Assembly: GCA_945862235.1 (NCBI GenBank)
Contig: CAMAYU010000011.1
Location: 1,610-65,609, forward strand
Source: Schlesneria paludicola DSM 18645
GTDB lineage: Bacteria; Planctomycetota; Planctomycetia; Planctomycetales; Planctomycetaceae
DNA length: 64,000 bases
Reading direction: 5' to 3'
Shown: piece by piece, positions 1-64,000 of the stretch
How positions within the stretch are numbered: position 1 is the first letter of the stretch
How the letters are laid out: every line of letters starts with the position of its first letter
The notes under the pieces: model-generated
What the model was told of the DNA's origin: nothing
Seen by the model: the letters and a program-made list of their open reading frames with translations, nothing else
Databases searched by the model: none
Position numbers and translations under genes: made by a program

Positions 1-9379: not shown

Positions 9380-9588
9380 GTCGCGACTTTCTATCGAGAG
9401 ATCGTTGGCGTGAAGAGTGGGCCGCAGAAACGTAACATACGCCCGCCGTGGCGCGATGCGAGCGGCCAGTGGGCTTTCAGCCCCCGGATTCTTACATCGA
9501 CGAGTCCGGGGGCTGACGCCGCCCGGCTCACCTAAATCGGACTCATGTCGATCAGGCCGATGATCGACTCGGCGGGAGATTGATTGAA

Positions 9589-10722
9589 ATGTACGGTCCA
9601 TCGGAATTTGAAGGGGGCGTCTTCAGCGACGAGATCGACGGAGGCCGCGCGAGCGCCACCATCGAGCTGAGTACCAGTGGCATGGTCGCCCTCACCTCAA
9701 CCGGTCAGCGATTCGGAATCCTCTATCGCGACTGCCAACTCGACATCGGCGGTGCCAGCGGGCGGATGGTTTTCTGCCGGACACCCGATCGCAAACTGAC
9801 GATCTTTTGCGAGGACCGCCGTTTCCCCGCTGCACTCGACATGGAATCCGGAGGCGAGCTGGCCGAACAGTTGTCCTCAGTGCGCGGCCAGCGTCTCTCC
9901 GAGGGCATTCGCTGGCGAATGTGGTTGCTGGGGATGGCGATTGTCAGCGTGTTGTGCCTCATCGGCGGCTATTACGCGCTGATCGCGGTCGCCAAGGCGT
10001 CGATCGTCGCCGTGCCTGTCAGTGTCGATACAAAGATTGGCAAGTTGGCGCTGGAATCGCTCGAACTGGAAGGAACACGCGTCACGGACAAGGTGGTCGT
10101 CGATGCCGTCCAAGAGATGGTGTCTCGATTGGAACCGCATTCCGAATTGAAGGGCCTCACATTTGAAGTGCGCGTGATGGACTCACCCGAGGTCAATGCG
10201 TTCTGTCTCCCCGGTGGCAAGATGGTCGTTTACACCGGGCTGCTGAAGAAGGCGAAAACGGCGGAGCAAGTGGCGGGAGTCCTCAGCCACGAGATGGCTC
10301 ACGCGATCAAGCGGCACGGCTTGCAGCGCATCACCGAGTCACTCGGAATCGTGGTCGCCATTGAGTTGATGATCGGCGACGTGGGCGGCCTGGTGGCGAT
10401 CGGCGTCGAGTTGGGAAAGTCGGCCGCACTGACGAGCTACAGCCGTGAACTGGAGACCGAAGCGGACATCGTCGGCGTGCAATTGCTTCATGCCGCCGCC
10501 ATTGATCCGCTGGAGCTGGCAGGCTTCTTCGAGATGCTCAAAGACGAAGGGGACGACCTGCCCGCCGCGATGAGATGGCTGAGTACACACCCCGAACACG
10601 AGGCTCGGATTGCCACGGTACGCGGTGCGCTTGCGAAGCTTGGAGCACAGCAATATCGTCCCCTCGACATTGACTGGGACGATGTGCAGCAACACCTCAA
10701 CCCGTTGAAGGATGACAAGTGA
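9589..10722 (+). CDS. M48 family zinc metallopeptidase with N-terminal soluble domain and one TM helix
   Basis: VNAFCLPGG, HEMAH (HExxH), YSRELETEAD, LSTHP motifs. Confidence 0.9.
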   Translation: MYGPSEFEGGVFSDEIDGGRASATIELSTSGMVALTSTGQRFGILYRDCQLDIGGASGRMVFCRTPDRKLTIFCEDRRFPAALDMESGGELAEQLSSVRGQRLSEGIRWRMWLLGMAIVSVLCLIGGYYALIAVAKASIVAVPVSVDTKIGKLALESLELEGTRVTDKVVVDAVQEMVSRLEPHSELKGLTFEVRVMDSPEVNAFCLPGGKMVVYTGLLKKAKTAEQVAGVLSHEMAHAIKRHGLQRITESLGIVVAIELMIGDVGGLVAIGVELGKSAALTSYSRELETEADIVGVQLLHAAAIDPLELAGFFEMLKDEGDDLPAAMRWLSTHPEHEARIATVRGALAKLGAQQYRPLDIDWDDVQQHLNPLKDDK

Positions 10723-10858
10723 CGACCGTTCTGGTCACGCCGGGTGGTAGTTCGCAGTACTCGTTAAGTACTCCATTCAAACTTCCCCTCAAGCACACAA
10801 TTCCGGTGGGATGTTGTTCAATCGGTCGTTGATTCCCCTCTGCTGCAAAGGACCACTG

Positions 10859-11512
10859 ATGGAAGCTACCACGCGAAACCGTCCTTCGTTTGCCAACATT
10901 CTGGTGCAGTTAAAACCCGGCGATCGCATCATCGCCGAAGCCGACGCGATGGCCAGTATGAGTGCCACTGTCGAGATGCGGACGCGCTGGAGCGGCGGCT
11001 TCTTCGGCGCCATTTTGAAGCGAATCTTCGGTGGTGAGTCGCTCTTCGTGAACGAGTTCTCCTCGAAGGTCCCCGCCGAACTGGTGCTCACTCAGGGACT
11101 GCCGGGCGACATCGAGTGCATCGACCTGAAAGGGACCGTTCTCTATCTGCAACCGGGCGCGTTCTTGGCTTGTGAGCCAGGCGTGTCACTCGGCATGGGC
11201 TGGGCCGGGCTGGCCAGCTTCGTCGGCGGCGAGGGCTTGTTCCGACTGAAAGTGCGAGGCGAGGGCCGCGTCTGGTTCTCCGGCTACGGCGGCATCTTCG
11301 CCAAGGAGATCACCGACGAGTACATCGTCGATACCGGGCATCTCGTCGCCTATGAGCCAACGATCCACATCCGCGTCGGTATGGCAGGCGGTGTTTTTTC
11401 GAGCTTCTTCGGCGGCGAAGGTCTCGTCACCAAAGTCCGTGGCCCCGGCCGAATCTACATGCAGTCCCGCAACTTCACCGGCCTGACCGCGTGGATGAAT
11501 GCTCACATCTGA
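10859..11512 (+). CDS. AIM24/TIGR00266 family protein (copy 1)
   Basis: GESLFVNEF, GGEGLF, YIVDTGHLVAY, YMQSRN motifs. Confidence 0.88.
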   Translation: MEATTRNRPSFANILVQLKPGDRIIAEADAMASMSATVEMRTRWSGGFFGAILKRIFGGESLFVNEFSSKVPAELVLTQGLPGDIECIDLKGTVLYLQPGAFLACEPGVSLGMGWAGLASFVGGEGLFRLKVRGEGRVWFSGYGGIFAKEITDEYIVDTGHLVAYEPTIHIRVGMAGGVFSSFFGGEGLVTKVRGPGRIYMQSRNFTGLTAWMNAHI

Positions 11513-11559
11513 GTCATCCATTCCAAGCATCGTGAGCGGCTGAGCCGCTCGGTTGAAAA

Positions 11560-11638
11560 CAGTGCAAAGTGCAAAGTGATTTCGATCGGCCCACTCGGAC
11601 ATTTTGCACTTGGCACTGATCACTTCTCACTTTGCACT
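11560..11638. repeat. heptamer hairpin (AGTGCAA / TTGCACT units)
   Basis: Tandem 7-mers in inverted arrangement between AIM24 copies 1 and 2. Confidence 0.7.
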
Positions 11639-11722
11639 CCGCTTCCGAACGGTCATCTCAACAACCCGTCCCGCACTACCAAACTTGCTCCCCCACAACA
11701 TCTCCCTTGAGAGGTTCGTCTC

Positions 11723-12406
11723 ATGCAGTACGAGATTCTGGCTCGCCCCGCCGCATCGGTGGCCAAGCTGTCGCTCAGTGCCAACGAAACCATCACCTGT
11801 GAAGTCGGCGCGATGATCGCCATGACGACCGGCATCGCCGTCGAGACGACTTCCGGTAAGAAGGGCGGGAGCGGCGGATTTATGAAGGGACTGAAACGGA
11901 TGTTCGCGGGCGAGAATTATTTTCTCAACCACTTCACCGCGCAGGCTCCCGACCAGACGCTCATCATTGGCCCGACGATGCTCGGTGACATCGTGCATCA
12001 CGACCTTCGTGGCGGCAGTTTGGTCGTGCAAGGATCGAGTTGGCTGGCGAGCGAAACCGGGGTTTCCGTCGATGCCACTTGGCAGGGATTCGGCAAAGCG
12101 ATCTTCAGCGGTGAGGGCCTCTTTTGGGTGAAGTGCAGCGGTCAGGGATCGGTCTTCCTGAGCAGCTTCGGTGCGATCTACGAAGTGGACGTGGAGGACG
12201 AGTACATCGTTGATACCGGTCACATCGTTGCGTTCGAGGACACACTTCAGTTCCGCATCGTCAAAGCGGGACGCAGCTTGATCGGCAGCTTCCTCGGCGG
12301 CGAAGGTTTGGTCTGCAAGTTCAACGGTCAGGGGAAGCTGTACTGTCAGAGCCACAACCCGCCCAACTTCGGCAAGCTGGTCGGGCCGAAGCTCAAGCCA
12401 CGGTGA
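11723..12406 (+). CDS. AIM24/TIGR00266 family protein (copy 2)
   Basis: FAGENYFLNHF, SGEGLF, YIVDTGHIVAF, GGEGLVCKF, YCQSHN. Confidence 0.9.
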   Translation: MQYEILARPAASVAKLSLSANETITCEVGAMIAMTTGIAVETTSGKKGGSGGFMKGLKRMFAGENYFLNHFTAQAPDQTLIIGPTMLGDIVHHDLRGGSLVVQGSSWLASETGVSVDATWQGFGKAIFSGEGLFWVKCSGQGSVFLSSFGAIYEVDVEDEYIVDTGHIVAFEDTLQFRIVKAGRSLIGSFLGGEGLVCKFNGQGKLYCQSHNPPNFGKLVGPKLKPR

Positions 12407-12477
12407 AACGAGCAAGTCGCACCGTCCTCTTCAACTCCAATTCATCCACGTCACATCCCGCTCAGAGGAAGGTCAGC

Positions 12478-13176
12478 ATGAGCCAACTCGACTTCGAGAT
12501 TTCCCAGCGTCCCGACTTCGCCATCGTCACCGTGCGGATGCAGCCGGGTGAAAAAGTCTATTCGGAACCGGCCGCGATGGCATCGATGACACCGTCGCTG
12601 ACGATGAAGGCGGGAATGAAGGGAGGCTGGAAGAAGGCTCTCGGCCGGATGTTCGCGGGAGAAAGCCTGATCGTGAACACGTTTTCGGCCGAGACTGCTC
12701 CGGGCGAAGTGCTGTTCGCCCCCGGCATTCCGGGCGACATGATGCACTACGAATTGGACAACAACTCCCTCTATCTGCAGCGCGGCGCGTTCCTCGCCCA
12801 TTCGGAAGGAGTCGAGTTGTCGGCGAAGTGGCAAGGTGCGAAAGGCTTCTTCAGTGGACAGGGTCTCGTCCTGTTGAAAGCTCATGGCAAGGGCGATCTC
12901 TTTTTCAATTCGTTCGGAGCCATCTTGGAGATTGATGTCGCCGATGAGTACGTCGTCGATACCGGCTACATCGTCGCGTTTGAAGACACGCTGGACTACA
13001 AGGTGGTCGTCCTTCCCGGCTCGCGTCCGACGAAGACGATCAAGAACTTCCTGTTCGGCGGTGAGGGCCTCGTCTGTCGCTTCTCCGGTCAGGGAAAGGT
13101 CTGGGTCCAGACCCGCTACGTCCACCCGCTGCTGTCATGGGTCTATCCGTTCCGCCCGGTGAAGTCGAAGGACTGA
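12478..13176 (+). CDS. AIM24/TIGR00266 family protein (copy 3)
   Basis: FAGESLIVNTF, YVVDTGYIVAF, GGEGLVCRF; GAGGAAGG RBS upstream. Confidence 0.9.
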   Translation: MSQLDFEISQRPDFAIVTVRMQPGEKVYSEPAAMASMTPSLTMKAGMKGGWKKALGRMFAGESLIVNTFSAETAPGEVLFAPGIPGDMMHYELDNNSLYLQRGAFLAHSEGVELSAKWQGAKGFFSGQGLVLLKAHGKGDLFFNSFGAILEIDVADEYVVDTGYIVAFEDTLDYKVVVLPGSRPTKTIKNFLFGGEGLVCRFSGQGKVWVQTRYVHPLLSWVYPFRPVKSKD

Positions 13177-13360
13177 GGCCCCCATCCGGCGGCACACAGA
13201 ACAGGGCACATCGAAGCCTGACGCGCAAGCGAAGCTGTCACGTCGAGAACTCCTTCACTTGCGTGTCAGGCTTCGATGAGTCGGTCACGTTGTTACTGCC
13301 GATCGAGATCCACTTGCAGCCAGCCCTTCCGCCTCCGATCCACTCGAAAGCCAAACGACC

Positions 13361-13636
13361 GTGCCACCCGACCAAGACCATCCCAACGATCCGCTTCACG
13401 GCATCACACTGGCAAAGATTCTCGAACGGATGGTCGATTATTGGGGCTGGGAAGAAATGGGCCGCGTCATTCCCATTCGTTGCTTCACGCACGACCCGAG
13501 CATCAGCTCGAGCCTGAAGTTCCTCCGAAAAACTCCGTGGGCTCGAGCCAAGGTCGAAACCTTCTATCTCGACTGCCACGCCGAGATCGACGCGGAGCAG
13601 GAAAGAACAAACGCCTCACACCCGCCCGAAGCGTGA
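13361..13636 (+). CDS. VF530/DUF2132 family small protein
   Basis: NDPLHGITL...YWGWEEM...[21 protein letters not shown] signature. Confidence 0.9.
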
Positions 13637-13899
13637 GCGAGGACGCCCGTCGCTCGGCTCTCGTCCTCACGATTCCGTCGGGGAAGAAGTAACGCGGATG
13701 GCAAAGCCGGGGCGAGGATGAAGCCCCCAACCCACCTCATTTTTAGGGTCACGCCGTTCACCGTGAAACGTGCGTAACTTCAAAACTCACACTGCGGGTT
13801 GGTGTTGTGCTTGGACAAAGCCCAAGCGTTGCCGGAAAAACCTTGAGAGAGTTGAACGACGCCTCGCGGAACAACTCCAGCCGGCCAATAGGGCCTGTG

Positions 13900-15354
13900 T
13901 CACAGGTGCGTCTCGGGGAGCGGTGGCGATTCGTGGTGGATCAGGTTCATCGTTTTCCAACGGCCACTCCTGAACCGGATCAGAAACACGAAGCCCAGCA
14001 CTGTGACGTAGACCGTACACCAGATCCAACTCCAGAAGAGACTCGGCCCGTAAAACTTCCACGTCAGATACGTGGGGGTGACGAGGAGTCCCCAAGCGCA
14101 GAGGCAGGTGGCGATCATTGAGAACGTCGTGTCTCCCGCCGCGCGCACGGCGGATCCAAACACGATCGCCATCGCGTCGAAGAACGAGTAGAGAGCGACG
14201 AACCGCAGCAGCACGACCACCACGTCGCGAACGGCCTGAAAGTTTTCACCGTCAGCGTGATAGGCGTAAGGAGCCAGCAGGATCTGCGGCGCGAAGACGT
14301 ATACGGATCCACAAAAGGCCATGATCCCGCCCGCCACAACGAAACCTTTGCGAGCAGACTTCTCGGCGATGTCGGGGCGTCCCTCACCGATCCGCTGTCC
14401 AACGAGCGTGGAGACCGCGATACCGACGCCAATGACCGGCGTGAAGGCGAGCGTGTTCAGGTTGAAGGCGATGTTCGTGGCCGCCAGTTCGTGCTTGCCG
14501 ATCCAACCGATGACAATGATGAACGCCGTGAAACCTGCCACGTCGAGAAACATCTGCAATCCGCTCGGCCCGCCGAACTTCAACAGGTCGCGCATCAGTC
14601 GGCGATCGAATCGCCAGTGCGTCCAAAATTGATAGGTGTCTCGCGCGTCGGATCGCGTCAGCAGGAACACGTAGCAGAGCGTGGCAAACGCATTGGCCAA
14701 GTTCGTGGCGATGGCGGCTCCGGTCATTCCCAGCTTGGGAATCGGCCCCCATCCAAACACGAGGATCACGACCAGGACGGCGTTGACCATCACGCTGGCC
14801 CCGTTCACCAGCAGGACCATTCGCGTCTTTCCACGCCCGCTATAGAAAGTCGAGAGCGCGGCGGGGAGCAGCGCGAAGACCGCTCCCAAACAGAGCCATG
14901 AGAAATACTCCGTTTCCAGCTTTCGCACACTGTCTTCATGACCGACCAAATCAAACAGCGCACCGGAGAACCACGCGCACGGGATCAGTAGCAGCCCGCA
15001 AGCCAGTGCGAAATAGGCCGCTTGCCAAACCGCCGCCGCGACGCGAGCGGGTTGTTTCGCGCCGTCGTACTGCGCCACGAACGCGTTTGCATACGAAACA
15101 ATTCCAAACGGCAGGCTGAGGCACGACCAGAACAGGATTCCTGCGGGCAGCGCCGCCGCGACCGCTTCCTTGGAGTACCACGTCATGAAGACGCGATCGA
15201 CAACGTGCATCAGCGATTGCGTGCTGGAACTCAAAACCATCGGCACCGCGATCGCGAGCAGTTCGACGTAGCCTCCCGCTAACGGCGTCTGAATGGACGC
15301 TGGCTGCGGCAAAGAAGGAGACGGCGTGACCTCAGATTCCATCCGGAAACTCAT
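13900..15354 (-). CDS. MATE family efflux transporter
   Basis: About 12 hydrophobic helices, IAVPM...VDRVF, GAAIAT, GQRIGEG, RAAGDT motifs. Confidence 0.9.
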   Translation of the reverse strand: MSFRMESEVTPSPSLPQPASIQTPLAGGYVELLAIAVPMVLSSSTQSLMHVVDRVFMTWYSKEAVAAALPAGILFWSCLSLPFGIVSYANAFVAQYDGAKQPARVAAAVWQAAYFALACGLLLIPCAWFSGALFDLVGHEDSVRKLETEYFSWLCLGAVFALLPAALSTFYSGRGKTRMVLLVNGASVMVNAVLVVILVFGWGPIPKLGMTGAAIATNLANAFATLCYVFLLTRSDARDTYQFWTHWRFDRRLMRDLLKFGGPSGLQMFLDVAGFTAFIIVIGWIGKHELAATNIAFNLNTLAFTPVIGVGIAVSTLVGQRIGEGRPDIAEKSARKGFVVAGGIMAFCGSVYVFAPQILLAPYAYHADGENFQAVRDVVVVLLRFVALYSFFDAMAIVFGSAVRAAGDTTFSMIATCLCAWGLLVTPTYLTWKFYGPSLFWSWIWCTVYVTVLGFVFLIRFRSGRWKTMNLIHHESPPLPETHL

Positions 15355-15459
15355 CGCAATTTGAAAGGGCGGTACGTGGAGGCGAGACACTACGAAGTTC
15401 GTGCGCACTCTGACAACCAACGCACTGCGGAACCACAGCAATCGCCGATGTTCAAATCG

Positions 15460-15556
15460 GGGTGCCACGGTCACGGAGCTTCGACGTGGCGTGCGTGGAA
15501 GTGAAGGCTGGTTCTCTTTCTCACGGCCACGTCGAAGCTCCGTGACCGTGGCACCC
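15460..15556. repeat. 31-bp perfect inverted repeat
   Basis: GGGTGCCACGGTCACGGAGCTTCGACGTGGC (15460-15490) and exact reverse complement (15526-15556). Confidence 0.9.
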
Positions 15557-15606
15557 AATATCCCACCCCAACAAGGTGATGGCCCTGCGGAGGAATGCCG
15601 CATCTC

Positions 15607-16206
15607 TCACAGCGGCCAGGCCGCTTGTTCGTGAAGACGGCTCAACAACTGTCTGACGGTGTCACCGTGTGCGACCGGAGCCAGCACAACACTGCGCAGG
15701 GGCTGCCGTTCGATCTTCAAGTGGTTCCATCGCGCGAGTGTTCTACGAACAGAGGACCGTCGCACGAACAAGCCGCCGGGTGCCTCAAACAGCCACTGTG
15801 ATGCAGTGAACACTGAGCGTTGATCACTGGTTCGCCAGGCGACCGGCATCGCGGTGACCGCAGGCTGGCGGGCCGACTGCCACCATTGAGTCAACTGATC
15901 GAACCAACTCGCCCTGCGAATCGGTTCGTCGCGCCGAGGTTCGAGTGCGCCGTTTTGACGCTGATCGTGATCGGGCAGGAAGAGAATTCCCTCACTCGTC
16001 GTGATCAGGCGACCAAGGCTGGGCCAGCCTCGACGCTCCAAGCGGACGGGACCGAGTTCCGCGAGTGGCTCTCCCAATCGTGCGGCCAGTGTCTCGTCAT
16101 CGAGATCGGGCGCATCGACATCCACGATCACACCACATTCGGTGCAACGATCCGCGTGAGGCTCGATCCACGTCAGGCAGTGAGTACACACGACGATCAG
16201 AGACAT
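15607..16206 (-). CDS. hypothetical protein with N-terminal zinc ribbon (CxxC...CxxC)
   Basis: CTHC and CTEC pairs at N-terminus; AAGGAA RBS; no other recognisable motif. Confidence 0.6.
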   Translation of the reverse strand: MSLIVVCTHCLTWIEPHADRCTECGVIVDVDAPDLDDETLAARLGEPLAELGPVRLERRGWPSLGRLITTSEGILFLPDHDQRQNGALEPRRDEPIRRASWFDQLTQWWQSARQPAVTAMPVAWRTSDQRSVFTASQWLFEAPGGLFVRRSSVRRTLARWNHLKIERQPLRSVVLAPVAHGDTVRQLLSRLHEQAAWPL

Positions 16207-16291
16207 GCGAGACGGTTCCTTGCCGGAGTTCACGCCGTCAATGTAGCCTCCCTTTGGACAGAGTGACACTCGCCCCAAGGATCGTGAAAAG

Positions 16292-16816
16292 ATGGCTGAA
16301 GACGGTGAATTGCCCGGAGACACGCAAGCCACGGCGCGGCCACTCGTGACACCGACCTCTGCCGAAACAGTGCCGCCGCCCACCGTGGTTGTCGTTCATC
16401 CGCGTGAGCGCCGTCGCAAGTGTACGGTTCGCACACTCAGACAACGCGACGGTTTCGCCTTCTGCAACTTTCCGCGAATGCCTTACGAGTTGACCGGCTA
16501 CGTGAGACTCGGTATCGGCGGGCCGTTATTGAGCGAGGCCGATGCGAATCTCGGGCTGCTCATTCTCGACGGAACGTGGCGGCATGTGCAGCCGATGGAA
16601 AGGATGTTCGCCGACATCCCGCTCCGCAGCCTGCCGCCGGTCGTGACGGCCTACCCGCGCACATCCAAAGTGAGCGTCGATCCCGACGGTGGCCTCGCCA
16701 CGATCGAAGCGATCTACGTGGCCTTTCGACTCCTCGGTCGAGACACCGCCGGACTGCTCGATCACTATCACTGGGCCGATGAGTTCGTCGAGTTGAATCA
16801 AGCTTTCTGGCCGTGA
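16292..16816 (+). CDS. Tsr3/DTW-like putative aminocarboxypropyltransferase
   Basis: H..E...[33 protein letters not shown] motifs. Confidence 0.7.
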
Positions 16817-16871
16817 CCCATCTTTGAATGCCTGCTCGTTCCGCTGCATTTCGGAGCGGGCCGGCGTCAGC

Positions 16872-16996
16872 CCAATGGCACTCGCTTTGTCAGTCACCCC
16901 GTGAGCGGCACGGCGTTAGCCGCCGGTTCTTTGCGTGGAAACACCACTCCATCCACCGGCGGCTAGCGCCGTGCCGCTCAAAGTGAGTGCCATTGG
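16872..16996. mobile_element. 125-bp MITE-like element, copy 1
   Basis: Terminal IRs CCAATGGCACTC.CTTT/AAAGTGAGTGCCATTGG, internal 26-bp hairpin arms; 119/125 identical to 23814-23938. Confidence 0.75.
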
Positions 16997-17039
16997 GCTG
17001 ACGCCCAAGAGTCACGTTGCGGTTACACGCGGCTTGTTT

Positions 17040-18470
17040 TCACTGCGACTTGCTGATGCCGATACTGACGAAGTAGAGCGGCACGCCCAGCAGGAACGGC
17101 ACGGCGATCAGAGGCAGCAGCGGCCAGGCGTAAAGCGTCGCCGAGTACAGTCCGAAGCCGGACATCGCACAGAACAGCAGCGGGCACAGCGGAAACAGCG
17201 GCGCGCGGAACGGTCGTTCAATGTCGCGGTCCTTCCAACGGAGAACGAAGTACGCGACGCCGGTCGCCAAGAAGAACGACCAGAATATCGGAGCCGATGC
17301 CGCGTAGAGCGTCTCGAACCCACCGAAGTATTTGCCCCACGGAACCGGCGTGGCACCGACCGCGACGAGGCCCGCGTCCAACGTGCTTCGTCCGGCATCC
17401 GTTCCCAGCGCGAGGATCATCGCGACGGTGATGCCACCCTGAACCAGCAATGACCGCGCGGGAACGTTCGCGTGGGGAGACTGCTTCGCCAGCAACGCGA
17501 ACAATCGGTGATCGGCTCCGACGGTCGCGTGCAATCGCGCGGCGGAGAAGATCACACCGTTGACGCTCCCCAGCGCCGAGATCATCACGAGCACGATCAT
17601 CGCCCGTCCGCCACGCGCGCCGACCACCTTCGCGAACGCATCGGCCGCCGGTTGGTGCGAGGCACGCAGGCCCTCGAAGCCCAACGCGCCGAGATACGCC
17701 GCGTTGAGCAGCACGTACCACACGGTGATGACTCCGATTCCCAGCAACAGCGCACGCGGGATGTTGCGTGAACGATCCTTCATTTCAGCCGCGACGAACG
17801 CGGCATCGTTCCAGCCGCCGTAGGCGTACAGCACGAGGATCAGCGCGAATGGCCAGCCCGCTTCGGACATCGGCTTCGCAACGGCGAGCGAACTGCTTCC
17901 GGCAACGCTCAGCCCCGCGATGACGAGTAGTCCCATGCCGATCAGCTTCGCAATGGTCAGCATGTTTTGAGTTCGCTTTCCGGCCTGAACGCCCAGCATG
18001 TTGAGCGTCGTCAGCACGACAACCGCCGCCAGCGCGAGCCAAATCATTGCGCTGCTCGGCAAAGCGAAGACCGTCACCGCGTGCTCGGCGAAGACATACG
18101 ACAGCGCGCCGATGCTGCCCGTTTGGATCATCGACAACTCGGCCCACCCGAACAGAAATCCGGCCCACGGCCCGAACGCCCGCGTCAAGTAGTTGTATTC
18201 GCCGCCGAGTCTCGGATAGGCCGTCGCCAGTTCCGCATAACAGAGCGCGCTGGCGAACGACAACCCGCCACAGACGATCCACAGACCAAGCCCCCACCAC
18301 GGACCGGGGACGTTGGCGAAGATCAGTCCGGAAGTCTTGAAGACCGTGCTGCCGATCACGATGCCGATGATGAGACTCACTGCGTCCCACGTCGTCAGCG
18401 TCGAGGCCCCCGGCTCGGAGGAACGCGCATTTTCAATGGGTGTGTCTGGCGAAGAAGAACTGGATGTCAC
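17040..18470 (-). CDS. APC superfamily amino acid permease (LAT-like)
   Basis: IGIVIGSTVF, YAELATAYPRLGGEYNY, YAYGGWNDAAFVAAEMKDRSRNIP. Confidence 0.9.
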   Translation of the reverse strand: MTSSSSSPDTPIENARSSEPGASTLTTWDAVSLIIGIVIGSTVFKTSGLIFANVPGPWWGLGLWIVCGGLSFASALCYAELATAYPRLGGEYNYLTRAFGPWAGFLFGWAELSMIQTGSIGALSYVFAEHAVTVFALPSSAMIWLALAAVVVLTTLNMLGVQAGKRTQNMLTIAKLIGMGLLVIAGLSVAGSSSLAVAKPMSEAGWPFALILVLYAYGGWNDAAFVAAEMKDRSRNIPRALLLGIGVITVWYVLLNAAYLGALGFEGLRASHQPAADAFAKVVGARGGRAMIVLVMISALGSVNGVIFSAARLHATVGADHRLFALLAKQSPHANVPARSLLVQGGITVAMILALGTDAGRSTLDAGLVAVGATPVPWGKYFGGFETLYAASAPIFWSFFLATGVAYFVLRWKDRDIERPFRAPLFPLCPLLFCAMSGFGLYSATLYAWPLLPLIAVPFLLGVPLYFVSIGISKSQ

Positions 18471-20262
18471 TGGGCCGGATCCTTTTTTGCTTCCGTCGAG
18501 GTTGCCTGGTCTTTGTCGCCGCCGTCGGACTTGGGTTTGTCGTCGGCTTCCTTCTGTTCACGCACGGCCTTCATGCAGGCCGATCGAAACTTGCCGAAGA
18601 AGCTGGCCTGTTTCTCGTCGGCCTGTTTGGGAAACTTTCCCTCGACCAGGGCACCGAGTGCGATCGTGCCGATGGTTTCCTCGTCCTTCCAGACCATCAC
18701 ATACGGGGACTCGGACTTCTTGGCGTGAGGCTCGGCGCAGATCCGTTGTGCGGTGTTCTTCAACTCCTGCGTTCCCGCCGTTCCTTTGCGTGAGTTCTTC
18801 AGTTCGAGGATCACAAACATTACCGCCGCATCGGCGGCTGGCTCGCCAAATCACAACTGAATCTTCGACTTCTCGATCGCCCCCTGTGATTTGACGATCA
18901 CCCGCGTCCAGATGCGTCGAGTGCCACGGTTTTTCGGTCGGTCGCGTTGAGCAGACAATTCTCCTCGACAGCGGCGAAGAGTTTGCGACCCCGTTCGGTC
19001 CCAAGCTCTTCACTGGCCAACTTGCGCAAGATCGACTTCGTGTCTTCCTTGAGGTCTTCCGGCTTGAACTCCTTGACCTCCGGAGGAGACTTCTTCAGTT
19101 CCTCATCTATGTCCTGCGCTGACACGGCGAAGTTCAGGTTCTGGCCACTGGTCAACTGCATCGTGTTCATACCGACCACGCGGCCGTAGCGGTCCACAAG
19201 CGGCCCGCCGCTGTTGCCCGGTGAGATCGGGGTGTCGGTCTGCAACCAGTTGCCTTTCACGTCGGCTCCCAACGGGTCTCGCATTTCCTCTTCCTTCCGC
19301 AGTGCGCTGATGATCCCCTTCGACGAGGTGAACGACAGGCCCAGCGGTGCGCCGAACGCCATCACCTCGGCACCTTTACCGGGGAGTGCTTCGGCGAGCG
19401 GCACGACCGCCTGCGCACTGGCGGGCATTTCGATCTTGATGATCGCGATGTCCTTTTTCGTGTTGACCGCGCGATAGCCCAGCCCCTTCGCCTTCGTCCC
19501 GTTCGCGAACTCGACCTCAACGTTTTTCGCGCCGGCGATGACGTGGTAGTTCGTGATGACCGTCCCATCGATGTTCACGACGAAACCGCTGCCGACGCTC
19601 GGTCCTTCCTGACCGATCACATTGATCCGCACGACGAACGGCTTTACGAGCGCGATGAGCTGCTCATCGTCGATTTTTTCGAGGGCCTTCTTGGGGGCGG
19701 ACGTTCCCTCCACGGAAGCCGCCGTAACGGAAGGGAACGCTGCGACAGTCGTTGCCGACGTTCCTGTGGCGGGAGCCGTGCCAATCGGCTGAGCGGCTGC
19801 CGCTGAGGTTTGTGCCGTCGATGAGGGAGTCGCGGGCGGGACTGTTCCGGTAGTTGTTGGATTGAGCGCTGCGGGGTTTGCGGGGACGTTCGTTGCGGTC
19901 GGTTGAGCCACCGGCGATGGAGCAACGACTGGTGCCGACTGTGTCACCGCAGCAGGAACATTCGGTGGCGGCGGCAACTGCTGCGCCACGGGCTTGAGCG
20001 CGATGAACAACAACAGGCCGACAATCACAACGCCTCCGGCGGTCGCCGCGCCGATCAGCACCGTGTTGTTCCCTTCCGTGGACTTGCCTTCCGATTTGCG
20101 TTTGCCGCCGGATGACTTGCGTGGTGCGGGTTCGTCCTCACCATCGTCCATCGGCAGGCGAACGGCTTCACCGCACTCGGGGCATTTCACCCGCTTGCCC
20201 GCCGCGGTTGAAGCGACTGCAAAATCATGGAAGCACGATTCCCAACTGGCTTGGATCCGCAT
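18467..20262 (-). pseudogene. trypsin-like (S1C) serine protease with N-terminal zinc-ribbon and TM anchor; C-terminal part separated by an apparent frameshift and in-frame TGA
   Basis: Triad intact (TNYH, DIA, GNSGGP) in 18898..20262; protein-like text RRIWTRVIVKSQGAIEKSKIQL*FGEPAADAAVMFVILEL continues in the frame of ORF 18467..18820 with TGA at 18851-18853. Confidence 0.55.
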
Positions 20263-20686
20263 CAGACAGCCCGCCTTCAGAGGACCGCGCCGGGAACATC
20301 GCTCCCACCCTGAAGCAATTGAGACTGCGGAGTCCGATGGAAAGAAGCGACCGCCTCATGCGGCACTCAAAGCATCTCCTGTCGAATCCCTCGACGACTG
20401 CGGGGAGAGAGAATGGAACGCACAACCGCAACGCTGCGGCCTCGACTTCCAGCGACGGTCGGATGCTAGCCATGCCACAAACGGAACGCCAGCGCGCATG
20501 GTCGCGCTGAAGAACGGGAACTACACTGACGACCGTAGCTCAGGCGGCTCACCTGAGATGCGTCAAACGTCGGGACGAAACCTCTCCGGCAAGCCGCCTG
20601 AGTTACGAAATGTGCGCGAGCCGGCAAGAGGTGGGCTCCTCGCAGTACGAAGCCGTCGCCTCCCTTCTCTCAACAGGCCGCACCGC

Positions 20687-22069
20687 ATGACATCGTTCGT
20701 CTCCCATCTCGAAGCGGCCATCGACGGCACGACTCTTCCCGCCGATCGGCTGCAAACTTTGCACAACGACCGGCCGCTGTGGGTTCGGTACGACATGCAG
20801 GCCGTCGCGCGAACGCTCACGAAAGAGAAGCTGCGGGAGCGGCCACTCGACATGTGGCGCTATCGAGAACTGCTGCCGGTCCCGTTCGAGACCGAACCCG
20901 TTTCATTGGGCGAGGGTCAGACGCCGCTGTTGCCGTGCCCGCGCATCGCGTCGCGGTATGGACTCGAACAACTTTGGATCAAGGATGAATCGCACCTGCC
21001 GACGGGGAGCTTCAAGAGTCGCGGGCTGGCGATGGCGATCACGATGGCCAAGCACTTGGGTGTCCGTCGCGTCGCGTTGCCTTCCGCTGGAAATGCGGGC
21101 GGCGCAGCGGCGGCCTACGCGGCGCGAGCCGGTCTGGAAGCCTACGTCTTCATGCCCGAAGACACTCCCGTCGTGAACCTCTACGAATGCCGACTGGCTG
21201 GTGCGAAGACGTTCCTCGTCAACGGACTCATCACCGACTGCGGCCGCATCGTGCGCGAAGGCAAGCAGCGGATGAACTGGTTCGATCTCTCCACGCTCAA
21301 GGAGCCGTATCGGATCGAAGGGAAGAAAACGATGGGCCTCGAACTGGCCGAACAGTTTGATTGGCAGCTCCCCGACGTGATTCTCTATCCCACAGGTGGC
21401 GGCACGGGTTTGATCGGCATGTGGAAGGCGTTTCAAGAACTGAGCCAGTTAGGTTGGCTGAAGGAGGAGGCTGGTCGGCTGACTGCTCCTGTCCCCTCGC
21501 CCCAACTTTGTGGGGAGAGGGCTAGGGTGAGTGGCGAGTCCTTCCAGACCACGCAGGCAATTGAAGAAAAGATCCCTCACCCTCACCCTCTGCCCACCAG
21601 AGCGTGGGGCGAGGGGACCAAGCCAAAGTTCCCGCGCATGGTCAGTGTTCAATCCACCGGCTGTGCCCCCATTGCGAAGGCGTTTGAAGCCGGATCGCGC
21701 TTCGCCGAGCCGTTCGCCAACGCGGCGACCATCGCGAGCGGCATTCGCGTCCCGGCGGCCGTCGGCGACTTCATGATCCTCGACGCCGTGCAGGAGAGCG
21801 GCGGCGTGGCACTGCAAGTCGAAGAGGCACGCATCCGCGAATGGATGCACCTCGTCGCAGCCTCCGAAGGGATCGCGATCTGTCCCGAGACGGCCGCGTG
21901 CATCGGGGCACTCGAACGGCTGACGCGCGACGGCTGGATCAAGCCCCACGAACGTGTCGTCGTCTTCAACACGGGTGCCGCGCAGAAGTACGTTGAAGCG
22001 ATGAAGTGCGATCTGCCCAAACTCGACATCACGCGGCCAATCGACTGGGACTGGCTCTCGGAGTTGTAA
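20687..22069 (+). CDS. thrC: threonine synthase (with in-frame palindromic insertion at 21491-21618)
   Basis: SLGEGQTPL, PTGSFKSRG (PLP lysine), PSAGNAG, YRIEGKKTMG, PTGGGTG; long upstream part of ORF 19994.. is not part of the gene. Confidence 0.92.
   Translation: MTSFVSHLEAAIDGTTLPADRLQTLHNDRPLWVRYDMQAVARTLTKEKLRERPLDMWRYRELLPVPFETEPVSLGEGQTPLLPCPRIASRYGLEQLWIKDESHLPTGSFKSRGLAMAITMAKHLGVRRVALPSAGNAGGAAAAYAARAGLEAYVFMPEDTPVVNLYECRLAGAKTFLVNGLITDCGRIVREGKQRMNWFDLSTLKEPYRIEGKKTMGLELAEQFDWQLPDVILYPTGGGTGLIGMWKAFQELSQLGWLKEEAGRLTAPVPSPQLCGERARVSGESFQTTQAIEEKIPHPHPLPTRAWGEGTKPKFPRMVSVQSTGCAPIAKAFEAGSRFAEPFANAATIASGIRVPAAVGDFMILDAVQESGGVALQVEEARIREWMHLVAASEGIAICPETAACIGALERLTRDGWIKPHERVVVFNTGAAQKYVEAMKCDLPKLDITRPIDWDWLSEL
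21491..21618. repeat. CCCCTCGCCCC...GGGGAGAGGG-type palindromic element in-frame inside thrC
   Basis: Imperfect 44-bp arms 21491-21534 and 21574-21618 (outer 14 bp GTCCCCTCGCCCCA perfect); related half-element intergenic at 31069-31110. Confidence 0.85.
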
Positions 22070-22209
22070 GAGTCCGTTCACGATCACCGGTGCCGCTCCA
22101 GACCAACCCGAAGCGTAAGCGAAGTCACTTCTCTCTGAGCCGGGCGGCGTCAGCCCCTTGGCTCTTGGGCGTCAGCCCTCTTCATCGCCAAGTTGGGTCT
22201 GCGAAACCT

Positions 22210-22309
22210 GTAGGGCGGGACCAGCGGCGCTTCGCCGCGCCGGTCCACCATGCTTTCTCAACGTCTCCCGAGGGTGGGCCGGCGCTCGAAGCGAGCTGCT
22301 CCCACCCTC
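22210..22309. repeat. GTAG-type REP (GTAGGGCGGGACCAGC...; sister copy 52992-53091)
   Basis: Arms nearly identical to those at 52992-53091. Confidence 0.85.
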
Positions 22310-22413
22310 CTTTGAAATGGCGATGACGCCGTTGGACCGCTGGCCGAACCGGCTGCGATGCACCACAATCGTTCTCGTCATTCGTTCTGAGTCATGCCTG
22401 TCAGGAGAGTTCC

Positions 22414-23622
22414 ATGCCGCAACCCTTCCCCTTGCGACGACCTTCGCGAAGCTTGGCACTCGTGGCATTGGTCGTCTGGTGCATGATGCGATTTGCAGGA
22501 GACCGGTCGCCTGTCGAGCAAACTCTCGCTCAGGATCGCGGCCAAACGCTCGCTCAGAAACCAACGGCGACCGAACCGGTGGCCGCTCCCGAGAAGGCAG
22601 ACGCGAAGGAGCGGCCTCATTCTGAGACGCCCATCCCGCGCAAGACTAAGAAGCGTGAGCGAACCGCGAAGCCCATCGTGCAATCGCGGCCCTACCCGGT
22701 CTTCGGCATCGACGAGGTTCTCGACCATCTCGCCACCACCGGAGCCAAGTTGCACAAGGCGGGTCAGGCCAAGGGGGACGTTGAGCTGCGGAAGAACCTC
22801 GATCGCAAGACGTGTTCGCTGACGTTGGCCGCTCCCGGTGAAGAGACGATCTCCGACCGCGATCTCTACAAGCGTGCGTGTGAGAGCGTCTTCATCGTGT
22901 GCAGCCTCTACAAAGGGAGTGACAACGAGAACTGGCAGACTTCATTGGCGACGGCGTTCGTGGTCGCGGAAGACGGCGTGCTGTCGTCGAGTTGCCACGT
23001 CTTCGACAACGAAGACACCGCCGACGCAGTGATCGTGATGGACGTGAAGAAGAACGTGTACCCCGTGACGGAACTACTCGCCTCAAACAAGCTGGCCGAC
23101 ACCTGCCTCTTCCGCATCGACGCCAAAAACCTGAAGCCGCTGCCGTTGGCCGAAGAAGCTTTGCCGGGCACAGTCGCGCGGATTGTGGCTCATCCCGGCG
23201 ATAGCTTCTTCTTTTTTTCGAGCGGCCATGTGTCGAACTATGAGCGAGACCAAGACGCGGTGTTGTGGATGAACGTCACTGCCGACTTCGGCCAAGGTTC
23301 GAGCGGTGGCCCGGTCTTCAATGAACTGGGCCACGTCATTGGTCAGGTCAGTCGCACGTACACGCTCTATTCGGGCGGCTCAGCCACACGATCCCGTCCG
23401 CGACGCATCGCCGGTGTCGCACAGCCACGGCAGCGCAGAGCCTTGGCTCAGCTCGACGCCAATTCCCCCAAAGTCGCCCCGAAGAAACCGGCCGTTGCGG
23501 GAGAGGCCGAAGCAGACGCGGACGCGGACGCCGATGAAATCATGGACCCGCAGATGGTCTTCAAGTCGTGCGTCCCGGTGCAAAGCCTGCGCGGTCTCAT
23601 CACGGCCAAGCCCGCGCCGTAA
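22414..23622 (+). CDS. exported trypsin-like serine protease
   Basis: Signal/TM N-terminus; SSCHV (His), DTC (Asp), GQGSSGGPV (Ser). Confidence 0.8.
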   Translation: MPQPFPLRRPSRSLALVALVVWCMMRFAGDRSPVEQTLAQDRGQTLAQKPTATEPVAAPEKADAKERPHSETPIPRKTKKRERTAKPIVQSRPYPVFGIDEVLDHLATTGAKLHKAGQAKGDVELRKNLDRKTCSLTLAAPGEETISDRDLYKRACESVFIVCSLYKGSDNENWQTSLATAFVVAEDGVLSSSCHVFDNEDTADAVIVMDVKKNVYPVTELLASNKLADTCLFRIDAKNLKPLPLAEEALPGTVARIVAHPGDSFFFFSSGHVSNYERDQDAVLWMNVTADFGQGSSGGPVFNELGHVIGQVSRTYTLYSGGSATRSRPRRIAGVAQPRQRRALAQLDANSPKVAPKKPAVAGEAEADADADADEIMDPQMVFKSCVPVQSLRGLITAKPAP

Positions 23623-23813
23623 TGTTCGTTGACGAACAGTCGCTTTCTGAGCGGGGCGGCGTCAGCCCCCTGGCTCTTGGGCGTCAGCCCGCTTTGGGTA
23701 TTTTCGAAGTGGGAAAAGTGAGTCCCCTAAACAGACTGTTGAAAAAATGTGGCATAGCAGTCTGTTGAACTAGGTCGCATCGGCAATCGAACCGCAATCC
23801 TGCGGACTCACGC

Positions 23814-23938
23814 CCAATGGAACTCACTTTGTCATTCACCCCGTGAGCGGCACGGCGCTAGCCGCCGGTTCTTTGCGTGGAAACACAACGCCATCCACCG
23901 GCGGCTAGCGCCGTGCCGCTCAAAGTGAGTGCCATTGG
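23814..23938. mobile_element. 125-bp MITE-like element, copy 2, flanked by 8-bp direct repeat ACTCACGC
   Basis: Direct repeats at 23806-23813 and 23939-23946 immediately outside the terminal IRs. Confidence 0.8.
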
Positions 23939-24052
23939 ACTCACGCTCCCAGCGCCGAAGGGATCAAGAGGGCTGACGCCCAAGAGCCAGGGGGCTGACG
24001 CCGCCCCGCTCGGAAATGTCGCACGAGATCGGAGGCGTGGCGTTTTCGAGCC

Positions 24053-27052
24053 TCACGGCGAGAGCGTACTCACATCCCACAGCTTCACGGTTTTGTCGTC
24101 GCCGCCGCTGGCGAGATGCTTGCCGTCGGGAGTGAACAGCACGCAGCGAACGGTTCCCTCTTGAGACAACTTGAGCAGCTCGGCACCGCTGGCCGAGTCC
24201 CACAGGCGGATTGTGCGGTCGGACGAGGCGGTCGCGATCAGCTTGCCGTTGGGTGAGAACGCGACCGACTCGACCTTATTGCGATGGCCGCGCAACGTGA
24301 ACCGGTAGTCGCCCGTGGCCGCGTCACAGACACGGGCTGTTCCGTCGCCGCCCGCCGTCGCGACCCAGAGACCGTCCTTCGAGAAGACCGCTTGTTGAAC
24401 GCCCGCCGTGTGTCCTTTGAACTGCTGAAGTTCCTTACCGGTCTCGATGCTCCAGAGTCGCGCGGTGCGATCAGAGCTACCACTGAGCAGCTTTGTGCCA
24501 TCGGGTGAGAACGCGACTGAGAACGCATAGTCCTGATGACCGACGAACGTCTTGATCTCTTTCAGCGTCGTCGCATCCCACAGCTTGAGGTCTCGATCGA
24601 GCGATGCCGTTGCGAACTGTTTGCCGTTCGGTGAGAACGCGATGCCGCCGACCTTCGATCGGTGACCGCGCAGTTCCTTCAGCTTCTTGCCGTCGGTGGC
24701 GTCGAACAGCTTGAGGAAGTTGTCCGCGAAGTTGCCGACGAAGATGCGGCCTCCGTCGGGCGTGAACTGCACGCCGGGCAAGCCGTATGTGAACGGCTCC
24801 GACTGCCACTTCTTCTCGCGTTTGGCGATGTCCCACAGTTGCAGCGATCCCGTGACCCGATACGCGCCGGTGCCGACTGCGAGCCGAGTCCCCGCTTTGT
24901 CGAACGCGAGCGACGAGACCGGTTGCTCGGTGGCGAGCGTGATGGCGTTGAGAGCCGTCACCGCTTCGGCCGCTTTCAGTTCCGGAGCCTTCGTCTCGCC
25001 GGTGGTCACGCTGACCTTCTGCGCGGTCCAGCGACGGAAGCTCTTGTCGATGCTCCCCGCGATGATCTCGTGCGTGTCGGGTGCGAACGCGACCGCCGTA
25101 ATGGCATCGGTTGGTCCACGCAGGGTCGCTCGTTCCTTGGCCTCATTCGGATCGAACAGCTTCACCGTTCCATCGAACGCTCCGGCCGCCAGTGTTCTTC
25201 CCTGAGGAGAGAACGCCAAGCACCAGAACATCACGCCTTCGGCTCCCGGCATCGACGCGCGTTGAGTCCAGTCGGCCGTCTTCCACAGTTTGATCGTGGC
25301 GTCTTCGCTCGCCGTGGCGACGGTCGTACCGTCGGGCGAGCACGCGATCGCTCGCAGCGCCGCCGTGTGGCCTTTCAACCGCGTGACCTCTTGGTGATCG
25401 GCGAGCCGCCAGACAATGGCGGACCGGTCGCCGCTGCCCGAGATCACATGTTGCCCGTCGCGCGTGAACGCGACCGCGCGGACTCCCGCCGTGTGTCCCG
25501 ACAGCACCGCGATCTCCTGCGCTTCGGCAACATTCCACAGCCGTGCAGTCTTGTCGTAGCTGGCCGAGGCGAGCGTCGCGCCGTCCGGTGAGAAGCTGAT
25601 GGAGAAGACCCAGTTCGTGTGACCCGTCAGTTCGGCGATCGGTTCTCCCGCAGCGACCTTCCAGATTTTGATCGTCTTCTCGAAGCTCCCCGCCGCGAGC
25701 AATTCGCTGTTGGGACTGAACGCCACACACGCAGCCACGTCACTGAAGGCTTCGATTTCGCGATGAATCTTCCCATCGACGGCCGTGCGGATGGAGATGC
25801 GACCATCCTCGCGCGCGACCGCCAGCCACTTGCCGTCGAGAGAATAGGCGAGTGACTGAATGGCCTCCGCCTCGGGAGCGTCCGTCGGCGGCGCGGGCGG
25901 TTTTTCGGAAGTCGCTACGTCGGGTTCGGTCGCGGCGACGGTGGCACTCGGGTTTTGTTCGAGCTTCGTTTTCTCGGTCTTCTTCTCGACATCCCACACC
26001 GTCGCACGACCGTCACCGGAGCAGGCGATGAGCCACAATCCATCGGGTGTCAGCGCGAGCGATTGCGCCCCGGCGTTCTCGGGCCCGAGATCACCGAGCG
26101 ACTCCTTCTTTTCGCCGTCCCACAGTTTGAATTCGCGGCTGTTTGCCGAAGCGAGTCGCTTCCCTCCGTTCGACATCGCGACCGATCGAATGCCGCGTTT
26201 GTGCCCCTTCAGCGTGGCAGTCTCTTCGCCCGTCGCGAGGTTCCACAACCGCACCGTGGCGTCGTAACCGGCCGAGGTCAGCACCGTCGCATCATTCGAG
26301 AACGTCGCCGCTTCGACGGACTCCTTGTGCCCCTTTAATGATTGGGTCGGCTTCCCCGTCGAGGCATCGACGATCGCCAAACTGTCACGTTCTCGCTGAG
26401 GAGTTCCCGCCACGAGAACCGTTCCGTCCTTGGCAAACGCCACGGCAAGAATGATTCCTAACTCCACTTCATGCGCCTTCGTGAACTTCTTCTCGACGAC
26501 ATCCCACAGCCGCACGGTCTTGTCGAAGGTACTTCCGAGCGCGAGTCGCTTGCCGTCAGCGGACCACGCGAGGCAGTTCGTCTTCGCAGCGGGACCGAGC
26601 AGTGTGTGACGCAACTCTCCCTTCGCACAGTCGATCAGTTTCACTCCCGCCTGTGGCCCATCGGGACCGAGTGCGAGGAGCGAACCATCCGGTGAGAACG
26701 CGACGGCTGTGACACGGCCCGCCTGCTCGAACCGACAGACGGGCTTCGCGTCGGCGAGATTCCAAATCACGATCTCGCCCTTCGACTTGTCTCCGTCCGG
26801 CTGTGACACCGTCGCGACACGCTTCCCGTCGGGCGAACAAACCACATGCGACCACGCGCTGCCGGAAGGACTCGCCGACGGTTCGGCCTGCGCGACAGCG
26901 GTCGCAGCGAAATCGACCGGTTCGATATTCGGACCACTCGGCACAGCAGCCTCTTGCGCCAACGCGATCGGGAAGAGACTCCAGACGAGTGTTGAAACCA
27001 GCGCTGTGATGCGGTGTGTTGTGATCGTCGCGCGACTCGGTTTGCCGAACAT
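24053..27052 (-). CDS. large exported WD40-repeat protein (about 20 repeats)
   Basis: Many GH...(V)AFSPDG...ASxSxDxTxRLWD repeats; hydrophobic N-terminal signal. Confidence 0.92.
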   Translation of the reverse strand: MFGKPSRATITTHRITALVSTLVWSLFPIALAQEAAVPSGPNIEPVDFAATAVAQAEPSASPSGSAWSHVVCSPDGKRVATVSQPDGDKSKGEIVIWNLADAKPVCRFEQAGRVTAVAFSPDGSLLALGPDGPQAGVKLIDCAKGELRHTLLGPAAKTNCLAWSADGKRLALGSTFDKTVRLWDVVEKKFTKAHEVELGIILAVAFAKDGTVLVAGTPQRERDSLAIVDASTGKPTQSLKGHKESVEAATFSNDATVLTSAGYDATVRLWNLATGEETATLKGHKRGIRSVAMSNGGKRLASANSREFKLWDGEKKESLGDLGPENAGAQSLALTPDGLWLIACSGDGRATVWDVEKKTEKTKLEQNPSATVAATEPDVATSEKPPAPPTDAPEAEAIQSLAYSLDGKWLAVAREDGRISIRTAVDGKIHREIEAFSDVAACVAFSPNSELLAAGSFEKTIKIWKVAAGEPIAELTGHTNWVFSISFSPDGATLASASYDKTARLWNVAEAQEIAVLSGHTAGVRAVAFTRDGQHVISGSGDRSAIVWRLADHQEVTRLKGHTAALRAIACSPDGTTVATASEDATIKLWKTADWTQRASMPGAEGVMFWCLAFSPQGRTLAAGAFDGTVKLFDPNEAKERATLRGPTDAITAVAFAPDTHEIIAGSIDKSFRRWTAQKVSVTTGETKAPELKAAEAVTALNAITLATEQPVSSLAFDKAGTRLAVGTGAYRVTGSLQLWDIAKREKKWQSEPFTYGLPGVQFTPDGGRIFVGNFADNFLKLFDATDGKKLKELRGHRSKVGGIAFSPNGKQFATASLDRDLKLWDATTLKEIKTFVGHQDYAFSVAFSPDGTKLLSGSSDRTARLWSIETGKELQQFKGHTAGVQQAVFSKDGLWVATAGGDGTARVCDAATGDYRFTLRGHRNKVESVAFSPNGKLIATASSDRTIRLWDSASGAELLKLSQEGTVRCVLFTPDGKHLASGGDDKTVKLWDVSTLSP

Positions 27053-27212
27053 GGCATGCCTCACCCTGAAAGAATTGGAACGCACACTTCGTGAGCAGAC
27101 GTGGCGTCTGGGCGGGGAAGTATGCCCGCGCATAAATCGAACTGCCAGTGGCAGACCTCGCCATCACCTCTCTCGAAGTCCGGCGACATAGCGAAGCGGC
27201 CTGTTGAAGAAC

Positions 27213-27293
27213 CGTAGGGTGGACGCCTCGTTCGTCCGTTTCCAGCCCTCCGTTTCCAGCGGATTCTCGCTCGGACGAGGCGTCCAAGCTACG
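27213..27293. repeat. GTAG-type REP, same subfamily as the shc insertion
   Basis: CGTAGGGTGGACGCCTCGTTCG ... CGGACGAGGCGTCCAAGCTACG. Confidence 0.8.
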
Positions 27294-27595
27294 AGGCAGT
27301 TAAGGACCGTCGCAACAATAGCGGTCGCATCGTGGCGGATGCTGCCAGCATCCGAGCCGACGCTGGCAGCGTCGGCCACGACAGTGATTGCTGCGCCGAT
27401 CCTAATCCGGACTTCAATCCCTACAACTGCTACGGAGGGAACGTCCCTCGGTTGTGCTGGCCACTCGGCGTTTGCTTCATGGCCTAGCCTGACCTAGGTT
27501 TCAGTCGGCTTGTCGGACGCGCCCTCCGTCCGGACTTGGTCTTCATGGATGTGACCCTGCGCATAAGCCGGTCTTCACTTGGTCTCCACCGCATC

Positions 27596-29176
27596 ATGCT
27601 TCCAAAATCTGCCGTCCCCTCGTCGGGAAGTGGCCGCGAACCCGCCAGCGCCGCTCCTCGCAAGTTGTCTCAATTGCTGGCTGATTTTCGGGTCTCATCT
27701 ACCCGATCGCCGAAGTCGGAAGCGGCCAGTCTGTCATTGCCTGTTTCCGATCCGCCCGTCGCCAGCACTCCCGTTGCTCCCGCCAGAGAAGCGGACGGAG
27801 CGACAACTTGGATGCCGAAGCGTCACGTCCCCGACGCGGCTCGTGGTGACTCCCATTTGTCCGCGCTCTTCGATCGTGTGGAAGCCCTGCTCGGGACGCC
27901 GACCGCCTCCGAAGAAGACCAATTCCTTCCGCCCGTTCCCGAACGACTCGAAGAGACCGGGCTGACGGCCGACGACATCGAGCGGCTGGTCTTGAAGTTC
28001 CTGCTGGCGAAGGGATCGGCCACCGGTCGCGCGGTGGCTCAACAAGTGAGACTGCCGTTTGGAATCGTCAATCCGCTGTTGAAGGGTTTGAAGTACGACC
28101 AGCTTTTGACGTTCGTCGGCACTGCGGAGATGGGTGACTACGAGTACTCGATCACCGAAATGGGGCGCGAGCGGGCGCGGCGCTACACCGATGAATGTAC
28201 GTATTTCGACTCGGCTCCCGTCAGCCTGCGCGACTATCTCAAAGCGATGGAACGGCAGAGCATTGCCAAGCAGCATGTCACCGAAAGCGATCTCAAACAG
28301 GCGTTCTCGGACTTGCTCATCAGTCCCGAATTGCTCGATCAATTGGGGCCAGCGATCAACTCGGGACGCGGCATGTTCCTGTTCGGTGCTCCGGGCAACG
28401 GCAAGACGAGCATCGCCGAAAGGATCACTCACTGCTTCGGCTCGTCGATCTGGATTCCGCGCACACTGGGCATCGACGGCGATCTCATCCGACTCTACGA
28501 CCCAGGCGTCCACGAAGAGGTGAAGGATGAAACAGGTTCGGGAATCTTCGATCTGTCGGGAGTCGATTCGCGTTGGATTCGCATCGTCCGTCCGACCGTC
28601 ATCGCTGGTGGCGAGTTGACGATGGAAGAGTTGGAAGTCTGTCAAAACCAACAGACCGGCATCTGTGAAGCGCCACTCCAATTGAAGAGCAACTGCGGAA
28701 CACTGGTCATCGACGACTTCGGTCGCCAGCGCATGCCGGTCTCTGAGTTGCTCAATCGCTGGATCGTGCCGCTCGAAAAACGGTACGACTTTTTAAACTT
28801 GCCGAGCGGCAAGAAGATTCAAGTGCCGTTCGATCAGCTCATCATTTTCTCAACGAACCTCGAACCGCGCGACATAGTGGACGGAGCCTTCCTACGCCGC
28901 ATCCCCTACAAAATCCAAGTCCCCGACCCGACCGAGATCGAGTTCCGCGAGATCATCCGCCGGCTGTCACCGAAGCTTGGCTTCCAATACGACGACGCGG
29001 CGGTGGAGCATCTGATCGAACAACACTACCGCCGCACAGAGCGTCCGTTTCGCTCGTGCCAACCGCGTGATTTGCTGCTCCAAGTGCGAAACTTCTGCGT
29101 CTACAAACAGCTCCCTCGCAAGCTGTCCGCTGCCGCATTCGACTTCGCGGTGGCCAATTACTTCTCGGTGATGTGA
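27596..29176 (+). CDS. AAA family ATPase (planctomycete type)
   Basis: Walker [10 protein letters not shown], Walker [26 protein letters not shown]. Confidence 0.85.
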
Positions 29177-29218
29177 GCGGCGCGAACCCGTTGCTCACGA
29201 GGCCGCAGCGTCGTTTCG

Positions 29219-29686
29219 TCAGCGCAGGTCGAAGTGGAATGTTCTCTTGCTCGAACTGACATCCGCCGTCAGTTCCGAGTTCTTGTAGTACTTGTCAGGA
29301 ACCCGTTCCTTGGCCGCCTCGGGCTTGACGGCATCTCCATCCAAGCTGCTTTCGCCCCCCTCTTCCGAAGAATTCAGTCCCAATATCTTTCGAGTGGTAC
29401 TGATGCGAACAATCTTCTTGCCCGGCTTCACGCCTCGCATGTCGGAGCCCAACTGCAACGTGTAGTTGCCGCCGGAGTCTGTTTGTCCATACGAAAAGGT
29501 TCCGTCTTGGACATCGTCAAACGTGATGACCGCCTTAGCCAAGGGCTGACCGTTCAACATCACCTGACCGTTCACGGACACCAGCCCGAGTGAACCGTAA
29601 GCCGCTTTGGGCTTCGACTCACAGCCGCTCATCATCGCGAGTGCCAGCACGAGTCCCACTCCGAATGCGTTTTCACGCCTGTCCAT
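29219..29686 (-). CDS. carboxypeptidase-regulatory-like domain lipoprotein (DUF1559 partner)
   Basis: Lipobox MMSGC, VxGxVxLNGQPL, TDSGGNYTL, VPDKYYKNSELT motifs. Confidence 0.8.
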   Translation of the reverse strand: MDRRENAFGVGLVLALAMMSGCESKPKAAYGSLGLVSVNGQVMLNGQPLAKAVITFDDVQDGTFSYGQTDSGGNYTLQLGSDMRGVKPGKKIVRISTTRKILGLNSSEEGGESSLDGDAVKPEAAKERVPDKYYKNSELTADVSSSKRTFHFDLR

Positions 29687-29730
29687 TGTTTCCCCCTGCT
29701 TCACAGAAATCGTTTGGAGAGCGTGCGTCA

Positions 29731-30699
29731 TTAGTATTCGCCCACAACTTCGCCGCCATTGCGCGTGGCCAGCTTGCGATAGAGTTGAAGATCGACGCTG
29801 TCCGAGACAAATCTCACGGTCCCATCGGCCAATGTGAAATGGGCACCACCGACATGCCAACTGCCGAACGACATTTCCATGATGACACCGTGGACCGTCG
29901 GATCGCGTCGGCTGTTGATTTTGCCGAAGGTGCTTCCCACGAATTCCGAGTACTCGGTTCCACCAATCCCACCCAATGCCCAGGTCCCCGTTTGAGGTGA
30001 ACCAAACTGCCAATAGTCCATTCCCTGTCCGTCCTTGACGTATGTGGGATCGGTAAACGATTCGCCAATGAGAATGGTGTTCGAGGTGCCATCGAAAATG
30101 TCGGCCATCCTGACGTTACTACAACCGAAAAAGATGCCATCGTGAGTTGCCTGTTCCAGCGCAGCGGTGGTGCCGCTGCCTGCGGGGATCGTTGAAGCAT
30201 CATCGGATGCGGCTATGGACGAAGCTACGCCGCGGTAACTGACCGGCGATCGCCCCGGAATGCTCTCGTTATCAATATGCCCAGGAACAGCCATGCTCGG
30301 GCAGCGAAATGCGGGGATCATTTTTTCGCAGGCCGTTAAGTTTGGCGAACCGACCGCGTTCCAGTCTCCCAAGCCGCTCTCCGCCCAGATCAACGTACCA
30401 TACAGAGCGGACAACTCGAGCTGAGGCAGGATCATGGCCTGCCAGCCGGTTTCGCGTTCGTCCCATCCGAACGGGAACACGCCGTGAGTGTCGTGGTAGT
30501 TGTGCATCGCCAAGCCGAGCTGCTTCAAATTGTTCTTGCACTGCGTTCGCCGCGCCGCCTCACGCGCCTGTTGCACGGCGGGTACCAGCAGCGCGACCAG
30601 CACCGCGATGATCGCGATCACGACGAGCAACTCAATCAGCGTGAAACCACGACGGCGAACGTGCCCCGATTCCGATGTTCCAAGCAAATCACAAAGCAT
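29731..30699 (-). CDS. DUF1559 prepilin-type N-terminal cleavage/methylation protein
   Basis: [32 protein letters not shown]9-DG ([12 protein letters not shown]); AGGAG RBS. Confidence 0.95.
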
Positions 30700-31388
30700 G
30701 ATCGACTCCTGTATGAAAAACAGACCGACTGGCAACGACGAGCCGGACTTGGAGCACAGTTTAGGAACGGTTGTAAACCGTTGACTTGAGTCCCGTGAAT
30801 ACGGTCAGAAAGAACGGAATCCACATCTGATGCTGCGAATCCAAAGTACGGTCTTGGGTGCGCCGGAACGTTCGACGAAAGTGCGAGAGTGCATTCAAGC
30901 TCACACTTTCAACGGACGGGGAATCCGCTCGTTTCAAAGCATCTGAGAGTGCGGCACACCCGGCAGGGCACTGACACGCGCCGATGAGGCTCCCCCATTA
31001 GGCTCCAATCACTTTGGAGAAACAACGGTGACTCGTCGCAAAGAATGAGGCAAACCTATCCAAGAACGCCCCTCGGCCCCTCTCCCGGCAGTGCCTGAGC
31101 GAGGGAGAGGATTGCGGGTTCATCGGGGAATGCGTGCTGTCACGCAATTCGTGTCGAGTATTGGAAATACGGCGACATGAACTTTTGAGGCATGATTCCG
31201 ATGTTCAATCAGAAAAAAGCATAGCCCTGACCAAACGAGCTTGAACACAGGGCTTGAGGCACCGTTGGCGCATGTGGTTAGTTCACAGAAGACTCAGTAA
31301 GAACTTCCTCGACGAACCTAAACAACGAAGCACATTTCCCAAGACATGGCTACAACGCAACCAGGTTTGAAACAGCTTCGATTGTTGA

Positions 31389-31763
31389 TCACGACTTGTC
31401 GGCCTTTGAGGCGCACTCAATGTTGATGATATTCTTGCCTGGTTTGACTTCAGCAGTTTTCAATGACGCATTATCCACTTTACCCGACCGAACGGTGATT
31501 GCGTGCTTGCCGACCTTGGCACCCTTGATGTCTTGAACGTAGGTCAGTTCGTATTCCCCGAGAGTATTCGTATTCCCGTCAGACGGTCGCCCGACTTCGG
31601 GCACGAAACTGATCTCAACGAATTCCAGCGGCTTCCCGTCGAGTGTTACGACGCCTGTAACCGTACCCAGAGGCGGTTGATCAGGAATTCCGCCGCATCC
31701 AGTCAGCGCAATTGCAGTCGTCATGACAAGCCCCATGCTCGTGACTCGAACAATTATTCTCAT
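31389..31763 (-). CDS. carboxypeptidase-regulatory-like domain lipoprotein (DUF1559 partner)
   Basis: Lipobox LTGC, VTGVVTLDGKPL, TNTLGEYEL, GAKVGKH; upstream part of ORF 31389..32297 is out-of-frame overlap with the DUF1559 gene. Confidence 0.8.
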   Translation of the reverse strand: MRIIVRVTSMGLVMTTAIALTGCGGIPDQPPLGTVTGVVTLDGKPLEFVEISFVPEVGRPSDGNTNTLGEYELTYVQDIKGAKVGKHAITVRSGKVDNASLKTAEVKPGKNIINIECASKADKS

Positions 31764-32031
31764 CGTGATATTTCCTTGCCAATGGAAATGCTTAGAACGC
31801 ATTTCGAAATCTGTTTGCCTTGAAAAGGGAAGATCGACGCCTAAGCCATCACTGAGCGCTCGTGATGGGGACCCTCGCTTGCGAGCCAATCTAGCCTGAA
31901 AGGCGATCTGGTGTGCCGAACTCGCCCCGTTGACGCTGCGGAGTGGGTTTGAATCCGCTTCAAAGAACTCATCGTCGCCACTTAGTGCCCCAGCAATGTA
32001 GAGGCAAGCTGAGTGTTGTTTAAGTGCGGCG

Positions 32032-33078
32032 TTAGAGGTCGCTGTTGATTTCGCCTTCTCCGATGGTCCCAAGCCCCGAATAGACTTTGATGTCCATATT
32101 CTGGCTAAGAAACCGCACGGAGCCATCCGCCATGCCGAAATAGGCGCCGCCCGTGTGGTCTGATCCAGCCGTTTCACGTTGCTTGCCATTAATGCCTGCT
32201 TGCGATTGAACCACTGTGTCATATGTCGAAAAGAGTGTCGGCAGACCCCCAATTGCCCAGCCATCGAAGCTGGTGGCGGGTCCAAGCACTCCAGCATTTA
32301 ATCGCTGAACCTCACCGACGATGATTGTGTTGGACGATCCATCGATAATGTATTCGATGCGAGTGTTGCTGTTTACAGAAAAAATTCCGCCGTTATCCCC
32401 CAGCGACCCCATAGCGGATGTTGGATTTGTGCCGTAATACGTGGTGCGGTCCCCGGCAGCACCCGCCGTATTCAACGCCAGATTGCCTGCGCCGACACAG
32501 CCTCCATAGTCATTAAATCCACCGTTCCATTTGGCGAGTGATTTGAAGCCCATAGTCAGGGCGGTGTGTTTGTTTACGGGGCGGGAAGGACAGAGGTAAC
32601 CCGGAATGTTCCTGCTGGCTAACGGTTGCCCTGAAGCGTCTAACTCGTTGCGTTTGACATCGACGTTGAAGTTCCAAAGGTTGTACAGAGAGGCTTGATC
32701 CATGAAGGGCAGAATCTGAACCATCCAGCTTTGACAGCGATCGCCATTTTCAGCACGCCAGAGCATGTCGTACCCTCCCGTTGTGGCTGAGTTGAGAGTC
32801 TTGTCACTGGCATTCACGGGTGACGTGCCCAACATGATAATTGCACCGGGAGGAAACACTTGGCTCCGGTCGTAGTAGTTCGCCAGTGCCAATCCCATTT
32901 GCTTGAGATTGTTCTGGCACTGAGTCTTTCGTGCGGCTTCTCTTGCCTGTTGCACGGCTGGCAACAGCAATGCAATGAGTACGGCGATGATCGCAATGAC
33001 CACGAGCAACTCGATCAGCGTGAAGCCGCGATGGTGCGGCATCTTTGGTTTCCGACGTTCGGACAATTCGACGACCAT
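32032..33078 (-). CDS. DUF1559 prepilin-type N-terminal cleavage/methylation protein
   Basis: [42 protein letters not shown]; AAGGAG RBS. Confidence 0.95.
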   Translation of the reverse strand: MVVELSERRKPKMPHHRGFTLIELLVVIAIIAVLIALLLPAVQQAREAARKTQCQNNLKQMGLALANYYDRSQVFPPGAIIMLGTSPVNASDKTLNSATTGGYDMLWRAENGDRCQSWMVQILPFMDQASLYNLWNFNVDVKRNELDASGQPLASRNIPGYLCPSRPVNKHTALTMGFKSLAKWNGGFNDYGGCVGAGNLALNTAGAAGDRTTYYGTNPTSAMGSLGDNGGIFSVNSNTRIEYIIDGSSNTIIVGEVQRLNAGVLGPATSFDGWAIGGLPTLFSTYDTVVQSQAGINGKQRETAGSDHTGGAYFGMADGSVRFLSQNMDIKVYSGLGTIGEGEINSDL

Positions 33079-33312
33079 GACCATCTCCTTAATTGGCAAA
33101 CAAAGCAAAAAGATTGGTGCAGGCACACCAGTACGCTGGAGCGACACTCTAGATTTGTCTGTGAAGTTGAGATGAACTTTTAGAGAATCCTTCGTGAGAC
33201 AAGTGGATTGCACTTGTCTGAGTGGGCTTTCAGAATGGAACCTTCGTAAACCCACAAGTTTTCGCTCGCATCACTTCCTTCGTCACCTGCACAGACAGAT
33301 GGATCGCACGGC

Positions 33313-34971
33313 ATGACTCAACGGATGATCGGCCCTTTTGAAGTTGGCGACCGCATCGGTGTCGGTGGGATGGGGATCGTCTACCGTGCGATTTACACCA
33401 AGAACGGTGCTCCGGTCGCACTCAAGATTCTCTCGCCCGAGTTTTCGGATACGGAGTCGCTCCAGCGGCGATTCGAGCGAGAAGTGTCGATTCTCAAGAA
33501 GCTCCAGCACCCGCACATCGTTCGCTATTACGGCGGCGGCAAGTTCGGGACCCAGCGTTTCTACGCGATGGAACTCATCACCGGTGGCTCGGTTGAGGAC
33601 GTGCTCAAAGCGAAAAAGAAGCTGCCGTGGGAAGAGGCGATTGAGATCACGATGCAGGTGGCTATGGCGCTCGAACACGCTCACGAAGCGGGTGTCATTC
33701 ATCGCGATCTCAAGCCCGGCAACCTGCTGCTCACGAAGGACGGCACGGTCAAGCTGACCGACTTCGGCATCGCCCGTGACACGACTGCCACCGCCCTGAC
33801 CGCCGCTGGCAAGACGGTCGGCACGTATGCCTACATGGCTCCCGAGCAGATTCGCGGCAAGCCCCCCGTCGATAAGAAGACCGACCTCTACGCTCTCGGC
33901 TGCGTCCTATTCGAGATGATCGCCGGTGAGACTCCGTTCCAATGCGAGAATCAGGGCGAGATGCTCATGATGCACTTGCAGGAGGAGCCGCCACGCATCA
34001 CGTCACTGGTGCCCGACTGCCCGATGTTTGTCGAAGAGTTGATCTTTCATCTGCTGGAAAAGGATCCGCAAGAACGTCCGTTCGATGCTCTCGATGTCCA
34101 GACGAAGATCGATGGTGTGCGACGCAAGATCACCGAGCAAAAAAGCATGGCGGCAGACGCACTGGAAGCGGCAACGGCCTCAACCGTGATCGCCAGCGCG
34201 AAGGATTTGAACGAGCTGAAGTCGGCACTCGGCAAGCCCAAGAAAAAGAAAAAGAAAAAGGACACCAGCCAGTTTTACGAACGAACTTGGTTTCTCAGCT
34301 TATGCTTGGCTCTGGTCGCAGGCGGCATCGGCTGGACTCTCTGGAGTGCGTGGTGGCCGAGTGAAGACGCACTCATGGCGCGGGCTGAGCAGCTCATGAA
34401 GTCCGAATTCACCCTCGACCACGTCCGCGCCCGTGACGGTCATCTCAAGCCACTTCTGAAGCAGTTTCCCAACGGCAAACATGCCGACCGGGCACAGACA
34501 CTGATCGTGGATGTCGATAAGGAAGATACGCTCGGCAAGATGCGGGCGCGCGTCAAACTTCGTCAGCCACCACTCAACGAGGCTGAACTCCAGTTTCTCG
34601 CCGCCGAGCAGTTCTTGAAGTTTGGCGACCGCATTACCGCACTCCGCAAGTACCGCTCCATCGTCGATCTCTTCAAGACGACGGACGAACTCCGCGTCTA
34701 CGTTCTGCTCGCACAGGATGAAGCGGACAAGATCGTGGCCCAAGCAGGCGATGAGACGCTGGCCTCGTTCCTGAACATGCGACTCAAGAATGCCGAGACT
34801 TCCAAATCGAATGGCAAACTGAGCGAAGCCGAAGCGATTTGGACGAGCATCAAGACGCTCTACGAAGACAACGAAGAGGTCTCTGCCCACGTCGCCTTCG
34901 CCAGAAAACGCCTCGCGGACCCCAAAGGAAATCCCGGTCTACCGCCGTGGAATGAGGCTGAGACGCAGTGA
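33313..34971 (+). CDS. membrane-anchored Ser/Thr protein kinase
   Basis: GVGGMG, VALK, HRDLKPGN, DFG, GTYAYMAPE; poly-Lys then TM helix. Confidence 0.95.
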   Translation: MTQRMIGPFEVGDRIGVGGMGIVYRAIYTKNGAPVALKILSPEFSDTESLQRRFEREVSILKKLQHPHIVRYYGGGKFGTQRFYAMELITGGSVEDVLKAKKKLPWEEAIEITMQVAMALEHAHEAGVIHRDLKPGNLLLTKDGTVKLTDFGIARDTTATALTAAGKTVGTYAYMAPEQIRGKPPVDKKTDLYALGCVLFEMIAGETPFQCENQGEMLMMHLQEEPPRITSLVPDCPMFVEELIFHLLEKDPQERPFDALDVQTKIDGVRRKITEQKSMAADALEAATASTVIASAKDLNELKSALGKPKKKKKKKDTSQFYERTWFLSLCLALVAGGIGWTLWSAWWPSEDALMARAEQLMKSEFTLDHVRARDGHLKPLLKQFPNGKHADRAQTLIVDVDKEDTLGKMRARVKLRQPPLNEAELQFLAAEQFLKFGDRITALRKYRSIVDLFKTTDELRVYVLLAQDEADKIVAQAGDETLASFLNMRLKNAETSKSNGKLSEAEAIWTSIKTLYEDNEEVSAHVAFARKRLADPKGNPGLPPWNEAETQ

Positions 34972-35017
34972 CGCAAGTCAAACGGCAAGAGTTGTCTGGC
35001 CCCATGTGCGTCAGCGA

Positions 35018-35947
35018 TCACACGTCGCAGACTTTGGCTGCGTGGCGTAAAGCTTCCACCTTGTCGGGCCACGTCGGAATGAACTCTTGCGCGACGAAGC
35101 CTTGGTAGCCGGTCTCCAAGATCGCCCGCATGATCGCGGGGTAGTTGATCTCCTGCTTCTCGTCGAGTTCGCCGCGGCCGGGATTGCCCGCCGTGTGATA
35201 GTGGGCGATCACGTCCTTGTACTGACGCAGCCGGCGGATCACGTCGCCGTTCATGATCTGCACGTGGTAGATGTCGAACAACAGCTTCATCCGGGGCGAA
35301 TCGACTTTCTTAATCAGCTCAACACAGAAATCGACATCGTCGCCGAAGTAGCCGGGATGCCCCTTCATCGGGTGGCTGCCATCGCGTGAGTTGAGATGTT
35401 CGAGACAGAGATTGATCTTCTTCTCTTCGGCGTAGGCGATGACCTGCTGCCAGCAGTCGATGCAGTTTTGAGTCCCCTGCTCGTCGGTGATTCCCGCCTC
35501 ACGCATCCCCGTGAACGTGATGACGTTCGCACACTCGTTTTCGACTGCGAGGTCGATGGCGGACCTCAGCTTCGTGACGCAGAACTCGTGGTTCGCCCGA
35601 TTGAACGGCCCGCGTGCGAAGCCGTGGCTGCTCACCAGCGAAATCTTCAGTCCCAGCTTTCTCGCGGTGGGATAGTGTTCGGCTCCGATCCCTTCGATGG
35701 CGACGAGACCGATGTCGCGGCAGTGTTTCATCAGCTCGGGCGTCGGCATCGGGTTGAAGCACCAGCCCATGACCGATTGCCGGATGCGACCGTGTTGAAT
35801 CTTGTAGTCCGGTTCCACAGGCCGATCTGCGGCCATCGCCTTCGCCTCGAACGAGCCAGCCGAACCCCAGCCAATCGTTCCCACGGCCATCGCCCCCGCT
35901 GCCGCTGCCGTCTTCAATGCGTCCCGTCTGGTCAATTGCTGGTCCAT
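35018..35947 (-). CDS. hydroxypyruvate isomerase / xylose-isomerase-like TIM barrel protein with Tat signal
   Basis: TRRDALK signal; CLEHLN, LLFDIYHVQIMNGD, HYHTAGNPGR, AQEF. Confidence 0.88.
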   Translation of the reverse strand: MDQQLTRRDALKTAAAAGAMAVGTIGWGSAGSFEAKAMAADRPVEPDYKIQHGRIRQSVMGWCFNPMPTPELMKHCRDIGLVAIEGIGAEHYPTARKLGLKISLVSSHGFARGPFNRANHEFCVTKLRSAIDLAVENECANVITFTGMREAGITDEQGTQNCIDCWQQVIAYAEEKKINLCLEHLNSRDGSHPMKGHPGYFGDDVDFCVELIKKVDSPRMKLLFDIYHVQIMNGDVIRRLRQYKDVIAHYHTAGNPGRGELDEKQEINYPAIMRAILETGYQGFVAQEFIPTWPDKVEALRHAAKVCDV

Positions 35948-36132
35948 GTTGCGTCGTCCTTCACGATGTCAGAAGAGTTGCGGCCTCAACTCCCGCGAGA
36001 GACAGAACCATCACGAGTCCTGCGGCAGAACCGGGAGCGCGACGCTACATTGGTGACGTTTGGCGCCGCCGACAAGTCTGGCGCGAGCACGACAACGACT
36101 TCCAGCGAACGACTTCATCAAGGACAGAGACA

Positions 36133-36426
36133 ATGACGACGCCAGGTGGATCGGCGGCGAGTACGGATGGCGAGCCGCGAGCAAATGCGGTGACAATGGG
36201 CACGCCTGTGATCGTGAACGCACCGAGTGCCCAAGACGCGGGATCACATCGAGCGACCGAAGCGGAAGAGGCCCAGATCATCGCAGCGTGGCGAACGGGA
36301 AAGTACCCGACGAAAGAGCGTTGTCTGAAAGCCCTCGGCCTGGAAGGGCTCAACAATGCCGCGCTCTGGAAGCGAGTGAAGCGTGCCCTCGACCGCACCA
36401 GCCGACGATCTGAAAAGCCGACTTGA
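36133..36426 (+). CDS. small hypothetical protein, possible C-terminal HTH
   Basis: AGGA RBS upstream; helical basic C-terminus; no recognised family. Confidence 0.45.
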   Translation: MTTPGGSAASTDGEPRANAVTMGTPVIVNAPSAQDAGSHRATEAEEAQIIAAWRTGKYPTKERCLKALGLEGLNNAALWKRVKRALDRTSRRSEKPT

Positions 36427-36473
36427 TCGACCGTTTCGATGAAGATCGCACCCCAACCCGCTTGCCGCCCGCC

Positions 36474-39400
36474 TCACGGCATCGGCCGCCCGGCGTCGTA
36501 CATCAGTTCGGCATCGGCCGCTTTGAGTGGCCGGTTGAGGATGACGACTTCGTCGATCAGTCCCTTCCAGTGGCGAAATTCTTTCCGCTTGAGCGTCTCG
36601 GAATTGGCTCCGATCGTCACCGGATGCTGGTTCTGTTTGGGCGGTCCCAACTTGGTGACGCCCTCCAATTGCCCGTCGAGATACAGCGGGATCGTGGAGC
36701 GAGTCCCCGTGAAGTCGTAGACGCCGACGGCCAGATGCCACTTGCCATCGTTGACGGAAGTCAGACCTTCGATTCGCCCGAACGGATGAGCCGCTTTTTC
36801 AGCCGCCGAGGCTTCGGGCGGCAAATAGTTGTTCATCGCCAGTTGCAGAGTGTGCTGCTCATTGTCACGTTGCAGCCGCCAGGCACTGTCGCCCTTGCCG
36901 ACGATCACCTGATGAGCGGCATCGAACTCAGTCGCCTTGAACCACGCCGCAATCGTGAACGACGCGGTGAAGTTGCAGTTGCTCGAATCGCCATCGCCCA
37001 ACGAAACGTAGTGTCCCGAGTTCTTGCCATCGAACTGCAAGGCGGACCTCTGTGGAAAGCGACCGGGAGCCCAGCGTGCTCCGCCGTGAACCTTACCGTT
37101 CATCGCACCGAACTTCGGCGACGTGGCTTGGCTATTCAAGACAGCCTTGCCGTCCTTCTCACCGCTGAACGTGTAGTACGCGATCAAGTCGGGATCCTTC
37201 CGCAGTTCTTCGGAATACGTCTTCCAGCGATCATCAGAGGGGGGGCCGAGCGACAGGTTGGAAGCGGCGTTCCCCGTCGAGACCACTTCCTCCAACGTCA
37301 TGGCCATGATGATCGGTGCCGTTTTGTCCGCCCCCTTCGCGAGCTCGACCGTCGTGATGCGATCCGTTCGCTTGGGATGAATACTCAGGAACCGCAACTG
37401 CTGTTGACCGGTCTCAAACGCGAACTTGCTTCCCGAGACATCAATGCGATGGATGTAGTCCGCGAAGTGTTCGCCGTTGATGAGTTCATGGTTCTCGAAG
37501 CTGCCGTCCACGTACGTCAGCCGCACGATCATCGAGACGGAACCTTTGGGTTGCGATGGATAACGGCAGCCGCCAACGCGACTCAGCAAGTGGATCGCTT
37601 TCGCGGAGAAGCTGGTCGGCACGCTGACCGACTTCGGTTTCTGAGGAGCCTGTTTTCCAATTGCTCCCTGCAACATCACCACGTTCGGCGTGTTGCCGCT
37701 CCGCGGATCAATGAGCGTGAACGGCGCGCCTTCGATGTCCTTCGGGGTCCACGCGGGAAGAACCAGTCGCTCGGTGTCGTTGGACTCCTCGTTGAACATC
37801 CCCTTCGTACTGACTGTGTTGGCGATGTGATCGAGCGGGACGCGGACGAAGCGGCCTTGAACGGAAGTCGCATTTGCGTTCGAGGGTTGAATGCCGGATG
37901 TCGTTGTTACCGCGAGTGCCGTCTGGTTCGAGCGGCCTCCCGACATGAAGATTACGAGTCCGGCAATCAGGACCGTCGCCGTCAGTCCGCCACCGAGCAG
38001 CATCAGGAACTGAGCATCGCCTCCGTTCTTGCCACTCGAATTGTCCGACGACTTGCGGATACGCCGTCGATTGGCATTCGACGGAAGCGAAGGGAGGTCT
38101 GCGAAGTCTTCCTCATCATGCTCGGCTCTGTTCGGAACGATCACGATCGCGTTCATCGGCCCACTCCGTGCGGGAGCGCGCTTCGTGAGGTCGGCCTTCG
38201 CGGGCAATTCCTTGGTCGAAACCTGAGATGGCATTCGCTTGACGATCGCGTTCGTGGCGGCAGGCTCAGCCAACCCGAGCGGCTTGTCGGTCTCAATCGT
38301 CGATTTCATCGAGGTCACGCCGGTCGCCTGCATGGAAGCAACACCCGTCGAACCCGCCATGCTCCCTTCAATACTGAGGGGCGAAAGGACTCCGGACAGG
38401 TGCCCGTTCGTGTTGATCGCATTCGCCTCGGGACCGCGACCGAGCAGTGGCGTGAACGTCGCGCGGAGATGTTTCACCGCAAACACGTCGTACGGCGAAG
38501 TCTTCCTCTGGGCGAGCGGCTTCAACGCGGCAATCAGCTCCTCGGGAGTCTGAAATCGATCGTCGGCCTTCTTCGCCAGCAGCTTGAGAACGATCTGTTC
38601 GAGTTCCTCCGAGATGTCGCTCTTCAACTGACGCACCGGCGTCGGCGCGGCGGACTGATGTTTGACCAACTTCTCCGCACTGCTCCTTCCCTCGAACGGA
38701 ATCTTCCCCGTGAGCATGAAGTGCAGCACGCCGCCCAAGCTGTAGAGGTCCGTTCGCGTATCGACGCGATGGCTGTTGAGAGCCTGCTCCGGTGCCATGT
38801 AGTCCACCGTGCCGACCTGATCTTAGGCTGAGGTCAATGAGTCATTGCGGGGGTACTGCTTGGTCATCACCAAGCCGAGATCAAGGATCTTCACGATCCC
38901 CGACGTGTCGATCAGCAGGTTGCCCGGCTTGATGTCGCGATGAACGAGCTTCGCCTTGCGAGCGGCTTCCAGCCCCGCCGCCGCCTGCATTGCGTAGTCA
39001 GCCGCCTACTTCCAATCGACGGGGCCGAACTTCGCCACCTGCCGCTCGACATCGATCCCCTCGACGTACTCCATGCTGATGAACGGAATGTCGTCGATCT
39101 CGTCGAAGTCATACGCCTGGATGATGTTCGCGTGCGAGAGCTGTGCGACCGCGCGGGCCTCACGTTTGAAGCGAGCCAGTGCGTCGTCTTTGCTCTTCGA
39201 GATCCGGCCGATCACTTTCAACGCGACCAGCCGGTTCATTGTGATCTGTTCGGCGAGGTACACCATCCCCATCTCGCCTTGGCCGGGATATCGAGCAGTC
39301 GGTACTTGCCGAGTTAGAAACCATCGGCCTTCCCGGAGAGCAGTCTCAGCGCCTGATACGCCGACAACAACTGACTCTTCACGAGTGACTTCGCGACTTG

Positions 39401-39531
39401 GAGACGTCGCTCTCATCCACTCCCAGCGACGGAACTTGCTCTCGCATTTTTCGCATGAGCGGTCGGCGCAGGAGCTGGCTCTGTTCGAGCAAAGACAGAA
39501 ACTCATCGACGGAAGCGGTGGCAACTGGCAT
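36474..39531 (-). pseudogene. disrupted Ser/Thr kinase with TM helix and C-terminal LamG/concanavalin-like domain
   Basis: Kinase motifs in one frame interrupted by TAG 39006-39008 and TAA 38823-38825 ([30 protein letters not shown]); LGKYRLLDI lies in another frame just before GQGEMG; LamG motifs (VNDGKWHLAVGVYD, FKG-like WKGLIDEVVILNRPL). Confidence 0.85.
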
Positions 39532-40204
39532 GAGTCGGAACCGGGAAGTGGTTCGGTTCTGACGATCGCAGGGAAGAATCGACAAGGTCTCGATGACGGC
39601 AAAAACTTCTCAAGCGTCCTTCGTCCGCTCAAAGCAAAGAGCTTGCCAAGCCATCCACTCGCGATGTCTCGTACTTCTCAACCACTGCAATCAAATCAAC
39701 CGTTACAACCGAACCCCATGATTGGCCGATTGCGACGTTCACTCCGGTTAACGCGATGCCGAAACCGTCCGCACCGAGCACGACGGTCACAACGATTCTC
39801 GCCTGATGTTGGCTGTCACCCACAGCAACGTTGCCATGATCGCTCTTCAGGGGTTGGTCTCCGTCGCCCAACCCCGATGTGGCGGTTACGCCACATCCAG
39901 CGACAACACGATCCATGCGCAATGCGTTCATACTTCGGATTTTGCTAGTTCAGGCGGATGAAGTCGTTGAATTTTGGCAACGTTCCGAACATTGCCGTAG
40001 CGAGTTGCTCGTGAGAGATTAGGCTTGCACACCAACCCGCATCGTCAGCAAGAACGTGACGAGCTCGCGGCTCGAATGCGAGTTGAGTTTGCCAATTCCA
40101 AGCCGAAGCCGTTACGGTGATCGAGCGATTTCAAGTCCAAATTCACCCAACCCTCACGGCCTCGTGTGAGGTAAATTCCGCCCCTCTCATGACACGACGA
40201 CACC

Positions 40205-41851
40205 ATGCTCACTCCAACGCGATGGCTTCAAAATTTGTCGGCATGGTGGCGGAACCGCACGCTGGCACAGCCTCGTGGTCGAGGCAGGCGAAGTTCGGGA
40301 TCGCATCATGCCGCGTGGGTCGCGTCCGTAGAGGCCGCCGAACCTCGGCTCCTGTTGGCTGCGACCAACGCAATCAATGTCGCTGTTTCTGGTAGTCAGA
40401 TTCGACTGACGGCGATCGGACGTGATCCCTCGGCAGCAGGCGACAACTTCGATGTCTCATTCACCGGGACTCAGTTCAAGTTGACCGCTCGCAATGGAAC
40501 AGAATTTCGCGTCGGCAATCACACCCTGACCGAACACACGATCAACGTCTCCAGCCCGGTAGCGCTGGTCATCCGGCTCAGCTCGCGCGCCGATCAAGTC
40601 ACAGTCACGGGAGATGGCACGGCTCGGTTGAACTCGCTCTTCACGACTCTCGGCAGGGGAAACGGCAACAACTCGTTGAAGGTCGATAACGTAATCACGG
40701 GGAACGCCATCGTGAGGGGTGGCGGTCGGGCTGATAACGTTTCGTTCGATCGTTCCACCATCAACGGCGACTTCATTGGACGACTCGGGCAAAGTGAATC
40801 TGATGTTCTGAAGATCGAGCGTTCGACAGTGAAGGGGCGATTCCTGCTCCGGACACAGCAGTTCACCGCCAACACCACGACGTTCGACGGGATCGTTCGC
40901 GATGTCCAAACGGCACCGGGGAGTACCGTTGATCTGACAGGCTCAACCTTCAAGAGCGCGGTGGCGATGTACACCGGAACGAAAGGGGTCGTGAATCTGC
41001 ATGGCTCGACGACGGGAGCGAACACGTTTCAAAAGGCCCTGCGCATCGTCGGCCGACGCCAACCGACCGTCATCAATTCGGGAGCGAACACAGTCGTCAA
41101 CAGCGTCACGCCCACGTTCGTCAAAGCCACTCGCAACGTCGTCAGTGGTGTCACCGCCCCGACTGTGAATGCCCTGACGGCCGACTCGCTCACTCCCACA
41201 ATCACCGGAACGTGGGACGCCACCCGCGCCACGACACTGACCGTTGCCGTGAACGGACGGACATATCAGCTCGGCCAAGACTCGCAGTTGACCGCACCGA
41301 CGACTGGTCGTTGGTCGCTCAATCTGACCGGGCAACCGCTGCCCGGCGGCGCTTCCACCGTCACCGCGACCAATGCCGACACGTTCGGGAACTCGATGCA
41401 AGGAACGGGCGTCGTGGCCGCTCCCGCTGGAGATCAATCGCAACAGGCCAGCATCCGCCGGTTCCTCACTGCGAACAGCCTGACCGGCCAACAAACGTCG
41501 TCGGGGCTGAACTACGTCGTCACCACGGCCGGAACGGGAGCCATTCCTACGGCTGGCATGAACGTCACGGTGAACTACACCGGCCGCCTGCTCAACGCGG
41601 ACGGAACACTCGGAGCCGTGTTCGACTCAAACGTCGATCCGCAATTCAATCACGTGACTCCGTTCCAGTTCCCGCTGGGACAGGGCCGCGTCATTCGAGG
41701 CTGGGACGAGGGCTTCGCTCTGCTCCGCGTCGGAACCGTCGGCAAGCTCATCATCCCGTCGGAACTCGGTTACGGCGCGGCTGGCTCGGGAGCACGCATC
41801 CCACCGAACAGCATCCTTGTGTTCGACATCACGCTGGTGTCGGCTCAGTAG
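40205..41851 (+). CDS. exported multidomain protein with C-terminal FKBP-type peptidyl-prolyl isomerase
   Basis: EPRLLLA (LEPRxLL-like), beta-rich repeats, Ig-like TPTITGT block; VIRGWDEG, IPSELGYG, IPPNSILVFDITL. Confidence 0.88.
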   Translation: MLTPTRWLQNLSAWWRNRTLAQPRGRGRRSSGSHHAAWVASVEAAEPRLLLAATNAINVAVSGSQIRLTAIGRDPSAAGDNFDVSFTGTQFKLTARNGTEFRVGNHTLTEHTINVSSPVALVIRLSSRADQVTVTGDGTARLNSLFTTLGRGNGNNSLKVDNVITGNAIVRGGGRADNVSFDRSTINGDFIGRLGQSESDVLKIERSTVKGRFLLRTQQFTANTTTFDGIVRDVQTAPGSTVDLTGSTFKSAVAMYTGTKGVVNLHGSTTGANTFQKALRIVGRRQPTVINSGANTVVNSVTPTFVKATRNVVSGVTAPTVNALTADSLTPTITGTWDATRATTLTVAVNGRTYQLGQDSQLTAPTTGRWSLNLTGQPLPGGASTVTATNADTFGNSMQGTGVVAAPAGDQSQQASIRRFLTANSLTGQQTSSGLNYVVTTAGTGAIPTAGMNVTVNYTGRLLNADGTLGAVFDSNVDPQFNHVTPFQFPLGQGRVIRGWDEGFALLRVGTVGKLIIPSELGYGAAGSGARIPPNSILVFDITLVSAQ

Positions 41852-42029
41852 GGCACACGGCTCAAAGCGTATCCTCCTCACCCACTCGCAGCGTGAGTCG
41901 CACACCAACCCGAAGCGTGAACAAAGACCAGACGGCTCGGCTATCACGTACGCGGGCGGCAGCTCAAGCCCCCACAAAAAAGCACCTTCGTCCTAGGTTT
42001 GCCGAGACCGACAACCGCGTGAAGCAATC

Positions 42030-42674
42030 TTAGAATGGCTCATTGGGCAGGCTTTGCAGCCACGCGTTCCGCACCGGGATCAACTTTTGAAGCACGCCGA
42101 CTAGTACTTCGGGAGGTGACGCCATCGCGTCAATCTGAGAAATAATCTCAGCGGGATAAGCGTTAATCACCGGTTCGGACTCGCGAAGATAGACTTCAAA
42201 TCGGGTGCGGATCACTTCCTCATTGGCGTCATCGGCCCGGTTGTCGCGAATCGCCCGGCGCTTGATCCGGTCGATCATCTTGTCGAGATCGGCGCACACC
42301 AAGTGAATGATGTGCAGGACGTTAATCGTATCCTTGAGCATCTCAATCTGAGCCGGATTGCGCGGGATGCCATCCAGTATCAGTAGCTCATCCGGCGGCT
42401 TGTAACGCGAGATCGCGATGTGCCCCATCAGCGACTTCTTCCAAATCTTGACGGTCAGTTCATCTGGGACCAGTTGACCGCGCGAACTGAATTCGTAGAT
42501 TTCGCGGCCTTCGGGCGAGTTGATATTCAGCGATCGGAAAACATCACCGCAAGACAAGTGATAGAAACCGGGAATCTGCCCCAAGATCGTTCCTTGAGTC
42601 CCCTTGCCGACACCCGGTGCTCCGAACAACAGAATCGCAGGATGGCGTCCATCGAACATGAGAAATTGCTCCAT
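42030..42674 (-). CDS. adk: adenylate/nucleoside monophosphate kinase (short LID)
   Basis: GAPGVGKGTQG P-loop, HLSCGDVFR, LVPDEL, ILDGIPRN, RADD. Confidence 0.85.
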   Translation of the reverse strand: MEQFLMFDGRHPAILLFGAPGVGKGTQGTILGQIPGFYHLSCGDVFRSLNINSPEGREIYEFSSRGQLVPDELTVKIWKKSLMGHIAISRYKPPDELLILDGIPRNPAQIEMLKDTINVLHIIHLVCADLDKMIDRIKRRAIRDNRADDANEEVIRTRFEVYLRESEPVINAYPAEIISQIDAMASPPEVLVGVLQKLIPVRNAWLQSLPNEPF

Positions 42675-42886
42675 CCGGTGTTCTTGAGAGTCACTCGCGG
42701 TCTTGGTACTCGTCCGAAAACAGTGTCGACTTTCGCTCCGCGTTACAACGTCCTTTCGCAGAGCGAAAGGCGACAAACGACGGAGTTCTTCTTGGACAAG
42801 CTCTTAGCCATGTGGCCGCGAAATAGTAGTTGCTGGAACCTGACGACTCAATTCGACGCAGGTAAACCGACAGGCCGTGAGTTTGC

Positions 42887-42926
42887 AAAAAAATAAGGCG
42901 TCCCTCCGATGAGGCGACGCCTTATT
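42887..42926 (-). terminator. rho-independent terminator downstream of rpsD
   Basis: 11-bp stem AATAAGGCGTC/GACGCCTTATT followed by T-run on the minus strand, about 30 nt after the rpsD stop. Confidence 0.8.
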
Positions 42927-42953
42927 GAATATTGTTCGCAATAACCAACCGCA

Positions 42954-43565
42954 TCAGCGTGACATGAACGCCACAACACGGCCAATCTGAACGTCGGGCG
43001 CCGAAGAATCCGTATACGATGGAAGGGATTGAACTCGGGCTTCCAAGTCTTTCGCGTCGAAGGCAATCCAATCGACCGATTGTCGCGACGCACTGTCCAC
43101 GACTTCGCGATACATCTTGCGGACGTTCGGACGATTTCGCAGGGTGATCACGTCACCTGGCTCAACGAAGATCGAAGGCTTGTTGATCGTCTTGCCGTTC
43201 AACTGGAAGTGCCGATGGACAACACCCTGTCGAGCCTGCATGCGAGTCACCGTGAAGCCTGCTCGCCGAATCACGTTGTCAAGCCGACGCTCACACATGA
43301 TCAACAGCAGTTCGCCGGTGTTCCCCTTTTGGGCACGTGCTTTAGCGAAGTACCGACGGAGCTGAGCTTCCCGCATACCGTAGTGGTACTTGATCTTCTG
43401 CTTGTCAGCCAAAGCCTCACCGTACACGGTCAGCTTGCGACGGCGTTGAGACATGCCCGGAGGATTGGGACGCTTTTCCAGCGCCTTCACAGCACCGTGG
43501 TTCTCGAACACCATCGAACCAAGTCGTCGATTGATTCGACCCTTGGGACCCGTATAACGACCCAT
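42954..43565 (-). CDS. rpsD: 30S ribosomal protein S4 (no zinc-finger cysteines)
   Basis: MGRYTGPK, YGEALADKQK, ERRLDNVIRRAGF, ARQGVVHRHFQLNG. Confidence 0.95.
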   Translation of the reverse strand: MGRYTGPKGRINRRLGSMVFENHGAVKALEKRPNPPGMSQRRRKLTVYGEALADKQKIKYHYGMREAQLRRYFAKARAQKGNTGELLLIMCERRLDNVIRRAGFTVTRMQARQGVVHRHFQLNGKTINKPSIFVEPGDVITLRNRPNVRKMYREVVDSASRQSVDWIAFDAKDLEARVQSLPSYTDSSAPDVQIGRVVAFMSR

Positions 43566-43692
43566 GCAATAACTCCCGCGCCCTAAATTTTCTCAACGGA
43601 ACTGGCAAATCGAGGCGGGATGATGGCGACTGAGAGTCGATTCGTCAATCGTCCGAGAAACACTGTTGGATTGTTGCCGTAGGACACGGATC

Positions 43693-44262
43693 TTATTGGC
43701 CGAATGCGCGGTTGAGCGACAGTAACATCGACTGTTCCAGCTCCACATCACGGCCTTTGGGAATCCAGCCAGAGGGAGCCGCTTGACCAACGACGGGATT
43801 CAAATCACGTTGGAGTGGGCTGTTGTCGAGAAATGTCGCCGGGCCGACGGCATTCGCAGCAGCCGCTACATCTTCCAGTTCCTTGTGAGCTTCAACTCCC
43901 ACCATGAAGCCCCCATCGACTGGAGTCACGCTGAGAAACGCCTTCCGGCGGATCGACTGCAACGTACTCTCCGCTCGGTTCCTCGCCCCGACCGAATCAC
44001 GATGCCACGGCTCGAACAGGTTCGCCCCCGTCTTGTACTGGGTCTCGATGACGCCCCCCAGCTTGTTCTCGCGTTCGATTTCAAACAGGTAGTCGTGAAC
44101 GACATCGACCGCCCGCTCCCAAGCTTCTTCGTGATTGTTGGCTCGAACGAAGACGGGGTTGCTGACCGCGACCTGTCGCCCGGGAAGGGACGCGCAGCCG
44201 CTCAGCGTTGCCACCAGCAACAGCGCCAGAAATCGGCCGGATCGGTCACGAAGCCAAGGCAT
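43693..44262 (-). CDS. hypothetical lipoprotein
   Basis: Lipobox LSGC after hydrophobic stretch; coding-like composition. Confidence 0.7.
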   Translation of the reverse strand: MPWLRDRSGRFLALLLVATLSGCASLPGRQVAVSNPVFVRANNHEEAWERAVDVVHDYLFEIERENKLGGVIETQYKTGANLFEPWHRDSVGARNRAESTLQSIRRKAFLSVTPVDGGFMVGVEAHKELEDVAAAANAVGPATFLDNSPLQRDLNPVVGQAAPSGWIPKGRDVELEQSMLLSLNRAFGQ

Positions 44263-44411
44263 GAGACAGCTCACCGCATTCAGTTCCTGCAGAACTCTCC
44301 GACTGGCGACAGAACTTCACCTGTAACAGCAAGTCGGAGAATGAGTCAGGCCGGAATGTGACAGAGAACCGAAAAACGCTCAAGACCGATCGAAGTGACC
44401 GTCGGTTTCCG

Positions 44412-45698
44412 TCAGGCCAGCAGTTCCTTGATGCCACTGGCGGCGGGATCGGCGATTGGGATCGGACGACCGCCGATATCGAACGACTTCGAGGTATCGA
44501 CACCCACCGCTTGCAGGTAAGTGTGGAACAGGTGGCCGTGATCGACTTGTCGGTCGGTCACTTCGGTCCCTTTGTCATTCGTCTTGCCGACCACTGCGCC
44601 GGGGACGATGCGACCGCCGCCGAGCAGCACCGACCACGCCTTGCCCCAGTGGTCTCGCCCGACGAGATGGTTGATGTTCGGTGTCCGTCCGAATTCGGAG
44701 AGGACCACAATCAGCGTGCTTTCGAGCAGACCTCGATCAGCCAAGTCCGAGACGATCGTCGCGAACGGCCGATCGAACTCGCCGATCTGTTCGCCGTGGA
44801 AGATGAAGTTTTCGTTGTGGCTGTCGTAGTTCGAGTGGCTCACTTGGACATAGGTGATGCCGCTCTCGATCAGTCGCCGGGCGAGCAGGCAGTGGCGGCC
44901 GAGGTCATGCTTGCCGTAGCGGGCTTGGTCCGCTTCCGACTCCTTCGAGACATCGAAGATGTCGCGTTGAGCCATCAACTGTTGAGCCTGCTCGTAGCTG
45001 TAGGTGTAGGCGTCGGTCATGGCCGTACGGCGGCGAGACAGGAACCGTTCGTTGGCCGCGCGGCGCATGGCGTTTCGTTGTTCATCAGCCGCGGCAGCGA
45101 TGGCATCGGGACGCACGGTGTTCGCGGGTGGCTGGCCGTTCCCGAGATACAGTCCCGCATACTTCGGCCCGAGATACGCCGAGTCATTCGCACGGCCGCC
45201 CCCTCCCGCCGTGATCTGGATGTGGCCGGGCAGGCCGCTCGCCTCGTTGGACACCGCTTTGGCGACGACCGCGCCGAGGGACGGGTTCTCGACGCCGGGC
45301 ATCTCGCGCCGCCCGGTCATCATCGCCTTGATCCCCTTGCCGTGATCGTCCTCGCCGGTGTTCACACTGCGGACGATGGCCAACCGGTGCATCTGCTTGG
45401 CGGTCTCGGGCCACAGTTCGCAGATTTGAGTCCCCGGCACGGAGGTATTGATCGCGCGAAACGGCCCACCCGTCGGAGTCCCCGGCTTCGGATCCCAGCT
45501 CTCAAGCTGACTCAATCCGCCGTGCATGTTGAACACGAGCACCCGCTTCTGCTGCTTGTTCAGTTCCGCCGAGATTGCGGGCCGAGCGAGCATCGACATC
45601 CCGCCAAATATGGCCCCCGTCCCCGCCGCCATCGTTCCAAGGAACTGGCGTCGCGCCATCGTGTGCTCACCAGAACCGCAGGCATAATTGCATCGCAT
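44412..45698 (-). CDS. DUF1501 family protein
   Basis: ARRQFLG Tat motif, GGLSQLESWDPKP, HCLLARRLIESG, SEFGRTP, GRDHW. Confidence 0.92.
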   Translation of the reverse strand: MRCNYACGSGEHTMARRQFLGTMAAGTGAIFGGMSMLARPAISAELNKQQKRVLVFNMHGGLSQLESWDPKPGTPTGGPFRAINTSVPGTQICELWPETAKQMHRLAIVRSVNTGEDDHGKGIKAMMTGRREMPGVENPSLGAVVAKAVSNEASGLPGHIQITAGGGGRANDSAYLGPKYAGLYLGNGQPPANTVRPDAIAAAADEQRNAMRRAANERFLSRRRTAMTDAYTYSYEQAQQLMAQRDIFDVSKESEADQARYGKHDLGRHCLLARRLIESGITYVQVSHSNYDSHNENFIFHGEQIGEFDRPFATIVSDLADRGLLESTLIVVLSEFGRTPNINHLVGRDHWGKAWSVLLGGGRIVPGAVVGKTNDKGTEVTDRQVDHGHLFHTYLQAVGVDTSKSFDIGGRPIPIADPAASGIKELLA

Positions 45699-45789
45699 GG
45701 CCAAATCTCCAGTTCGGAAAACGGTACTCAGCAATCGGCCGGACGGCCTTCGGTTTTGAGCTAAAGGCTAAGAGCCAACAGCTTCTCAC

Positions 45790-48645
45790 TCAATGATTGA
45801 AACGAAACTCCGCCGATGTGACCAAGGCCCAGATGAGGTCTCTCAAGGCGGCGGGGCGTTCGGCAGCGCGGGCGGTCAGTTGATGAGTTGTCTCGGCGAT
45901 CTCGGCGTCGTTCGGGCGGCGGGTGAGGACACTGAGATACATTTCTTCGGCGATGGCCTTCGGTTCGATGAGCGGCATCAGGCGGCCGATGAGCTGTCCG
46001 CCTCCCGCCCAGCCGATGACCGAGCCGCCGTTCGCGACGAACAATGCCTGATCGACCGATGCAAAAAAGTCATCCTGCCCCGGTCCGGCTGAGCCGCCGT
46101 AGAGCAATGTGAACGCGTTGACGTTGCCGCGATGAATCTCGTGGATTTGCGAGGCGACTTTGAATTCGCGGGTCTTCGCGAGGGCGGGGTCTGCCGCGAC
46201 GCTGGCCTTCGGGATGGTCTTTTCGATTTCGGCTTCGGCACCCGGACGCTGTGGCTCGACGACGCCGGTCGATTGCAATGCGGCCCACGCGAGCTGCTCG
46301 GGGTTGAGCTGCTTCAACACGCGGACTCCCGCCGCGTTCGTCCAGAGTTCAGCGAGCTGGACTCGACCCGAGGCGACCGCCGCTTGTGTCGTCGGCACGG
46401 CGGCGACGGCTTGGTTAACGATGTTCGTTTTCGACGTGACGGTTTGCTGGCGAGTCGCCATCTCGGTCGTGGCTACGACGAGCGTTTGCTTCAGCGCGGC
46501 GAGTTTTCCCGCGACATCTTTGGCCGCAGCGTCCTTCGCCACCATCGCCTGTTCGAGCGTCGCTGCCTCTTTGGCGAGTGGCTCGTGCTTCTCCTTGAGT
46601 TTCGCGACGACCAGCGTGATCTCGGCATCTCCCGGCAGCTTGGCCAGCACGGCGTCGGTCTTCGCGATCGCCTCGACCACGGATTGCACGACACCTTGCT
46701 TGGCGACGAATGCCACTTTGGACTCGTCGAACAGTTTGGTGGCCTCGACCATGACCTTGTCCATCTCGGCGACAGCAGTCGTTTGTTTGGTCACTTCTAC
46801 CTGCTGCTGTTCGACCGCCAGCATGGCTGCGGCGAGTTCCGCCTTGGTCGGTTCGACAGCGGCTTGCGCGGCGGCGGCACTCGCGATGGCGGTGTTCAAC
46901 GCGACGTGAGCCTGCAACTGTTCGAGTTTTTTCTTCTGCGCCCCGGCCAGCGCCGCGTCAGCCTTGTGCTGGTTCCACGCGACGAGGAACTTGGCTCGCG
47001 CGGCATCAATTGGCTTCGCCGCTTCGACGAGCGCCGCGTAAGCCGCATCGGCCGGCGGGTAGCCTTCGGTCAACTTCACGCCCGCCGCCGCATGCGCCGC
47101 CGTTTGGTCGGTCGCCTGTTTTTGGAGGGCCGCCAATTCCATCGCCAGTTGCGTCTGCTTGGCGGTGAAGGTCGCAACGGCTCCCGCCAGTTCCTTGTCG
47201 GCGGGCAGCAGCTTCGCGGCTTCGGTTGTCTTCGCGGCCGCCTCGTTCACAGCGGTGATGGCCGTTTGTTTTGCGGTCGTGGCTACTGCGGTCGCAGCCA
47301 GCGCGACAAGGGCGTCATCCACCGGCTTCTTGATCTTCGCGACCTCCGCCTCGGCCGCTTTCCACGCGGCCTCAGCCGGTTCGAGCGTTTTGCGAGCCGC
47401 CTTCCACTCTTCACGAACCGCATCGGCCGCCTTGCGTGATGCGTCGGCGATCCCCTTCAAACGAACATGCTCCGCTTCGACCACCGGCGTCTGCTGCACA
47501 GCGGCGGCCAACTGCGGAGCAGGATCGGCGGGGAGGTCTATCGAACGCTGATACGTCTTCGTGAGAACCAGTTCTCGTACCAGCCAGCGCATGTCGTACT
47601 TCATCGCCACGAATTCGTTCGTGATGAGATCGAGAACAGCCGGGTGCGACGGCGGGTTGTCGGGATGATGCAGATCAACGGGATGAACGAGTCCTCGCCC
47701 CATGAACTGTGCCCACAGCCGGTTCGTGATGTTGACGTTGAACTGCCGGTTGGTGCCGTTCGTCGCGAGTTCCGCCAGCTTCGCGCGGCGGCTGTACTTG
47801 GGAACGGACCTCACGTTGGCGGCCGGGGCCACGCTGTAGTCCTCGCCCTGTCGGAAGCGAGGTTCGTCGAGTTCGTTCTCGCCGGGCAAGCGTGGTCGCG
47901 TCTGACCGGCATCTCCGGTGAAGACCGACTTGTAGCTGGCATCGCCGTGCGAAGTCTCGGCGAGGAACGACTTTTTCTGAGCGGCATCGGCGAACAACGT
48001 CGTCCGCTGGAAGAAGGCGTACATCCCGTGATAGTCGGTCTGAAGATAGTGATCGACGAGTGGATGGTCGTGACACTGAGCACACTGCAAATCCATCCCG
48101 AAGAACACGCGAGCCGTGTCTCGGGCGAGCAGGTTCGGTTCGGCCGCGCGGTCCATCACGAACTTGGCGGCGGGACGCAGTGCCGGATCAACGCCATCGG
48201 ATGACAGAATCTCTCGCGCGAGTTGGTCGTAAGACTTGTTCGCGACAAACGCCTCTTGCAGGTACTTCTGCCACTCAATAACGGTCACATGCGTGGCGGG
48301 CCGTCGCTCCATGAGCATCACGTCGAAGACGTTAGCCATGTGAATCGGATAGCGCGGGCTGGCCAAGAGCCGATCGACGAGCAACTCCCGCTTGTTCGGC
48401 GTCGCGTCGTCGAGAAAGGCTCTCGCTTCAACAGACGACGGCAGATCGCCGGTCAGATCGAGAGTGACTCGACGCAGAAACTCGGAGTCGCTTGCCAGCG
48501 AAGCAACCGGGCCGACCTGACCCGCATCGATCAATTGATCGATGCGCGGAGCCAACGGCTCTGCAGCGGAGACGACAGCCAGTCGGCCCGTCGCAGCAAC
48601 GAACGAAAACAAAATGAGGCAACAAGCAGGCAGGCGGGTTGTCAT
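45790..48645 (-). CDS. DUF1549/DUF1553 protein with long Ala/Lys-rich coiled-coil insertion
   Basis: FLRRVTLDLTG, CAQCHDHP, NRLWAQFMGRGLV, QALFVAN, EFRFNH. Confidence 0.9.
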   Translation of the reverse strand: MTTRLPACCLILFSFVAATGRLAVVSAAEPLAPRIDQLIDAGQVGPVASLASDSEFLRRVTLDLTGDLPSSVEARAFLDDATPNKRELLVDRLLASPRYPIHMANVFDVMLMERRPATHVTVIEWQKYLQEAFVANKSYDQLAREILSSDGVDPALRPAAKFVMDRAAEPNLLARDTARVFFGMDLQCAQCHDHPLVDHYLQTDYHGMYAFFQRTTLFADAAQKKSFLAETSHGDASYKSVFTGDAGQTRPRLPGENELDEPRFRQGEDYSVAPAANVRSVPKYSRRAKLAELATNGTNRQFNVNITNRLWAQFMGRGLVHPVDLHHPDNPPSHPAVLDLITNEFVAMKYDMRWLVRELVLTKTYQRSIDLPADPAPQLAAAVQQTPVVEAEHVRLKGIADASRKAADAVREEWKAARKTLEPAEAAWKAAEAEVAKIKKPVDDALVALAATAVATTAKQTAITAVNEAAAKTTEAAKLLPADKELAGAVATFTAKQTQLAMELAALQKQATDQTAAHAAAGVKLTEGYPPADAAYAALVEAAKPIDAARAKFLVAWNQHKADAALAGAQKKKLEQLQAHVALNTAIASAAAAQAAVEPTKAELAAAMLAVEQQQVEVTKQTTAVAEMDKVMVEATKLFDESKVAFVAKQGVVQSVVEAIAKTDAVLAKLPGDAEITLVVAKLKEKHEPLAKEAATLEQAMVAKDAAAKDVAGKLAALKQTLVVATTEMATRQQTVTSKTNIVNQAVAAVPTTQAAVASGRVQLAELWTNAAGVRVLKQLNPEQLAWAALQSTGVVEPQRPGAEAEIEKTIPKASVAADPALAKTREFKVASQIHEIHRGNVNAFTLLYGGSAGPGQDDFFASVDQALFVANGGSVIGWAGGGQLIGRLMPLIEPKAIAEEMYLSVLTRRPNDAEIAETTHQLTARAAERPAALRDLIWALVTSAEFRFNH

Positions 48646-48845
48646 GGCGGGGTCCTCGGCGGGTTGGGCGACTTCAAGTAGAAGTCGCCTCTTTCGCATC
48701 GGCAAGGGCAGTTTGATAACAGCCGCCGAAGAGCCGCGTCAACGCTGACAGTCAGAGAACGCCTGCCGGTGCTGAGGGTTGGTTTGGTTGAGTCGATTAT
48801 GCACTGGCAAGAACGGCGACTGTCAGTAAGCTGTCGCCGCATTCC

Positions 48846-48893
48846 CGTAGGCCGGACCCCTTGGTCCGGCCGGACCAAGGGGTCCGGCCTACG
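48846..48893. repeat. perfect 48-bp GTAG-ended palindrome
   Basis: CGTAGGCCGGACCCCTTGGTCCGG followed directly by its reverse complement. Confidence 0.9.
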
Positions 48894-48936
48894 TCATGGT
48901 TTGCCGACCCATTTCATCACTCCAACGAGGACCATC

Positions 48937-49500
48937 ATGGACGAAGTTCAATCACGGCGCGGATGGATGCAGCAAGTAATTGTCGGCGGGAGCGGCCTCC
49001 TGATCGCGGGGACTTACCCAACGAAGGCCGTCGCGCAGGGAGCCTCGAAGCCGATCAGCGTGCGAGTCGTGGACAAGGCGGGCTACGACAAGATTATCGC
49101 GTCCAACAAGGGCAAAGTGGTCGTCGTCGATTGCTGGGCGACGTGGTGCGTCCCGTGTCGCAAGGCGTTTCCCGAGACCGTCGAAATGGCGAAGGCTTAC
49201 GCGGACAAAGGTGTCGTCGTGGTGTCGCTCTGCTTCGACGATCCGGTCAAGGGGCAGGTGCCGGACAAGGTGAAAGAGTTTCTCGTCAAACAGGACGCTC
49301 AGTTCGAGAACCTCGTCAGTTCGCTCGACATTTCGGACGACGGGGCCGATGCGTTTGACATCGCCGAGGGCGCGTTGCCGCACTTCAAGATCTACGGCAA
49401 GGACGGCAAGCTCTTCAAAAAGTTCGAAAGCGGTGAGGACAAGGAGTTCACTCACGAACAGATCGAAGCGGCCGTGAAGGCGGCGCTCAAAGCGAAGTGA
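48937..49500 (+). CDS. TlpA-like thioredoxin-fold disulfide reductase with Tat-like signal
   Basis: SRRGW signal; VVDCWATWCVPC active site. Confidence 0.88.
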   Translation: MDEVQSRRGWMQQVIVGGSGLLIAGTYPTKAVAQGASKPISVRVVDKAGYDKIIASNKGKVVVVDCWATWCVPCRKAFPETVEMAKAYADKGVVVVSLCFDDPVKGQVPDKVKEFLVKQDAQFENLVSSLDISDDGADAFDIAEGALPHFKIYGKDGKLFKKFESGEDKEFTHEQIEAAVKAALKAK

Positions 49501-49626
49501 GGCAGTCTCCGAATGCGTCTTCTGTGCGAGGCGGCATCAGCCTCCCGATTCTTCAAGACCGGGCTTACGCCCAAGACAAGAGCCAGGGGGCTGACGCCGC
49601 CCCGCTCAGAAGAATCGCAGAGACGA

Positions 49627-50115
49627 TCAGTTCTTGCCGCGTCGCATCGCCTGTTGGATGTCGCGGTTGGCCGAGTCTTGTTTGATCCGCTGGCGTTTGT
49701 CGTATTCCTTCTGTCCTTTGGCGACGGCGACCGTCACTTTGACGAGGCCGCGCGACAGATGCACGTCGAGCGGGATCAGCGTGAGGCCCTTCTGTTGTGA
49801 TGACTTGGCGAATTTCTCTCGCTCGCGTTTGTGCAGTAGCAGCTTGCGGCGGCGTTTGGGGTCGTGATTGAGATACGTCGCTTGCGGGTACTCGGCGATG
49901 TCGCAGCCGATCAGCCAAACCTCGTTGTTCTCGACTTGGACGTAGGCTTCCTCGATCGAGATTTTGTTATTGCGGACGCTCTTCACTTCGCTGCCGCGCA
50001 GGATCAAGCCGCACTCAAGCTGCTGGATGAGTTCGTACTCGTGCTTCGCTTTCCGGTTGCGGCAAATGACGCGCGAGAGCGAGTACTCGGGCGTGGACTC
50101 GGGGGATTTGGCCAT
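49627..50115 (-). CDS. smpB: SsrA-binding protein
   Basis: NRKAKHEY, LRGSEVKS, HDPKRRRKLLLHKRE, AKGQKEYDKR. Confidence 0.96.
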   Translation of the reverse strand: MAKSPESTPEYSLSRVICRNRKAKHEYELIQQLECGLILRGSEVKSVRNNKISIEEAYVQVENNEVWLIGCDIAEYPQATYLNHDPKRRRKLLLHKREREKFAKSSQQKGLTLIPLDVHLSRGLVKVTVAVAKGQKEYDKRQRIKQDSANRDIQQAMRRGKN

Positions 50116-50641
50116 GAGTGAGCGATCAATTCGGTGATGACGCAGAAGCGGGTGGTGAAGAGGATTTGGAATCGGACGACGGTCTGGCGACCGTGGCTAC
50201 GTCTCAATTCAGAACGCTAGAGGATTGAACGGCGAGGAAGTGTCTCGCCGCGACGGTGTTCTTGCAAGGAGATTAGTTCGTCCCCATTCAAGCTGCGTTG
50301 CGGAGTGTTGGCCCCCGACGCGAGAGGTCCATTCACGACAACCCTACTTCCCGTTGCAACCGGCGTTAGCGAGCTGATCGGTAAGTCCTGCGATCCGAAA
50401 TAGCCACATCGACGGTTGCATCACGGCAACGCGGTGGCGATTGGACAACATCCCAACCTCGACCTAGGTTTGCCGATGCGAGGTGGCTTGCGGGGACGCT
50501 CGTGCAACCGAAAGCCCCTCCGTTGTGTTGTCCATTCGATCTTGAGGCTCGGTTATGGCCGTTGAATCGCTCTCTACACTGCGCGGCGCCTCGCCGGCCC
50601 ATTCGGGGTACTTCGCGCCGATGCCACCAGAGGAGACTCCG

Positions 50642-52111
50642 ATGGTCGTCGGTTGGGGCGCATGGCTCTTGCCCTGTTGCGGGCCGTCGTTGGCGTGTGG
50701 TATCGCCGCGATGATCTTCAGTGCGACGACGTATCAGGCTTGGATACCCGCCGCGATCACGCTGGGCGGATGTGTTGTCGGCGTGTTGCTGTCGATGGTG
50801 TGGTGTCAGCGGCAGGCAGCGGCGGCGGAGTCGCTGATCAGGCGTGCGGACTTATTGGAGATCAACCTGCCGCGAAAGGGCCTGTTTCACGACCTGTTTC
50901 ACGGCCTGTTTCACGGCTTGGTTCACGCGGGTACTCATCAAATTCGGCGTGTGTCGGCGGAAGCACGCCGGGCGACCGATCAAAGGACTCGCTCGGAAGC
51001 GAAGTCGCATTTGTTGCGCAATCTTGTGCGGCGACTCGAACAAACGCTCGAGCAGTTGGAACAACCCGCGTTCATCTTCGATGCCGATGAATCGCTGATC
51101 TATCACAACGCCAGCGCCTCGGCGCTGATGGCCTCCGTGATGGGAAATGCCCCGCAGCTTCCGGCGTTGGCTTGGCAGAAGATCGCGGGACTGAAGGCTC
51201 TCGTGGCTGCCACACGTGCGCGATCCGTCGCATCGAAACAGTGTATTGGCGACTTGAAGTTCGAGTTGAACGGTGAGACCGCCGTTTATCGCGCCCGCGT
51301 TGGCAATCTGTACGACGACGAAGGTCGCGTGACTGGAATGGCGGCCGTGCTGGAAGACATCCACGCGGAGATGCGGGAGCGGAACAAGCAGGCGGAGTTT
51401 GTGTCGTCGGTCAGTCACGAATTGAAGACGCCGTTGGCCAGCATCCGGGCCTACACTGAATTGATGATGGACGGCGATGTCGATGATCCGGCCGAGCGTC
51501 ATGAACTGTTGAAGTTCATCGACGATCAGGTGCTGCGACTGACACGACTGGTCAACAATCTGTTGAACATCGCGCGGGTCGAAAGTGGCGTGATCAAAGT
51601 GCAGCGTGAGGATGTCGATCTCAATCTCGTGCTGAAGAGGTCGCTCGGCGTCGTTGCGGCGGCGGCTCAAGAAAAGCAGATCGGTCTCGTGGAGGAACTC
51701 AGCGAACTCTACCTGCCCGCGCACATCGACCTCGACTTGTTCGGGCAGGCGATCATCAATCTGCTGTCGAACGCCATCAAGTACACGCCAGCGGGGGGCG
51801 AGGTGCGATTGAGAAGCCGCATGGAAGAGACTCGGGCGGTCATCGAAGTGCAGGACAATGGCATGGGCATTCCGCCCGAGTCCTTGCATCGGCTGTTCGA
51901 GCGGTTCTATCGAGTCCCCCAAAACAACAAAGCCGCCGCTGGCACCGGGCTTGGTTTGGCACTGGTCAAACATATCGTCACCAACATGCACGACGGAGCG
52001 ATCACCGTCACGTCTCAGGTCAATCGAGGAAGTTGCTTCACGGTGCTGATCCCGCTGGGACACCGCGAGCGAGGAACCCGTTCCGCCCAGTTGCAGGCTG
52101 TCCGCAACTGA
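50642..52111 (+). CDS. membrane sensor histidine kinase (2 TM, PAS-like, HisKA, HATPase)
   Basis: SHELKTPL, NLLSNAIKY, DNGMGI, FERFYR, GTGLGL; AGGAG RBS. Confidence 0.93.
   Translation: MVVGWGAWLLPCCGPSLACGIAAMIFSATTYQAWIPAAITLGGCVVGVLLSMVWCQRQAAAAESLIRRADLLEINLPRKGLFHDLFHGLFHGLVHAGTHQIRRVSAEARRATDQRTRSEAKSHLLRNLVRRLEQTLEQLEQPAFIFDADESLIYHNASASALMASVMGNAPQLPALAWQKIAGLKALVAATRARSVASKQCIGDLKFELNGETAVYRARVGNLYDDEGRVTGMAAVLEDIHAEMRERNKQAEFVSSVSHELKTPLASIRAYTELMMDGDVDDPAERHELLKFIDDQVLRLTRLVNNLLNIARVESGVIKVQREDVDLNLVLKRSLGVVAAAAQEKQIGLVEELSELYLPAHIDLDLFGQAIINLLSNAIKYTPAGGEVRLRSRMEETRAVIEVQDNGMGIPPESLHRLFERFYRVPQNNKAAAGTGLGLALVKHIVTNMHDGAITVTSQVNRGSCFTVLIPLGHRERGTRSAQLQAVRN
50882..50929 (+). repeat. 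12-bp tandem repeat x4 inside the histidine kinase
   Basis: CTGTTTCACGAC CTGTTTCACGGC CTGTTTCACGGC TTGGTTCACGCG encoding LFHD LFHG LFHG LVHA. Confidence 0.85.
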
Positions 52112-52144
52112 ACTGATGTTCGACCCTTAACGAGGAGCTTTGTC

Positions 52145-52579
52145 ATGACTCACCGCATCATTGTTTGTGACGACGAACCGCACATCGTGCGTGCCATCTC
52201 CCTGAAGTTCACCCGTGCGGGCTTCGATGTTCATGGAGCCCCGGATGCCGAAACCGGCTGGGAACTGCTCCAACGCGAACCCTCCGCCATGCTCATCACC
52301 GACTACACGATGCCGGGAATGAACGGTGCCGATCTGGTTCGCCGTGTGCGTGCCGATGCCGCGATGGCCGACCTACCGGTCATCATGCTGACCGCGCGCG
52401 GCTTTGAATTGGACGAGGAAGAAGACCTCGAAACCGAACTGCGGTTGTCCGCCGTTGTGATGAAACCCTTCAGCCCACGCGAACTGGTCATGCGGGCCTA
52501 CGACATCCTGCGACTCACCTCGACGCCGCGCATGTCGCGTTTCGACAGCGAGTGCGAACTGGCCACCGCCTCGTTCTGA
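52145..52579 (+). CDS. single-domain response regulator (CheY-like)
   Basis: CDDEP, ITDYTMPGMNG, MLTA, KPF. Confidence 0.92.
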   Translation: MTHRIIVCDDEPHIVRAISLKFTRAGFDVHGAPDAETGWELLQREPSAMLITDYTMPGMNGADLVRRVRADAAMADLPVIMLTARGFELDEEEDLETELRLSAVVMKPFSPRELVMRAYDILRLTSTPRMSRFDSECELATASF

Positions 52580-52635
52580 AATCAATGCTCGACCGCGTGG
52601 ACCGAGTGACGAGTGACGAAGCATCGAGAACCACC

Positions 52636-52971
52636 ATGCACATCACCACCGAAACATTTGGCAGCGTGCTGGTCGTGCATACACCGGACGATCTCACCGA
52701 AGAGACCTCGCGCCACTTCGCGTCGTCGTTGGAAGAACATTTGCAACAGGGACGATCGTCGATTGTCTTGCAGATGGATCGGAGTGAACTGTTCGACAGC
52801 ATCGGCCTTACGGCGCTGCTCGACCTGCAAGACCAGGCCAGGCACTTGGGAGGCACGGTCAAGATCAGTGGTCTGGCCGATCCCGGTCGCAAGATTTTTG
52901 AAGTGACTCGCCTCGACCAACGCTTCGACCTGTTCGAGTCGGTGATCGATGCCGTCGCCAGCTTTCGTTAG
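52636..52971 (+). CDS. STAS domain anti-sigma-factor antagonist
   Basis: LFDSIGLTALL (phospho-Ser motif), IFEVTRLDQRF. Confidence 0.88.
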   Translation: MHITTETFGSVLVVHTPDDLTEETSRHFASSLEEHLQQGRSSIVLQMDRSELFDSIGLTALLDLQDQARHLGGTVKISGLADPGRKIFEVTRLDQRFDLFESVIDAVASFR

Positions 52972-53113
52972 TCGCCTGTTGAAAAAGGACCGTAGGGTGG
53001 GACCAGCGGCGATTCGCCGCGCCGGCCCACCATCGAACACCGAGACTTTCCTTAGTGGGCTGGCGCTCGAAGCGAGCTGGTCCCACCCTACACAGCTGAT
53101 TTTCAACAGGCGA
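52972..53113. mobile_element. 142-bp MITE-like element: 14-bp terminal IR enclosing a GTAG REP
   Basis: TCGCCTGTTGAAAA (52972-52985) / TTTTCAACAGGCGA (53100-53113); REP 52992-53091 inside. Confidence 0.65.
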
Positions 53114-53132
53114 TGAGCCACCACCATCCATC

Positions 53133-54917
53133 ATGAACAAGCCGCTGCTTAAGCCACGTCTGCGACTCGGCGACCTACTGGTCCGTCAGGGGTTCCTCAC
53201 AGCCGAACGGTTGCAGGCGGCGCTCAAGTTGCAGGCCGACAGCGGGGCGAACAAGCTCCTCGGCGAGCTCCTCGTCGAGCGAGAATTCTGTACCGAGGAG
53301 CAGGTTCTCGAATGCTTGGCCATCGAGTTCAAGCTGCCGTTCGTGAAACTCGACACGCGACTGTTCGATCCGAAAGTGGTCGAACTTCTGCCGCGAGACG
53401 TGCTTGTCAAACATCTCGTTCTGCCGCTGTTCAAACTGCGTGACACGCTGACAGTGGCCATTGCCGAACCGTCGGACATCTTTCTACTCGACCGCCTCAA
53501 GGCGATTGCGCGGTGTGAGGTGCAGCTTGCGATTGCGTCGGCCCGCGACATCCGTCGCGCGCTACAGACCTCACTCCCCGACACGCAGGTCTTCGTGATC
53601 GACGACCTGCTCGACGAGGTGCCCGGCGATGCCATTGACCTGATTCAAGAGGCGCTTGAGGACCACGACGAAGACCATGATCGGAATGGGCGAAGTCCTC
53701 TCGCAAAACTGGTCAGTCACATCATCTCTGCCGCAGTGAGGCAGGGAGCGAGCGACATTCACATCGAGCCAACCGAACGGCAAATCCGCGTGCGGTTTCG
53801 CGTGGACGGCACCTTGTGCAAGTCGATGGAGTTGCCGAGTCACCTCGCGCCCGGACTTTTGTCATGCATCAAACGGATGGCGTTCATGGATGTTTCGGAG
53901 CATCTGCGACCCCAAGACGGCCGGATTCAAGTGATGCTGCAAAGTCGCTCAATCGACCTGCGTATCAGCACGATGCCACTCGCTCAGGGCGAGAAAACCG
54001 TTATCCGCGTGTTCGATAGCCGCAACATCCCGCTGTCGCTGTCTCAGCTCGGCTTCAGCAGCGAAAACCTCGAACGTTTCCAGTCGCAAATTCGCAGACC
54101 GAACGGTCTCGTGCTGGTGACCGGTCCGGCGGATAGCGGAAAAAGCACCACGCTCAACGCGGCGCTCAATGCGATCAGTTCCATCGAATCGAACATCTGC
54201 ACCGTCGAAGACCCGATCGAGTTTCCGTTGCCGCTCGTCAACCAATTCCAAGTCAACGAGAAGCTCGGGCTGACATTCGCCGCGCTCCTGCGAAATCTGC
54301 TGAGACAAGACACCGACGTTCTGATGATTGGTGAGATTCGTGACGAAGAAACCGCGCGCATGGCCATTCAAGTCGCCTCGGCCGGCCATCTCGTCTTCAG
54401 CACCTTAAACACTCAGAATGCGTGCAGTGCCGTCTCGCGGCTCGCCAGAATGGGAGTCGATGGTTACCAGGTTGGCGAATCGCTCAACGGCATTCTCGCT
54501 CAGCGACTGTGCCGCCGCATCTGCGCGAAGTGCCGGGAATCTTACGAGCCTACGAAGGCCATGCTCGCAGTGATGCAACAAATGGGACTCGAATGCCGCG
54601 AACTCTTTCGAGGTGCTGGTTGCGAAAAGTGTCGCAACACCGGCTACTCCGGTCGGATCGCGATCCACGAACTGCTCGTCGTCGATGACGCTCTGCGGGA
54701 AGCGATCGCCATCTCGCCGACGGTCCACGCTCTGACCGAATACGCCAAGCGAGCGGGCATGATCCCGATGCGCTACGACGGGCTGAGAAAAGTCCGCGAG
54801 GGCCTGACCACCATCGAAGAAGTCTTGCAGGCCAGCGATCCCGGCTGGCTCCCCGCTCGCACTCCCGTCCGAGCCACGACCCGCGATGCGAATCCCGCGA
54901 TCAGCAACGCCGGTTAG
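53133..54917 (+). CDS. GspE/PilB family ATPase with N-terminal MshEN domain
   Basis: RLGDLLVRQGFLTAERLQAALKLQ (MshEN), ASDIHIEP, QDGRI, GPADSGKST, VEDPIE, GEIRD, two CxxC. Confidence 0.9.
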   Translation: MNKPLLKPRLRLGDLLVRQGFLTAERLQAALKLQADSGANKLLGELLVEREFCTEEQVLECLAIEFKLPFVKLDTRLFDPKVVELLPRDVLVKHLVLPLFKLRDTLTVAIAEPSDIFLLDRLKAIARCEVQLAIASARDIRRALQTSLPDTQVFVIDDLLDEVPGDAIDLIQEALEDHDEDHDRNGRSPLAKLVSHIISAAVRQGASDIHIEPTERQIRVRFRVDGTLCKSMELPSHLAPGLLSCIKRMAFMDVSEHLRPQDGRIQVMLQSRSIDLRISTMPLAQGEKTVIRVFDSRNIPLSLSQLGFSSENLERFQSQIRRPNGLVLVTGPADSGKSTTLNAALNAISSIESNICTVEDPIEFPLPLVNQFQVNEKLGLTFAALLRNLLRQDTDVLMIGEIRDEETARMAIQVASAGHLVFSTLNTQNACSAVSRLARMGVDGYQVGESLNGILAQRLCRRICAKCRESYEPTKAMLAVMQQMGLECRELFRGAGCEKCRNTGYSGRIAIHELLVVDDALREAIAISPTVHALTEYAKRAGMIPMRYDGLRKVREGLTTIEEVLQASDPGWLPARTPVRATTRDANPAISNAG

Positions 54918-55189
54918 CAGCCGGTTGAAAAAATGTAGGGCAAGCGTCTCGCTTGCCTTTTTTTCAATGGCAGTCATGGGCCAGCAAGACGCTTACCCTA
55001 CGTTAATTAGCCGTAGGACAACGTGATCTTGCGAGGCGACCTTCGTTTGACCGCTGAATTGCCAGCCGTCCGATGCCTCCGCTATCCTTCTGATCCGCTC
55101 ATCGCAGAGCCTCCTGCGGTGGAGAATGCACTCATGTGTGTCGAATTTCCGCCCATGCCGAATTCCCGCTTACACAAGACCCTTCCCGT

Positions 55190-58657
<3,468 letters not shown>

Positions 58658-58684
58658 TTTAGCAGGCGGCCGAGGCCCACGCAG

Positions 58685-58982
58685 TTAATCACAACACCGT
58701 TCGGTAAGTCGGAAATGCATATCGAGCAAGCTTTTTCTGCGTGGCACTCCCTAGCCTGCATCATTTTGTGACCCCTCATTTTGCCCGACACGCCTTCACC
58801 TCAGGCAGGTCAGACAGAATGATGGGGCACAAAATGATGAAGCAGTAGCGGGAAGCACACGCAGACGTGGAGCTCAGCCCCTCGCCCGTTGAAATCTCAG
58901 GGCGTGCCACACCAATTCGCGACTCATTCGTCATTGATTGAGCTAACAAGTCTTCCCACTCACCGAACGGTGTTGCGGTTAA
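58685..58982. other. 298-bp intergenic element with three nested inverted repeats (MITE or structured RNA)
   Basis: 30-bp arms 58685-58714/58953-58982 (26/30), 12-bp arms 58741-58752/58899-58910 (11/12), 22-bp arms 58759-58780/58818-58839 (20/22). Confidence 0.6.
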
Positions 58983-59011
58983 ACGACGCAGTTCTCGCAC
59001 TCCACAAACAC

Positions 59012-59052
59012 AAACGCCCCGGCTGCAACAGTGCAGCCGGGGCGTTTTTTTT
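59012..59052. terminator. rho-independent (probably bidirectional) terminator between convergent pyc and peroxidase genes
   Basis: AAACGCCCCGGCTGCA-ACAG-TGCAGCCGGGGCGTTTTTTTT. Confidence 0.85.
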
Positions 59053-59094
59053 GATGCTCTCAACGACTTATCCGCGAGCGACTGAAGCCGCCGG

Positions 59095-60330
59095 TCACTG
59101 AGGCAACCGATCTGCTCGGACCTTGGGGAAGTCTCCGGTCAGGGCCTGCATGTAGGCGACGAGGTCGCCCTTCTCTTGCGCGGTCAGGTTGAGCTTCTTG
59201 ATCTTGTCGCTGAGACGTGGGTTCGGGTGTCCACCCTTGTCGTACCATTCGACCACTTCGGCGAGCGTCTTGAGGCTGCCGTCGTGCATGTAGGGACCGG
59301 ATTGAGCGACGTTGCGGATGGTCGGTGTTTTGAAGGCACCCTGATCCTTTTCATCCTTGGTCTGATCGAAACGACCGAGGTCGGGCTTCTCGGCGGCCAT
59401 GCCAATGCCGAGGTTGTGGAACTTCTCATCGGCGAAGTTGGCTCCAACGTGGCAGGCGGTGCAGTTGGCCTTCGTGAAGAACAGCTCGCGCCCGCGCTTG
59501 GCCGAGTCGCTGACCGGCTTCGCGGCGCTGGCGTTCTTCAACGCGATGTACTGCTCGTAGGACTCGGCGTCTTCCTTCTTGAAGGCGGCGAGGTCTTTGA
59601 GGTCGTCCTTGAAGGCTTTCTCAAACGCGAGCAGCGGTTCGTAACGATCGGCGGGAGACGTTCCGGTCACGAGTGTTCGCTCGAACGACGCGATCGCCTG
59701 ACCGACGCCGTCGATAGTGACACCCTTGTCGGGGAAGACCTTGTCGAACTGAACGCGATAACCCTCGATCTCTTTCAGCATTTTGACACAGGCTTCGTGC
59801 GTGTAACCCATCTCAATCGGGTTGGCGATCGGCCCAACGGCCTGCGCTTCGAGCGATCCGGCGCGACCATCCCAAAACTGAGCGCCGCTCAGAATGCGGT
59901 TGTACGCGACGGGCGAGTTGCGACCGCCGGTCTGGCCTTTGATGCCGACGCCGAACTGAGTGTTCTTGGCGAAGCCGAATTCCGGACTGTGGCAGCTCGC
60001 GCAACTAACGGTGTTATCGGCCGAGAGCCGCGTATCGAAGTAGAGCTGTCGCCCGAGTTCGATCTTCGCGCGAGTCAGCGGGTTGTCCTTCGGAATTTGA
60101 ATCGTGCTCGCGCCGAGAGCCAGTCCGGCGGGAAGCTCGACATCCAGCGGTTCGTGATTTTTGGGATCGGCCAACCACTTTTGAATCTGCTCCATTGTCA
60201 GCGGCCCCGTTCCCGGAACGCCGCTCACCAATTCAGGGCCGCCCAGCAGCACCTTTTGCTTTGCCTGATCGGCACCCTGACAGACCTCAACAGTCATCGT
60301 CAACGCCAACGCCCACACGAAACACTTCAT
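59095..60330 (-). CDS. di-heme cytochrome c peroxidase (CcpA/MauG family)
   Basis: Signal peptide; CASCH and CTACH heme motifs; QFWDGRA, FKTPTIRN, PYMHDG. Confidence 0.92.
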   Translation of the reverse strand: MKCFVWALALTMTVEVCQGADQAKQKVLLGGPELVSGVPGTGPLTMEQIQKWLADPKNHEPLDVELPAGLALGASTIQIPKDNPLTRAKIELGRQLYFDTRLSADNTVSCASCHSPEFGFAKNTQFGVGIKGQTGGRNSPVAYNRILSGAQFWDGRAGSLEAQAVGPIANPIEMGYTHEACVKMLKEIEGYRVQFDKVFPDKGVTIDGVGQAIASFERTLVTGTSPADRYEPLLAFEKAFKDDLKDLAAFKKEDAESYEQYIALKNASAAKPVSDSAKRGRELFFTKANCTACHVGANFADEKFHNLGIGMAAEKPDLGRFDQTKDEKDQGAFKTPTIRNVAQSGPYMHDGSLKTLAEVVEWYDKGGHPNPRLSDKIKKLNLTAQEKGDLVAYMQALTGDFPKVRADRLPQ

Positions 60331-60559
60331 CACATTCCACTCCTGCACAAGAAGAAACTGCCCGCTGTGATTGCGATCGCCCCGAGAAGCCCATGTTCCG
60401 GGACCGTGTCGCGCCGGGATTGTAGCCACAGCGCCGAGACAGGCCAGCCAGCCGCACGTTATCTCCACCTGTGGGTTTGCGGTTTCGGAGCGAAGCCTCC
60501 AGCATTCGACGCCGAATGCCTTGGAGACAGACCCAGCCTTTCATTCTGCCGAGCCGATC

Positions 60560-64000: not shown

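Follow-up and report, generated by a model that had tools for sequence, protein, structure and literature searches.

Why does a threonine synthase of the planctomycete Schlesneria paludicola carry some 50 residues at a point where orthologues have only a few, and what kind of palindromic DNA encodes them? The question is raised by a thrC gene within the window analyzed here, a stretch of 64,000 nucleotides (C11:1610-65609) from a genome of 6.83 Mb (377 contigs, 60% G+C). In a preliminary description, the extra residues had been ascribed to a translated 128-bp element, and a genome-wide invasion of coding sequences resembling that by the RPE of Rickettsia had been proposed.

The thrC Gene and Its Insert

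The host gene occupies positions 20687-22069 of the plus strand (460 aa and a stop codon; frame 20687-22066) and encodes a threonine synthase of the PRK08197/NF006050 type. The whole-protein score of 568.2 bits passes the equivalog cut-off of NCBIfam NF006050 (303). However, the match to this model consists of two stretches, with a break at about residue 267, and solved threonine synthases align with the protein up to about residue 258 and again from about residues 308-313. The reading frame is intact over its 460 aa, and the PLP motifs are likewise preserved, as had been stated before: the Schiff-base lysine K110 in SFKSRG and the GGGTG phosphate loop (residues 237-241) are invariant in an alignment of 30 sequences. 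An AlphaFold2 model calculated from a 30-sequence alignment (mean pLDDT 71, pTM 0.73) found its best Foldseek matches in the threonine synthases 2zsj and 2d1f (TMt 0.78).

The extra residues lie between LGWL and PKFPRM and number 46-53 across the insert-bearing species, close to the 50 estimated earlier. In comparison, the loop between LGWL and P(K/R)xPRM comprises 2-6 residues in 11 orthologues from outside the subclade, and the orthologue alignment confirmed that genomes without the repeat family lack the long loop. Alignments of 17 orthologues and 30 database homologues placed the coding DNA that is additional to family-free orthologues at 21461-21616 (+), i.e., residues 259-310 (KEEAGRL...AWGEG).

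Two repeat units were recognized in this segment. The left unit (21488-21531, +) has its head outward, is itself a hairpin, is translated as PVPSPQLCGERARVS and matches the family profile with an nhmmer E-value of 1.3e-11. It is followed by a copy-specific spacer of 43 nt (21532-21574, +; translated as GESFQTTQAIEEKI) and by the right unit (21575-21618, -), an inverted copy that pairs with the left one, is translated as PHPHPLPTRAWGEG and was detected with an nhmmer E-value of 3.8e-05 genome-wide and of 3.5e-07 in the window. The palindrome and the 44-bp inverted arms of the preliminary description were recovered, but its 128-bp element is not a single conserved one: the segment resolves into two inverted units of the ~45-55-nt type around a spacer peculiar to this copy. 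The outer arms (21491-21504 and 21605-21618) are complementary at 14 of 14 positions, and the inner arms (21510-21531 and 21576-21597; 22 nt) are 86% complementary. The RNA fold of 21480-21630 has an energy of -82.2 kcal/mol (z = -6.1), and none of 200 shuffled sequences was as stable. A repeat search also revealed two 10-nt direct copies, GGTTGGCTGA and GGTCGGCTGA, at 21452-21482 (+), whose starts are 21 nt apart. In genomes G000 and G008 only, the DNA that reaches to the second copy contributes the residues KEEAGRL before the element; its 21 nt are missing from G002 and G017. A distant blastn search of a plasmid collection matched nothing.

In the AlphaFold2 model, residues 262-311 have pLDDT values of 29-40 and no secondary structure. 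The insert joins helix 240-255, which begins at the phosphate-binding loop, to strand 317-323, and is predicted from this model to be a disordered surface loop. From the general architecture of fold-type II PLP enzymes, we take this loop to lie at a helix end far from the cofactor.

A Family of Hairpin Units and Head-Out Doublets

Iterated nhmmer searches found 230 copies of the repeat unit in the genome, which were merged into 197 elements. The unit is about 45-55 nt long, and its information profile shows sharp edges and a weakly conserved tail-side extension of about 9 nt. It is a hairpin itself, in which CCCCTCGCCCC pairs with GGGGAGAGGG. Covariation is seen in the loop-closing pair (G-C 111, C-G 10, A-T 7), and this position is paired in 94% of the copies, as compared to 76% (maximum 83%) after shuffling of the 3' partners. 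Units at most 160 bp apart form 33 pairs, 27 of which are head-out inverted doublets; six are direct, and tail-out pairs do not occur. The spacers of the 27 inverted pairs are 42-155 nt long and differ in both length and sequence. The thrC insert is one of these head-out inverted doublets.

A related half-element had been reported at 31069-31110 of the window. It is indeed related and intergenic, located between ORFs 29731-30735 (-) and 31389-32297 (-); however, it is actually a lone unit of the family, weak and degenerate, at 31070-31108 (-), with an nhmmer E-value of 0.009 (11.5 bits) and blastn identities of 81-87% to family copies.

The distribution of the family was determined by searching for the exact pattern of the unit stem, with the reversed pattern, which had zero matches everywhere, as the control. 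The stem pattern matched 18-211 times in 16 of the 33 genomes of the genus and was absent from the remaining 17, with several complete genomes among them. In a sample of the phylum, it was present in 8 of 300 other genomes, with at most 14 matches each. Since matches are limited to 16 of 33 congeners and to 8 of the 300 genomes sampled elsewhere in the phylum, the family represents a lineage-specific expansion, abundant in one subclade of the genus only. In a limited search of the literature on Planctomycetes, no account of this repeat family was found.

Copies of the Family Inside Genes

An element was counted as intragenic if it was spanned by an open frame extending 60 codons or more to either side and if the flanking 100 codons were coding-like, as judged by a log-odds score of codon usage that had been trained on ORFs of 800 codons or more. 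By this test, 84 of the 197 elements (43%), located in 70 ORFs, were intragenic, and these copies are stop-free and in frame by design of the test. Among random 45-bp sites, the share was 54% (1633 of 3000), so that depletion of the focal family in genes is mild. The GTAG REP family that flanks the RAYT gene of the same genome had a share of 2% (2 of 93). Thus, with 2% versus 43%, the test tells an extragenic repeat apart from the focal family.

Pfam domains were found in 17 of 20 host ORFs tested. Aldehyde dehydrogenase, TrpE, class-V aminotransferase and PLP decarboxylase are among these hosts, as are an FGGY kinase, a GT4 glycosyltransferase and a radical-SAM enzyme. In the GT4, UPF0261, FHA-kinase, TrpE and B12/radical-SAM proteins, the element sits between domains; in the cases of Aminotran_5, Aldedh, Pyridoxal_deC, FGGY_C and Dynamin_N, it interrupts the domain match. 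Together with the orthologues that lack the loop, these counts uphold the genome-wide, tolerated and RPE-like invasion of coding sequences that had been proposed. The accompanying proposal of two different families that invade genes fared less uniformly: it held for the focal family, but not as a generality, the surveyed RAYT-flanking GTAG family being intragenic in 2 of 93 cases. Since the GTAG REP in shc also differs in sequence from this surveyed family, gene invasion by both families does not follow as a general property.

The peptides encoded by the intragenic copies form four classes, which match the open frames of the unit: EEPLTLALSPQSRGEGT, PHPNPLPAKPGRGDK, PLAPALRGEGPGVRG and VPSPPSSGERARVRG. 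Of the single units inside genes, most run antisense to the reference strand of the unit (46 versus 12). Doublets and triplets were intragenic in 26 of 30 cases, as compared to 58 of 167 single units and 54% of random sites. This excess of doublets inside genes is not predicted by simple purifying selection.

Search for a Mobilizing Enzyme

The genome contains eight matches to Y1-transposase-like proteins (Y1_Tnp), one of which, L039:1471-2022, passes the RAYT model NF047646 with 190 bits. This RAYT gene is flanked on both sides by GTAG-tagged REP doublets of the GTAGGGTGCGTT... type, unlike the focal unit. None of the eight Y1_Tnp matches is adjoined by focal units, the nearest being more than 3 kb away. 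Two further Y1-like genes were considered as mobilizers on the basis of the 33 congeners and were discarded: several genomes rich in the family lack an L038-like gene, and an L041-like gene occurs in genomes free of the family.

Traces of transposition were sought in the elements themselves. No target-site duplication was visible when filled and empty sites were compared for thrC and Aldedh, the two sites analyzed, and the empty alleles of thrC resemble products of deletion. No parent element was recognized between units paired at distances of 300-3500 bp; most of these pairs lie within single long ORFs. Neither a GTAG nor a CGTC tag is present in the consensus or the information profile of the 230 copies, and copy-specific spacers would be unusual if the unit transposed in one piece. 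The family thus falls outside the RAYT/REPIN system in three features, namely tag, cognate RAYT and extragenic location, and only its doublet architecture is REPIN-like.

A spread without transposition by RAYT or IS is suggested by the enrichment of doublets in genes (26 of 30 versus 54%), the copy-specific spacers and the lack of visible target-site duplications at the two sites compared. It might proceed by hairpin-primed or template-switch DNA synthesis, or by gene conversion at short GC-rich matches; we consider such a route rather improbable, if conceivable. If it were true, the spread would be effectively blind to coding sequence or even favored there, and planctomycete proteins would be continually supplied with new disordered linkers.

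Gain and Loss of the Insert

The insert adds 53 residues in G000 and G008 and 46 in G002. In G017, a remnant consists of the outermost parts of the insert only (TAPVPSPESCDAG), and the remnant KDE + GEG of G024 corresponds to the flank on the left side of the G000/G008 allele plus the terminal 11 nt of the right arm. The codon tree, calculated from ungapped columns, was (outgroups,(G002,(G017,(G024,(G000,G008))))), with modest support of 64-72 for the inner nodes. On this tree, a single insertion before the split of the clade, followed by two independent partial deletions, would be the most economical history. Insert length variants were also present in the metagenome orthologues P0002, P0003, P0004 and P0006, and a degenerate one in P0017 (79% identity). 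In view of these variants, the thrC insertion may be older than the clade of G000, G002, G008, G017 and G024, perhaps with more losses. In other lineages, different palindromes occupy the same loop: P0009 carries one of 117 nt (-69.7 kcal/mol, z = -8.1) and P0116 one of 111 nt (z = -3.2). Thus, the loop represents a permissive hot spot.

Other hosts varied in a similar manner. The inserts in aldehyde dehydrogenase measured 36, 72, 114 and 123 nt, each length being divisible by three, and G002 and G012 were empty. TrpE carried a doublet in four species and a single unit in G002, and was empty in G012.

Selection on thrC and on the Insert

In the thrC flanks, dN/dS between pairs of insert-bearing orthologues was 0.04-0.05 at a dS of 0.33-0.77, and it was 0.03 between two relatives with deleted inserts. 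Since these values differ little, strong purifying selection on thrC has persisted in the presence of the insert. This bears on the explanation that the insert-bearing thrC is a decaying, redundant copy and that another gene does the work. A second threonine synthase of 464 aa is in fact encoded on contig C20 and passes the TIGR00260 cut-off (225 versus 167 bits); genes of this type occur in all 33 genomes of the genus, with 83-98% identity, and the PRK08197-type gene was found in 18 of the 24 congeners sampled. Because a second intact thrC is thus universal in the genus, the insert-bearing gene is a paralogue, and the claim that an essential enzyme was colonized has to be softened. Decay, however, is hard to reconcile with the low flank dN/dS across dS values of up to 0.77, with the intact frame and the invariant PLP lysine and GGGTG loop, or with the ordinary enzymes among the many other hosts of the family; we therefore regard it as unlikely. 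The preliminary description had named a second intact thrC beside an inactive insert-bearing copy as a possible state of affairs; the second gene exists, but inactivity of this one is not borne out by its dN/dS. Rather, the codon comparisons suggest a gene that is likely to be still functional; it is conserved and under selection, but probably not uniquely essential.

Within the insert, a different pattern was observed. The dN/dS values were 0.33-1.08, as calculated from small counts (5-7.5 synonymous and 8.5-16.5 non-synonymous differences), and dN was 4-5 times that of the flanks. Synonymous divergence was lower in the insert than in the flanks (dS 0.17-0.23 versus 0.73-0.77 in the comparisons with G002). 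Divergence was 4-17% in the arms and 17-27% in the spacer, which evolves faster than any other part of the insert. Three species retain the long hairpin (-81 to -102 kcal/mol), and in the apical stem of one arm an A-T pair was switched to C-G. As judged from these alignments, the constraint on the insert acts on the nucleic acid and not on the peptide. It could stem from the element's own needs, from gene conversion among copies or from a structural role of the RNA or DNA.

Such constraint could mean that the insert was recruited and is maintained by selection, either as a regulatory mRNA hairpin (pausing, RNase III processing, stability) or as a useful disordered loop. The conservation of arms and hairpin energy in three species while the spacer drifts points in this direction, as do the low synonymous divergence of the insert relative to its flanks, the family-wide covariation of the closing pair of the unit hairpin and the over-representation of doublets inside genes. 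However, a dN/dS of about 1 rules out a sequence-specific role in the protein, most of the insert was lost in G024 and G017 without any sign of relaxed selection on thrC, and conservation at the nucleotide level is also expected from recent origin, gene conversion among 230 copies or the needs of propagation. Recruitment thus appears improbable, and slightly more so than decay of the gene.

The insert might also be removed before or after translation in the manner of an intron or intein, leaving a mature enzyme without the loop. The RNA is strongly structured, but a search of 21300-21800 against Rfam returned no family at threshold (best score 20.9 bits versus a gathering score of 40), and 128 nt is too short for group I or II introns or for inteins. 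Moreover, the genic copies contain no stops, and differences in length between orthologous inserts are multiples of 3 nt, which would be unexpected if they were excised. We consider this explanation very improbable and infer from frame conservation that the insert is translated, with no removal at the RNA level. Finally, a native lineage-specific loop is ruled out by the 230 genomic copies of the unit and by the orthologues without the loop, and an assembly artefact by independently assembled genomes of two sister species, G008 and G002, and by several metagenome proteins, all of which contain the insert.

Discussion

The insert in thrC is best explained, with a probability of roughly 0.85, as a selfish or near-neutral passenger, i.e., a REPIN-like doublet that settled in a permissive surface loop and is translated as about 50 disordered residues. 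In the mechanism proposed here, the element would spread at the DNA level through a trans-acting function other than the one bona fide RAYT of the genome, and selection would clear copies that contain stops, lie in the wrong frame or occupy buried positions. Tolerance in thrC may have been aided both by the location of the loop, distal on the helix after the GGGTG motif, and by the second thrC. The mRNA hairpin of -82 kcal/mol may modulate translation or decay, but such an effect is not needed for this explanation.

Translated palindromic repeats inside genes are already known, and the thrC case is a well-supported further example. The closest parallel is the RPE of Rickettsia, with 44 copies, nearly half of them in ORFs (PMC10969869, summarising Ogata et al. 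2000). As with RPE, a dispersed palindromic repeat is found in frame in unrelated genes and is absent from orthologues, here for 84 of 197 elements, and its copies would be read as extra peptide segments compatible with the fold, as predicted for thrC from the AlphaFold2 model and dN/dS. The differences concern both element and host. The unit described here has 45-55 nt and occurs singly or as an inverted doublet, whereas RPE is a conserved element of about 150 bp with its own conserved peptide; unlike RPE, the focal family uses three reading frames. The host is a planctomycete with a genome of 6.8 Mb that is presumably free-living, in contrast to the reduced intracellular genome that harbors RPE. 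Given the GC-rich unit, similarity to the sequences of RPE-1 to RPE-10 is unlikely. The thrC insert is an RPE-like case in the sense that RPE-like denotes a functional class and not a sequence family.

Intragenic, translated REPs have been described in Opitutus terrae, a PVC bacterium, in Thauera and in others (Di Nocera et al. 2013, PMC3733652). The focal family resembles REPs and REPINs in its short GC-rich hairpin and in head-out inverted doublets that fold into a longer hairpin. It differs from them in that the unit has no GTAG or CGTC tag and the doublet spacers are not conserved; moreover, the RAYT of the genome carries another, GTAG-tagged REP, and 43% of the focal elements are intragenic as compared to 2% of the latter. 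Bacterial MITEs such as ERIC, Nezha and the Anabaena MITEs have also been found inside genes (PMC10969869). With these, the family shares terminal inverted repeats, the property of being non-coding alone and in-frame fusions with host ORFs. Unlike MITEs, the focal element has no target-site duplication visible at the two sites compared and no conserved core, and no parent IS with matching ends was found.

What is distinctive here is the combination of a near-random intragenic share, a gene-excluded REP as internal control, an orthologous series of gain and loss, and a search that found no transposase. Two families thus behave in opposite ways within one genome, the RAYT-linked one being shut out of genes (2%) and the focal one barely so (43% versus 54% for random sites). 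Filled, partly deleted and empty orthologous sites in sister species make gain, loss and selection measurable. For annotation, the peptides PLTLALSPQSRGEGT, PHPNPLPAKPGRGDK, PLAPALRGEGPGVRG and VPSPPSSGERARVRG should be flagged as repeat-derived, as such peptides lengthen proteins, split domain matches and break assemblies. Selfish DNA inside proteins, best known from reduced intracellular genomes, has herewith been quantified in a planctomycete with a large genome.

Intragenic copies of the focal hairpin repeat

The focal unit is the hairpin repeat whose inverted doublet is inserted in thrC. Genome-wide, 26 of its 30 doublets and triplets were intragenic, a share higher than that of the single units (58 of 167) and that of random sites (54%). 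Several doublets or triplets shared the same giant ORFs, with four on contig C121 and three on contig C24. By length, roughly 14 of the 230 units belonged to a long subfamily of about 62 nt, in which the apical hairpin is expanded (GGGCACCGCCGCTTCGGTGGTCGGG); examples in the focal genome G000 are C169:10156-10217, C188:10075-10136 and C24:45371-45433. The intragenic copies of this subfamily encode a peptide containing PTTEAAVPEPGRG.

Threonine synthases and their loop

Palindromic inserts unrelated to the focal one were present at the same ThrC loop in two other planctomycete lineages. The orthologue P0009 (L077:301-1632) carried a loop insert of 117 nt (z = -8.1), and that of P0116 (L078:301-1623), of 111 nt (z = -3.2), consisted of GCCGCGACTCCGTCGCGA-like units in repeated copies. 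The focal genome also encoded a third PLP enzyme resembling threonine synthase (369 aa; G000:C62:9765-10874; L003:1489-2598), which scored under every curated threonine synthase cut-off.

RAYT gene, RAYT-like protein and GTAG REP families

The sole bona fide RAYT gene of the focal genome (G000:C195:4911-5288; L039:1471-2022; NF047646, 190 bits) had inverted doublets of a GTAG REP (GTAGGGTGCGTTGAGTC...) on either side (L039:1351-1444 and L039:2036-2202). This REP yielded 154 matches, which formed 93 elements, and only two of these were intragenic by the test used for the focal unit. The GTAG REP noted in shc by the preliminary description (GTAGGACGGACGCCCTCGTCCGTCC...; window 5749-5812) differs in sequence from this family, which had no match on the contig holding the window. 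In addition, a 362-aa protein (G000:C10:41909-42994; L038:1420-2505) combined an N-terminal Y1/RAYT-like domain, scoring below the cut-off with 60 bits, with a C-terminal part matching the DNA-binding end of DnaA; its distribution across the genus was patchy.

Assembly breaks at the thrC insert

Contigs carrying thrC broke off within or at the insert in the sister assemblies G001 and G006 (start of G001:C204, and ends of G006:C314 and C19; loci L026, L013 and L033). These breaks suggest that copy numbers of the focal repeat family are underestimates, and that the family fragments short-read assemblies.
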